Assembly (NCBI GenBank): GCA_000182565.2 | Contig: KQ257468.1 | Reading direction: 5' to 3' (one strand) | DNA from: Spizellomyces punctatus DAOM BR117 | Lineage: Eukaryota | DNA length: 64,000 bases | The notes under the pieces: generated by a model | Seen by the model: the letters and a program-made list of their open reading frames with translations, nothing else | Told to the model about the DNA's origin: nothing | Databases searched by the model: none | Position numbers and translations under genes: made by a program | Part shown: positions 1 to 64,000 of the stretch, in pieces | How the letters are laid out: each line of letters begins with the position of its first letter | How positions within the stretch are numbered: the first letter of the stretch is position 1

Positions 1-3000
1 GCCCCGCCCGACTCATCTATCAGATTGATCATGCCTGCCCTTCTCAACTTCTCACCATTGTACGCGACGGCCCGAAAGCGCTAAAAGCGTTGGCAGTAGA
101 CACTCGGCTAAGCAGCGGAGAAATCTCCTTCTTATCTGCACTGTGTCGGTACTTTAGTGTTCGATCCGAGTATTGGTTAATCGATCACAAACGTAAGTGC
201 CAACCGTCTCTTGCTCATTTGGAAGGAGTAATAGGGAGTAACCGACATTCTTGCATGTAGGATACCTTGACAATGTGAGATGCAACCTTGCTGACGGCTA
301 CGTACCTCGCAACGCGTTGGAAATGAGAATGGGACGCTATGTATCCCAGTGCACTCTTGACAACAATGGTGGTAAACGTCTTCTTGCGGTTGCAAGAGGT
401 ATAACTTCTGAGTTACGAAAGAGAGGTGGGACGGTTCCTGTGAGTCCTGTTCTGGGCGGGCCAGGGGAGCTCTGGACACTATGCTATTTCTTTATGGTCT
501 TCTGGAAAGCAGTGCGGCGAAATGCATACGAGGAGATTTTAGTGGCTCTCGAAGCCATGAATCCGATGTTCCTGCCTGAACGCGATCAAGTTGCGGTAGC
601 TCTGGAGATGATAACTACAAACAGTAATCTGGTTACAATCTTTGGGATGAACAGTTTGTCAATGGCGGGTGCGCTACATCCACTGCTGAGGAAGGTGGCG
701 GAAAGGGAGAAAAACAAAAGCATCCCGCAGGTCATGGAAACACACAAGGATGTAGAGGAAGCGACCACGCTGCAAACGGCAGTTTTCGAACCTGACGATG
801 AATCAGCCGAGTTGTCTACGGTAGCTTTCGGGAAGAGCATTCTGAATGCATACATATTTGTTTATCCCATACTACTGGACATCATACTGGTTGTAACACT
901 GGGTTCAGGTATCTTTGCGAGCGACAGGATGAGCGTCGACGTCCAAGAAAGCGCAAGTCTTGTTCTTCTTGGTAAGGCACCATTATGCGCTATTTAACAC
1001 TCTTTTCTCACGCACGAAATCTTCCATCAAGTAATGTTTCCGATAGTCGGTGCCGTCATGAACTCGATCGGGCGAACGGTTACTTACTACTTCTATCAAC
1101 GAAGTATCCCTGTAATGATTGCCGCATTTTACCGTCGGCTTGCCGCTGCCTGCCTCCTATTCACGGTATTTGGCATCATGCTTGGAGGTATAACATACTA
1201 TCGAACGGATGACCTGATCCTTGCTGGACTTACCCTCGTCTACGCAATTTCCTTTGGGTGAGCATTTGTATTCTATTTCATTCTGACGACTGCTTGCTGA
1301 ATCTTCTTGAAACCAGACTATTTATGATACTCTTTTGTGTGCTCATCATAATGCGAGACCCAGAAGAGTACTTTTTTAAATCACAAGGGCCGGCAGCTGT
1401 CATGAAAATGCTCCCAATCTTAATCCCAAATGCCTTTATCTGCCGTTTTGTCTTGAACGCTACTATTAATCCTTACATAATTTGGTCCATGTATGTGGGT
1501 TCCCTCATACTTTCAACAATCTACATGACATACTCGTACACGCGTATAGCGGCAGCATACCTTCGGTGGCCAGATGCGATCCATATCACACCAAGGGAAA
1601 AGATACTGGAGGCTTACGGGAAGCATCACCCTCCGCCGGAGCTACAGGCAAAGGAAGACGTATACACTTTCGGGCGGCGAAGTCGCAGATGGGAGCGTTT
1701 TGCTACGGAGTGGTTCAGCTCACAAGCGGAAGAAGCTCTGCGTACTAGAAGCAGGAAAACCGAACCTCTTGTTCGTAAGCGGCTTTCTAGTTGGTTCTGG
1801 GAAAAGCTCTTGATGGGCTGGTATATTCCGCGATCAGGGATCAAGCCACCAAAGCCATTTTCAAGCGAATGGGATAGCGTGGTTAAGCAAGCGATTGCAG
1901 AGTTGAAGAAAAAGTATACCGTCGAAAAGATCAATCGCGGTGGAATCTTGTTTGACAATGAGCTACCTGCAATATGCTTTGGCTTTCTATATTTCTTTAC
2001 CCTTTTTGCCGATCGATGGACGGTTCTCATTGCATCTGGAAAAGCACTGTTCTTCTTCACAGACGGCATTGAAAGCGATTACGTGCAAGGAACGTTGGCC
2101 GGAACTATCTACCTGCTTTTGTCCTCTGGGATCTTGGAGCTTACTCTGACCAAGTTTTACGAAAAGCACAAGCGTATTTCTATGAGGTCCGTTGCTGAGA
2201 GCGAAGGGCCAGACGATATCATCACACGTCATCGAAGAGCCCTTTCAAAGATATACGCTAGTGAACTATGCCGCTTCCTTGTGTTCAGCGGCCTTATCCT
2301 CATTATTACCACGGCATGTGTAATTACGATCGGCTTCAAAGATGATCGCATGGATCTTATCTACACGTACGCTCTATCGGCCTTTGGGTTTGCCGGGTTA
2401 CTTCTTGGGCTATTCACCAAGTTGTTTGTCACATCCTTGGAGTCGACTGTCAATCTATTTTTAACAATCGCGATAGTCATTAGCATTGGCGGAGGTGTCG
2501 CAGCGGTCCGCATTCTGGCGAGTAGTGAATATGCCGTGATTGCCACGGCTGCGAGTGGATGGCTCTTTGCACTTGGGTGTATCGCGAGTCGATATAGTGA
2601 AAAGCTCCGCAGCGTTCACTATAAAGTCCAAGTTTGTAAGTGATATCTTCAAACATTTGGCAATGGTAACGATACTCATGAGATGTTATGCTTTAGCTCC
2701 TGCCCTTACCTCGTCTGGGCAGCGGCATATTGGCCACCATACTACTCCTGCAACTGACAAAGCTCGCAGCCTGCTCGCCGCAAAATTGATAGCAAATAGG
2801 AAGAGCTGCCAAAAAATCCGACCATCATCCTCTCTTGGGGATTCCATACGTTCCCGTCTGCAGTTTATTTTGGAGACGATGGGCGGTCTACCACCGTCGC
2901 ACCTATTACGAACTGCTGTTCCGTCTATTTCATCCTTGATTGAAGACCTTTTATCTGATTTCAGGTTAGGACAACTAAAAGTTTTTAGATGCAAAGAGGC

Positions 3001-6000
3001 GTTGCAACCAGCTGGCATTAGACATGCTGCCATCTCAGCGCGGCCGGCGGCAGTTACCCACCTTCTGTACGTGTTCCTCCCACCTAAAGACAGTGAAACG
3101 GCGGATGAAGAGGACCTGGCTATCATTTTGGAGGCCTTACTTCACGAAATTGCCGAAGCAAAGGGCATGTCCCACGCTGCTGCTTGCATCTCCGAGATGT
3201 TTGTGGGAATCTCCACCGCATGGCTGAAAGAAGAAAAAACAGACTGGATTCGGAATATATTCCCTTCAAGGATAAAGCGCCAATTGCGGGTCGCAGATGA
3301 TGGAGAAAAGGCCTCGATGTGGTGCAAAACCAAGGATGTTGTGGCATCGAAGGCTTGTTTGAATTTAGAAGTAGATGAGATCTGGAATCGTAAGATATCC
3401 CATCAAGATCGCGTTTTCTTAGTGGGTGTTGCTCGACTGTGGTGGGATTCGTTTGATGAATCCATACAGGTAAGTAACGTTCCCATTAGGATCATGGTTC
3501 TTCGTGCTAACTTCTCTTTAATAGATTGGTGCCTTGCCACGTAACTTGGCAAAATATCTGGACACTGCGCCAATGTCCATTGTAAAGTTACTCTCAGCGA
3601 AATGTGGTGATAAACAGGAGATCGACTTAAAGGCCCACGCATCCCAATCCATATTAGCGTCACTCCTAGCTCTGAACATTCAAAAACTCTACGACGCAGA
3701 AAGCGACAAACTTGAACGGGCTTTCTCAGCTCCTAGCAGTCTGTTGCCCCAGCGACACTATTCGCCCACGACCTGGACCCGCTTTTTCAGTCTTGCTTTA
3801 GACATTCAGGTTTCGCTGTTTTTGGCTCTCACTGCGGATGAACGTTTTGGACGTGAAGTCGCGTCCCATACGCTTCTATTGCGTCTTCCTTGCGCACTTG
3901 TTAATTGGATGAGTAGGGGCTTATTGAACACATTGCAGCATGGAACGCTGTATCGTTGGGATCCTGCGATAAACAATACCTTGAAGCAAATGGAGCGTGG
4001 ACTCTCACGCATCCACCATCATGGTCGCTCTATGAATGGTCATCATGGTGTTTCGTGCGTAGAAACGTACCATGGAGCTACGCACACGATCGTCGCTGTA
4101 GTGACAGGACGTGAGACAAATGCTCAATCGGGAAGAGATTGGCTAACTGTGGATCGTTATGCTCTTGGGGGACCAAAACCGCCAAACTGGAAACCTGGTG
4201 GAATGAAACCAGTCAGTCGAGCCTTCTTTGAGGAGGTGACTATAAAACACAAAAAGACGCTCCGTATTGCCCACGAGCATATTTTCGACAACAACGGGAA
4301 TACGTGCAAGAGTCATGTTTATGTCTATCGAGACCCAACGTCCATCGTTGCCCAACATCGATACGTTGTCCCAAAAGCTGTGGATTCGAAGCAATGGAAG
4401 AGCAGTGACGTTAGCACAGTTGAAGGCACAGACGAACACACATTTTCGCAGTTGCATGGTAATGTTGTTGTGACAGAGGCAACTCTACGCCGCAAGGATG
4501 CAGGAACCGGAAAGTGGGTCACAATACAAGCAAAGTATGAGTACAACGACAAGAACAAATGGGGAACACCAGATCTTGCAGTTTTCCACGGAGCCTATCC
4601 ATCGCCATGGAAAATGATAGTGGAGTATGCCAAATCTTCACGAGGAATCCAAGATTCGCCCAGGTTCATATCCGTAGAAATACAGCGAGAGCACGAACGT
4701 GCAGTAGTACGTACCAAGTTTGATTACTCTCATCCTCAGCATGTTCGTCATAAGAGCATCCGTGTCATACCGGGTGAAACTGATGAAGTTATCGTTGCAA
4801 CACCTCCCGAAATTGAACAAGATCCTCTTAGTTTGCTCAGTACACAGGCACCTGCGAGCCTGTATTCCAGTTCAGAGTTTTTTGTGTCCGGCTTAACCTC
4901 CAAACATCGCAAAAGCTATACGCTAAAGTCTCCCTTTGGAAAGTTGGAGCGTATCGAGTATTATTCTGCACCCTACCCTACTCTTCGACGAAGGGAAATT
5001 CTTTGGGCTGCTTGGCGGAGGGGCGACGTACCTGCACCTTTTGCCCGAGATTTAGATGAGCGATTCTTGCGTGCTGAGCCGCTCCTCTCCGCGTATTGGT
5101 GGAGACGGGATGCGGGACAATTTAAAGGCGCTCAGAGAGTGCTACGGGAGCAGAAACACAAATTAAGCGCAGAGCTGCAAATGCTGGATCGGCCTGTGAC
5201 AAGGACGCATCTCCAGATAAGGTATTCTGATCTGTACATCTTGGGTTGCGGAGGTGATGCGCACAAAATCTATGCAGAGGGCGATCTGGATGAGGAAAAC
5301 CGACACTCCATTCGCCAAAGTATACGGGCAAATCGAGCGAACGAACTTTTACAGGTTATGAACCTAGACAGTGGCACATGGCCAACGGGTGGTGGAGGAG
5401 TGGGGTCCTGTCGACGTGATTTGATTCACGGTCTTCACCGTGTTCGCTGGACGGCCGTCGCGGAACTGGGTTCGGCAGAACTCGTTCAAAAGGATTACCC
5501 AATTGAAAAACACATTGACTCCATTGCGTACGTGCCTCTTTGGGATCTTGATTTTGGAACACCCAACGAGAATATTCATCGAACAATTCCGTACACCACA
5601 CTGCAAGCAAAAAGTCGACGGACGACTAATCATGTTGTCAAAACCCAATTTGTCCCTTTGATTGAAAAGCTTATCAAGGGTTGCCTTCTTGATCCGATCA
5701 CTGAGCATGATGTTGATGAATTTGCAAAAGTCTTTATAGATTTTCACATATTCTTTCTGCAGTACGACTGGACAACTGCATGGAACCATGTTCTTACTCA
5801 GGAAGCTTGGATCAGAGGATGGTTGCAAGATACATATGAGTTGTGGAGTAAAGGACAGCTCCTGGATCCGGAAACGCCAACATTGCGGCATATCGAAATG
5901 ATGTTTGATCTCATTGCCCGTTTGCTCATGCCTCTCACGGTGGAGATTCCCGCAGTCCCTGTCGTGCATGCGTCACATCACGGAATCCAGGCGATTATTG

Positions 6001-7169
6001 GGGTCGTTGCAAAATCGCTGCATGGAAGTTCCCTGATTGTGTGGGATCATGGGATCTTGTGGAGAGAACGATTGTTTGGGTTATGCACAGATGAAGCTAT
6101 GCCCAAGTTTGTCCAAATTGCCTTTGCCGGGATTACAAGGCTAGTGGCCAGGGTTGTGTTTGCCAGGTATGCTCTGTCGTCCAATTGAGCGCTGATATGA
6201 TTTTGGCTAATAGATAAGCGCTTGTTATAGGGCGGACTACATCACCCCGTGCACTAGCGTGCAAAATGTTCACTGGGAAGCTTGGTTGGCAGGAGGTAAC
6301 ACTTAGCAGTCGAGAATATCATTTATGATAAAACAATTAACACCATTGATTTTCCCGTAGGCAAATATGGGAATGCACTTGAAGCGGCATCCATGTATGC
6401 GAGGATTAATCCCGTCTTAAACGGCATGGACGTTACAAAGTTCCATCCTGATCCCACACAAGAACCAAATGAACCCACTGCCATTATGCTCTCACACATT
6501 TCTCCGGTCAAGGATGTAATGAATGCCATCAATGCAGCGCGCATCATTGTGCGAGATTTCAAACTTGATACGTATCGATTACACATTTACGGATCAGCGG
6601 AAAAAGATCCACCATATACGACCGAGTGCGTACGGGCCATTGCCAACTACGGTCTTGAGAAGCATGTTATAATGAAGGGCCTGGGTAGTCCTTCCAAAGC
6701 TCTACCAACTGGATCCATCTTTGTCAATTCATCAATCACAGAAGGCCTTCCTCTCGCCCTCGGAGAAGCGGGTCTTTGTGGTCTACCAGTAGTTTGCACA
6801 GACGTAGGAGGAAGCCGCGAAGTCATTCAAGATGCACGTGTCGGAGAAACATATGGCTGGATTGTCCCTCCGTCCAGACCAATGCAGCTCGCGCTCGCTC
6901 AAATGCGGGTATTGACTGTGACGGATGGTGTTGCAAACCAGACGACCAAACTGGACGACATTCTGGGTGCCGAAGACGACGGTGCTTCGCTTGCAGCTAG
7001 AATCATGTATCCTGGAGTGAGGGAGATGCGAAGAAAGCTTGGAATGAAGTTGCGCGAACGGATCATGGCTGTTTTCTCTGTTCGTAGATATTGGAGGGAA
7101 CATGAGCAGATCCTCTGGTTGGGTCCTCTGTACGAGCAGGTGAAGAGGTCAGAATTACCTATTTCTTGA
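1..7169 (+). CDS. Very large multi-pass membrane glycosyltransferase with C-terminal DUF3492/GT4 (PelF/Gtb3-like) domain; 5' end lies before the window; multi-exon
   Basis: ORFs 251-997, 1034-1261, 1258-2643 (many TM helices), 2540-3544, 3534-6188 and 6393-7169 are joined by short GT-AG introns. Motifs include DSGTWPxGGGGVGSCRRD, IVWDHGILWRER (PelF/DUF3492-like), LSHISPVKD and NSSITEGLPLALGEAGLCGLPVVCTDVGGSREV (GT-B/GT4 EX7E). Confidence 0.8.
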
Positions 7170-7379
7170 TTATCATTGCGCTGCAACTACAATATTACAC
7201 ATACTACCCTACTGGAATATCTGGATGTGCATACTGGCTGGGTACTATATTATCAGCCCAGGCCTTCATAACTTCCATACTCTTTTAAAGTCAAGATCAG
7301 ATAACACGCCAAAATCGGTCAGTTGCAAGGTGCAGTAAATTGCATAGTATCATATATCAATGAATGGTGCGGTGTCTCC

Positions 7380-9472
7380 TCATGAAGTCTCCCGGTCTTT
7401 AATATGGACAAGGACTCCCTTCTTGTATCCACATGTTATGCCATCGACGGTCCAAGAAAAGTCTTGGTCAGGGAGCAAGGTCATCGAGAACTCTTGGAGA
7501 ATCCGAATGAGAATGATCTGCATGCCAATAACAGATGTTTATGTCACCGGATTTTCGTTTAGCAGCCAAGATATGACAATACCGACCTTGACTTCAAGTA
7601 CAGCCATCTTCCAGCCAACGCACATCATAGGACCAGCACCAAACGGGAGGTACGCTGCGTCCGATGCCTCATCTCTAGCTTCCTCCCATCGTTCAGGTCT
7701 GAACTTTTCGGCATCAGGTCCCCAGTATCGTGGGTCTGTCTGCATGCCTTTGACGTTCAAAATTACAGGAGACTGAAACATCACATGGTTATGGCTTGAC
7801 GCAACCGACACCAGAGCAGTAGCGAGATACTCACGTTCTTTGGAACAAGGTGGCCAAGGATGACCGTATCTTTTGTCAGATTCCGACCAATCATAGCAAC
7901 GGGGCCGCTGACTCGGAGCGTTTCCTGAATGTGAATGGTTTGTACATGATATGAAACACGGATACGAGCGACACCTCTCAGTACTCTACGGAGTTACTGA
8001 CCTTTACAACTAATTCCAGATACCTAAGATACACATGTGGGTTAGTAGACTGCTTGCAGACAGGGGAGAAGAAACGACAGAACATTACTTGAGAGCATGG
8101 ACATTCTCCCACGTAAGGACGCCGTCTTTTCCAATGACTTGATCGATTTCATTGAGCAGCTTTTGAAGAGAAGCAGGGTTCTGCATGAGATGGAATAAGC
8201 CTGCTGTAGCGGCGTTCGACGATGTTCTATAGAGGAGAGAAGCCTTTGTTAGGGAGCATATGAAAAGGTACGTATTTCAAGTACACTCTTACTCATGGCC
8301 TGCCTGTAGAGTTGGAAAGGTAAATTGAATACAACCGTATTAGTAGACATGAAATGTATGAAAATGAAATGTAGCACTTGCCAAAATAAAGCCGATAATC
8401 TCATCCAGCAGTTCTTCTGTGGTCAAAGGCTCAGCGTCTCCATCTGACCCCTGCGTTAAGAGTTTATCCAGAACATCCATCTCCTTCTTATCAAGGCTGT
8501 CGCCGATAGTTTTTAATTCCTTCCGCCTCTTTTCCATAATCTCCATCGCAACTTGTCGAGTAACCGTGGAAGGACGTTTAATTTCTTCCTTACCCACGCC
8601 CAACAGTGGCCAAATCCACTGAGGCAAACCCCAACGGTCGCCAGCGGCTTGAACAAGGTATTCAAAAGCAGTTACTTGTTCGGTCTTGTAGTTTGTGGTT
8701 TCTGGGGTTCCAAGCATGGCTAAAGAATTGAACGAGTAACCCCCTAGCGCAACAGCGCCTACAATATCGAGGGTGAGGCATTGCATATGGTGATGCAAAT
8801 TGACAACGGGAGGTGATGAAGGAGACGCCGAGATAAGGGAACGCCAGGCTTTAACCAAACCGTCGGTGTGCTGGACTGATTCTGCAAATATCTTTCGTAG
8901 ATGGAAGGGGCTGAAAGCCGGGGCGACCAACTTCCTGTGGTATTTCCATTGGGAACCACTGCAAGCGACAGGGTTAAGCGTTTGGTGATACAGTAGATTG
9001 ACAATACCCGCTCAAACCTGGGTAACATGAACAATGCGTGCTCGGCGATGCCAATTGCAGCCTTTTGGAAGGTATTATCCCGATAAGCCAACTGAGTGTC
9101 CGTCAGTATTTTACGAGCCTCCTTGATGTCGCAAATAACAGGTGTGAACGCTCCCAGCATATTGAGATTGAAAATTGGACCTTTTTTTAAAACAAAGCAT
9201 GATTAACGGCGATCCATTAGACTCGTACCCATCCGGGATCGCTCACCCAGTTGCTTTTGCTGGTCCACAATAAATTTGAAGAAGCGCTTGCCATCTAGAT
9301 ATGGCCGAATGAGGAGAGTGCTTCCGATAATGGGTAACGATCCCTCGGGATTTGGGATGGTTGAACGATATGAGAAAAGGAGTTTCCATACAAAGATGGA
9401 CAAAAAGAGAATGCCTATGGCCATAATAGGGGCGCTGGCTGGCACGACGATGAGGGCTTCTGGGGAGGCCAT
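7380..9472 (-). CDS. Cytochrome P450, multi-exon
   Basis: N-terminal anchor plus Pro-rich hinge. Spliced I-helix FILAGHETSS, K-helix ETLR, PERW and heme motif PFGAGPMMCVG. Stop TGA at 7380-7382. Confidence 0.92.
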
Positions 9473-10270
9473 GATTACCGAGCGACCAAAAGGTTCAACA
9501 GATAGCGATTTTATGCAACAAATGGAATATCACTAAAAGATGAACGATAAACCATGTGGGGGGAAATGGAGGTTTCGGAGGTCTTTTTATGGTTTTCAAG
9601 TGCTTGTGACATAAAGTTTAAGATCGGCATGTGACTGATATTCTTCTTTAACCCTTGCCTTGATCCCCAACGCCCACGATGATATTCTTTTTGTCTCCAA
9701 CCGTGAGGCAATTTGCAGGAAATCAACCGTTGGAAAAACGCCCGTTGCTAAAGGCTGTCTACGTCCATTCGCTCAATTCATTCAATTCATCATCCATTGC
9801 CATGTGTGTGTGTCCATCTGCTCCGCTTCCGCTTTAAAAGCGTTATATTTCTGTCTTTGGTTGTTGCACTGATTGTTGCAAGTCATAATAAAAATATCAC
9901 ACTTGCCAAGAGTGTTCATGTGACATATTTCTCTCTCTCGGACTTCCGTTCGGAGAATGAATGTCCGACCATTAGTGACGTGTTTCTTTTGCATTGCCAT
10001 TCCCCCCCTTTCAACAATGGGATCTACTGAGCGGATTTCTCCTTTTTTGTGTTGTCTTTCAAGCGGGATGATTTGCCACTGTACGCTAGACCAAGTGGCA
10101 GGTTTACTCTGCTGGCTGGCACACTTTTGACACGAGAAGGCCATGAGTCTCTTCAGTCTTCAGATGCTGGCTACTCTGATTTGTATTGTTATGCCAAAAA
10201 GATATCCGATATAGATCTTGCAAGGACGCTAGCTCAGCGCCAGAAAAAAAGCAGCGGTCACAATCGTGAT

Positions 10271-10351
10271 TGCCAAGGCCGAGAATCGAACTCGGGTCGA
10301 CGCGGTTCTGTGTTTCCACAACGCGATGTACTACCACTATACTACCTTGGC
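10271..10351 (-). tRNA. tRNA-His(GTG) with 10-nt intron
   Basis: The reverse complement reads GCCAAGG TA GTATAGTGGTAGTAC A TCGCG TT GTG G [AAACACAGAA] C CGCGT CGAC CCGAG TTCGATT CTCGG CCTTGGC A. The 7-bp acceptor stem, D-loop TGG, TTCGA T-loop and intron at 37/38 are all present. Confidence 0.93.
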
Positions 10352-10429
10352 AGATGTTCTTTCAACGAGCAACTCGGTATGTCAAGATTGTCCAAGAGTT
10401 CCCTTCAAGCCTTACTAAATCGGTAAGAT

Positions 10430-11170
10430 GTAAACTGCGTAGAATATCCCTATATGTAAAACACTATATCCGTACAAGTAACCCATAATTTCCCAAGTAA
10501 ACCTCAACCTGCACCCAATCGCCTTCCTTGAATCAGTGCTGGTCGTAACTGGTGTTTCGGTTGATTGTCTCGTTGCTTGTAAAGCCTTGCCTGTCAGAGA
10601 TTCCTTGTGCAAGCTGTAAATGTTTAGACCATCGTTCCAATTGTCATATCCATAAAGCTAGCAACAGTTCTCTGGTAAGATGATCTTTCCAAGGCAGTCT
10701 CGCCCATGTTGGAGTAGATTCCTCCATTGGCATTATGGCTTGCTTTAGAATATTTACGGTTACATTGGGGGTTTACATCTTTGGGTCAGAAGCTGATCAC
10801 ACGTATTGATGATCAGATTTACCAAGTTGGGAACGCCGACTTTTGACAGCTGCAACGCAGAGGAAAGCCCCGGAATTCCTTGGCGCAATAATGCGGGGAA
10901 ATGACTTCTTATCTGCTCAGCAAAAGCGTCTGATGGAAAACACTGGCTAACGAGGAAAGATAAAAGGGCTGAATTGCCAAAGTCTTCTCGCTATCCACAT
11001 ACCTGCGTCTTCTATATCTTTTCATTCGGTCGTCAACTTTCCATGACAATCATCTCGTTCCAAATGAGATTGCAACTCTGCTCGTAGCTTGTTGTTCACC
11101 GCAGACCAGAACAGAAATAGCTTGGCTGAATCCAGTTTTAGTCGTTCAAAGTTTGGTAAGTTGAGCATCT
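10430..11170 (-). pseudogene. Possible decayed gene fragment(s)
   Basis: Protein-like stretches on the minus strand (e.g. LNLPNFERLKLDSAKLFLFWSAVNNKLRAEL) and one convincing intron-like GTATGT...pyrimidine-TAG segment (~11002-10947). In-frame stops are present and the frame is ambiguous. Confidence 0.3.
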
Positions 11171-11176
11171 TGCCGC

Positions 11177-12040
11177 TATCAGGTCCATGGCCGGAAGATT
11201 TTTGTTCTTTGGTCGATCCATGCCATAAAGGAACGCTTTGTGACTTTCTCTGAGTCCTTATCGAAATACTCGTCTTTAAGAACCAACTACCTCGCTCCGT
11301 TCTTAACCACGAATACTTTGACAAGGACTCCGAACGAGTGATCGATCGATCATTCCTGGCTTGGGGTCGAAAGGAAAGACAAGAACCCGCGGCTATGGAT
11401 TTACTACGAGAGTTCCTGCTGGTGGTCGTTTAGAACGTTCTGTTTCATCTTAGGATCTAACCCTCCTTTGCGTTTTCCGTCAACCATTAGGTCGTAATCC
11501 CATCGGTTAAGTAGGAGAGGTTAACCGTTCAGCCAACGACGGCTACATCAAACAGACCGGACACCGTATTCCGTTCCTGTTAGCTGTTCGTTGACAAAGT
11601 CGATCCAAAACCGTTGACAAAATTATGCTTGGTAGGTAAAGGTAACCATAGCTTCCGGTACCTACTCGTCCCAGTACGTTTACTGACAGTTTTCTTTTCG
11701 CTTGTCTTTTCTCTTGTTTGGCTCTTGCCCCTGAGTGTCCACGAAGGGAGCACCACTTATGGCCACTTATTTAATCGGTCCGCCTGAGCCACGACCACCA
11801 AATAACTCGACATAAGTAGGGCTCCCTTCATGTAAATTCAAGGGCAAGAGTCAAGGACGAGAGAAAGACGAACGAGACAGTAACCTGTCAATAAACGGCG
11901 ACGACATCAAACAGTGCAAACGACTTGCAGTGTACGGGTGGGACGACAACAACCATCAAGGAGTTTAATCCACGGTAAACAAATAACTCGACAAAAGTGG
12001 TGCTCTCTCCGTCATGCAAATACGACAGTCGACGTTTTGG
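11177..12040. repeat. Patchwork of imperfect inverted and direct repeats made of homologous coding-like fragments
   Basis: Arms 11177-11283 / 11299-11406 and ~11677-11772 / ~11800-11897, plus a third related copy at ~11980-12012. Confidence 0.8.
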
Positions 12041-12486
12041 GCACACCTACACGGTGGTATGAAGGGGTCCCAGCTTACAACTCCTATGGACTTATTCACC
12101 GAACAAGCTGAGCAGTGGTTTGATCTCAATTATACTTCCATATAATGTAAGTAATAAGAGACTGTATCTTCTGTATTCTTCGGGTCTCTTCTGTCAAGTG
12201 CGTTGCACGCATCGGTTCACACATGTGTAGCCAGCATTTGGTCGATACGGGCTGTGCTAATTCTGCCCAGCAATGTGTGTAATCAGCTTCTTCTTAAACA
12301 CTTGGCATATTGGACCAAATATCCGGACTGACTGGCCGTAACAAGTTTGTCCGCTGACTAAAAACAATATTGTACATTAAAGGGAAGGAACAAGCAACAT
12401 AGAACAATTCCCTTTCCCCTCTCGTTCCAATTATTAGTGCCTCGTACGTACAAGTTTATACTGCCCAATGAAGCCCCAACACCGTA

Positions 12487-15400
12487 TCACTGTTGCTTTT
12501 TCACTGCCGGGGGGCTAGCCGCACCACTGGCGGTACCCGTATTCCCACCAACGTTAGGGCCGTGCTGGTATGCGCCATGGTAACCATGAACAGGCATCAC
12601 GCCACCCGGTATGACATTCGCTGCTGGTGTGTCGCCATTCCCTCGTCGTTTTCCAACCCCATGGCCAATAGCAGAGTCCCTAGCGGCGGCGGCAGCAGCA
12701 GCAGCCGCCGCAGCCTTCTCCTTCTCTTCGCCTAGTTGTCGCATCCACATTATATAATAGGTCCCTTCTCCTTTGTCTTCCAAGGCTCCGTTAATAGCTC
12801 CCGCAGCGGCTTTCGCCGCCTGTCGCCTTACAGCTTCTGCTCCGCGCTCCAGTAGGTCGGTATGGGTACCCCGTTCAACGATCTGTCCGTCTTTTAAGAC
12901 CAGAATCAGATCTGCATCCACAATGGTGCTGAGTCGATGTGCAATGACCAGAGTTGTTCGATTTGTTGAAAGAGTGCGCAATGAATCCTGAATGAGTCTT
13001 TCTGTAGTGTTGTCCAGTGCTGACGTTGCCTCATCCAGTAAAATAATCGAAGGATTCTTCAAAATGGTTCGCGCGATTGCAATACGCTGCTTTTCCCCAC
13101 CACTGAGCCGCAAACCACGCTCACCAACCTTTGTCTCGTACCCTGAAAGGCAAAGGAACCAACAGACCATATTAGTACCTTTTTCCTGTCGTGATATATT
13201 AAGCTTGGATTTACCATCAGGAAACGACATAATCCGGTCATGAATCTGCGCCGCCTTTGCCGCCGCTACAACTTCCTCATCGGTAGCATTGATGTTTCCG
13301 TATCGTATATTGTATCGAACCGTGTCGTTGAAGAGCACCGTATCCTAAATCAGATCTCAATAAGGGGGAGGTCATGTACATAACTGTTGCTTGGGTTCGG
13401 TACCTGAGGGACAACTCCTATGTGACTTCGCAGGGACGCCTGTTTTACGTTACGAATATCTTGCCCGTCGACCTTAATGGATCCACTTTGCAGGTCATAA
13501 AATCGGAAGAGAAGCTGTGTGCCCAAATATCAACCGTCTGTTGCGTTGAAGTAATGAAAGGCGTGCTGAACCTACCCGGAAAATGGTACTCTTCCCACCC
13601 CCTGAAGGTCCCACAAGCGCGACAGTCTTTCCAGGTGGTGCCTCGAAAGACACGCTTTTTAGTGCCGGCTGTCGTGGATCATACGCAAAAGCAACGTCCT
13701 CTATTAAATTTAAATGGTTTAGAAAAAATTTAGAAAGAGCCCTAGCAGAACGCCCACAGCAAAATACATACCGAATACGATTTTCCCTCCTTGGCGGACT
13801 GCCAAGTCCCTGGCGTTTGGTGCATCTTTAATAGATTTACCCTCTTCAAATAAATCCAACATCTTCTCCATATCAATAAAGTTCTGTTGAATGACGCGGT
13901 AGTATGTACCAAACCTGCAACGCATGGTGGATTATTCCCCGTCCCTACATGCACTCTGTCAAACATCCACGTACCAGTTCAAAGGTTGGTATAGTTGCAG
14001 CAAGTAGGTCAAAAAGGCCACAAAGTCACCAACAGTCAATTGCCCATCCGCAACCCGCTTTCCGCAGAGTAATAGTCCCGTCAACAAGCCAAGAGTAATA
14101 ACCAAATTCTGCGCAGTGTTGAGGACATTCAGACTCGCGCTGCTTTTCCAGTCGGCCGCTTGAAAACGACGGATTGCCTCATCATACGCATTGACTTCCC
14201 AAGCCTCGTTGTTGTAGTACTTGACAGTTTCAAAGTTTAGCAGCGAATCGACAGCTTTGGCTCGGGAAGCACTATCAAGGTCATTCATCTCCCGACGGAA
14301 CTTGGTTCGCCATTCGGTAATCCATATAGTGCAGGCGATATACAGGACCATCGTCACAAAAACGATCATGGCGATTGCCCAGTCAAACGTGATCAGAAAG
14401 ACTATTACAGCAAGTCCAATGTCGACAAATACAGGTAGAATGTTAAATGCGAGGTAAGACAAGAGAGAACCGATAGATGACGTTCCGCGGTCCATGACTC
14501 GCAGTACCTCTCCTGTCTTGCGGTTTATATGGAATTGAAGGGACAGCGAATGAAGGTGCTCCAGCATTCGCACGGACACTTCCCGAGTAGTGTATTGTCC
14601 AACAGGAATCCAGAGGAAGTACTGTAGGGAGGAGAGTAAACCCACGCCACCTTGCAAAAACCGGAAGGCGGTATACAGAAGAATGGCACCCCAGCAAAAG
14701 TACGGACGCCGCTTGTTTGGATCAGTTTCCCCATTCGGCGTAAGGTCGTCAACGACTCGTTTATATTGCAGAGGCACCAGCACGTTAACGACTCGGCCCA
14801 GTGCGAGCAGAACGAAACAAAAAATCACCAGGAATTGCAAGTGCAAGGGTTTGGGCCAAAGGAAAGGCATTAACTTGCCAACCTTCCTCCAGGTGTCTTG
14901 CCAGGTTGAAGTACTCGCAGGTGTGTTTGTTGCCGGTACTGTCTGGACAGATTCGACATCGCTAGCGCGTTGATTAGGAGACATTCTGCCGACCAGGAGG
15001 GTGATAATAAGACCCAATAGCAACGCGAAGCGCATGACGAAAATGATGAAATATGTTATGTCTAGAGTTGCGTCAAGCATGGTCACTTCTATTGTGGAAA
15101 TACACCAATTAGTCGACCGTACACATCTTCAGCATGTTACTTCGTCCATACCATCTAGCGGATGAGTCATAGCGACAATCCACTGGTAAAGCTGGACAGT
15201 CTCCACGATAAAGGCCAGTATCCAAAATTGTTTGACAGGCATCGGCACACGATCTCTCGGCATTTCATGCCACTCGTTTCTGTCCAGCGTCGCTGCAAAG
15301 AACACAAATGTTGACGCTATCAGCCAAGCAAACGAAGCCAGGACATCGGCGACAGTGCGCGCGGACAAATCTTGAATGATGGTGGTGGGCACTTCCGGAT

Positions 15401-15844
15401 GGGTTGCTCGATAAAAGTCGAGACCAAGGTTGATCAAAAACGTAAGAAGGACGAGTGGTGAAATTATCCTTGCAATGATGGAACTCAAGGATCTGGTCGC
15501 GTGCGATTCGTGGCTACGTTCCGCTTGCTCCGCAGCCTAAATAAATAAGGCAGGTTACACGGCCATATATGTTGCAAGAATCTAATAAATAGGATAACAT
15601 GAGCAGCGCAACCCACCTGCCCATCCTGCTGCAACAAACGCTGCCGCTCTCCTGAACTCGAACGAGCATCTCTCAATACGCCAAAGTACCAGACAGATCC
15701 AGCGACAACAATAAACGCCAACAGTATAGCCGACGTTATTGTGTCAAGCAAGCAAGGTGCAATCCTCCCGCTCAAGACGTACGGACCGGGGCAGAAAGAT
15801 GTTTCCGCTGGGACAAAAGACGGCGAGAGAGGTGAGGTTTGCAT
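12487..15844 (-). CDS. HMT1: Half-size ABC transporter, HMT1/ABCB6 (heavy-metal tolerance) type, multi-exon
   Basis: Hydrophobic N-terminal extension. TMD with [20 protein letters not shown] and [14 protein letters not shown]. Walker [10 protein letters not shown], signature LSGGEKQR, Walker [12 protein letters not shown]. Ala-rich tail. Confidence 0.88.
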
Positions 15845-17348
15845 TCCGGGCGATGGCGACGAACACCTGTTGACAAGTCTCGTATGTACAGTTTTGTTGG
15901 TCTACAGAAATTGAGACTAGGATTCCTAAATTTGATCAGGACAAGTAGATCAGTGATCCGGGTTGGGTTTGGCTTGTACCGTTGCTTTTCAATGTTCGTG
16001 GGAGACGTACCTCGGGTCTCCCTTTTCTGCGCGTCGTTATGCTTTTCAGAGTGCACGGTAGTCCCACACTTTCAAGTAGCGCAAGGCAACAAAGAATGCT
16101 ACCAAGTGCAGCGCCGTCAATCAGCAGACAATGCCTGTCAACCGAACACGAAGCGATTTTCGACAGCAAACCAACAAAGAAAAAGGTTTCCCATTGAAAG
16201 CGGCTGCGAAAATAGTTGGGAGACAAGTCACGTTGCATTTGATGATTGGATCCACATTAATGTTCTAATAAAGGGACTTTTGATAATAAGAGTATCAGTG
16301 GATGGAGATAAGTAAAACACACAGCGGTGATGGCATGGTTTTTTTTTTTTTTTGTAACGGACACGCATGGCAGGCAAAAGATGGGTACAGGAAAGGATTC
16401 CAGTCGCAGGAAGTTGGGATGCTTTTACACTCAAGTAACGAATAACTTTTGGTTATGGAATGTATGCCTCTTGATGGGATTTCCATTTGCAACGGTTTTG
16501 GATACGTGAGTATCGCTATGGAAGGATATGCAGGTTGCGACAAGGAGTTTTCAGTGTAATCTGGGTGATTTCATTGTCTATCTCAAACAACTGCATTAGG
16601 GATTTTCATAGGTTGATAGAGCGCTGGAGCCAATAAGCGAAAACGCACTTGTTTCTTTCGCTGTCTATCCTCTACTAGATTCAAGAGCATGGCTATCATG
16701 CGCTTAGAGTTTCTATTACCTTTTGTCTGGCGTCCTTTGTTATCATCCTGATCATATCTCTGTTACGGCTGCCTCGTGTACCCAGTGCATTGTAATACTT
16801 TGTGATGGGTACAGTCGTCGCATTATCGCTAAGACGCGAAGAACACAGATGAAGAAGGCTCTTAGACAACTCTCTGAGAACCATCAGGTTGGATGGCTAC
16901 AATACACATACACCTTGCTTTGGGTAAACCAACTGAATGGGCTCTTGCATTCATATAACTGGCGAGATCAAAGACATTTGCAGATTGTGATGGCCATAGG
17001 TTGACCTGGGAGCATCAGTCTTTCTCCAATTTGCTGCCGCCGTGCCCAAAACCACAATGCCTCTTGCTGTGACATAATGAGATGCATCCCTCACGATCGG
17101 GTACAAATCTCAGAATCAAAATACGACAAGCATGATAGGTTCACATGGAGTAAAGATGATTACTCGCTTATTACCAAGAGCCGATCCCAAGGGTTGTTCT
17201 GATCGTGGGGTTAGCAAAAGGAAATTAAAAATAATGTCCAAGCCTCCCCCTACAAAACACGCCGTTTGGCCGCTTTTCAAAACGGTCACGCCCTCGTCTT
17301 CCCAAAAGTATTTCTCACTCCGACATTCAAACACCGCATCTGTCAACC

Positions 17349-18234
17349 ATGTCCAGCAAAACTCTCCTCCTCATTTCCGCTCTCGCCTTCTCAGCACCTC
17401 TTGCACATGCTCAAGGATCTTGGGCACGCAGGATCTACTACACCGACAACACCTGTAGCACCAATGTTGGCTATCAAACGCACGTCTACTCGCCGCACGC
17501 AGCCTGCCCTGCGGTGCAAACTCCTGTTCCTATCAACCAAGTGTGTGAGAATAAATCCACCAACGCAAAGGTGCCTTCCTCCGAGGGAACAGGCTGCGAC
17601 GACGTAAAACAAAACTCACAAGTCAGTGATGCGCCGTACTTCCCTCCCGCCGGCCAAGGAAATAAGATCCCCAACGCGAACTATCTGACTGTGAACCAGT
17701 ACAATCAAGCGAATGGATGTGCGCTAGGGAATGGGGAGGTAGTCATTACGCAAACCATGTACGCTGCAGATGGAAAATGTTACGTTATGGAACCTGGCAT
17801 GTATTTCAAGGCAGCTTGTAACAGTGCCGCAGGTGTTGTCCAGTGGTGCAAGTAAGTTGATGGCCTTTGTTGGCACACTTGAATACCTGGCTTAACATAT
17901 TTTCCTTCCCAATAGTGACGATCAATGTAGTGACTGCCCGTCTGCCAAGGCAGAGACATATCTCGCAAACTGTGGAGGGCCCATGATCCAGGGTCAGCCT
18001 GCAAAGAGTATTTGTGTCCTAGCTGCAGGAGCAGTGGACCAACCTCTCCCGTCAATCAACGGTACAACACTCCCCTCTGGCACGATTACACAGCCAGTGC
18101 CAGCATCGACTGCTACTGGAACCGCCACCTCCACGCCGTCTACAACCGCAAACGCGAAATCAGATGCCGGTCACTCTCTTAGAGGCGCCTTTGGTGCGAT
18201 AATGATGGGCATTTTGGGCGCATTCACGTTTTAA
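17349..18234 (+). CDS. Secreted Cys-rich, probably GPI-anchored cell-surface protein (intron ~17852-17914)
   Basis: Signal peptide MSSKTLLLISALAFSAPLAHA, Cys-rich body, S/T-rich stalk and hydrophobic C-terminus. Splicing joins ORFs 17349 and 17983 in frame. Confidence 0.8.
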
Positions 18235-18329
18235 AGGATAGATAGAACTCTCACGTCTAGTGAGTGCTTTTGTAGTTACTCGTTTAGATTCATACAATCT
18301 ATGTTCCAATATAATAAGATGTCATATAG

Positions 18330-18353
18330 ATATATATATATATATATATATAT
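18330..18353. repeat. (AT)n microsatellite between convergent 3' ends
   Basis: Direct reading. Confidence 0.9.
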
Positions 18354-18383
18354 AACGATTAAGTACAATCTGGATCGTTTCCC

Positions 18384-19857
18384 CTATCGACCCCAATCAT
18401 GGCGAATGGATGCATACAACATATCAAACGCCTCTTTCCCTTCCACAATTTCCTTTGGCCTATCCTTGCTTTCCTTCTCAAAGCCTGGATAATCTCCAAA
18501 TGGCACCTCGGTCTCAAGCTCTTCCTTCAAAAACTGCATATGCCACTCATGGTACAATTGCAACGCACGGATCGGATCCCCTGCCCCAGATAGTTTTATT
18601 CTCTTCATCACTCCTGGGAAGAGAGGAGGAAAATCCGACAGGTCCTGATGAGCTGTGCCGCGAAGAACACCGAATCGGGATTTTGAGGAGCATTCGGTGT
18701 GAGAGAACATATTCGCTAGAGGATCAAGGTTGATCTTCCATTGAAAGTTTTCCGACTGAACGGATATGAAGGGTTTGTCGACATGGCGCGCATCGGACAC
18801 TGCATGCATCCAAGGATCCAAGGCAATTCCACATTTGAAGGGATTGCTAGGATCTTGAAGAGCCGTCAGACAGGTTGCACCCTTGAATATCACGGAGCCG
18901 TTAGTTGTGGTCTAAAGCTGTACCCGAGCACTTGTCTCTTACCCCAAAGGAGTGTCCCGACATCACCCAATTGTCAAAATCAAATCGTCCTGTGAACTGT
19001 CCCTCAAATCCCGCTGTCCGCTTCGTTCCCATCAAATTCTCAATAGCCGCACCGGCGTCCAAGTCCCTCAACAGTTGCATGACCTCCTTCACTTCTCCGG
19101 CCTTAAACTCCACCTGACTTCGTCTGAAGCGTAACAGGTACTCGTCTACCGTCTCTCCTGGCTTCCGATCGTCATTATTGGGGTTTCTGTAGCGTATCTT
19201 CTCTTTATACGCGTTTCGGGATGCGACCGCCGCAGACCCATCACGGTGCTCAATCGCCGCAACAATGAAGCCCTGGGAAGCAATATTACCGCAAAAGGTA
19301 GAATATGTTGTTCGCATGCCGCCCAGGCCGTGAGAGAAGATCATACACGGAAGTCGAGTGGGCAATGGCGGGGAGGTGTCATCGCCCTTACCAGCATGCC
19401 GCAAAGGAGCATTTAGATACCCCGGTGTTTTGACGCCCGCCAACAAAGGATAAATAAAAGCCAACGCAAGTATTGTAGGGAGTTTTGAAAAGCTTCCGTA
19501 ACCGACCGAGTACATCGTTCCCTTTGGCAACCACTTGGCCCGGCTATGCGCTTTTGTTGCTGCCAATGTGGTCGGATAATATAATCGGATAAGCACTCCT
19601 TTCGTATTCTTGGCAGAATTCGGCGGGGTTTCAATGTCGTGCACGCCAACTGGGTATGGACCCAAGTAGTCCGGCAAGTGAGGAAATAACCGCTTGAACC
19701 ATGGACGCTGCGCAACTATAGTCTCCTTTGAAGTCAGGGACTGGCCGGACCCCGAAGTGATGGAGTTGCTGAGTGTGTTATTGAGTGTGCTTGAAGCACT
19801 GCTGGAAGTGGCATCTCCAGAAGGTTGAGACTCTTCGATGAGCTTCACTTCAGACAT
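18384..19857 (-). CDS. Platelet-activating-factor acetylhydrolase family alpha/beta hydrolase
   Basis: GPYPVG, IFSHGLGG, AAIEHRDGSA, nucleophile GHSF|GGAT split by an intron, ALDPW, HQDLSDF. Confidence 0.88.
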
Positions 19858-20177
19858 AGTGTGTGACGATATAACAAGAGATCTAGAAAATACAAAGGAT
19901 GCTTTTTGAAAACAAAGATGCTTATGCCTATTAAAAACAGAAAATGCTCTGGCGGATGCAACACTCATGCGGATGAGATGAAAGTCAACCCCATTCCTGG
20001 GGGGCAGAAACAACGTCCAGAGCGGAGATTCCAGTGGTGGTTTGACATCACAGTCCGGTTAAATTACTACTCCGCTTATTGGTTTGTGTGGATGGAATGT
20101 GCATTGGATCTCTCATCTGGCGCCACGATTGAGTGCACACGCTTGATCGTTTTCCTGCCACCATCTGTTTTTGAACA

Positions 20178-21152
20178 ATGTCATCCAACACCTGCAACCG
20201 GTTGTTGCAAAAGTATTCTGACCGCTATAAGGATGCAGTCAATCATGTCTTTCTAAAGCGGGTGGTATGTGGGACCTCTTGGCATGTATTGAAAACTCAG
20301 GTATTGACTTACGCCCCAAATAATATATCCTTGCTTGCATCAAAGGCAGACAGCACAGCAGACGAGGCATTTGAAAAATGGCTCATTCAGGACTTTCATT
20401 TTGTTGTCGCATACTTGAAGTTTTTGAGTATTGTCCTAAGTCGCGTCCCATCTGACGCATCACCCGAAACCGCCGAGGTACGGCGACAGCATCTCCAGTT
20501 CGTACTGCAGCGGCGACGGGCTAACGTTCACCGAACATGAAGGGACTGACTAAAGGGTTTCTCTCGGCACTCGGGGAAATTAGCAAGGAAGCCTTGTTCT
20601 TTAGAGATCAGGCGTCATCAATGAACATCAAACTCGGATACACTGACGACTCACTCGGTGAAACTTTCAGAAAATACATTGACTACCTCATCAAGGTTGC
20701 CAATGAATCATCGTTTCCGGAAGTCTTGATTACATTGTGGGCAGTTGAGAAAGTCTCTGTCAAATCGTGTTGGTTTTCGAGTGATCTAAGTTCTGGTGCA
20801 TTTTAACCTGTGACCAATCCTGTAGGTATACCTTGACTCATGGTCCTATGCGGCGGAACTGGTGCCCTTGAATCGACCTAATAAGTACGATAGGTTTATA
20901 AAGCACTGGGCAAACGCTGATTTTGCAAAGTTTGTCGGGTGGCTTGAGACAATTGCCAATGATGCGACCCCCGAGATCACCCCCGAGATTGAAGACGCTT
21001 TTAGAACCGTGGTTGAGGTGGGTTGCAGTTCATCCTTGGAGAAAATGACGATTGCCTAATTTCGAGGTAATAATTATTTGCTTTTCCCTGTGCAGTTTGA
21101 GGTGCAATGTTGGGATACCGCCTTGGGCACAAAGGACATGGCTTCCAGATAG
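20178..21152 (+). CDS. TenA/THI-4 (thiaminase II-like) family protein, multi-exon
   Basis: WLIQDFHFV, LWAVEK|VYLDSW, FIKHWANADFAKFV, then FEVQCWDTA after splicing. Confidence 0.8.
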
Positions 21153-21467
21153 ACAATTCTTCGATACCATAGGCAGATAGTTATTAGCATTAGCATCCGT
21201 GAAACCGCTCAAAGTACTGTTTCAATCAGGTTATAGCATCGTATTTTAGTTTACCTCAGCTGTCAAACGACGCGTGACTCAACTCTTGATGCACCTTGAC
21301 GTTTTATAAACTGCCCATTTTCCCTACTTTCCCTTCCCTTTCGGCTTGGGCATTCACTCAATCACACACATCTGTGAATGAGCTGGTTATCTACTCTCCG
21401 TCGCTTCCCGGGTCATCTGACCGACCGGCTTATCCTCACACGCTCGCTACACTCACTAGAGATCGCC

Positions 21468-23114
21468 ATGCCGTCAGCGACGTCAAAACAGAGTACGCTC
21501 CCCAGTGGCTGGCTCCTGTCACCTCGGAAGGTGCGACGAACATCTCCTCCTCCTAGTAGACAGCAGACGAGTTCAAAATCGACTGCAGCAGCACTGTCTA
21601 CAGTGTTACCACCTTCCGCTATCAAATCTGTCAGGAAGGGAACAAAGAAAGATGCAAAGACCCCTACGCCCCACAAGAAGCACACTCCGCTGATACCGAT
21701 CGACCCCTCAAAAAAGAACTATAATAAAAGGATTACGGATATACTAAGTGGTTTGTATTCTCCCCTTCAGAGTCTAGATACAATCCAATCAACAATCAGT
21801 GACATTCTTTTTCAGAACTGAGCAAAACCGAGAAGAACATCGGTAATCCATGGAAATCCCAGGCCTATTCAAAAGCCATTTTATCCATTTCTGCATATCC
21901 CAAGCCCCTAGTATCTGGAAAAGAGGCTCAGGGTCTTCCGGGGGTTGGGGAGTCCATAGCAAAGCTGGTCCAGGAAATCATTGAGACAGTCAGTATTCTT
22001 TATGGTCTTTGAATCTTGGTTATGTGGGCTAACTTTGGAGCTCAGGGGACATCAGAGAGGGTGCAAAATGAAGCCAACGACCAGCGATTGCAAACGATCA
22101 ATACGCTGATGAGAGTTAGCGGGATTGGGTAAGATCGGAGTGATCCAGGTGTTTTTCGACCAGGAGTCCCTTTCCTGACAAGGGTGATCCGCCATTCACG
22201 ATTAGGCCATCAGCAGCTGCAAAGTTTTATGATGAGCTCGGAGTTCGGTCCATCTCCGATCTTCTGCACCGTCCGCTCACACGTCATCAGAAGATCGGAA
22301 TGAAATACTTTAACGAGTTTGAAAAGCGGATTCCCCGAGCTGAAATGGATAGATGGCAGGTAGACTCCATTCAAATCTCCAAAACGTTCTGCAAGTGACC
22401 ACTCATCGACATATACTTTGCAGGCCATCATCAAAGATGTGCTCGAGGATATCGACGACCGGTTTGTGGTCACCATCGCAGGAAGTTATCGAAGAGGACA
22501 AGAGACTTGTGGCGATATTGATGTGTTGTTGACACATCCAGAGTTTACTACAAGCTCCTCATCCAACGAAGCATCCAACAGCAATCACAATGTTCTTCTG
22601 CAGCTTGTTATATCGCGATTACATGAGAAGGGATATTTGACTGATGACATCTCCCTCGGTGACGTGAAGTACATGGTGAGGCGCCCACGCTCAGCATGCG
22701 CTTTGAAAAATCATGTGCTGAATTCGTCACTTCATGCTACCTAGGGAGTATGCAAGCTCCCAGACGTCCCAAATACAGAGCCGCACATTCACCGTCGTAT
22801 TGATATTCGCCTTAGCCCTATTGACATGTACTGGCCCGCAGTGTTCCACTCGACTGGCTCGGATCAGTTCAATCGATGGATAAGGGCGCTCGCCATTGAA
22901 CAGGGGTATACGTTGAGTGAATATTCTCTGAGAACAAAGGATAAGAAAACAGGTACGATCAAAAGCCAGGTTTGTTTTTGATGGTATGTAGCATCTATAA
23001 ACTCTTAGTCGTCCATCAGGCGCTGTCGGACCCCCGGTGCGCATCTCATCGGAGGAAGATATCTTTCGACTATTGGGTGTGGAATGGAGAGCTCCAGAGC
23101 AGAGGGACTGGTAA
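21468..23114 (+). CDS. POLB: X-family DNA polymerase, beta-like (no BRCT seen), multi-exon
   Basis: 8-kDa domain with HhH GLPGVGESIA, second HhH VSGIG|PSAA, KRIPRAE, GSYRRGQETCGDIDVLLTHP, RRIDIR, TGSDQFNR, YTLSEY, SEEDIF...PEQRDW*. Confidence 0.88.
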
Positions 23115-23237
23115 TTAGGTTATCCCCCCAAGTATTACATTGTTGTCCATAGGTTTGCTGTCGTATAGGTTACAGGGAGCATCCACATAGCTTTGCAAAT
23201 GTATTTTGGATTCATGCTAAAGATATAAAACTGTACA

Positions 23238-23831
23238 TCACGCACACTGCGTTCGTCTAAAAAAGTGTCTACGATCATCTGTAGGGGAGCGGAGCTGTCA
23301 GGTTCGTGAAAGGCGAAAAATCGAATGGATTCCACCTACCCTTGGGCTCCAGCACTACCCCCTTTTCCCGCTTTATTTTTCCCTCGACTCCGTCCCTTGC
23401 TGTCCTCTCCCTCCGCCTTGACCTCCGTAGCAGTCTCTGACGGGTCTGGCAGGCCTTCGACCAGATCTCTCAAAAAGTCAAACTTTTCGACGTCCATGAT
23501 GGTTCGCTTCCTGCAACCTCAGATTAGTAAACCAACTTTACTAAGTTCGTTAAGCATCGCCATGAAGCTTACAAATGCACTGTTGTCAATTTCTTCGCCG
23601 ACCTCCCGCGCGCTTCCTTACATGCCTCGTCGATAAGTGATTGCATAAACAGTTCGAGAGCTTTTGATATGAGAATAGGTGTCGCTTGTGCAACTTTTCC
23701 CACTTCTTCATCTAGTCGCATGATTTTCTTGATGCGGGCCTGTTTTGGTCACGATTCAATAGGTGACATGCACGGACACTCCGCAATGGATAACTTACCA
23801 CAGGGAATTTCGTCTTGTAGCGCTTTTGCAT
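23238..23831 (-). CDS. BUR6: NC2 alpha subunit (DRAP1/Bur6), histone-fold, multi-exon
   Basis: Spliced product [50 protein letters not shown]...[19 protein letters not shown]. The 3' end is uncertain. Confidence 0.85.
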
Positions 23832-24355
23832 GTTGGCGCAGTCTGATTTCGGATTCCGTTAAAGTCAATGTGCAGAATGTCGTGGACACGTAGGATGCGG
23901 GAAGACAGCAGCAGAGAAAAGTAGGGCAATGTGTCGGCGATCTGGGAATGTTGCTGAACGAGCTGAGCTTAAAAGAGAGCATCCTGGACAGCAGTAGCTA
24001 AGCGGAATTGAGATCATGTGACCGTCATAACGGGGTGGCATCATTGGAAGATAAACAAATGACTATGAAAATAAACAAAGCAGCCGCTTGTGCCGTTCGA
24101 TAAGAATTTTGTGAAGTTTGTTAGAACGACTCTCAAAGGTCTCTTTAGCGATTTTTGAATCAGACATTTTGCGGGTTTTGACGGTGGGAGAATTCTGGCA
24201 TTTTGGGCTGCAAGCACTAACCGAGCAGTTTGCAGGTACGAGAAGCGATCGGCCTGAAAGGGTTTGCTTGGTCAGCCCTTAGTCACGAAATCACGTGCTA
24301 TTGCCAGCCCTTTGCGCAGCACCGCGTTCAGCGTAGACGGTTGAAATTCAGTGAG

Positions 24356-27300
24356 ATGACAGCGTCAGATTTCTGGAATACAGTAAAAGAGAGTGGTGAG
24401 TTTCTTGAGAGAAGGGCATTTGTGAAGTTTCCGCGCATACACTGTGGATTTTAAAGTGACATTTCTCTTGGTCGCTCCAGATTTAACTGTTGTCGAGCGC
24501 GTTATCCATTTGGCTTCCTCCCGACTCGGTGGTTATACACCGTCACCCAAAAACAAGCATGGGTCAAAAAGACGCTCACATTCTGACACCGGACCTGCCG
24601 AGTTGCTATGCGTATTGCGGGCCTTTGCGGCCACTCTCCCAGCAAGTGCTGAACCGCGGGCTATGGCTGAAAGAGAAAAGTTTCGACAGCTATTGCTTCA
24701 TATGGATAGGGAATGGCCTGGCATGTCTTGGAAAAAGAAGCTGCAAAGTTTGAAGCAGGTCGGAGGAAGAATTGGAGAGTCGTGCAATATTTCAACAAGC
24801 TAACGGAGTGCCAATGATTATCAGAAAGTGCATCAAAATAACCCAACATCGATACGACAATCTCAACGGCGTGAACCTCAAGAGGACAGTTTCCAGCCAC
24901 CAGGTCCAGGAAACTCATCGCATAGCGCACCGGGGACTTCAACACTGGACATGTCATCAATCACCTACTGCCCACATCATTCACAAACGTTTCTACATCA
25001 GTTTCATAGCAGTTCTTTGCACAATACCGCATCAACCGTACTCCCTACACATAACGGCGAAAGCACTGATGCAACACTTTGTCCCGTGAGCGCTAGCATT
25101 AATATGAGCTCCATACTCCCAGACTCGGGCGTGCGGGAGACGATTTTGGATCATTCGTTGCAAAGCATCGCGGCGAATGTACCCATAGAAACAGCTGAAG
25201 ATGAAAAAGGTGCGCAAAAGTGATCTATGGAATCACTGACTCGAATTAACCGAAACTATTTTATATCGAAGCTATCAAGGCCACACGAATCATGATGGTA
25301 CGCGCGTTTTACGCTTGGCATGGGTAAGCGGGGTAATCTTCTTGTCTTCTCAAAATATATGGAAAGTGTTTACCAGAGTTTTGCGACAGGTACGCTAAAG
25401 CCGTGAAATCACGCAAAACACGACTAGTCACACAATGGATGGTGGCCCTCCGGTCATGGCAAACCCATACATGCAAGCGATATTTTCGCAGGTGGCTTCA
25501 AGTGACTAGACAATGTCAGGTACGCGATACGCAATCAAACCTTTTAGTAAACTGATCCTAACTTTTTTTTTATGGGTTCCTCAGCACGCTCGAAATGTCA
25601 GATTGGCCCAAACTGCGCTACATAACCTTCAAATGAACGTTACTCGTGTGCAATCGTCGATTCAAGAATTCCAAACACGCACCTTGATTCGTCGGACGTT
25701 TTTGAGATGGTTTCACCATGCAGAGCATTCGTATGCAAAGCGGCGGAGGATTGCAGTTGCAGAGTCGGTGGTCACAAGAAGAAGGTGTCGTAGTTTGCAG
25801 ACAGAGGCTTTCCGGGTAAGTCTCCTTGTGGTACTGCTATCGTGTCTGCCATGTCCTTGATTGTTGCCAGGCATGGCTTGGGGCCTATAGGTATAGGGTC
25901 ATCCTGGCCTCACACGCACGGTGGCTTGAAAGCAGATATGTAAATACATTACTGCAAACAGCGTGGACGAGCTGGCGACGTGCACTCGAGGATGGTATGG
26001 GGTCCCACATGTGATGTTCCTTTCATCACCTTTTCTCATGTCATCTTTCCTTTGGATTTGTAGCACACAGGCTACAACGCTTTGATGCCAGGCATAAGCT
26101 GCGTAAACTTTCAGACTGTTTTTCAAAATGGAGAGTTGGGTGGGTACACTGAAATGCTTTAACGTCTTCTTTGACCGCGTAATGATGTCGTACTGGTCAG
26201 ATGCACGACGGCACGATACAGTAAACTGGCATTCAAAGCCGTCCAACATCGACATGATTCTGGGATCATGTCACGTTTCTTTGATCACTGGCTGCAACGG
26301 TATGTATTGTGGCGCACTCTGTGGTATTTCGAAATGTATTAAAGCTGTTCCCAGGACAAGAGATCGAGCGGCGTATCGTCAACTTATTGAAACGTCTCTT
26401 TGGTGGCACCGACAATCGTCCATGAAGAGGGTTCTTAGCTGGTGGAAGCGGTATTGGTCCTTGCGCGAGATGGCGCGAGTTGTGTCGGGGCGGCGTAGGC
26501 TGGCGACGGTACGATGGGTATGGAATTCTTGGACACGACATCGGTAAGCAATTTTAATTGAACATGACCAGTGCGTTATGCAAGGCGATAACTCAAGGAA
26601 ACTGTAGGAGAGATCAGTTGGAGGTGAAGGAGAATGCCTTTTCAGTGGCAGTAAAACGTCCATTTCGTAGATGGAGAACGTTGACGCGGCGAATGAAGGT
26701 TGTTTGCAGGTTGTGAATGTTTGACTTGTTGGCCCTAACTTGATACAATTAGTTTATTTCGATTAGGTCCTCAAAAAGACTTGTAGATTGTATATCGAGT
26801 TACGAGATAAGCGGAAACGGGGTCGCGTTTTCACTTTATGGAAAGACATGGCGGATAGGAACAAGGTTTTTTGATTGTCTGCGTTGCGGTTGCTTTGGGT
26901 TTTATCATGTCATGCTAACCAATGCACAAGGTTGTCCGACAGGCAACAATAATGTTTTCTGAACGGAAACGGCATCATCTTTTGCAAGACACATGGCGGA
27001 AATGGCGACGAGCAAATGAGGTTCAACAGGTATGTATCCATTCATTTTATCCCTATCCCAGAAGAGGAAGCTGACAAAGAGTGTCCGACACGCAGGCCAT
27101 CGGGACCAAAATATTTGCATTAGAAACACGGCTGAAATGCTACGTGCAAGAAAAATACTTTTGTTCATGGCACTTGCATTGGGTGCTTCGTAAGCAGATT
27201 GCCAGATACCGGCGGATGTTGTTGGTCAAGGTTATTAGGATATGGGTGCAGAGGTTTCGTCATGTTCGAGATGACCTTCCAGGTAGGTGCTTCAAGAGCG

Positions 27301-30300
27301 TCGATGTGAATCTTTGTGATGTTCATATCCTGGTTTGTTTTCGGTTTTACCAAAAAGCATTAGCAGACGCGTTTAGAAACCAGTTAAACAAGACCGTGCA
27401 CCGGCGTCTGTTTTTCACTTTTTGGCGCACCGCGGTTCAACGACGGGTACAGATAGGCATTAACGNNNNNNNNNNNNNNNNNNNNNNNNNNNNNNNNNNN
27501 NNNNNNNNNNNNNNNNNNNNNNNNNNNNNNNNNNNNNNNNNNNNNNNNNNNNNNNNNNNNNNNNNGGTGTGGTCGTTGGTGGTGCGGTCCCGAAAATTGC
27601 AACAGAAGGCAAGTATGGATTGACGTGTTTCTTGTGGTTGGATGCTAAATGTGGCGCGTCTAACTATAGGAGCTGAGTTTTCGTGAGCGGGTTTGTCATC
27701 GCATAGTTGCGGAAGCGTTTATGGAGTGGCGGGGTGTTTATATGGTAACTGATTATCTTGACGTGTACGTTTTGATGGTGTGCTAAAACGACCATGTGCA
27801 GAATATGGTTTCTCAACGTTGGTGTCGACGAAAAGTCCTTTCGAAATGCTGGACAGTGTGGCAGTACACCTGTTGGAACCGGGCTCGTGATCGGCTTGCA
27901 ATGCGGTTGTACCATCAGAGGGTGTATCGTCTTGCTTTTCGTCGTTGGCTGTGGAAGTCGTGGGGGGAACTTGTTCCGGATGTGTTACAGTGAGTGTGGA
28001 TGGTGTTTGTCGTGTGCTATATCGTTTTTGTTGAAAGTTTTGCCATTTTTGGTAGGTGGGTTGTGCAAGTTGGAAATGTGGGGAGTGGGATCCGGATTTC
28101 GGTGCATGCAATGTTTATGTCCCATTTTGTTCGAGTTCAGGTTGGATGATTTGTGTGTGCGTGTTTTGAGTATTATCCACATGATATTGATATGTGTTGT
28201 TTTTTTTTTTTTTTTGCAAGATTCCTCGAAACTTGGTTGCCTACCAAAAGCTCGACACGTACAGTCGGATCCTCGCGACAACCACGGTACATGCCCCGCT
28301 TGACGGTCCGATTAGCATGCCGTCGACCCAAAGCAACCCGAACCTATCATCAGAAACACCCGCTCTCCACACACTGGTCCAAACCCGACGAAAACAATAC
28401 GAAACAGCTCAATCCACGCATACCACTACAGTTCTCACCCGATATTTCACACGCTGGCATGCCCAATTGTGTCGTCAGACCCTCCACACCCACATGCTCG
28501 ACACGTTCACATTCGTCCACCGTACACGGATAGCAAGACGGTATACAATGTACTGGCGACGAGCGGTGTGTACTGTTCACGAGCAATTGAACCACGCGGA
28601 TATGATTTACGCGTGGAATTTATTGAATCGCGTGTGTGGGGCGTGGAAGATGCGTGTGCTGGCACGATTGGAACAGGGTGTTGATGCCGGTGGGGTGTAC
28701 CGAATGGGATTGGTAAAGAGGGCATGGACACGTTGGAAGGTTGCACTTGAGAAACGACGTCAAGTGAGGCGGGAAAAGGAGGTGGAGGTTTTGGCGGGGC
28801 GGGTTTATCGTCGCAAGGTGCTTGAGCGGGCGTTTAGGGGTTTGCTATCTACAAGTAGAGACAAGAGGGGATTATTGAACGCAGCTGAGATGAAATGGGA
28901 TGAATATTGTCTTGAACGGAGGTTCCGGGTTTGGCGTGCCAAGACCCTGATGCGATCCATCCAGCGTCGAAATTTAGAGTACGCCATGACACGGTGGAGA
29001 ATACTTGGATTACGGACCTTGTTTAAAACTTGGTATCGATCCAGTAACCATTATGGCCTTGCACGCCAATTTGGGATTTACCGACATCAAAAGGTTTTGG
29101 TACGTGGATTCCAGCAATGGCGAAAACGGGTCAAGAGGAAACGGGGGTACAAGTGTAAGATTGTTGCTGTAAAGAGGTTGATGCGGCTTATGCTTTTGGC
29201 GCGGTGTAAGAGGATTTTACAAGGTTTCTTTATTTGAATTGCATTGTTTATTTCGTTCATGAACATGTATTGATTATTTTTTTTGTGTGTTTTTTTTAGC
29301 TTGGCATCTATACGCACACGAAAAACGCAGTCTCCAAACCCTTCAAACCACCTTCTCTAGTACAACACACCAAAAGTATCTCGTCCACGCCTTTCAAACA
29401 TGGCATCAAAACACGCTTGTCCGTGTACACCAACGTGTTGTACAACAGCGAGTATTGGGACGATTGTGGAGACAATGGCGATGGGGTGTTGTTTCTCGTT
29501 GTGTATGGTACCGTTTTGTTTCTTGATTTTGTAAATTGGTTATTGATGGTGGGATATTCATTTAGAATACGCGACAAGAGTTGTTTGAATTATTCATGAC
29601 AAATCGGCGTGAACGGGGTACGAGGTTTTTATTTGGGGTTTGGAAAGGGCGGATCAAGAGTATCGAATTGGAGAGGGCGTTGAGTGTGGTATTGTCTTTA
29701 TGTTTTTTGCGTACATGAACATTTTTTTGTGGGGCCATTGATTGATTTTGGGGGGTTTTTTTTGGTTTAGGTGATTTCAGACACGAGACGCAGGACTTGT
29801 AACCGATTATTTAGCGTTTGGAAAATAAAGTGGATACGCGTCGAAGGTAAAACACATCTCATTATCCTACCAAAACTTTTAATCTCACTCAAAGTTCTCG
29901 TAGAGGGGTATCAAGTTGCAGACCACCTAAACGCCATCACCAAGCTCCGTCGTGCATTCATCATATGGAAACGGCAATGGAGGATGAAGGAGTTGGAAGG
30001 GGTGTACCGGGTTGTACGGAAAGTAAGTGAGGAGGGGTTGGTGAGGAGGGTTTGGGTGGGGTGGATAGGCAAGATGCGATTACGACGACAAGTACGACAA
30101 GAACAAGAACGACAACGACGAAAAGAACAACGAAAAGATTCAATGGAACACATTCAAAAAACCAACAAAAAAACCCTTCAAAAATACTTGCATAAATGGA
30201 TGAAAGCGACACAAGGCGCTCGATTCGATACGGCTCGAAAACTCGTATTTGCTAAAACGTGGGCAGACAAAAAGTTGGTGGGAAATGTTCTAAGTGCATG

Positions 30301-30322
30301 GCGTCACATCATTCATCAATAA
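24356..30322 (+). CDS. SFI1: SFI1-like centrin-binding repeat protein, many exons, spans the assembly gap
   Basis: Dozens of basic helical repeats of the form (L)xxxFxxW (e.g. RRTFLRWFHH, LRRAFIIWKRQ, ERRFRVWRAK) across many short exons. Confidence 0.7.
27466..27565. other. Assembly gap (100 N)
   Basis: Run of N. Confidence 1.
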
Positions 30323-30386
30323 AGGTCGTTAAAAAGAGAAATTCATACGATTTCATTTATATATATATACATTTATATTTCCAAAT

Positions 30387-33277
<2,891 letters not shown>

Positions 33278-34005
33278 TTGTGTGTTTTGTTGGCTTTTTC
33301 TGTGTGTGTGTCGTTGGGTTGAGTGGGATGGTCGTCTGAAATATTTATATGTGGAGAAACTGGGGTAAAGAGTCGGAGAAAGAGGGGGTCAAAATGTGCG
33401 TGTCCAGGATCTTCGGACAGGTCACGTGGCTTACTTGCCCCCGCTCCAACTTGTACTGGTCGTGACAGAAGGTTCGACCTGAACGCCAAGTGATGAAAGG
33501 AAGGGCATATAAAGTGCAAAACAAAATACATTTAAATTACTGGCTGAAACTTGCTGGTGGATCGCAGTATCTCACATTCAAACAAAGTGTGGTTACTGAC
33601 TTTTGCCAAGTGATTGAATAAGAAAACACTTGGCAAAACTCATGTGCTGCTAAAAGGCCCTACAAGAACAAAAATGAATAAAGGCTCATGAATCAACTCT
33701 CAAAATACACAGCCAAACCGAGTCAACGAAAAAACAAAACACAACTAAACCAAAAGCAAGAACCAGTTTCTGTTTTACTTTTATATTTTCAAAAACTTTT
33801 CCCCTCACACACACAGAATATATGTACAGTTTTACAGGATGTAACAACAAAAAAAAGGCACTATCCAAAAGGTATCAATACAAAAAAAAAAAAAGAAATG
33901 TCACCTTGATTGCCAATGTCCCCCGATCAACAACAACAAAAAAAACTCTGACCACCCATCTCTCTATTCACAGAAAATGTATTCAACAAGCGCGGAACCG
34001 CATGT

Positions 34006-36757
34006 TTAACGCGCCGGAACCATGGGAGCATGTCCCCGTTTCCAATCCGATTCCGACAGCGAGTCTTCCATGCCATTCCAGGGGAACCCGGTCGATCGAA
34101 GGGGCCGGGTGCCCATACTCCGACTGCGAGGTCGGCTGCTTTCGACGGGCGGTGAAAAGAGGGAAGGTGGAAAGTAGGCCATGAGGTTATAGGCGCTCAA
34201 CATGGAGAGGGACAAGGATTCCTCGTCATCGAGTGTATGCGTCAGGCCCTTTTCTCGGCTGGCTTCCTGCTGGATGCGCCGTTTAAACCAGAGTCGCCAT
34301 GAACTGTTTTCAATGCGTCGCTGAATGACATCGGCCGAACGCATCTTTGTGTATCGTTTCCATGTTTTGACAACGTCATTCTTTTTGTGCGAGATTTCAT
34401 CAATCATTTCCGTTGACCGGTGGTCCTCGAGGGCGACGAGTATCTCATTCTTGACCGTGGTCGACTCTTTGGTGGGGTCCATCCAGTCGGGTTTCGCGTA
34501 CGCCACGTCTCGCGATGCCTTGAGGGAGGCTTCTGCGCCAATGGAGATGCTGGCAGAGCGGCGTAGGTGGCCCATTCGATCCGGAGTGGGTCGATTACGC
34601 ATGCGGTTCATGAGGACGACGCCGTAGCGCGTTTGAGGGTGCTCTTGCAACCGTACTTGCTTTTCCTTTGCCGGTGCAAAGTTCTGGGAAAAAATGAGAA
34701 AGCGGTTATTAGCAAGTGTGACAAGGACCGCGGGGAGGGAGAGCCTTCCAACAACCAATTAGCGCAGATATTTGGCAAAAGTGCACTCTACTGCTGGCAC
34801 ACGAGTAGATTTGCACGGCTCATAGCGCGCCCCCTCACCACCGCTCATAGCGAGTACCTCCCAACGCACCTTGAAATACCCATCCCAGCTCAAATTCTTC
34901 AAGTGCGCAACAGCCGAAATCTCCGCCTTGACCTCATTCGCAAACTCCACCGCCGACTGACCAGGCTTTCTCGTTCTCGGCGGCAAATACCACACATCCG
35001 CCACCAACCCCCACCGCGTCATAAGATACAAGAGGTGCTTGGTAAAGGTTTGAGTTTTACTGTGCCAATAAGCGTCTGCCCAGCGTTTGTTGTATTTGAT
35101 GGCGACGGGGGCGACGGCGGCGTCGAGGTCAAAGGCGCCCTTGTGGAAGAGAACCGTGTATTCGTTGTTGACGCAGGTGCCTTCGGGGAAGATGAGGAGG
35201 GGGACGTTTTTGGGGTTTTGGACGTGTTGGCGCATTCTACAAAATTGTATCAGTTAACGAGTGTCGAGATCAGGGGGACACTCTGCAGACGAGCTGTTTC
35301 GGCGTCTGGTAAGGTGTGGGTCGAACAACTGCCTTCAACCCCCAGCTTTCAAGCTCCAGCCCATGCCAGAGGGTGTGCGACGCGAACGACGACGAGCAGC
35401 TCCTTTTTTCATGGCAAAAGCCCATTTCGCAATTTTGCCACACAAGCATCACTCGTAGCGTTGCCTCTTTCATCTGCTCGTCGGACCCACCCCTGTACTG
35501 TCGTTTGTATGTAACACTGAAGAGATACTTACTTTTCGGCCAAAACACTCCGATCATTCTTTTCATTCCGATTAAACATGAGCGATCCATTCAACGTGAG
35601 CACCTTGTCCTCAAAGTACCCAATCACCCCACCATGCTTTTGAGCCACGGTCGCATGAGGAAAGTCATGGGCACTGAGCACGAGGTAGTCAATCACGGAT
35701 GTGTGATTAGCGACAAAAATGTGGGGTTCAGACACTTGAGGCTTTTTGCCGTGGTAGCGGATGCGACTTCCCCAGGAGAGAAGAAAGGCCTTGCAGTAGA
35801 ATTTAAACAGCCAGCGCTAGTGGGAATGAAATGGAAAGTGAGTATGAGTGGAACGTGCGAGTGCGAGTAAAACGAGCCTGAGCGCGAGAACCGCGCCATC
35901 AAAGCCCTCACCAACAGGGTAGACACAGTGGCGACAGCCATGCTAAAAGCAAGTGCGAGGTGCGAGTGCGAGTGCACCAGCATAAGCGCCTCCTCTTGTC
36001 TGAATTCTGCCAGCTCTCTCTAATAATTTGAGCGCAAAGCGCTCGTGCGCTCGCCACCGCTCGTTCGCTAACGCTAAAACCTTGTCTCTCCCTCCCTCCC
36101 TCTAAGATTCTGAGCGCAAAGCGCTCATTGAGCTGGCTCCGCCAGCTCGTTAGTTGCCATTGCTTGCGTTCGCTTGCGCTCACAAGTGCTCAATCCTCCC
36201 TCCCTCGCAATGGCTCGCTTGCGCTCGCGCTTGTTTGCTAACGCTAAAACCTGTACAGTCTCCCTCGCAATGGCTCGCTTGCGCTCGCCATTGCTATCGC
36301 TCGCCATTTGCTCGGTCCAACTCACCTGCCAGTGTTCATTCTCAAAATGCAAGACAATGGGCAACCCAACAAAAAACACAATGGTGGCAGCGAGGAGCAA
36401 GACCAAACGATAGGGAAACAAGAGACAGTAGCGCACGACCCAGCCCATCCAGTACAGAGGGCCTAGTAGAATTGTTTTGGGAGAGAATCTCCGTCGAGGT
36501 CTCTGAGTAAAGCATTTTGAGAATTCGTCCTGAGCGATAGCTTGGGCAGCGTAACCAATGAAAGCGAGACCGTCCTGAAGGGCAAATGAGCCCTTTCCCG
36601 TAGTGCTTGTGGGAGTGTGGAGTTTAGACTCGAATCCAGGCAGTACGTCTGAAACCAGTCTCTTGCGAAGAGGAGTGGGAGATGTGGTGTGCCTGCGACT
36701 CATGCTGTCTGAGGAAAGAGATGAGAGTGACGAGTAAGAGTGTGCATATGGAGGCAT
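34006..36757 (-). CDS. Glycerol-3-phosphate acyltransferase, GPAT3/4-GPAT9 type, with C-terminal DUF1752-like extension; 4 exons
   Basis: Exons ~36757-36326, 35816-35533, 35237-34870 and 34683-34006. Motifs VANHTSVIDY, FNRNE, IFPEGTCVNN, PVAIKY and LSWDGYFK. The tail contains RRIENSSWRLW. Confidence 0.85.
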
Positions 36758-36859
36758 GTCACGCAAGTGTGTGAGTAGAATGAGAATGAGACAAGAGAGT
36801 GTGAAAATAAAAAGAAGCGGTGAATATACTAAGCCAACAAACAACAAAAGATAAAAACG

Positions 36860-36886
36860 CGTGTGTGTGCGTAGTTTGTTTGAATC

Positions 36887-36921
<35 letters not shown>

Positions 36922-37008
36922 ATGATCGATTTGAAATAAAACAAGAGAGAGTGACTATGAGGGAATGAAATCTACATGTAATATTCTTATTCTTTCTTTG
37001 TAATCATT

Positions 37009-37061
<53 letters not shown>

Positions 37062-37150
37062 TGAGAATGTGTGCAAAGTGTAAATATGTAATCTCTTCTC
37101 TCTCTCTCTCTAACATTATATATGAGAGTGATATTCCCTCTTCTTCTTCT

Positions 37151-37185
<35 letters not shown>
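36860..37185. repeat. Microsatellite cluster (GA)n, (CT)n(GT)n, (CTT)n(CT)n in a divergent promoter
   Basis: Direct reading at ~36889-36917, 37008-37055 and 37138-37183. Confidence 0.92.
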
Positions 37186-37186
<1 letters not shown>

Positions 37187-37359
37187 TACAATCTCACTCT
37201 CTCCTTCCCAAAAGGTGACTGCGCACACGTGTACTCACATTTATCACGTGATTATCCATATTGAGTTTAATGGATTTTTATTCTTTTTTATTCTCACTCA
37301 CACACACACATTGGCGTTTTTTATTCTCCTAGTAGATTGTCATTTGGGAACTCGCTACA

Positions 37360-39622
37360 ATGACTGTACAAGTAGACACATTTCCCCCTACAGTCAAGGC
37401 TGGAGGCATTGATAATGCTGCTATAGTCCGTGTTCCAGAGTCTGACGAGTATTCGTATCTCACAAACAGTGACGTGCATCCAGAACCAGCAATGCAGGGT
37501 TTGATTAGTTTGGTTCTAGAACAAGGAGGAAAAGTAACGCTCAGAGGGCCTATCGGTGAGAAGAGTATTGTGGAATTGGATAGTGGAAAAGAGTTTGTCT
37601 ATGGAATAGTTGCAAAACAGTACAAGGTGTTTGACGACGAACAAGATTTTGATGGATGTTGGAAGGGATCGCTTCAGTTTTCCAAATTTAGGTGAGTGTT
37701 AGCGTTAGGGTTAGGGTTAGGTTAGGATTAGGTTTCGGGTTAGGTTTAGAGTTAGCGTTCGGGCTTTAGGGTTAGGTTAGGGTCATGGTTGGATTCGGGT
37801 TTGGGATGGGACATGACTCGCTGGCGCTCGTCATATGTCGCTGCGCGTCAACGGTCTTGGATTTGGGGTTAGGGACATGACTCGCTGACGCTTGTCATGT
37901 AGCTACGCGAGGAACCGGGCAATGCAACTGTCGTTGCGCGTGAAATGCTTTGGATGTGGGGCAAGGCCATGACTCGCGGTCGCTCGTCATGACGCTCGTC
38001 ATATCGCTCGCGTCACGTAGCTATGGCGTGTGCCTGCCGGGGGCTGCCGAGGGCATTCGTTGTGATGAGAGGGTGCCTCTGTGCAACTCACTGCCGTTCG
38101 TTGCACTTTTGTTGCACACACGCACTCACAACCACTCTCTCGCAGATGGGCGCTAAAGTCACTCGAACCCGCAACAGAGGAGGAATTTGAAAAGGCACAA
38201 GAGCAAGTGGCCCCGGTCCCCGACAAGGCGGACGGCGAGCAGCTCTACAACAAGGGTCTCGCCGCCATCAAGGCGGGCAATCACGAGGAAGCCATCTCCA
38301 TCTTGACTCTGGCCTTGACAACGTGCGAAATTGATGAGGAGGCAGAGGACGACGACAATGACGATCCCCATGCTTCCCTCCGCTTGCAAATTCTGACTGC
38401 CCGTGCTCAAGCCTCCAACGCCCTCGGTGCGTGGCGTGCCGCCGTTCGTGACGGTGAGCTCGTCGAGCGCATCTACGGTCGCCCTGTTGACGCCCTCAAC
38501 AGCCTCAAACCCGCCGATGCCGGTGTCTACTTTCATTCCATCCTCGCCTCGGCAAAGGCAAACGAGGCGCTCGGCAACCTCGTCGCCGCCGGATCAGGGT
38601 ACATGGCCATCATGATCCTCAACATGATCAAGGAGCAGGCTGCTGAATTGTCAACAGAGGGCCAAGAGGTCCCTGAACCCGTGCCTGCCGACGTGGCAGA
38701 CAGTCTCATCCAACAAGCCTCGGCTGCCCTCGAGAAACTCGAGCAAGGCCCAAACACCACCACAATCTTCACACTCAAAATATCCCTATTGGGCATCGAA
38801 CCCCCTGTTTGGCGAACCATTAAAGTCACCGCCAACACGACCCTCGGTGAGCTGCGCGAGTACATTATCATGGCCTTTGGCTGGTGTGGCACGCCCAATG
38901 TGCACGAGTTTGAAATCTATGATCACGGTGTCGTCCGCTTCACCACTATCCCTGACGACTTTGTCATTCCCGACGATCAAGACGACGAATACGATGAGCG
39001 CCACGAAATTTGTGAAGACGAAGAGGCCACCACGGTCGGTTTGGCCGTGTCGCAGGTTGGCGACACCTTTACCTTTATTTACGAAAAGGGCGACTGGGTC
39101 CACCAAATTGTCGTGGAGGAGGTGTCGGAACAAGTGTTGCCAGATGCTTGTTGCGGCCATGATGAGGAGGGAGACCACGAGCACAACCACCAACCCGAAT
39201 TCCCCAAAATCATTGCCGGCGCCCGTGCCTGTCCCCCCGACTCTGTCGGCGGCCCGGCCGGTTACAAGGAGTTTTTGCTGGCCGTTAATGGCACCCCTTC
39301 TGAAAAGTTTGCAACGCGCCTCGATGCTCTCAACTTTGCCGCCGAAAACGTGGGACTTTCCAACAGTGCCCTCGACTCTTGGGGCGGCGCTACCAAGCGC
39401 CCCATTGAAGATATGCTCGCTGGCTTAACCTTGGAGGACGACGAAGAAGAGAACGCTACCGACGACACACCCAAGGATGTCAACAAGGGTGGATGGGACC
39501 CTGAAGCGTTCCAGTTGGAGGAAGTAGGCAAAGCCCTGGGCGCCATTGCAGCCATGATGGAGCAAGGGGATGATGACGACGAGTGGGAGGATGAAGAGGA
39601 CGATGAAGAGGAGGATATCTAG
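37360..39622 (+). CDS. TPR-like plus plasmid pRiA4b ORF-3-like (MM3350-like) domain protein with acidic tail; exons 37360-37691 and 38146-39622
   Basis: Splice AG|GTGAGT...CGCAG|ATGG keeps frame. TPR-like LYNKGLAAIKAGNHEEAISILTLAL. pRiA4b-type LKISLLGIEPPVWRTIKV...AFGW...HEF, DWVHQIVVE, GARACPPDSVGG, WDPEAF. Confidence 0.78.
37698..37783 (+). repeat. Degenerate interstitial telomeric repeat (TTAGGG-like) inside an intron
   Basis: GTTAGCGTTAGGGTTAGGGTTAGGTTAGGATTAGG...TTTAGGGTTAGGTTAGGG. Confidence 0.85.
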
Positions 39623-40091
39623 ATTTATTTTTTCTTGTCTTTTCGTTTTTGTTTTTGTGTGTGTGTGATATACATGTGGATACAAGGACCTCGTATATGA
39701 TTTTTTAGATCTGTCAATATATATTTTCGATGACTTTTTGTAATCTTTGCGTCTTTGGACCACGAACTCTGACCCCTTTGAACCTCGAGCAAATCATGTA
39801 TAGGCAAGGGGTAACGCACCTTGCAAAGGCACTATTGGATAGGATAAAAAAACAATGAATCACAATAGGTTCCCGTCATTTTGGACATGATAAAGGATGG
39901 GCATTGGGCATTGCACAGCTGGTCATAACGTACAGGTATTTGCCAAAGTCAAAGGGTGAGTAGCAAGGTTGGTTTGCCCGATGTCTACACGTGATCAAGA
40001 TGACAATGCTCTCCCTTCTCGCACTCGTCCACTTTTTGTCCTCCACAATTACATTACAGAACCTTCAGTGCCATGTCCCCCCGCAACAATA

Positions 40092-43000
40092 ATGTCCAGT
40101 ATTCAACTCCCCTCTCAACAAGTCACCACTCTCATCCAATCCTTTATCCAGTCCCCCAAAAGCACTCCAATCGCTCCCCTCCTAACACACCCAACCGTCC
40201 CCGACGCACTCATCACGATTCTAACCCCTCTCTTGCAATCCCATTTAGCAGCCGACCAGATCCGTGCTGTGGAAGCCATAACAGAGGTATTACGACATGC
40301 ACAAGATGACATGTTCAGTGTGCTCTGTCGGTTGGCGTTTCAAAAGCTGGCGTTCATGGATATCCAAGATGGAGGGTCGGTGTCGTTGGCGGGGTACACC
40401 CACTGGCTCCGTATAGTAGAAGACATGATCATATCCCAAACACCTATGCAAGGAATGGTATGCGGGTTCCTCATGTTGAATTACCTTGCACGGTATGCAG
40501 CCATGCCAGACAAGAATCCGCGGGCATCCAAAACGCTTGCACCAGTGGAATTACGATTGGTGCAGCGCATTGCGGAGGGGAACAAGACGGTTTTGTTGTG
40601 TCCTATGGGAATGATTGGGGCCCATGTTTTTGCCATGTTTTGTCAGGATGCGCGGCCGGTGGGGAATTGGGGACCTGTGGATAATGTTCAGCAGGTGTGT
40701 TGTGTTTTTACATTGTGTTGGTTGTCCAAGAATGGGCACATGTGTGGTAGAGTATTCACTCTAGTGATTTTTCAAAATAGTTTTTTAATCTCTTTTTCAA
40801 TGTGGGGACGCTACCTCTTCCTCCGCCAAGCAGCGATCCCATTGTGGTCTTGGATGAGGAATCCGTTCGCGAGTGGAGGGAAACACTGTTATCGTACAGC
40901 ATATCGGACATTGAGGGAAAAGTATACTTTACGCCGTCGTGTTTGGCGCGGGATGTGCTGTTTACCGATTTGGTGTTTACAAACCGGACGAGAATCCAAC
41001 TACGGTATGAGAACGGTCAAGCGTTTTTTGAAAAGACGTGTACATCAAGTACCGAACATCCTATCCATGACCATTATGACTGGCTCTGTACCTTGTCGAG
41101 ACGACTTGTATTGAGTGATGATGCGCGGGATGCGTTTGCGGGGCGGTTGGCCATGTACTGTGCGATCCTCCAAGATGCCTTTATCCCATACCTCTACCCT
41201 ACTTGCTGTAAACCAAATGTCATAACGCGGACGGGTGTACACCGATACGCATGTGATCCCGGGAACCCCAATATCAAATCTCGTGTACACGATCTGGCCA
41301 TGCAAGAGTTTTCGAGTGTGATGGATACTTTTTCCCAAGGGTGTGGACCTCTTGTTCAAACGCTTCGTGCATACGTCCGTGCGACTCGACCGCATCAGGT
41401 ATGGAGCTCGTGTACGCAGACAACGTGGAAATGCCTTGGAAAACAGTTTAGAGAATGGAAGGGGGCGCCAAGCGAGTGTCCGCTTGTTGTTGCCTATAAC
41501 GAGACTACCGCGATGGGTACCACGGATGGGCCGTATGCGATTCCGTGGCATGTGTATTTCCTGAACGCCGGTATTGGGTCACTTGATGCCCAAATGTTTG
41601 TCACGTTGTGCAAGGACGAGATCCGGGCGTTGCGTCTCCTCGAAGCATTGCAAGTTCTCTGTGAGCGCGACAAGATACATGTGGACGCTGCAGAACAAAT
41701 GATGCAACTGATTCCCAAACAACACTCATCACCTTTTGACACTGACAAACAGGACATTATACATGTGGCCACGACCATGATGACGAAACTATTGGACACG
41801 CATGCAGACCGATTCCGCCATCTCGCACCCTACTGGAAACCCACCAACACCCTTCCCACACGTAAACGCAAACGAGGTATTCCAGATGACGGTTCAAAGG
41901 CACCCATTAAAGGCAACCCTTTCAGCACGAGTGGAATCCTATCCACGCCTCCCAAGGACCCATCCATCCGAACCAAACTCTTGACCACAGCGGTGCAAGT
42001 CTGGACCCAAGCCGTACATACCATGACACCAGAATCCATTACCTACTACCTCACACCGCTCTGTAGTGGGCGGTACCCAGGCAAAGAAAAGTACATGCTC
42101 GACCTTGTACTAGTGAAATTCATTGAAACGCATCCAATCCACGCGCCCACCATCCTTCGTTTACTATTATCCCAGCTGAAACCGGATACATACCATCGTC
42201 ACGAGTCACCGTTTTATGCCTTGGTGGAAGGACTCCAAACCATGGATGATCAAATCCGTATCGTTATATTAAAAGGATTTGCAACTGTTATTGACCATTG
42301 GACACGGTTTTGGATAGATTGTTTGAACGTGGTTTCAAAGCGGGTCAAAAACAGTGTATGGGAATGGGTCATGGTCCAAGTGGACTATCAACTTGGGATT
42401 CAAAAAGGAGAGACGAGGATGGATGCTGTGGGATTGGTCAAGAGAACGTGTGCTGCTGGCTATAGTGGGTTATTACCGTTTTTGCTTGGGAATCAACAAG
42501 GGCTTTCCAAAAGGGTTTTGGTTGATGGAATGGATGAGGTCGTTCTTGGAGTCTTTGGAGGAAAGTGCTTAAAGGATTCTCTCGAGTTTTTGGTAAAGGT
42601 GCTTTCGGCGGATGGGACTGTGAATGGAGAGGAGAGCATGAAGGTTCTTGAGAGGGTATGTATACCATCTCGGATCTTTGGAAACGAATGTCTAAAAAAC
42701 GAACCCAAATACTGATGATGCTGTTTGTACTAGTTGTTTCAAATATTGGAAACAAAAAAATCTGGGGAATGGTTTGAAGAGTACTGGGTTGAACCCATCC
42801 TAGAGGCAAGTATTTTCATATCACTTTTTTTACATCAGTCCTAGCACATGCTAAATCTCAACGATACAGAGCATCCTATCAAGTCCGTACACTCAATCCA
42901 CAGGCCACCTCCTCGCATTCCAGCTTTTGCGACACCATCCTCGCCTCTTCATACCCCACACACCCCAAACCGGCCTCGCGAAATGGGTGACAACACTCGA

Positions 43001-44042
43001 CACATACAATGATCCAGAACCCGTACTACATATATGGCATGAAGCCTGGGAGACCTGTCCAATCGAATGGATGGAATCCGTTATAAGTGTCTTGCACCTC
43101 ACATCAGGACCTCTCAAAAACGGCCTAGAAATCATGGTACTCGATTACATCAACACGGACTCACGACTCTTGACTCGCATCATACCCAAAATGGTTCAAG
43201 ATCCACCCGTATTCCAAACTCTCTTTTGTCACCTCGTGCAACATCATCCCCGACAAACCATTTCCTGTATCGAGGCGATCATGACCCATTCTGAGCATAT
43301 CATGACGTTATTGGGATACGCATTCGAGGATGTACGGTCCTATATCGTTCATTCTGAAATCATCATGCAAGGACTCGTGGATTTAGTACATACCCCAACC
43401 GTCCCAAAAACCTTGCTCAGTTTCTTGACCCGCTTGTATGAGGACAGTATCCCCGATTTTCATTGGCGGTTATGGAGGGGTACGGTATGGTCCATCCGAC
43501 TCCCCGAATGGCAAGACTTTATCAAACGTCTCGTACGAAGCGACCATGAACCCCTTGTAAAAGAAATCGTGTTTGACCTACTAGGTGAATTAGAATCCAA
43601 CAACCCAACACCAACAACTCAAGAAAGCATGTTACGAATTCTTTTTAGTGTGTCAAACACAACACCCCTCTACGACCCTCTTTTCTGTTCATTTGCAAAA
43701 CGATGGATAAAACGCGGTGAACCCTTTTTAAACTTTATATCCCAATTTCATGTACGCCTTGAACCTGAGATGTTATCCCATCTTTTTTCGGATATTTCGA
43801 GTGGACGTGCCAAGGTCCTGTTTAGGCTCTTGACATCCCATCAACACGTTCAAGAGATTTGTCGGCGTGTTGAGAGGATTGTACTTGGTTGTGTGGATCC
43901 GGGGTGTGCGAGTGAGTATCGGGAGGTTCTCAAATTGGTGGTTGGGGAGGTTGGGATTGGGTTTGTGCGTAGAGTTGTTGAGGGGTGTGATGCGAGGGTT
44001 TACATGGTTTTGAATGACTTGCAATTTTGGGATGTAACCTAA
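40092..44042 (+). CDS. Large hypothetical alpha-helical protein, multi-exon
   Basis: Long ORFs 39969-41114, 40802-42715 and 42927-44042 are linked by short introns, one apparently with a GC donor at ~42806. No family recognised. Confidence 0.6.
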
Positions 44043-44275
44043 TGGGATGTGATGAACGAGTTTTTGCTCCGTTGTGTGTGTCTCTGGATGCAAAAAGTCA
44101 ATGATACAGAGAGCAATGACTGGACATTGTGGTTGATTCTAGTAGCATCCATGTGGAAAACATTTACCCATCAAAAACCTTTTTGAAAAAACTAGCATTT
44201 TTTGTTCACTACATTTGGTATCAGAGCTTTACACAGCATGTCATCACAACCGAGAAACGGACCCCTTCCAATATT

Positions 44276-45090
44276 CTAATAAACATACAAAACCTTGACA
44301 ACCCTCTCCAAAGGCTCAACACAAACAAAACAAACATTCTGCACATGCGTGGACTCAAATAACGCACCCCCCGTATTCTCAATCCCCAAAACAGCATAAA
44401 CACTCGATCGAACCACTAGACCTTCACCCGATTTCCGAACCGCAATACAAGATTTATATAGTTCTTTAACGACATTCAAATACGGCTCTAGGGTCTCCTC
44501 AAATTGATTCAATGGACCCCCAATCACCAGTAATTTGAACACCCGTAACAAAAATTCCGATCGCTCAGATGGTGTCCACAAATCATTTGTGTCGTCTGAT
44601 AGGATTGTATGGAGGGTTGTTGTGAGGTGCGTGTCGTCGAGGGTTTGGACGAGTGTACCAGAGGCATGTGTGAGGGATCCTAAAAAAAGGAAATGACAAT
44701 GAGAAAATAATGATATAGAAACATAAATAATACACCACGTACGATTCATCCTAATCCGAGAAAAAATATCCAGAGTCGTTAACGTACACGGCACAACTTG
44801 ACTCGTCACAGAATGTACACTCCCAATTCCCTACGCCCCCAAAAAAGAAAACCAATCACTAACCAGCCCCAATTACAATCAAAAAAAAAAAAATCATAAA
44901 AACTCACAGGAATAATCCCACTATTCAACAAATCAACCAAAAACACCCCAATATCATGTGGTGGCAAGTATCTATCATAACTTGTTTTCAAAACCTGGAG
45001 ATTTAGACCCCATTTTTGTAAAAGGGGTGAGAGAGATGTTTTTGTTGGGGGGGTGAATGTGTAGGTCGGGGTTAATGTTGGGGTGAGCAT
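44276..45090 (-). CDS. CFAP300: Cilia- and flagella-associated protein 300 (C11orf70), multi-exon
   Basis: LLQKWGL, VPCTLTTLDIFSRI, ERSEFLLRVFKLLVIGGPLNQFEETLEPYLNVVKELYK, HVQNVCFVCVEPLERVVKVLY. Confidence 0.82.
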
Positions 45091-45880
45091 GTTTTTTCCT
45101 TGTAAAGGTTTTTTTTGAGGAATTTTTGAGATTTGAGCAAGTCTTGCAGGTTGGTTGGTGAAACGCGGTCGTGTTGGAAGGATGACGTGAGCGGATGTTA
45201 GCTACGCGTACTTGACAATAAACCTGGTGGTGGGATATCTCAAATCGCTAAAACAGAAATCATTTCCCGGATATACAAATCAACAATAAATTCCACCCAA
45301 AAAAGAACTCATTCCTTAAAGCCCAGTCATAACTAATAAATTCCGCAAGTTTTATGATTTCTTGATACGTCCCCTCCCTTTTTCTTCAGCATCGTTTCTA
45401 GGAACGTTTGTATACTGACCATCACACTCCTCATCCCCATTGAATAAAACCATACAAACTATGAGTGCCAATAGGAAAAAGACAGTAGTATGGCGTATAG
45501 CACCCTGATAATACCAAAGTAGCATCCAAGCGAAGCTTAAAATAACACACTAAAGAGACGTCCAATCCAGTTGCGAACCAGAAAGTTATATCGAGTTCTC
45601 AATAAAAAACCTCTCCAACGCAAGTCCAAATCAAAGGGTTTAAAAAAGCAAATAAAACCCTCACGAATCCCGTAGACGAGAAAATCTCCCAATCCGTTTA
45701 GCAAGTGCTCAGAGATCCAATAACCACTTCAAACCCAACCCACACCATCACCATGCACATCTCTCAAACATTATATTACCACAAAAAAAAAACAGTTTCT
45801 AAAAAAACATCCAAAAAAATACCCATTCCATGCTGTATCAAAAGACACATAGGTACAAAGTCCCCACTCTCAAATTCCTC

Positions 45881-48800
45881 TCATCGCATACCTCTAGCCC
45901 CACGAGGACCAGTGGGCACTCTAGCACCACCAGTGGAACTCCCACTCCCATGCGCACCCGCAAACCCAGCCAACTGAAGAAATTGTGGAAAGTGCGCCAG
46001 TTTGGTTTTGGCGTAATCGGGGAGGTGCTTATCGATTTGGAACCTGACAATCAAAAGTTTTAACAAGGATTCAAAAAGCATTGCATCACATTCAATAATA
46101 AAAAAATACCTTTTCGTTCCATCTTGCTCGGTTCTATCCGCTTCGGCCCACTCTAGCGTTTGGTCACGCGGGTCAACGACCATTCGTACACCGTCTCCAA
46201 ACAACATGACAAATTTCCCTTCGGTGGTTTTCATGCACCAGCCCACATTCGCCAGAAACTGGAAATTCAACTCTCCACTTGCTCCAGAGGTGGATGCTCC
46301 GGATGATATCTTTGCCTCACCAGCGGCATGAGTCGCGTTCGTAGGTGCCTTTCTGATCGCAAACGTGTCACTGGCGGTCGTGCGTACAGGTGCCTGTGTT
46401 GACCGACCCACTGTGGATGTTGCGGCAGACATGATCCCTCCGCGATTCTGATGACTGCGTTGCCCGCTGGGTTTGTAGGTATCCTGCCGCGCCGTTTGTC
46501 CAACCTTTTCCCACATTCGGCTTTGTACAGCACCGCTTTGTACAGGCCTGGCATCATACTCCCCTTGAAGAGGCCAGTTATCGCTAGCACCAGCATTGAT
46601 GCCCTGTCGAGGGGTATTGCCATTTCTGGTGCTGGCCACCGCCCCGCTACTGCCACTCCTCGTATATGTCGACATGGCACTAGGATGAAACGAGTCTGCC
46701 TCCCGCGCATCACCGTCCCTCCCTCTCGACACTCCCGACACAATCCTGCAGTGAGAACTCTTTAGAATGACTGGATACCGTGTTGTAGAATCCAGCTTGC
46801 CGCTTCTCTCAACGTCCATGCATTGTTTCAGGCACTCTTGGACGTGGCGAACCACGGGTGCAACATGGGAAGGTATATCCAACGTCTCACATGTGCTGGT
46901 TGCCACAGAAGGACTTGGTAACCGGATCTGGTGGACTTCAGCGCTGTCCCTGTCCTCACTATCCCCTCTGGAAAGCCGAACTTCCATCATTCCGCGCGAC
47001 ACTGAATAATGCGCACGGGTGCCGTTGTAAAAAACCATTTCAAAGTCTGCAAGCGGAGCATTTTCCATTAATATGCATTTCGCTTGCGGTGAATAAAATA
47101 TAATCTAGGATGCAACCTGTGTGAATACGATGCGGTGTAAGAAACGGAGGAAGTGTCCCTACCTTTGGGGTCTTGGATCGTACAAGCTCTACGAAACGGC
47201 TGCCGTAGCGGTACTTTTTAACGTACCCTGGCGGCAGAGTCGCGCGCTCAAATGTCTGCACCGGTCGAGCAGAGGAATTCAATGGATCGACTGATCGGTC
47301 AAACAAAGCAATCTTGTAGTCAAGGAATGGTGTGAGCAAACTTTATGGAATCCAATTGATAATGACGTAAAGGCTCTAACCTCGTTACTGTCGCTACTAA
47401 TAAGCATTAGGTACTCTTCCCCGATAAAGTCAAGAAGCAATTCGCCTGTCTCAAGGATGCTAACATTCCCATGCTTGGTCTTTTGTCGGAGTGGTTTCAA
47501 TCTCACCGTTGAAAAGGCAGGTAGTTCGGGCACGTCACTTTTGTAATATCGCATATTGTGTGGTTCTGAACTGACAGTGCGAGATCCATCTGAGGATCTG
47601 TGCCTCGGAGAATTGCCAGATTCTCCTGCTTCACCAATAAATGGGCTGGATGTAGATGATCCACGATAGCCATCCCTCCCATTCACCGCATTCCCCGCAT
47701 TCTCTTTCAGTCGCCGGTGATCTACCAGGTCTTCCTGCTCAGCGCGTGTCGGGGCGCGTACCCGACCACTTTTGGATCTACTATCTCCTTCAGATGGTGT
47801 ATGTCGCTGGTTCTCGGTAAAACCGACGCGTTCTGTCAGGACGTCAGATGATCCCGGTGCCGCTCCAGAACTGTTTGTAGCAGTCGGCTGTCGATTAACC
47901 TCTCGTAATGGAGATCTTCTTCTTTGGGTACTGTCAAAGACTGGAGAAAGCGGTCGTAGAGACGATACTGGCAGAGTTGGGTTAAAGAATGGATGGCTCA
48001 AAACTTTTGTGAGTGCCAGGCGCCTTTTTGGATCCTACAACAATGTGGGTAAGAAAGCTGCCGTCTGGCCCAAAAGGGGAGGACACAATACGTAGTCAAC
48101 ACACCTTTTGCAGCAATCGATGCACTAAGTCCTTTGCATGTGCTGAGAGACTGTCAGGGAGACTGTAGTCGACACGACTCACTCTGTCGAGCGTATTCTT
48201 CACAGCTTTGCTCTAGACGGCCATCTGAGTTACACGATACGTGCATAATTGGGACCTAAACCTCCTACATACCTCGAATGGGGGCGTTCCGGTCAATATG
48301 GTGACTATCATGCATCCCAGAGACCACACATCGGACGCGAGCCCATATGGTTGTCGAGATACGATCTCACTAAAAGAAAACATAAGTCGGTCATAGGCGG
48401 AAATATTTTGCCAGTTACGAAAAAACGTACGGTGATATGTAATTTGGTGTTCCACACATGGTTTTCTGTTCCCCTTCTGGATCATTCAGTTTAACTGCCA
48501 ATCCAAAATCTGCAATTTTCTGAGAATCCGGGGACAACATGGTGTTAGATGCAGTGAATTCAGTGCTAGTGTACGAGACACACTTACCACATCGAAATTG
48601 TCTGTCAGTAACAGATTTGACAGCTTGAGGTCACGGTGAATAATGCCGTTTGCGTGTAGGTATAACAGGCCACGGACAATCTGGGCCATCACGCCGCGCG
48701 CCTCTGGCTCCGTCAAAGGGCACTTTCTCTGATGAATGTACCGGTACAGCTCTCCGTTTTGACACAGTTCCATCACAAGATATACGTAAGATTGATCTTC

Positions 48801-49358
48801 AAAGTAATTGTACAGCTCCAGAATGGATGGGTGATGCAACTGCCAGTGAATTTCCACTTCATTCGCGACTCGACGGGTCATGTTGGCTGCCTTCATCAAC
48901 CGCTTATCAATCTATCACGCACTTGTCAGAATATTTGGGTGTCAAGAAGCTGATTCAACGGTATCCTTATCTTTCTTACCATCTTGATGGCCACCTCCCG
49001 ACCATACGTCCCTTTGCTCTTGCTGACAGCCTTGTGAACAAAGCCAAATCCTCCCCTTCCCAACATTTCTTTAAGTTCATAATCCTGTAGAGAAAGGGTA
49101 AGTCCCTACTTCACTCTATCCCCGACCCCTTCAGCAAAACATGCATCCTTGTACCTCAATTCTATTCGAAAACTTTTTTGCAGGCTTTTGAGGGGACACA
49201 AACGTAAAATCATGTCCTTGATCCTGCAGACCGCCTATTGATTCGGGCGGACTAGAGGTACGCGTGGGGACAGGTCCTCTCACATTGCGGCTACTCGGAT
49301 GCACGCCATAGTTTCGTTGGGAGGTCATGGGTGGACTTGGCTGAAGGGTTAGCATCAC
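45881..49358 (-). CDS. PLK4: Polo-like kinase 4 (SAK), multi-exon
   Basis: Kinase [46 protein letters not shown]. Cryptic polo box [17 protein letters not shown] / [21 protein letters not shown]3 FLANVGWC...FGDG. Confidence 0.9.
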
Positions 49359-50674
49359 GCGGCCTTCGCCTGGCCTTCTGAGATGTTGTTATGATCCAAG
49401 GCACGATAGTTGAAGGAAGGCGAGGAGAATCATGTAAGGGAAAACGTGATATTGCAGAATGGCACGCTTTGGATCAATGATGGGTAGCGGCACACTGGAA
49501 CACTAGCGCGCGTCAACTATTGCCAAATGTCCAGACGCGCCGGACATTTTTGTGCTGTGCTGTGGTCTGCTTATCTTGCTTATCCTACAGGGACATCTCG
49601 CGGGCTGGCACTTTTTCATCACCGACACCGACTATTGAGCCGCCAAAGTTCCCGTGCAGATATTTCAACTTCTCGTAACCTTCTCATACCCGTGTTCCGA
49701 CAGTTGCCAATCATTCAATAGCTAACTTTGCAGAATGAATGGCCAATCGGACACCAGCTCTCACTGTTACTGCGACGTGGTGGAAGAAGATGGCGACTCT
49801 TTGATATATCGCGGGGCTTCTGCAGGCAGTGCCGCAGCTGAGTTAAAAATATTCCAGTCGCTGCAAGCATTGTAACTGAAGTCACCCATCACAAGTGAGT
49901 TAAAGAAAAAAGAAAAAAAAACCATCATAGACGATCCAACGTGAAGCGCACGCACCTGTAGATCATGTCGATTCTACTTTATTCAATTTCTTTCAGGTAA
50001 ACAATGCACGAAAGACATCTTTCGCGAATTTTCTCTATACAGAAACCGATATTTGAATTGCTAATATGAATTGTTGGTGCCAACGGACCCGTAACGTCCA
50101 GCTGAAGTCCTGCTGCAGTAGGTGCTGTTCTGGTATCCAAAGTTCTATATACCAAGAAAGTCTATACGAAGAGCTTAATCCAGCACCCCATTCATTCCAA
50201 TCAACGCTCAAGCACTCGTTACTGTAGACTTTATGCTTTGGAACTGTTGACAACTCTCATGATACTCCCTCGCGAAAGATTTGCACACACAGTCGCCAGC
50301 AACAAGTTCTGGGCATGAGCGGCCCTATATACTCAAAACAAGGATTCATACTGCTTGAATTTATCTTGGCTCTTGGACATCATGCTCAAACGTTGACACA
50401 ATCTGTAATTTGGTTTGCTCCCTCTTCCACAGTGAACTTCCTTCCGTCAGCACGTTCCCCATCGCAAGAGCTGACGTCAGGTGGCTTAGTAACGCGTAAC
50501 TTGGATGACGTCCCAGATTTTTAAAGTTGAGACTCCGAAAGGTAAAAAGGACGAGGCGGGTTGACTTTTTCTTCAAACCAAGATTTGGGCAAAAGCGTTT
50601 GGTCCACAGGTCTTGGCCTTTAGGATATTTGTTCTAGTTTCTTCAGTAAAAGCACCCCTTTGTAACTTCCAACC

Positions 50675-51591
50675 ATGGCAAGAGTCCTGGCATGGGCGAT
50701 ACTACCCTTCCTCGCAGCGTTGGTGTGGGCTGGAATCATCACTGCGTTATTGATTCTGTGGTTGGCCACTGGTACACCGCATTATAAACAAGATGCGGCT
50801 CCCATTGTGTATATATCAGATGTTGGTGAGTAAATCATGGAAATCAAGTTTGACGGCATTCGTTAATATGTGGTCCCACAGGTGCGAAATACAAGACGCT
50901 TTTTATTGTTGGGACGGCAACGACGTCTGCATTGTATGTTGGGACCCTTTTAGCAGACTTTATACTCCGATCGTTGGGATATCTCCCTGAACGTCGTCAA
51001 AGACGTGAAACCATCGACGCGGTGCTCTCGATTCTGTTTGGGTTCCTTGCAGCAGCGTGTCTGACCCTCCTCGCAATATTCGACGCATTCAACTATAGTT
51101 CAATACATTGGGGACTTACGCTGGGGTTCATCTTTTCGTTGGCTTGCAGTGCGGGATTCAAGGTGGCAGAATTGAGGAGGCTTAGGAAGGACCATTGGGG
51201 GATTAGAGCGCTCTGGAGAAGTTTTAGGATAAAGTTGGTCTTGGTCACTTTTGCGATTGGTAAGTTTACTATATCGTTTGAGTTTCCGGATCGAGAAATT
51301 AATTTCTTTTCATTTCTACGTAAAGCTCTCACCATCGCTATGATCGTCCTCATGCTCATCTGCACAAACGATGAGTCTCACCCAGACCAGTGCGACCCGC
51401 AACATTCTGCAGCAGCTGTATGCGAATGGGTTGCTGCCTACGTCACTGCTGCGTACTTTTTGTCCCTCGTAGCGGATTTCAGGGTGGGCGGGTACCCGCG
51501 GGCAGCGGCGTTGGAGGAAGTGCGGGTGGGCCCTTGGGGACAGAGAGATTCAAATATTACATTGGAGACGCGGGAAAGGCAGTATTATTGA
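50675..51591 (+). CDS. Frag1/DRAM/Sfk1 family membrane protein
   Basis: TM helix then IVYISDV|GA, LLAIFDAFNYSSIHW, SAAAVCEWVAAY; about 6 TM helices. Confidence 0.82.
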
Positions 51592-51835
51592 GTATTTTGA
51601 ATTGATTAAGAATATTTTGGATTTTGCTCGGCGATATGTTGCTGCAGACTACGTATACTAATTGCTGGAGGTTGCAAAGTACCGCTTTCTCAGCGCTCTA
51701 ATCCAATTTGAATGGTTCACTTTTCTCAAAAGTCATCAGGTGGCTCGCGGTAAGGCGAATGAAGAAATACAATATAGTCCGAGACATGCTCACGCAGCAT
51801 ACAAATCCGGTCAAACTTGCATTTCGTACCAAAAT

Positions 51836-53263
51836 CTATTCTATTCTCTCCACTACTCTCGACCTCCTAGACAGTCCCCACGCCGCAGCCAAAAGTCCAA
51901 GAGCTCCGACAAAAGCCCCAGCCCAAAACACCACCCCCCGACCTGCCCCTCCAACACCTACACCCCATTGCCACAAACTTCCGGCAACAGCAGGTGCAAC
52001 AGTCCTTGTTGCTGCTGCACAGGTTGAGGCCACACCATGCACAAGACCCAATGACTGTTTCGATGCTGCGTCCGTGATGAGGACAATAACAGCTAGGTAC
52101 GCACACACCTCAGAAAGACCTAGTAGGACAAGCACAAGTTCCAGGCCTCCCTCCACAAACCCCAAAACTCGTAAACCGATTACGAGTAAACCTACAAGAA
52201 ACCCTGCCATACCCAAAAGAACGCATCCCCATTTTCCCACCCAACGTGATACAAATCGGAAGCATAGTGTCTGTCCAAGCAGTTTCGTGACTGCGATCAA
52301 CATAACTTGGTAGGATGTTTGTTGGGGGCTTTGATTTGGGCCTGGGAAGGGTGAGGAGAGGTAGAGAGGGAGGGCGGTCATATAGAGTGAGGTTGTGAAG
52401 GCTGTTATGCAGTAGAGTGTTATGGGGAGTATGGGGGAAGGCGGGTCGACAGTGTCGAGAGTGTCATCAACAGAATCTTTTACTTCGTCGCCATCGTCCT
52501 CGTCCGGGAGGCTTTTGGATGAATCTTGATTATCCAAGACGCTGTATCCACCTTCCCCATCTTTCACACCCCACCAAAGCACCCCAACAGCACCACCCAT
52601 CAACACCGCACCAACCCAACACGCCCTCTGGAACTCCCCATCTCCCACCAACAACCCCGCCAACACCGGCCCCAGAATCCCACTAACGCCATATACGCCT
52701 CCATACATTGAATAAGCCCATGCACGTCCATCATCGTCTCCCCAGAGAAGACCCAACGTTCCTTTGGTGACGGTTGAGTTGGCACCAAATGTGCCAGCCA
52801 GTAGGCGCGCCACAAATAGCAATTCTAGTCTCTGTCCTATCGACAACAATACTGCAGCCAAAAACCCAAACGAAGCACCTAAAAGTAATACTCTCCGTCT
52901 CCCGTATCGGTCGCTTATACCACCCCAAACAACATTGGTTACAAACAACGGACCGTAAAATGCCGAACTCAGTAGTCCGGCATAGTATCCTACCGAGCCT
53001 TCATCCACCCCGGTTGCGCGAACGAGGTAGGGGTACAGCGGTATGAGCATGGCTTCGAGAATACCTTCTGGGACAAGGGCTAGGAGGAGGAGCAGGGTTG
53101 TGCTTGTGGGTGATCTTGCGTGCCGGCGGGGGAGAAGGGAGGTTGTTGAGGTGCGGGGGGAAACGGGGGGTGTGAGAGGGAATGTATTTGGTGAGAGGTT
53201 TTCGGGGAGAAAGGATTGGGTTTCTCCTTCCTCTTCCGATGACTTTCCATCCTGTACTTGCAT
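51836..53263 (-). CDS. Major facilitator superfamily transporter (drug:H+ antiporter-like)
   Basis: Intronless ORF with GYYAGLL, motif A WGGISDRYGRRRVLL, ARLLAG and GPVLAG; about 12 TM helices. Confidence 0.88.
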   Translation of the reverse strand: MQVQDGKSSEEEGETQSFLPENLSPNTFPLTPPVSPRTSTTSLLPRRHARSPTSTTLLLLLALVPEGILEAMLIPLYPYLVRATGVDEGSVGYYAGLLSSAFYGPLFVTNVVWGGISDRYGRRRVLLLGASFGFLAAVLLSIGQRLELLFVARLLAGTFGANSTVTKGTLGLLWGDDDGRAWAYSMYGGVYGVSGILGPVLAGLLVGDGEFQRACWVGAVLMGGAVGVLWWGVKDGEGGYSVLDNQDSSKSLPDEDDGDEVKDSVDDTLDTVDPPSPILPITLYCITAFTTSLYMTALPLYLSSPFPGPNQSPQQTSYQVMLIAVTKLLGQTLCFRFVSRWVGKWGCVLLGMAGFLVGLLVIGLRVLGFVEGGLELVLVLLGLSEVCAYLAVIVLITDAASKQSLGLVHGVASTCAAATRTVAPAVAGSLWQWGVGVGGAGRGVVFWAGAFVGALGLLAAAWGLSRRSRVVERIE

Positions 53264-54566
53264 CTTTGGGAAATGCACACTATGGAATTTGCACACTTGG
53301 TCGCAACCAAGAACTCAGCCAGGAACCCGACCCGAGGTTTGGATATCACATGGCATTGGGGGCTTTGATTACGTTTGTGGCTTAGAGTTAGGGTTTGTGG
53401 CTTCATCCTGGATGCTTTGTCATTCTGTCTCTGTTTACCTCGCAATGCATTGCAAACATGTGTTATTGGCAGCCTGCATAGACATTTTGTGCAAGTCACC
53501 AACATTGAATAGTATCTATTCTGCAGATAACGTGCATCTTCACAATTCCTCAACGAGAACTACCATGCACGACACATTCACAGTAACGCGCTGTCTTCCT
53601 CACGGAACGCCCAATTTTACAAATGCAATAATGCAGCAGGAACATCATAGGTTTCAAGATGTTTTGTCCTGCCAGAGCAGTATTCCAAAGGGCGTCCCGT
53701 AACGGCATGACTGGGGTTCTTTCACGCATTCGTTCCACGAAAATTCGCTTCACAATCCAAGACTTGAATGTTTATCTTTTAGATGTCCTCCGCCAGCATC
53801 CGCGGACAGAGGACTCATCATGAGGACTCACCCTGAGGGGTAAACCGCACGACCCCCGGGTGATGACGGGTTGCGACACAATGCGCCAGCAGATCGCAAA
53901 AACTGCGCTTTGCGGTTGACCGTCCATCCCGTCACCTCCGGAGAGGCCCCCGAGGAGTGGTAATACAACCTCCCGTGGCGCGACCTCTGAAGAGGCTACG
54001 AAGGAGGGATACCATGACGAGGGGACAGTTTGCCGATCCAGCGTCTGCGTCACACTATGGATTACAGTCTATAGTTTTTTACGTACCTCAAGCTCCATGA
54101 TATTCGTCCCGATCATCAGAGACGCACTGTAAGACTTACCTTATAAACAAGCACGACAAACAGGATAACCAACTTTTCGGGCCGCGGTGCGTATACAGCC
54201 GTCGGTCGTTTCCATCCTCCTCCTTCTCTGATTTTTAGAGGATCGTGAGGGGCCCATCTATGGGTGGGTTGCCGTGCGATCCCATCCGCGTCGCAGTGGG
54301 CTAACCGCTTCAGTTGTAGGCCGCTGTCTTCTTAAATTTCTTGCCGGTGATGCGACTCTTTGGATTCGCATGTCTAGAACCCTGCAAAGTCCGCGTAGAG
54401 AGTCATAGCTCATTCTTACCTGCGCGTTCTATTCTACAACTGCGTCTTCTGGTCATCGCTCCGAGGATTTGCGTTTCGCAGCACAAGACTATATTTAAGG
54501 GTTTATTGGGTTCCGATTGCATGTGTTCAATCGGTTCACCCTCTTGCATCCAAATGTAATGCACTA

Positions 54567-55445
54567 GCCATTTTCAAGCCCGCGCAGACGATTACCTGCG
54601 AGAAGTGCCGTGCGCTAACCTTTTCAGGCCCGCGCAGATGATTACCTGCAAGCAATCCTGGCACTACGCGTTTCCCTTTCGGCAATGGTACATACTGTTT
54701 CTTGCGCGGCCTTCCACATCATCGCGGCCGTCATTGACTGGTTCGCACTGCCTTCACTCGGGATCCGAACTTGAGCCTTTAGGTTTTTCTGATAAGCTAG
54801 CACGTACAGTAAGTGCACATTGGTGCAGAATATCACGTGACATCTCCTCCCTCATCCAGCCGACCGCATGCAGTCACGTGATATTCTGCACTAATGTGCA
54901 CTTACCGACTCGAACCCCACTAAGATGGGGGCGACCGGGAAGGCCTACTCGCGATACCCTCCCAGTCGTCGCTGCTTGCTGCGTGTCACTGCGTTTTGCC
55001 GTCCAAGCACGTACCTAACCCTAACCAGCAAGGACCGTATCTTTCAAGCCCGTACTTTGTCAAACTCGAACTTCACCAGTACGGGAGCGAGCGGGAAGAC
55101 CTACTCCGAGTAGACTCCAAGTCGTCGTTGCTTGCTACATGTCATTGCAATTGCCTCAAACACGTACCTAACCTGTCCGCAGAGACGATTCTTGAAGCGT
55201 GGTTCCGCCGAGTTCTCCCCATCCACAGAGGCGCTTCTCAATGCGTGGGCCGGCCGAGTTCCCTGTCCGCAGAGACGCTTCTCAATGCGCGGGCCGGCCG
55301 ACCAGCGGTCTCGCAGAGACGATTCTTGCAGCATGGGTCCGTAGAGTTCCCCGTCCGCAGAGACGATCCTGTATGCACAATGATCCAGCGTCCCGCCGCA
55401 AGTGTCGGGGGGTTCTCACTTGCAGAGACGATTCGCAATGCGCTG
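54567..55445 (+). repeat. Composite repeat region: 50-bp pair, ~110-bp pair, ~44-bp degenerate tandem array
   Basis: TTTTCA(A/G)GCCCGCGCAGA(C/T)GATTACCTGC at 54571 and 54621. Homologous segments 54908-55020 and 55064-55173. GCAGAGACG(A/C)T-type cores at 55179, 55225, 55269, 55313, 55357 and 55422. Confidence 0.85.
54807..54907. mobile_element. Short foldback / MITE-like element
   Basis: 33-bp inverted repeats at 54809-54841 and 54873-54905 with one mismatch and a 31-nt spacer. The left end reads TA|CAGT. Confidence 0.55.
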
Positions 55446-55466
55446 AACTTACCAAGCGTGCCGAAA

Positions 55467-56640
55467 TCATGCATGATTCGAACCACCTTGTCGAAACTCA
55501 AAATTCAATTGTACGACGGTGACCAGAAGGCATGGTCCCAAGTCTGGTGCACGCTCGCGGTAAGACAAGCATAGCTCCGCTCGAACAAGAGCTGTCACAC
55601 CCCAGAATCCGGAATGAATATACCTCCGACGAGATACTTTGGGATATTCCTCCAATGCCTTCACTTGATTCGTCGCCAATTCCCAGACTTCCGCATCCAG
55701 CGAGAACTCGTCGACGGTCCACTACTTCCGAAGGGAGACATACGGAGAGCCCGCAATGCTATTCGCATGCCGATGAAAGAGAGGCTCCATCAGACATGGT
55801 TCTTCTTCCCAATGAACGTCCTCATAAAGGTCGAATACTACGAACCATTGACGCGGGTTAGAGGCTGAAGCGGTGAGAGATTCAAGAGTTTCCTCATATT
55901 GCTCTTACCAGATGTCGCACTTTGGGTATCCTATTAGAAATCATACCGCCACCGACACAGATTATATGTCGTGGTCGACATGCCCTCCGAATATCGATGT
56001 GGTGTGTCCATGACGTGCGTCCGAGAGGTTGATCAAGGGGCAAATCTTGCGTCCACGGTCACATGCAACCTGTTGAGTAGCCTCATCTCGATAATGGGCG
56101 ATGCATGGCGGTGGATTAGAGTAACTCTAGCGAACGAGAGTCGCGGGATACGAAATAAGCGGACAATCTGCTTATGAAACCTTGACATATACACGAGAGG
56201 GAGAGGCCCAGCGTCGTCCGGGGACGGAGTCATAGTACGGATCAAGGAACACCTCAAGATGGATGGGTGTACGAGTGGCCGCCGACAGAAGGACGTCAGG
56301 TGAAGTGGGGAGGGCCTTCCTTCCGAATCAGTTAATGTTACCCGCCGACGTTCAAAGAGCGGACCAGTTAAATGCGGGTGAATATTCTGGCCCGATCGGT
56401 ACATTTGTTCGCGATTGTCCGCTGCGCAAGTGACAAATATGACTAGCCGAGGTTCAATGGGCGGTCAATGAATGCCGGTTGCTGCTTGCTCGTTTCAACG
56501 ACTGCTGGTCGGGCGTCTATTGAAGTGATGGATTGAGACGCTGACATGCCACGTTCGACAGAGTAGTGTGTCGAAAACTGCTTGGTATGCTCATGGAGTA
56601 CGGCAACAAGAGCTGCCACGGTTACGAAGGATGGCATTCC
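55467..56640 (-). pseudogene. Decayed ORF of unknown family
   Basis: Long protein-like frame (EQYEETLESL...QWFVVFDLYEDVHWEEEP...RK*WTVDEFSLDAEVWELATNQV...) interrupted by stops; lies downstream of a CCAAT+TATA promoter. Confidence 0.4.
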
Positions 56641-56796
56641 CAGCACGGAGGGCAAGCTCAACGAAGGGAATCGTTTCTTGACGATTAGAATTTGTAGGGA
56701 ATATTTGTTGATAGAATAACTGTGTTGGAGTGGGTTGTGAGGTTGGAGAGCGCCAGTAAGTGAAGAGGAATGGAGGGGGAACGTCAAGATGGGGCC

Positions 56797-56883
56797 TTTT
56801 TATAACCCTGAGCTGCTGCGCAATCTCGCGTTCTGCTGCGCGCGCGCCTATGAGCACGTAATAACGAGAGACGCGCTGATTGG
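56797..56883 (-). promoter_or_regulatory. Candidate Pol II promoter: CCAAT box, CG-rich spacer, TATAAAAA
   Basis: Minus strand reads CAGCCAATCAG (ATTGG at 56879-56883) ... GGGTTATAAAAAGGCCCC (56797-56804), ~75 bp apart. Confidence 0.45.
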
Positions 56884-58229
56884 CTGCAGAAGGATTGATT
56901 ACGGAATTCGCCGCACAAATTGGGACCTCCTTTCGCCCTTATGACAGGCTGCTTCTTTTTTTTTATTGATGCATTTGACCATGGGGGACGAATCGATGTA
57001 TTTCATAGTGTAGAGGTGACAGAAACTGGCACTAGCTACTACATCAGGGAATAAACCAGCGATAACTGGTTCGGAAAAGCCAATTCCCTCCTTACAACCA
57101 ACCAACTACCACTAGGCCCAATTACACATACAATACATAATGGTTGTTCTAACCGGGTAACTAAGCCCACCACACGAGAGAAATCCTACTAAGCCCTTTG
57201 ATTCCGAAATTCTTAGTCAGAGGATGTTCAGATACTAAGGTAAACCAGAATATTTAGACTGGATAATCCGGGTGGGAAAATACAAAGATAATGCATCCCT
57301 GCGATCATAGCAATATAGTAGTAGCAAGGGGTTATGTTGTTTTTGTCGGGAGGGCGAGGTCCTCGGCACCACCACATCTGCATCCTCCACACTATGATAT
57401 CGCATTGGAACTGGCTAATGGGGGGGGGGGGGGGGGATATCGCTAACACTTTCACTATCTCACACACAGCACACACAAACATACACTACACACACGTAAA
57501 AGGTAGTAGACTCGATCGGGCAAGAATTGAATCCTAATCTGTGCCCACTAGTCCATGTTGCTTTGCCAACACTTGTTTACTGTACGATACGTAATGGATG
57601 TACTTGTACCAGTTACATGGAAGAACAGTGACAAGGCCTATTCATTTTCAATTGACCGCTTGTGGCTGCTCAAATGACCACGACGACTTTCAGTTATACT
57701 TTGTTGTAAGAATTGGCCATGGTTATGCTCTTGGTCGTCATCAATTTCTCCCGTGGGCCTTTTTCCTTTGTCTTTTGCTGTCTGTTTCCATTCTCATTGT
57801 TTGTTCATGGGACAGCATGGAGTTGCACTGCCAGCACACAAATGAGTTTGTCCAAATCACAACAAGCCGTCTGCGCACGCTTTCAACGCTTCATACTGAA
57901 CAACACGTGCGACCATGTCGAGTCGCGCACGTTCAAGAAGGACTTTCAAAATTTATTTTTTAGTGATAGCAAATTGTGGTATAATTTCGCTAGGAAGGAA
58001 ATCTGTCAGCTTTTTGATCTGCAGGAAATGCGTGTGTCGCTTTGATCTCGTTTACCGTAATACTTGTGCAAGATGTAGAGCACGTTTTGTTCGTTGAAAA
58101 ATCTGGTCAGGATGGGGGGGTTTATAAATTCAGCCATTCTTCATCACGCTCCCCCCCGTCTGGGGCTTGCAGAAAAGACATTACACCTCATATATCACAC
58201 ACCGGGCATCACAGCAATTCTCATTCAAT

Positions 58230-59326
58230 ATGAAGTTGTCAAGCATCTTTGTGGCAGCTGCCTGCTTCCTTGCTTCTGCCTCTGCGGTTCCCATTCAAAG
58301 TAGAGGACAGGGTACCAGAGCTGGAAAATGGTTCGACAGAGTCATCACCATTGTAAGTTGGATCTGATGCTGTCAGAGACGTGGCATGGAACCCGGCACT
58401 CACCAAATGAAAACCCAGGTCATGGAAAACAAAAACTACAAGGATGTCATTGCCGATCCCTTCTTCTCCACCATCACATCCAAATACAATGCCCGCCTCC
58501 TGACCAACTACAATGCCCCATTCCACCCTTCCCAGCCCAACTACTTGGGCATGATCACTGGTGGACGTGACGCATGGACCGACCTCAATGTCGACGTCAA
58601 CCGTAAAAACTTGGTTGACCTGTTGGAGGCTGGCGGCGTTTCGTGGAAGACGTACCAGGAGAACTACCCTGGCAACTGTTTTGCTGGTGATTCCCAGGAT
58701 AAGCTTTACAGAGTGAGTAGAATGCACGATTTATGTGAGTCCAAGGAGATTGTATCTTGGAATCTAATCCATCTTCCAATTCGACAGAGGAAGCACAATC
58801 CATTCATCTCAATGAATAATATCCGCAACGACCCCAGCCGTTGTGCCAATATCGTCGACAGCTCCCAGCTTGAGGTGGACATAGCAGCGGGTACTGCTCC
58901 TCAATATATTTTCTACACTCCCAACATGGACAACGACGGTCACGACACACCTCTAAGCTTCTCATCCGACTGGGCCAAAGGTTTCTTCCAAAAGCTCTTC
59001 CAGAACACCAGCTTCTTGAGGAACACCTTGATTGTCTTCACATGGGATGAACAAGAGAGCTACCTTTCTCTGCAGAACAAGGTTGCTACCTACCTGATCG
59101 GTGATGTGGTCAACACTGCCAGTGCCGGAAAGACAGATGAAACCAACTATTCCCATTACTCGCTACTGAGAACTGTAAGCATGTTTTGTCGCCAAGCACT
59201 ATCTGACATGCTGGATATTAACGCCTCACCCTCTTACAGATCGAAGACAACTGGAACCTTGGTAACCTTGGCCGTGAGGACACCAAGGCTGTAGTGTTCA
59301 AGGGGCTCAACAAACCCCAGATTTGA
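58230..59326 (+). CDS. Secreted acid phosphatase, phosphoesterase family, multi-exon
   Basis: Signal peptide, GKWFDRVITI|VMEN, HPSQPNY, RKHNPF, YTPNMDNDGHDT, TWDE, YSHYSLLRT|IEDNWNLGNLGRED. Confidence 0.9.
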
Positions 59327-59695
59327 TTGTAGAGATAGAGAGATAGAATCGAAAAAGTACCGCTTGTGCCATCTATGAAAACCTAGTTCTAATGCTCATT
59401 GTTGAATACATAATGCTATCAGAGTTACTGCAAATGGTTTGCATATTTCTGTATGTTGATATCGACACACTTGGACTCAATGCTCGATAATTGCCTGATC
59501 GTGCAAAGTATGGAGCAACGTTCTTAAACCCCAACTACCCAACATCACACTAGGAAATTTACCCTTCCATTTGTCAATCACGTGGATGAGAAATCTGACT
59601 CCAACCGGCTCTTCCAACCGATTTTTTATTGTTTTTTTGGAATTGGTGCAGAGTTGGATGCCCTCCTCCTTTCATATCTACCGGAGCTGGCTCAA

Positions 59696-61822
59696 ATGGA
59701 CGACTTTTTTCTCGCTGATCCCGATGCCAAACGGCCGTCACAGAACAAGCGCAAACGCGCACCACAAGCCTCCAAAGGTTCCGTTCGACGCTCAAAAAGA
59801 GAAGAGGACGAGGACTCTGAGGATGAGGTTGGAGCAGGAACCATCGACGACATGGATTTGGAGGGCGACCGGGGAACTGAGGAGGAGGATTCTGGTGAAG
59901 AAGACAGACGTGAGACGGCTGCACAGAAAAGGCTACGGCTGGCCAAGCGATATCTCGCAAAAGTGAGAGAAGAGGCCGCTGACGTTGGAGAAGTGGATGC
60001 TGCCCAGTTGGACCGTGACATTATTGCCAATCGACTACGAGATGAAGCACTCGAATCAATCGGGAAGCTTTTTCATGCTATAGCAGACAAGTATGCCAAC
60101 ATCGATCTGGCCGATCCAAGTCGTGTGCGCACTTTCAAATCTGGAAAAAACCACCAACTCTCCATTACCTCAGTTGCCATTGCAATACCCTCCATCCACC
60201 GCCCAAATACACCACACCAATCAGCATCACACCGTAAACCAATATACATCTATTCGGCATCAAAGGACGCATCAATAGTTAAATGGGACTTCTGGACTGG
60301 CAAAAGGCTACATTTCATACCTGGCGGACTCAAGCCAACAAAAAAGCTGATTGCAGCGTACGGTACGAAAATGCCGGCACTACATGTTGGACATAAAGAT
60401 CATATTTTGTCGATAGCCGCCAGTAGCGATGGGCAGTTTCTGGTATGTATGGTTATACACAGCTAGAACAGTCGACGAAGAGTGGAGTGAACGCTCAGTG
60501 TTTTTCTGTGCACGGGCTGTTCCTCCACGCCACTAAACCATTGGTGGACGGAAACCTCTTCAAAAGAGACTCCGCGCTTTGAGTCTGGATGTTCATCTCT
60601 CATTGAACATTCAGAATTGTGCTGCGAAACATGACAGGCGATCTGTCGGATATGGGAAGACTTTTGTCTAACCGAACCCTTTTCAATTTTGATAGGCAAC
60701 TGCTGGACGAGACAAAGCCATTCACATTTGGTCAGTCGGCGAAGATAAGCACCTGGGATCATTTACACAACACCGTGATGCTGTATCAAGCGTCACGTTC
60801 AGGAAAGGTCATAATCAGCTGTACTCTGCGTCCTTCGATCGGACGATCAAGCTCTGGAACGTGGACGAAATGGCATACGTCGAAACGCTGTACGGTCACC
60901 AGGACCAAATCACATGTATAGACACACTTGCAAGAGAGCGATGTATAACATGCGGAGCGCGAGACCGGACAGTGCGGTTATGGAAGATTATTGAAGAATC
61001 TCAATTGATATTCCGAGGAGGTGGCAGCGGCACGGTACATGCAGCGGGGGAGGACTTGGTTGTAATGGATGGGGTTCGCAAAGTGCCCAAAGTAGAGAAA
61101 CAAGCCAATGCGGCTGGCGGATCGCTCGATGCGGTCGCTCTGATAGATGAAGAGCTTTTCATTAGTGGAAGCGATACAGGCGCAATCTCACTTTGGACCC
61201 TTAATCGAAAAAAGCCACTCTTCACCAAGCTGCGCGCACATGGCCCCGGTAGCAGAGTGAAAAGCGCAAATCCCGAAGGCGACAATGGCGAGGAAGATAA
61301 AGTGGAAGATGTGGACAGCTCCGATGGAAAATGTTGGATTACTGCTTTGGCTACGGTGCGCTATTCAGATCTTTTCGCTTCGGGTGCAGGTGATGGATAT
61401 ATTCGGTTATGGAAGCTGTCAAAGGACAAGCGGCGTTTTGCGCTTTTAGGAAGCATACCAATGGTGAGTCCCATACTTTTAAGCCAAACATGAACGTGTT
61501 CAGTTTTGCCAATATCTTTCTCTACCAGCCCGGATTTGTAAACTCGCTAGTCTTTTTTGAAGCGCCGCCAATGCCTACATCACTGGACAAGGACGCTGAC
61601 ACAATTGCCACAACAAACTCGAATCCATCGACTGCTGCATCCCGGCTTGCAAGGGCTCGCGCGGCAATAGCCAAGGGCGAACTTACAAACAAGCCATTGC
61701 AGAAAGACGTACTATATCTGGCTGTGGGACTGGGCCAAGAACATCGGCTGGGCCGTTGGTGGCGGGATAAACGGGCAAAAAACTCTGTAAAGATCATATC
61801 ACTTGCACCAGAACATAATTAA
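59696..61822 (+). CDS. RRP9: U3 snoRNP WD40 protein RRP9 (U3-55K)
   Basis: ETAAQKRLRLAKRYL, WD40 repeats, AYVETLYGHQD, LWKIIEESQLIFRG, GQEHRLGRWW. Introns 60443-60695 and ~61464-61528. Confidence 0.93.
60475..60634 (+). ncRNA. Candidate intronic box H/ACA snoRNA
   Basis: 5' structured domain closed by GAAGAG/CTCTTC, H box AAAAGA (60562-60567), 3' hairpin with pocket and a 12-bp upper stem, ACA at 60629-60631. Confidence 0.6.
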
Positions 61823-61982
61823 AGGTCTCAATCTAACGGTATATAAACCTGGGAATACGTTCTATGTACATTCTTTGATAAAGAGCGTAGGGCTCATCTT
61901 TCATTGGCCATTGTTGCCATGTAATTACAGCCCTTGTAACTACATCCGTGTTACTCTAGACTAGTCGCAATCCGCGGTTTGT

Positions 61983-63791
61983 CTAAACGCTCTGCAAGAG
62001 CGTATTGATAGCATCCACCCAACGCTGAGCATCACCTTTCAAAGCCTGCATTACCATGAAAGCGTTGAGTAAATGCACCTGTTGTATAGTCTACGCTTAA
62101 GCTTACCTCCAGGTAGTACGTTCGTTTCGGTGTATGGACGAAGAAATGTCGCGTCCCTTTCAGCTCCACTTTGAGCTTCTCTGACCATGGAATCTCACTC
62201 TTTGCAATGAGCTTGCCTTCATCAAAAAATTGAAGTCGCGGTAAGTCTGTCAACACCAAGCCGCGCTTTTTGGAGAACAATCCTTTTCTCTATTTTTCCA
62301 AAAAATGACTCTAGTGTTAACGGCAAAGTTGTGTCGCAGCGACAGATACTAGTATAACTTTACCTTGTAAACGGTACCATTCATAATGATGAGTTCGGTG
62401 TGGGATATTATCCGTCTGATGGGCGACGAAGCTTGCTCCTCTAGTTTCTTTGACCGGTCCGGATTACCGGCAATCTCTGCTTCGGGAACAACCGGCATTT
62501 CTTCGAATGGGTCTCGAATTGCAGCGTCAATATCTCCATGGAACTGCCCTGTTCCAGTTGCCAGCCCCTCCATATCGCTTGTTAAATCCTCCATATTGTG
62601 ATGGGATGTAGCTGGTAAGAACGGTCTGAGATTTGGGGCGGGTTTTTCGTGAAGATTCTCCCAGTCAAAGCCATCGAAAAATGGATGCTTTTGGATCTCC
62701 TCCAATGTCGGTCGTTTACATGGATCGAGAACAAGGATCCGACTGACCAGATCCCGTGCAGAATCTGGAAACCCGTCAGGAAAGGAGTACTCGAGCTTTA
62801 TTATCTTTTGGAATGTCTGATACTCGTTGGCTCCTTTGAATGGTGGTTTCCCGGCCAAGAGGTGGTATAAAATGCATCCTATCGCCCATATGTCAGAGGC
62901 CTTGGAAGCGGCGCGGTCATTCAGTAGCTCTGGAGAACAGTACTCTGCCGTCCCCACGAAAGAGTTTCGGGCAGAGGTCTCATCTCGTGCCTGCTCGGCA
63001 TCGTCGGTTTTCGTATCATTCAAGGGCTTCGCGGTCCCAAAATCTGTAATCTACAAGGTTACGATATGAGTCCGAGAGAGTTCATTAGGTCAGAGAAAAT
63101 TGGCTGTAGAAAGTTACCTTGACGTGCATCTTTTCGTCCAGTAATATATTCTTTCAGAAATCATATTAGGTCGATTGCGAGTCCTTGCGAACAGATGATT
63201 CCATACACGACTTACCTCCGGCTTCAAGTCCCGATGAATGACGTCCATGTTGTGCAGATACATTACACCCGTTATGATCTCCGCAATGTAAAACCTTGCC
63301 CCTTCCACCTCAAAAGAGCCCAGTTTTCTTATGTATCCCAGCAGATCGCCATCTTTGGCCAGCTCTAGCACAAAGTAGAGGGAATGCATGTCTTGAAATG
63401 TGTAGAACAGCTTGATAATGAAGGGATGGGACAGGCGGTTGAGAACATCTTTTTCAATGTTGACATACTTCACTTTCTTTTCTTTTATGATATGCCGCTT
63501 ATCCAAGACCTTCACAGCGAATTCGCGGCGGGTACCGCTTTCTTTAGCGTACAGAACGGTGGAATACGATCCTTCTCCTAGCACACGGCCAAAAACAAAG
63601 TCCTCAGGTGTCCGTTTCCTGGCAGGGTTGGATGTTGACCGCGCATGTGGTAGAGGGGAGGAGCTGCCTGCGTTGTCGCGCCTTGATGCAGGGGAACCTT
63701 CATTTCCTGATGTTGAGGAACGGTGGGTAATGTCCGTATCACTTTGACCAAGGTGCAACTGTGGAGCCTCGCGGTCTGAAACAGCTGCCAT
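61983..63791 (-). CDS. PDK1: 3-phosphoinositide-dependent protein kinase 1 (PDK1/Ksg1/Pkh) with C-terminal PH domain
   Basis: DFVFGRVLGEGSYSTV, LDKRHIIKEKKVKYVNIEK, SFVGTAEYCSPELL, NEYQTFQKI. PH domain KGLFSKKRGLVLTD...FFVHTPKRTYYLE. Confidence 0.92.
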
Positions 63792-64000
63792 GCGTCGATC
63801 TCTGAAAATGGAGAAGCTCCAGGTGCAACTATCTGCTAACGCGTTACAGGTCGTGCTTTTGACCATTATACGCGCCCCATTGATGGCAGTGAAATGCAAT
63901 TATACTCGTACGATACTCTTTATACTTGTGCTCATGATACTTTTTGAGAGGTAATTTTCATGCATTATTCAATATGTTTTAGATATCCTGCTGTAATAAA

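Follow-up and report, generated by a model that had tools for sequence, protein, structure and literature searches.

The locus described here is very probably a decayed nest of LTR retrotransposons beside a tRNA-Pro gene. An element of Ty3/gypsy type on the minus strand would have lost ~1,400 interior codons, leaving part of its gag (11283 to 10950) and the C-terminus of its integrase (10745 to 10506), while a second gag fragment (11299-11412), stemming from a long-diverged lineage, would abut the first one head-to-head, giving rise to the inverted repeat IR-A. The right-hand side would be an array of ~180-nt non-coding units, one of which became inverted to yield a second inverted repeat, IR-B. 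The element family presumably inserted close to the tRNA gene, in the manner of Ty3 and the Dictyostelium elements, with two head-to-head insertions followed by symmetric loss of the centre, and the locus would have no selected function. The original prediction had seen in the same stretch a candidate invader-memory small-RNA locus, a reading that we do not favour; the main value of our analysis lies in this correction, as ordinary retrotransposon debris beside a tRNA gene would explain what appeared to be a new kind of locus. The features under discussion are the following, with positions referring to the window, i.e. the whole 64-kb stretch of DNA that was analysed:

10270-10352, minus strand: tRNA-Pro gene (anticodon TGG), found by ARAGORN and by the Rfam tRNA model (55.8 bits, E 1.2e-10)
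10406-11160, minus strand: low-level transcript over gag and the integrase relic (run X7, depth 1.9 to 9.4, first mate on the minus strand)
10506-10745, minus strand: relic, interrupted by two in-frame stops, of the C-terminal integrase region in a Ty3/gypsy-type polyprotein (tblastn)
10788-10824, no strand: left arm of an outer inverted repeat, 29 of 37 positions identical to its partner at 12255-12291
10950-11283, minus strand: gag pseudogene, left arm of IR-A and its continuation (family-profile positions ~110-198)
11184-11399, no strand: IR-A, a quasi-palindrome in which 15 nt (11284-11298) separate the two head-to-head gag fragments
11299-11412, plus strand: second gag fragment, right arm of IR-A (profile positions 109-148)
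11463-12175, plus strand: low-level polyadenylated transcript with no long ORF (run X7 reads; 5' end undefined, library 3'-biased)
11515-11555, plus strand: unit u1, partial direct copy of the tail of IR-B arm B (30 of 41 positions identical to 11874-11914; four-unit alignment)
11666-11904, no strand: IR-B, a non-coding inverted repeat inside the plus-strand transcript (arm A 11666-11780, arm B 11793-11904)
11970-12021, plus strand: unit C, which repeats part of arm B's head in direct orientation 181 nt downstream (alignment with 11789-11837: 40 of 52 columns identical)

Identity of the donor family

A word-indexed search of the two ORFs in the arms of IR-A against longer proteins returned 40 candidates, none of them at E <= 10, and only after this search had come up empty was the family found by an exhaustive profile search. 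Run against 1.84 billion representative proteins, the profile of the two arm ORFs gave seven matches at E <= 0.001, five of which have the motif L(K/R)DEYF..D..(R/K)VTK(R/K).F..W(I/V)E...ELLREF. The match to P0003, a 3516-aa repeat protein, was dismissed as spurious, as was that to P0005, another repeat protein, which covers profile positions 6-18 only, where the right-arm frame runs antisense to the left arm. For P0006 we obtained 75 relatives at E <= 0.01 among 987 candidates, the majority with PF13352 (DUF4100); P0191 and P0199 additionally have RVT_1, RNase H, Integrase_H2C2 and rve in Ty3/gypsy order. P0001 has 231 relatives at E <= 0.001, those with names all being 'predicted proteins' that a single moss has in multiple copies. 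The named relatives of the family as a whole belong to the moss Physcomitrium patens and to liverworts (Riccia spp.). In the literature, we found no paper linking DUF4100 with a retrotransposon.

Two further profiles, of 8 segments and of 74 sequences, drew exclusively on outside proteins. The one of 8 segments matched two of the 2754 ORFs in the window (E 1e-10 and, for the right-arm gag, 7e-8; next best E 2.9), and the 74-sequence profile matched three of the 119 ORFs at the locus, namely 11182-11286 on the minus strand (E 3.8e-13), the right-arm gag (E 1.1e-9) and, through residues 88-134, 11025-11429 on the minus strand (E 3.6e-4), which represents the continuation of the left arm. In tblastn, residues 34-82 and 79-137 of P0001 matched the left gag in two different frames (E 3.6e-10), residues 166-239 of P0130 extended the match to 10950, and P0195 matched the right arm with 51% identity over 37 aa; the tblastn matches of this family at the locus are the only element matches in the 64-kb window. 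The left gag pseudogene is interrupted by at least two frameshifts plus stops, and the right-arm frame is open for 59 codons (11254-11433), with no start codon. The best identity of the locus to any relative is ~62% over 26-27 aa. The label Gag reflects only the N-terminal position in the polyproteins and sub-threshold Pfam matches, such as that of Retrotrans_gag in P0001 (19.9 bits vs a cut-off of 24.1).

The integrase relic corresponds to residues 1633-1712 of P0191 (37.5% identical over 80 aa in tblastn, with E 3.4e-10 for a search of the window and 8.8e-12 for one of the locus), a segment that follows the rve core, which ends at residue 1575. The DNA of one related metagenome locus, L004, aligns with 10570-10741 (64% over 175 nt). 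Read along the minus strand, gag is followed by the integrase C-terminus, an order colinear with one internally deleted element; this brings the locus close to a simple rearranged transposon pseudogene, the very outcome that the original prediction had set against its own reading. The Gag and integrase matches thus support the predicted derivation from a transposon, and identify a DUF4100-bearing Ty3/gypsy-type LTR retrotransposon as the donor family. The idea that pieces of several family members had been stitched together is right in that at least two members are represented, but overstated, as only three coding-derived pieces are detectable, all within ~0.9 kb and all from one element family. 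A piRNA cluster or a graveyard of endogenous viral elements would contain many families over tens of kilobases; with one family and three coding pieces in a locus of ~2 kb, the proposed cluster-like architecture is not supported.

Reverse transcriptase, RNase H, protease and the rve core gave no tblastn match at E <= 0.05 in the window or at the locus. When 10353-10520 was compared with 11290-12480 for a pair of LTRs, the best score on either strand was 12 (shuffled sequences: mean 12.2, maximum 18), and neither a primer-binding site nor a target-site duplication was demonstrable at the locus. Purine-rich runs, e.g. 11853-11868 in arm B, and a TGGTGC... word in units A and C are present, none of them rightly placed relative to an LTR.

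The tRNA gene that had been noticed ~0.8 kb from 11177 proved to be tRNA-Pro(TGG), at 10270-10352 on the minus strand. The 64 kb contain no other tRNA gene, and 153 nt separate this one from the integrase relic. In run X1, contigs extend from the gene into other flanks, suggesting that further copies exist elsewhere. Among the Rfam matches in 9500-12600 (E <= 5), the tRNA was the only credible one; MIR4221 (18 bits, cut-off 100) and SCARNA6 (17 bits, cut-off 68) were dismissed. None of the four related metagenome loci, on contigs of merely 1.7 to 8 kb, carries a tRNA gene. The arrangement at this one locus hints at tRNA-directed integration in this lineage.

Composition, reading frames and the two inverted repeats

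As had been stated, 11177-12120 has no long ORF: its longest stop-to-stop frame measures 135 aa, and the first ATG of this frame lies only within the last 48 codons. The earlier hand count of 13 CpG against 4 GpC in 11401-11580 was exact on recount. This segment ranks among the top 5 of 1059 windows of 180 nt by CpG minus GpC, and just 2 of 621 windows reach the value for the whole 944 nt, +25; by GpC depletion alone the stretch is less exceptional, as 26 of 621 windows are equally low.

Imperfect inverted repeats had been predicted at two places, and both are there. In IR-A, 70 of 103 columns are identical between 11184-11283 and 11399-11299, with 5 gap columns, and the predicted RNA fold of -85.6 kcal/mol (z -6.2) was equalled in 0 of 200 shuffles. 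The arms descend from coding sequence: 15 of the 22 mismatches between them fall on codon position 3 (P 0.0009 per phase, ~0.003 allowing for three phases and ~0.01 allowing for four repeats), and the codon differences comprise 11 synonymous and 7 non-synonymous ones. They differ at 22 of 69 sites, compared with 24 to 33 of 69 when either arm is set against four environmental relatives. Being as distant from each other as from the environmental relatives, the two gag arms would represent two old lineages of one element family, an interpretation that these sequence comparisons support and that agrees with the earlier claim of at least two diverged members in opposite orientation. The starts of both arms lie no more than a few codons apart on the profile (109-110) and fall in the best-conserved motif of Gag, which explains why they are still alike enough to form a hairpin; the 'hairpin' of IR-A is a by-product of past protein conservation.

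The shared start, just 15 nt apart, could also be ascribed to an in-situ inverted duplication of one truncated gag by fold-back repair, followed by neutral decay, with IR-B as a second event. For the gag start this is the simpler account, and the mismatches of IR-B are evenly spread, as neutral decay predicts. Yet neutral decay of one copy predicts neither mismatches concentrated in one codon phase, many of them synonymous, nor arms as far apart as unrelated environmental copies. We therefore regard this explanation of the locus as unlikely, bearing in mind that the phase bias with which it is at odds comprises 22 mismatches only; for IR-B, in-situ inverted duplication stands as part of the best explanation.

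IR-B, with 87 of 117 columns identical between 11666-11780 and 11904-11793, is predicted to fold at -110.1 kcal/mol on the plus strand (z -11.0; equalled in 0 of 200 shuffles) and at -121.8 kcal/mol on the minus strand (z -11.9). Three pairs of long inverted repeats occur in the 64 kb, and IR-B is the sole one that is not simple sequence, the others being (AG)n/(CT)n. IR-B and its sister units of ~180 nt have no coding signal; unit C also resembles arm A in inverted orientation (26 of 32 positions identical). A MITE or foldback element was considered for IR-B and rejected, as no duplicated word flanks 11666-11904 and no other copy exists in the 64 kb. IR-B has no match to the family proteins at the locus, the right-hand 0.9 kb as a whole (11433-12346) has no demonstrable link to the element, and none of the four related loci from the metagenome scan is similar to 11433-12450. 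The units on this side may be further debris of the element, from an LTR or leader, which is a guess on our part.

The proposal of protein-like fragments on both strands, several of them mutually homologous, is accordingly correct for the head-to-head pair EYFDKDSE..., which is truly coding-derived. It fails for IR-B and the direct repeats (11789-11837 with 11970-12021, 11515-11555 with 11874-11914), where mismatches are even over the codon positions and most frames contain stops, and for the minus-strand peptides RFWIDF... and LLLNRW..., which are without a match in Pfam and, among the 119 locus ORFs, without one to the family profile (E 20 and 12); their frames, of 24 and 38 codons, are no longer than chance frames. 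A Pfam scan of ten locus frames gave no match over the cut-offs, and none of the quoted peptides could be assigned to a viral or other Pfam family. A minus-strand gene joining the two peptides was also rejected: the LLLNRW frame opens right after a stop, with no AG acceptor inside its start, and 11312-12066 has no minus-strand reads.

The outer inverted repeat scores 21 in local alignment, compared to a maximum of 15 in 1500 pairs of shuffled tiles. One large ancient palindrome, spanning 10788-12291 and centred at 11291, was considered as well; global alignment of its two sides scores 116 vs 95 +/- 6 in shuffles, and it is not supported, since the score comes from nothing but IR-A and the outer block of 34 nt. 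The locus shows no sign of the assembly chimera that had been named as a possible artefact, in that a contig of run X1, which may be the source sample and not independent, covers 10873-12343 with 0 differences at a depth of 3.5 (neighbours 2.0 to 3.0), passing unbroken over IR-B at single-copy-like depth.

Transcripts and the small-RNA reading

The RNA evidence comes from run X7, a 3'-biased library with the same species label, whereas runs X8 and X9 yielded nothing; the sense direction in X7 was calibrated on an ABC-transporter gene, which has a poly(T) loose end at 12346 and reads on the minus strand. The exon of this gene belongs to the ABC_membrane family. The strand-specific check that had been suggested revealed two divergent low-level transcripts. 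In successive 151-nt bins, the plus-strand transcript has sense depths of 4.8, 1.9, 7.4, 22.4 and 10, and it ends in a poly(A) loose end at 12175, seen in 9 reads at a place where the genome is not A-rich; it has stops in all three frames. A candidate intron lies at 11632-11689. Both arm bins of IR-B contain plus-strand reads (1.9 and 7.4), which are 60 nt long, so that no single record spans both. The IR-A region, 11161-11462, has a depth of 0 to 0.5 on either strand in this 3'-biased library.

The two polyadenylated RNAs are most likely non-coding. That they serve small proteins, with the repeats being incidental, seems highly improbable. Candidates would be a mini-Gag, encoded by the 48-codon ATG frame 11168-11025 on the minus strand, and the 43-codon frame 12014-12145 on the plus strand; both lie within transcribed stretches, and the former corresponds to positions 152-198 of the gag profile. 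However, the gag reading is broken by frameshifts and stops on either side of the 48-codon frame, and both frames have no Pfam match and are short enough to occur by chance.

A hairpin small-RNA locus, in which IR-B, together with IR-A in a longer RNA, would be diced to siRNAs that silence related gypsy elements, has some features in its favour. IR-B lies within a polyadenylated transcript, both repeats fold far more strongly than their shuffled counterparts, and IR-A contains retrotransposon gag in both orientations, so that any dsRNA arising from it would be gag-directed. Nevertheless, we consider such a locus quite improbable. IR-A is nearly devoid of read cover, the arms are just 68 to 74% identical, with indels, and in neither hairpin does pairing favour the transcribed strand, IR-B folding better on the other one. 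Moreover, a hand count on the arm alignment yields 5 transitions that keep G-U pairs on the plus strand vs 7 that break them; with no excess of the former, there is no sign of selection for pairing, and IR-B itself has no detectable relation to the element. In a variant that we hold to be very doubtful, the nest would be dead but co-opted, with the 240-nt IR-B hairpin and a read-through gag-gag palindrome feeding Dicer to silence living gypsy kin. If true, a zoosporic fungus, from one of the early-diverging fungal lineages, would have a 'memory' locus of the hairpin type. A retrotransposon nest in decay is the reading that we retain.

Comparison with known systems

The closest resemblance is to Ty3/gypsy (Metaviridae) elements bearing DUF4100 (PF13352) in the region on the Gag side, with which the locus shares the N-terminal Gag motif (E 4e-13 and 1e-9), the C-terminus of integrase (37.5% over 80 aa) and, on the minus strand, the colinear order of the two. 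In contrast to these elements, it consists of ~0.7 kb of coding debris, without LTRs, protease, RT, RNase H or integrase core, and whereas their named hosts are bryophytes, the host here resembles a flagellated opisthokont. The window encodes a Plk4 polo-box domain, which fits such an organism.

In yeast, remains of Ty elements and solo LTRs cluster upstream of tRNA genes. In compact genomes, Ty3-like elements are among the retrotransposons that target tRNA genes, with DGLT-A, Skipper and TRE as the Dictyostelium examples (PMC5006619). The locus resembles these clusters in having mixed-orientation debris within ~150 nt of a tRNA gene in a gene-dense genome, but differs in that targeting is deduced from one locus, at which integration distance, target-site duplication and LTRs are no longer readable.

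Inverted-repeat siRNA loci derived from transposons occur in plants, as hpRNA genes in Drosophila and as milRNA-like precursors in fungi. As in these, a long imperfect inverted repeat is found here within a polyadenylated transcript, and a second one consists of transposon coding sequence; similarity between the arms is only 68-74%, though, and the sequence does not indicate upkeep of pairing. Transcribed remnants with a strong hairpin nevertheless offer a cheap test case for transposon-derived siRNAs in such fungi.

Finally, Tcn1-like chromoviruses are a gypsy clade common to fungi and to mosses and other non-seed plants (PMC2864245), and provide a precedent for a gypsy lineage with its nearest named kin in mosses and other members in fungi. 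P0191 and P0199 differ from them in having no chromodomain at E <= 0.01, and, the window containing no RT from which to build a tree, we do not claim membership. Provided that the window does come from a chytrid-like organism, a family combining a DUF4100-bearing Gag with a Ty3/gypsy Pol, whose named kin are only in bryophytes, has left remains in such a genome too, which adds one case to the distribution of gypsy lineages over fungi and mosses outlined in the same source (PMC2864245).

Donor family and element pieces

Ten reading frames of the locus had no match in Pfam, nor did a word-indexed protein search return any match to the frames of IR-A, the inverted repeat of two head-to-head fragments with 15 nt between its arms. 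With the two arm frames as a profile, an exhaustive search of 1.84 billion representative proteins yielded seven at E <= 0.001, five of which (P0001, P0002, P0004, P0006 and P0007) have one motif in common with the IR-A arms; the other two, P0003 and P0005, were repeat proteins and were discarded as family members. The P0001 family comprises 231 members at E <= 0.001, the named ones all being predicted proteins of Physcomitrium patens. For P0006, 75 relatives were found at E <= 0.01; most of them bear DUF4100 and measure 800-900 aa. Two polyproteins from Riccia (1805 and 1861 aa) also carry, in this order, RVT_1, two RNase H models, Integrase_H2C2 and rve, arranged as in Ty3/gypsy elements. 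The shared motif lies near the N-terminus of the family proteins and is covered in P0001 by a weak, sub-threshold match to the Pfam model Retrotrans_gag (19.9 bits; cut-off 24.1), and we use the label Gag for these two reasons. On sequence grounds, the donor of the IR-A arms is the putative Gag of a Ty3/gypsy-type element with DUF4100 relatives. The original prediction was right in proposing a transposon origin, and the profile searches now name the donor family that it had left unnamed.

An eight-segment profile built from five outside proteins only matched two of the 2754 window frames of at least 12 aa, namely the left arm (E 1e-10) and the right arm (E 7e-8), the next best reaching E 2.9. 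With a 74-sequence profile, three of the 119 locus frames matched, whereas two minus-strand peptides quoted in the original prediction fell outside the family (E 12 and 20) and had no Pfam family.

Element pieces and flanking genes
10270-10352 (-), tRNA-Pro(TGG)
10745-10506 (-), integrase-end relic, tblastn against P0191 (a family-search protein) residues 1633-1712, E 3.4e-10
11184-11283 (-), left arm, positions 110-135 of the 74-sequence profile, E 3.8e-13
11299-11412 (+), right arm, positions 109-148 of the same profile, E 1.1e-9
Minus-strand frame of 135 aa, last 47 residues, positions 152-198 of the same profile, E 3.6e-4
12487-13344 (-), last long frame of the ABC-transporter gene

Beyond the left arm, gag could be followed by tblastn on the minus strand as far as ~10950, across stops and two changes of frame. 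The integrase-end relic, which contains two stops, is 37.5% identical to P0191 over an 80-aa stretch directly past the integrase core, and an 8-kb metagenome contig aligns to it in DNA at 64% over 175 nt. As gag and the integrase end follow each other on the same strand, they represent one minus-strand element that lacks roughly 1,400 codons between them and ends 153 nt from the tRNA-Pro gene. No other element matches were found by tblastn in the 64-kb window.

Genomic setting

The locus occupies a 2.1-kb gap between tRNA-Pro(TGG), the sole tRNA gene of the 64-kb window, and the 3' end of the ABC-transporter gene. Yeast is an example of retrotransposon remains gathered at tRNA genes. Contigs assembled from read run X1 lead into the tRNA-Pro gene (10271-10351) from other flanks, so that more copies of this gene seem to exist in other contexts. 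Other window frames encode MCM, Sfi1, PAF acetylhydrolase, MFS and Plk4 polo-box-2 domains, the last at 45884-47104 (-) with E 1.7e-20. Plk4 suits a centriole-building opisthokont, and this frame points to a flagellated host of that kind, which makes the chytrid background of the original prediction plausible. A long frame at 38069-39619 (+) contains a PRiA4_ORF3-like domain (PF07929, E 5e-28), an odd neighbour in a eukaryotic window, the family name being derived from a plasmid protein. The window also contains an assembly gap (100 N, 27466-27565) and (AG)n and (CT)n microsatellites opposed as inverted repeats (36890-37186). The CpG and GpC counts originally taken as a foreign composition were exact and are unusual within the window; its lowest GpC, with observed/expected values of 0.47-0.56 below those of the locus, lies at 43000-44500.

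Repeats and their origin

The predicted inverted repeats are real. In IR-A, 11184-11283 pairs with 11399-11299 (70 identical and 5 gap columns among 103), and 11170-11410 folds at -85.6 kcal/mol (shuffles -59.6 +/- 4.2). In the second repeat, IR-B, 11666-11780 pairs with 11904-11793 (87 of 117 columns), and 11660-11910 folds at -110.1 kcal/mol (shuffles -60.3 +/- 4.5), the minus strand even more strongly at -121.8 kcal/mol. In a tile-by-tile comparison of 10400-12480, both exceeded the highest of 1500 shuffled scores (15), as did three weaker pairs.

Weaker repeat pairs
11789-11837 with 11970-12021, direct
11515-11555 with 11874-11914, direct
10788-10824 with 12291-12255, inverted, 29/37 identical

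Since the direct pairs are spaced by 181 and 359 nt, the right half can be divided into about four units of 180 nt (u1, inverted A, B and C), of which no further copy was found within the 64-kb window. A word beginning TGGTGCTC is common to units A (read inverted) and C (11741-11757 and 11994-12012); it resembles the tRNA-primer binding site of an LTR element, and neither an LTR end nor a matching tRNA was found.

Coding constraint was assessed for each ungapped block of four repeats by asking whether mismatches cluster in a single codon phase. Of the 22 mismatches in the IR-A core (69 nt), 15 occupy third positions of the frame ...EYFDKDSE... (P 0.0009 for one phase, ~0.003 for three phases, ~0.01 for four repeats); the codon differences are synonymous in 11 cases and non-synonymous in 7, and there are no stops. 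IR-B (6/5/5), the B-C repeat (3/2/2) and the u1-B repeat (5/3/3) were flat, most frames containing stops. The coding signature is thus confined to the head-to-head pair, and the protein-like homologous fragments of the original prediction stand there and fall in the other three repeats.

Both IR-A arms start at most a few codons from position 109-110 of the profile, which, together with their close spacing, would suit an in-situ fold-back duplication of one piece. We consider this origin unlikely, because the arms differ from each other at 22 of 69 sites, almost as much as each differs from four environmental relatives (24-33 of 69), and because neutral decay of a local copy should spread changes evenly, while third-position bias is seen in all of these comparisons. 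Few as these sites are, they favour two lineages: two long-separated members of the element family would have inserted head-to-head, and the resulting quasi-palindrome would then have lost its centre. Under either origin, IR-A owes its existence to the fact that both arms span the most conserved motif of Gag.

At E <= 0.05, searches with up to 113 proteins of the family gave for 11433-12346 a single marginal match, with stops, at 12223-12438 (E 0.035); Rfam held no fitting family for the right half, and no LTR pair was detectable at the locus. By hand count, 5 mismatches of IR-B keep G-U pairs on the transcribed strand and 7 break them, so that no preference for G-U pairs is seen. Judged by these mismatches, IR-B is a DNA-level inverted repeat apparently under neutral decay; it may come from an LTR or leader of the element or from an unrelated local duplication.

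Transcription and comparison with known systems

RNA-seq run X7, which is labelled as the same species (~6% read; 669 reads of 60 nt mapped), is strongly 3'-biased: the ABC gene is covered in its last ~450 nt only, at depths of 76 and 41 that drop below 2 further on. The sense direction follows from first mates on the minus strand together with a poly(T) loose end at 12346. Plus-strand depth across 11463-12217 was 4.8, 1.9, 7.4, 22.4 and 10, with a poly(A) loose end in 9 reads at 12175, a site whose genomic sequence is not A-rich; minus-strand depth over 10406-11160 was 1.9 to 9.4. Depth on two strands and the loose ends indicate a divergent pair of polyadenylated RNAs at low level. Of these, the plus-strand RNA includes IR-B and has stops in every frame. 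The IR-A interval (11161-11462) reached a depth of 0 to 0.5 on both strands in this 3'-biased library. No splice joints appeared at the reporting threshold, including at a candidate 58-nt intron (11632-11689, plus strand, GTAGGT to TACTGACAG) whose bin shows a dip in depth. The poly(A) sites of the non-coding RNA (12175, plus) and the ABC-transporter mRNA (12346, minus) converge at a distance of 170 nt. The outer inverted pair encloses the entire locus, its left arm within the transcribed relic and its right arm between these two sites; it could delimit an old rearrangement of larger extent, or be due to chance.

An X1 contig covers 10873-12343 with 0 differences and at a depth like that of its neighbours, which speaks against a chimeric assembly and against copies of near-identical sequence at other sites; X1 may itself be the source sample.

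The original observation was largely right, and the special stitched architecture it described is explained as ordinary decay: the locus is a decaying retrotransposon nest beside a tRNA gene, and a candidate small-RNA function is, from sequence, a minority reading. Compared to hairpin-siRNA loci, it has the fold and perhaps part of the transcription, but no sequence sign of maintained pairing, and with one family and its small size it does not resemble a piRNA-cluster-like graveyard. With Ty3/gypsy elements it shares Gag and the integrase end, but is a remnant only, with no RT, RNase H, protease or LTRs found and no clear primer-binding site. A gypsy clade is common to fungi and mosses according to PMC2864245, so that relatives named from bryophytes would be no surprise for a fungal relic; we do not claim membership in this clade, as no chromodomain was seen in P0191 or in P0199, another family-search protein, and no RT is left at the locus. 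The locus comes closest to the well-known grouping of retrotransposon remnants around tRNA genes of compact genomes (PMC5006619).

Follow-up and report, generated by a model that had tools for sequence, protein, structure and literature searches.

The inverted repeat at positions 11177-11406 most likely consists of the Gag fossils of two long-separated members of a Ty3/gypsy-type retrotransposon family, which were joined by non-homologous breakage and rejoining or by deletion. We assign a probability of about 60% to this explanation. Profile matches identify both arms as the best-conserved Gag block (profile positions 103-141) of a Ty3/gypsy-type family of LTR retrotransposons. An inverted repeat with mainly synonymous differences between its arms is the signature of two mobile-element gene copies, each of which was selected while active, and gives no indication of an unusual host process. 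The locus is best regarded as ordinary mobile-element wreckage with one single oddity, namely that both copies are cut at the same codon. The term “window” is used for the whole 64-kb stretch of DNA that was analysed.

Read outwards from the centre, the minus arm (11177..11283, minus strand) and the plus arm (11299..11415, plus strand) each open with a 22-residue peptide, encoded by 11283→11218 and 11299→11364, respectively. The spacer between them (11284..11298) comprises 15 nt and is like neither arm. The two peptides share 16 of 22 residues, and in 11 of these 16 the codons differ at the third base only. The arm coordinates, the peptides, the 15-nt gap and both of these counts had been given in the original prediction and were all present in the sequence. 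The same was true for the AMDL motif in both arms with its slip of 1 nt: the minus-arm copy is shifted by one base into another frame. The minus arm keeps its reading frame over the first 22 codons (11283-11218) and changes it before the AMDL motif, while the plus arm runs through 39 codons without stop or frameshift. Beyond LLREF the plus arm loses its similarity to the family, and a stop codon is reached at 11431-11433. The first 8 bases are identical in both arms, and the overall DNA identity amounts to ~70% over the 66-nt core and 66% over 222 aligned columns. A third copy of the arm segment was not found within the 64-kb window. As a single strand, 11177-11406 gave a predicted fold of -84.9 kcal/mol (z -6.6) and could form a long hairpin.

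The codon statistics on the arms rest on these 22 codons, plus 5 further codons around AMDL, which showed the same third-position tendency as the core. Over the 66 aligned bases 20 nucleotide differences were found, distributed 4/2/14 over codon positions 1/2/3. When 20 differences were placed at random 200,000 times, a fraction of 0.000225 of the placements had at least 14 differences in any one phase. Nei-Gojobori counting yielded 12.5 synonymous differences at 13.2 sites versus 7.5 non-synonymous differences at 52.8 sites (Fisher p = 2.9e-7); the synonymous sites were saturated, while 14% of the non-synonymous sites differed. With this result the dN/dS-type codon test proposed in the original prediction formally demonstrated the enrichment at third positions. 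Outward frame 0 was the only one of the six frames with codon-phased conservation; its mirror frame had 13 of 21 identical residues. Cytosine deamination or RIP-like mutation was discarded as source of the phase bias, since 11 of the 20 differences were transversions.

The same 22 codons were compared between the two arms and three intact elements (L001-L003) from unrelated contigs. The arm pair differed at 14 of 22 third positions and at 6 of 44 first and second positions, and the remaining nine comparisons within this set of five sequences gave 10-17 third-position and 6-13 first/second-position differences. Synonymous sites were saturated in every pair but one. As the saturation between the arms equals that between intact family members, the arms were joined only after they had diverged as working transposon genes. 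This agrees with the earlier proposal of homologous arms which diverged under protein selection elsewhere and were joined later. If one arm had drifted neutrally while the other one was constrained, third-position differences would be capped at about 25%, versus 64% seen (P = 1.3e-4). The codon pattern implies that both arms functioned as Gag genes during almost the entire time since their split and belonged to two distinct old lineages at the time of joining. Active transposon lineages are each under purifying selection, and mostly synonymous divergence is expected between any two of them. Because the encoded protein is a Ty3/gypsy-type Gag, the selection “elsewhere” would simply be the normal selection on active transposon lineages. 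The appearance as an inverted repeat has the same background, since the block is the best-conserved part of Gag and its ~70% DNA identity was kept by protein selection.

A local fold-back (snap-back) of one single Gag relic with subsequent divergence in place, optionally combined with gene conversion of one arm, would produce the observed geometry. Fold-back inverted duplications form at repaired chromosome breaks, and the Gag arms resemble them in the short loop, the start of both arms from the same base and the shortness of one arm; the textbook arrangement is present, with a short second arm (117 nt) that starts at the same point as the longer first copy. Moreover, a second inverted repeat at 11677-11897 shows that the locus makes such duplications. 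Nevertheless, we regard this origin as very improbable, in agreement with the earlier claim that the repeat is not a plain local fold-back. Unlike the arms of fold-back duplications, the Gag arms cannot be in-place copies of each other, as their differences are split 4/2/14 where an even spread is expected. Neutral divergence is rejected by the phase bias (P = 2.2e-4), and 0 of 20,000 simulated neutral copies with 20 random changes kept an open frame and at least 16 identical residues when six frames were considered. Saturation of the synonymous sites at only 14% changed non-synonymous sites speaks against it as well. Conversion of one arm by a ~70% identical donor to within 8 nt of its inner end would, from general recombination knowledge, be very inefficient.

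The second, unrelated inverted repeat (11677..11897), located 400 nt to the right, provided an internal control. It is ~75% complementary, contains stops in all frames and lacks codon periodicity. Its 15 differences in 66 nt are split 6/4/5 over the codon positions, which fits the fold-back class, unlike the Gag arms. By its sequence, it behaves as a neutrally drifting local duplication. Neither a Gag-family match nor an Rfam match was obtained for it. With a predicted fold of -105.1 kcal/mol (z -11) over ~220 nt inside a plus-strand polyadenylated transcript, it could represent a hairpin or small-RNA precursor, or a MITE-like insert. The RNA depth drops to 0.5 in the bin 11616-11716, between bins at 5.5 and 4.5. 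Protease-like matches in this repeat (E 0.027-0.43) were dismissed after a profile of the region had given no confirmation. Pieces of the repeat unit recur at 11515-11555, 11789-11837, 11874-11914 and 11970-12021, in direct and inverted order and with 73-81% identity. The stretch to the right of the Gag arms has a history of small local duplications. Beyond ~110 nt the similarity of the two sides of the junction is restricted to a 37-nt inverted match (10788-10824 versus 12255-12291, 78%), 460 nt to the left and 960 nt to the right of the centre (E 1.7e-4 for one side versus the other), which may have arisen by chance or may represent another vestige of homologous arms.

Assignment of the arms to Gag was obtained by profile searches. 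An exhaustive HMMER search with a two-arm profile against 1.84 billion representative proteins identified 10 proteins at E<=0.001 (best 2.5e-10), all aligned over the same block. A second profile built from these first ten matches yielded 73 longer relatives among 7,999 scored candidates, and the ten proteins and these relatives form one family. In full relatives, Gag lies upstream of reverse transcriptase (RT), RNase H and integrase, which is the Ty3/gypsy order. In P0064 (1805 aa), RT was located at residues 917-1089, RNase H at 1155-1284, the integrase zinc domain at 1411-1464 and the integrase core at 1484-1575. P0003 and P0006 carry a CCHC-type knuckle, C-x2-C-x4-H(-x4-C), after the Gag block; the Gag similarity in the window does not reach the knuckle but ends at profile position 204, which fits a fragment. 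Among metagenome contigs, L001-L003 contain an intact gag, and L002 also gag-pol, colinear with residues 1-1774 of P0064. A 71-sequence Gag profile matched only three pieces in the 64-kb window. These are 11283-11194 and 11162-10989 on the minus strand and 11299-11415 on the plus strand, with i-Evalues of 3e-11 for the minus arm (positions 103-132, read leftwards from 11283), 2.3e-10 for the plus arm (positions 103-141) and 6e-07 for the remaining piece.

The Pfam family Retrotrans_gag (PF03732) reached 19.9 bits in the relative P0001 (residues 15-81), below the cut-off of 24.1, and many relatives carry DUF4100 rather than Retrotrans_gag; no paper on DUF4100 was found in the literature collection searched. 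For the two arms and the 64-aa downstream frame, Pfam returned 0 families at E up to 10. A word-indexed protein search listed 2 candidates for the plus arm alone and 11 for both arms, none of them scored. In viral contigs, a target recommended with the original prediction, 221 pattern matches were obtained, none of which was confirmed. The two source lineages of the arms, for which no close relative (> about 70% identity) was present in the protein collections, are ones that we infer.

Only 12 of the 73 longer relatives are named, 6 from moss, 2 from liverwort and 4 from fern; three of the first ten matches are named, all from the same fern that appears among the longer relatives. The organism names on the relatives are all those of non-seed land plants. 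The neighbours in the window look less plant-like: the transporter is most similar to animal ABCB6, and the coding pieces of the genes are separated by very short gaps. The host range of the retrotransposon family may be wider than the names of the relatives suggest. Tcn1-like chromodomain elements are reported from mosses and lycophytes (PMC3350952).

On the minus strand, the detectable Gag pseudogene as a whole covers 10983..11283 (profile positions 103-204). Its coding sequence changes between three frames through at least two frameshifts, and a TGA replaces a W that is conserved in the relatives. About 240 nt downstream and in the same orientation, 10674..10745 (minus strand) is probably a scrap of the integrase region of the same element. 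It matched residues 1633-1656 of P0064, just after the integrase core, with 12 of 24 identical residues in a single match (E 1.9e-5 in a 3-kb search, 4.5e-4 in the whole window). If this scrap is real, its distance of ~240 nt from the Gag pseudogene implies a large internal deletion in the minus element. Start codons are absent from both arms. Both are pseudogene fragments, neither of them able to make protein now, and not annotated neighbouring paralogous genes, an alternative raised along with the original prediction. Long direct repeats representing LTRs were not found around either copy within 10000-12600, which marks the locus as a relic rather than an element. Weak tblastn matches to the Gag N-terminus at 12240-12043 (E 0.09-0.24) and 10430-10377 (E 0.25-0.49) were rejected: the former scored -3.6 with the 71-sequence profile and the latter gave no match with it. 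An inversion model built on these pieces was abandoned, since they had no support from the profile and the reciprocal junction was absent from the 64 kb.

The transposon debris lies directly upstream of the 5' end of a tRNA-Pro (UGG) gene at 10270..10352 on the minus strand (ARAGORN; Rfam tRNA 55.8 bits). In an Rfam search of 9500-12600 the tRNA alone passed, and two other matches remained far below their gathering scores. The debris is flanked by a P450-like gene and by a gene for an ABCB6/HMT1-type half transporter (12346-15086, minus strand; best solved relative human ABCB6, 321 bits). The short gaps between the coding pieces of this transporter gene suggest that the DNA is eukaryotic, although a Protein Atlas search with the transporter returned bacterial clusters only. 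The locus otherwise is a transposon-free, gene-rich stretch, and fragments of the family were detected nowhere else in the 64-kb window.

In both copies the Gag sequence begins with one and the same codon (profile position 103), and the two point outwards on either side of 15 unrelated bases, which bears out the earlier claim of a joining at the same homologous position. The additional proposal that this joining was guided by homology found no support, since ~70% DNA identity offers little homology to guide and ordinary homologous pairing would leave the copies parallel rather than head to head. In the preferred scenario, two family members would have evolved apart as working elements until their synonymous sites were saturated. 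Both would then have landed at the same spot upstream of the tRNA gene in opposite orientations, and non-homologous breakage and rejoining, or a deletion, between the two elements would have created the head-to-head junction. As the rest of the 64-kb window is free of family fragments, two insertions at one spot need a hotspot. In yeast, Ty elements target the region upstream of tRNA genes and accumulate there in either orientation. This specific course, in which both elements inserted at one hotspot and a non-homologous deletion or rearrangement came later, is put forward tentatively, at slightly below even odds. The coincidence of two independent breakpoints on one codon is a priori unlikely and counts against the leading explanation. 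The shared codon would then be partly luck, and such pairs are noticed only when the breakpoints fall close together. The spacer was rejected as a remnant of the Gag codons preceding the block in the intact relatives: compared with the corresponding codons of L001-L003, only 2 to 6 of its 15 bases matched in either orientation. If more such junctions are present genome-wide, they would suggest that a specific mechanism joins copies of retroelements in inverted order.

The common start codon also counts in favour of an origin of the pair in a single event. This could have been an inverted template switch between co-packaged family RNAs, or the repair of a break that copied or captured cDNA of two elements, with a local sequence feature responsible for the common start point of both pieces. 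For a relic isolated in 64 gene-rich kb, this is more economical than two insertions and a matched deletion. By eye, a short interrupted palindrome, GTTCTTAA..AC, self-complementary at 4 of 6 base pairs, can be recognised at the beginning of each arm. From it, synthesis could have switched to the opposite strand of a homologous copy, and the several local inverted and direct duplications to the right indicate that template switching may have occurred here. However, the palindrome is weak (an estimated ~4% chance per site) and was picked after the fact, and the 15-nt spacer matches nothing, unlike the product of a clean switch at a palindrome. Co-packaging of such distant lineages is an assumption in addition. 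Overall, a single-event origin is unlikely. Its specific form, in which one aberrant replication or repair event copied two long-diverged retrotransposon genomes and switched strands at the palindrome opening the conserved Gag block, appears more doubtful still. If true, a single-event chimera would provide a natural example of diverged elements of one family that came together in the same particle or repair event, and would show that they can be joined there in inverted order.

The junction between the arms is real. In the independent DNA run X18, raw 38-nt reads gave a summed depth of ~22 in the bin 11212-11312, and no joints were listed. One contig of run X1 spans 10000-12346 with zero differences, and it may stem from the assembly's own source data. 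Within this contig, 10316-10351 is the sole part common to other contigs of the run, as expected of a multi-copy tRNA gene.

Transcripts were analysed with RNA run X17, of which ~6% was read and which behaves as a sense-strand, 3'-biased library. A minus-strand transcript runs outward over the Gag pseudogene (10500..11211, ends approximate). Its first mates reached a depth of 1-10 in the bins 10505-11211 and of 0.01 in the bin 11212-11312. Contigs of X7 at 10675-11005 and 11003-11210 are identical to the window; their depth was 4-5 compared to 35-47 on the transporter, and the data look like RNA, although the record guesses DNA. On the other side, a plus-strand polyadenylated transcript runs outward over 11414..12175 with an uncertain 5' end and includes the second inverted repeat. 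First mates covered it at a depth of 2-22, with 0.48 in the bin 11313-11413, and a poly(A) run behind 12175 was found in loose read ends (9 reads). The transporter gene, with its poly(A) site at 12346, converges on this non-coding transcript. According to the ORF list, a long reading frame is absent from both transcripts. RNA covering both arms was not found in X17 in either read direction, within the ~6% read of this 3'-biased library. Two divergent transcripts, of which at least the plus-strand one is polyadenylated, therefore flank the centre. The arms lie, probably incidentally, in or beside the start region of these two non-coding transcripts. As a small addition to the annotation, the locus can be recorded as a transposon graveyard located upstream of a tRNA gene, with a divergent non-coding transcript on each side.

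Outward transcription of each side, sense to its arm, with polyadenylation of the plus transcript and with the conserved 22-codon blocks between the apparent transcript ends, would also be compatible with an old head-to-head pair of domesticated Gag-derived genes, selected in place and recently decayed, or with a variant in which the palindrome acts as a symmetric two-way promoter. We consider this hardly credible. The arms are only 15 nt apart and neither contains a start codon, the minus copy has frameshifts and a stop, the family similarity of the plus arm ends after 39 codons, and neither transcript has a long reading frame. Furthermore, the codon-phased pattern is unlike the trace of selection on a promoter, and the 3'-biased RNA library leaves the transcript starts unmapped.

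Compared with known systems, the locus shares most features with degenerate Ty3/gypsy (Metaviridae) relics, namely the conserved Gag block of a family with full members in Ty3/gypsy order, the frameshifts, the stop and the internal deletion. The mostly synonymous divergence of the copies is like that between active Ty3/gypsy lineages. It is unlike the usual relics in that two deeply diverged members, 15 nt apart, are joined head to head at one common codon, and in that LTRs (10000-12600) and other debris of the family within 64 kb are missing. Maize Mu killer and Ac killer 1 are reported to be inverted transposon duplications that trigger silencing (PMC3440606, PMC13635294). They resemble the Gag arms in being inverted duplications of a partial transposon coding region beside host genes, but their arms are near-identical and give one read-through hairpin RNA, whereas the arms found here are ~70% alike. 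The long near-perfect double strand characteristic for the Mu killer type is lacking (70% core identity, 66% over 222 columns), and, also unlike this type, X17 contained no RNA over both arms: minus reads stop at ~11211 and plus reads begin after ~11313. In the inverted-duplication model proposed for the origin of microRNA genes in plants, an inverted gene fragment decays to an imperfect hairpin (PMC3237417). A gene fragment in inverted orientation and the geometry of an imperfect hairpin are present here as well. However, that model starts with identical and neutrally drifting arms, whereas the Gag arms were already far apart at joining and differ in codon phase.

Two minor observations were made. 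Compared with the 71-position Rfam model, the tRNA-Pro (UGG) gene has ~10 extra nt and may therefore contain an intron. In the predicted proteins P0001, P0002 and P0004 the Gag block occurs twice in direct order, and in L003 the end of one pol is followed by the next gag 2.5 kb on; tandem arrays of the Gag-family element seem to be common in other genomes.
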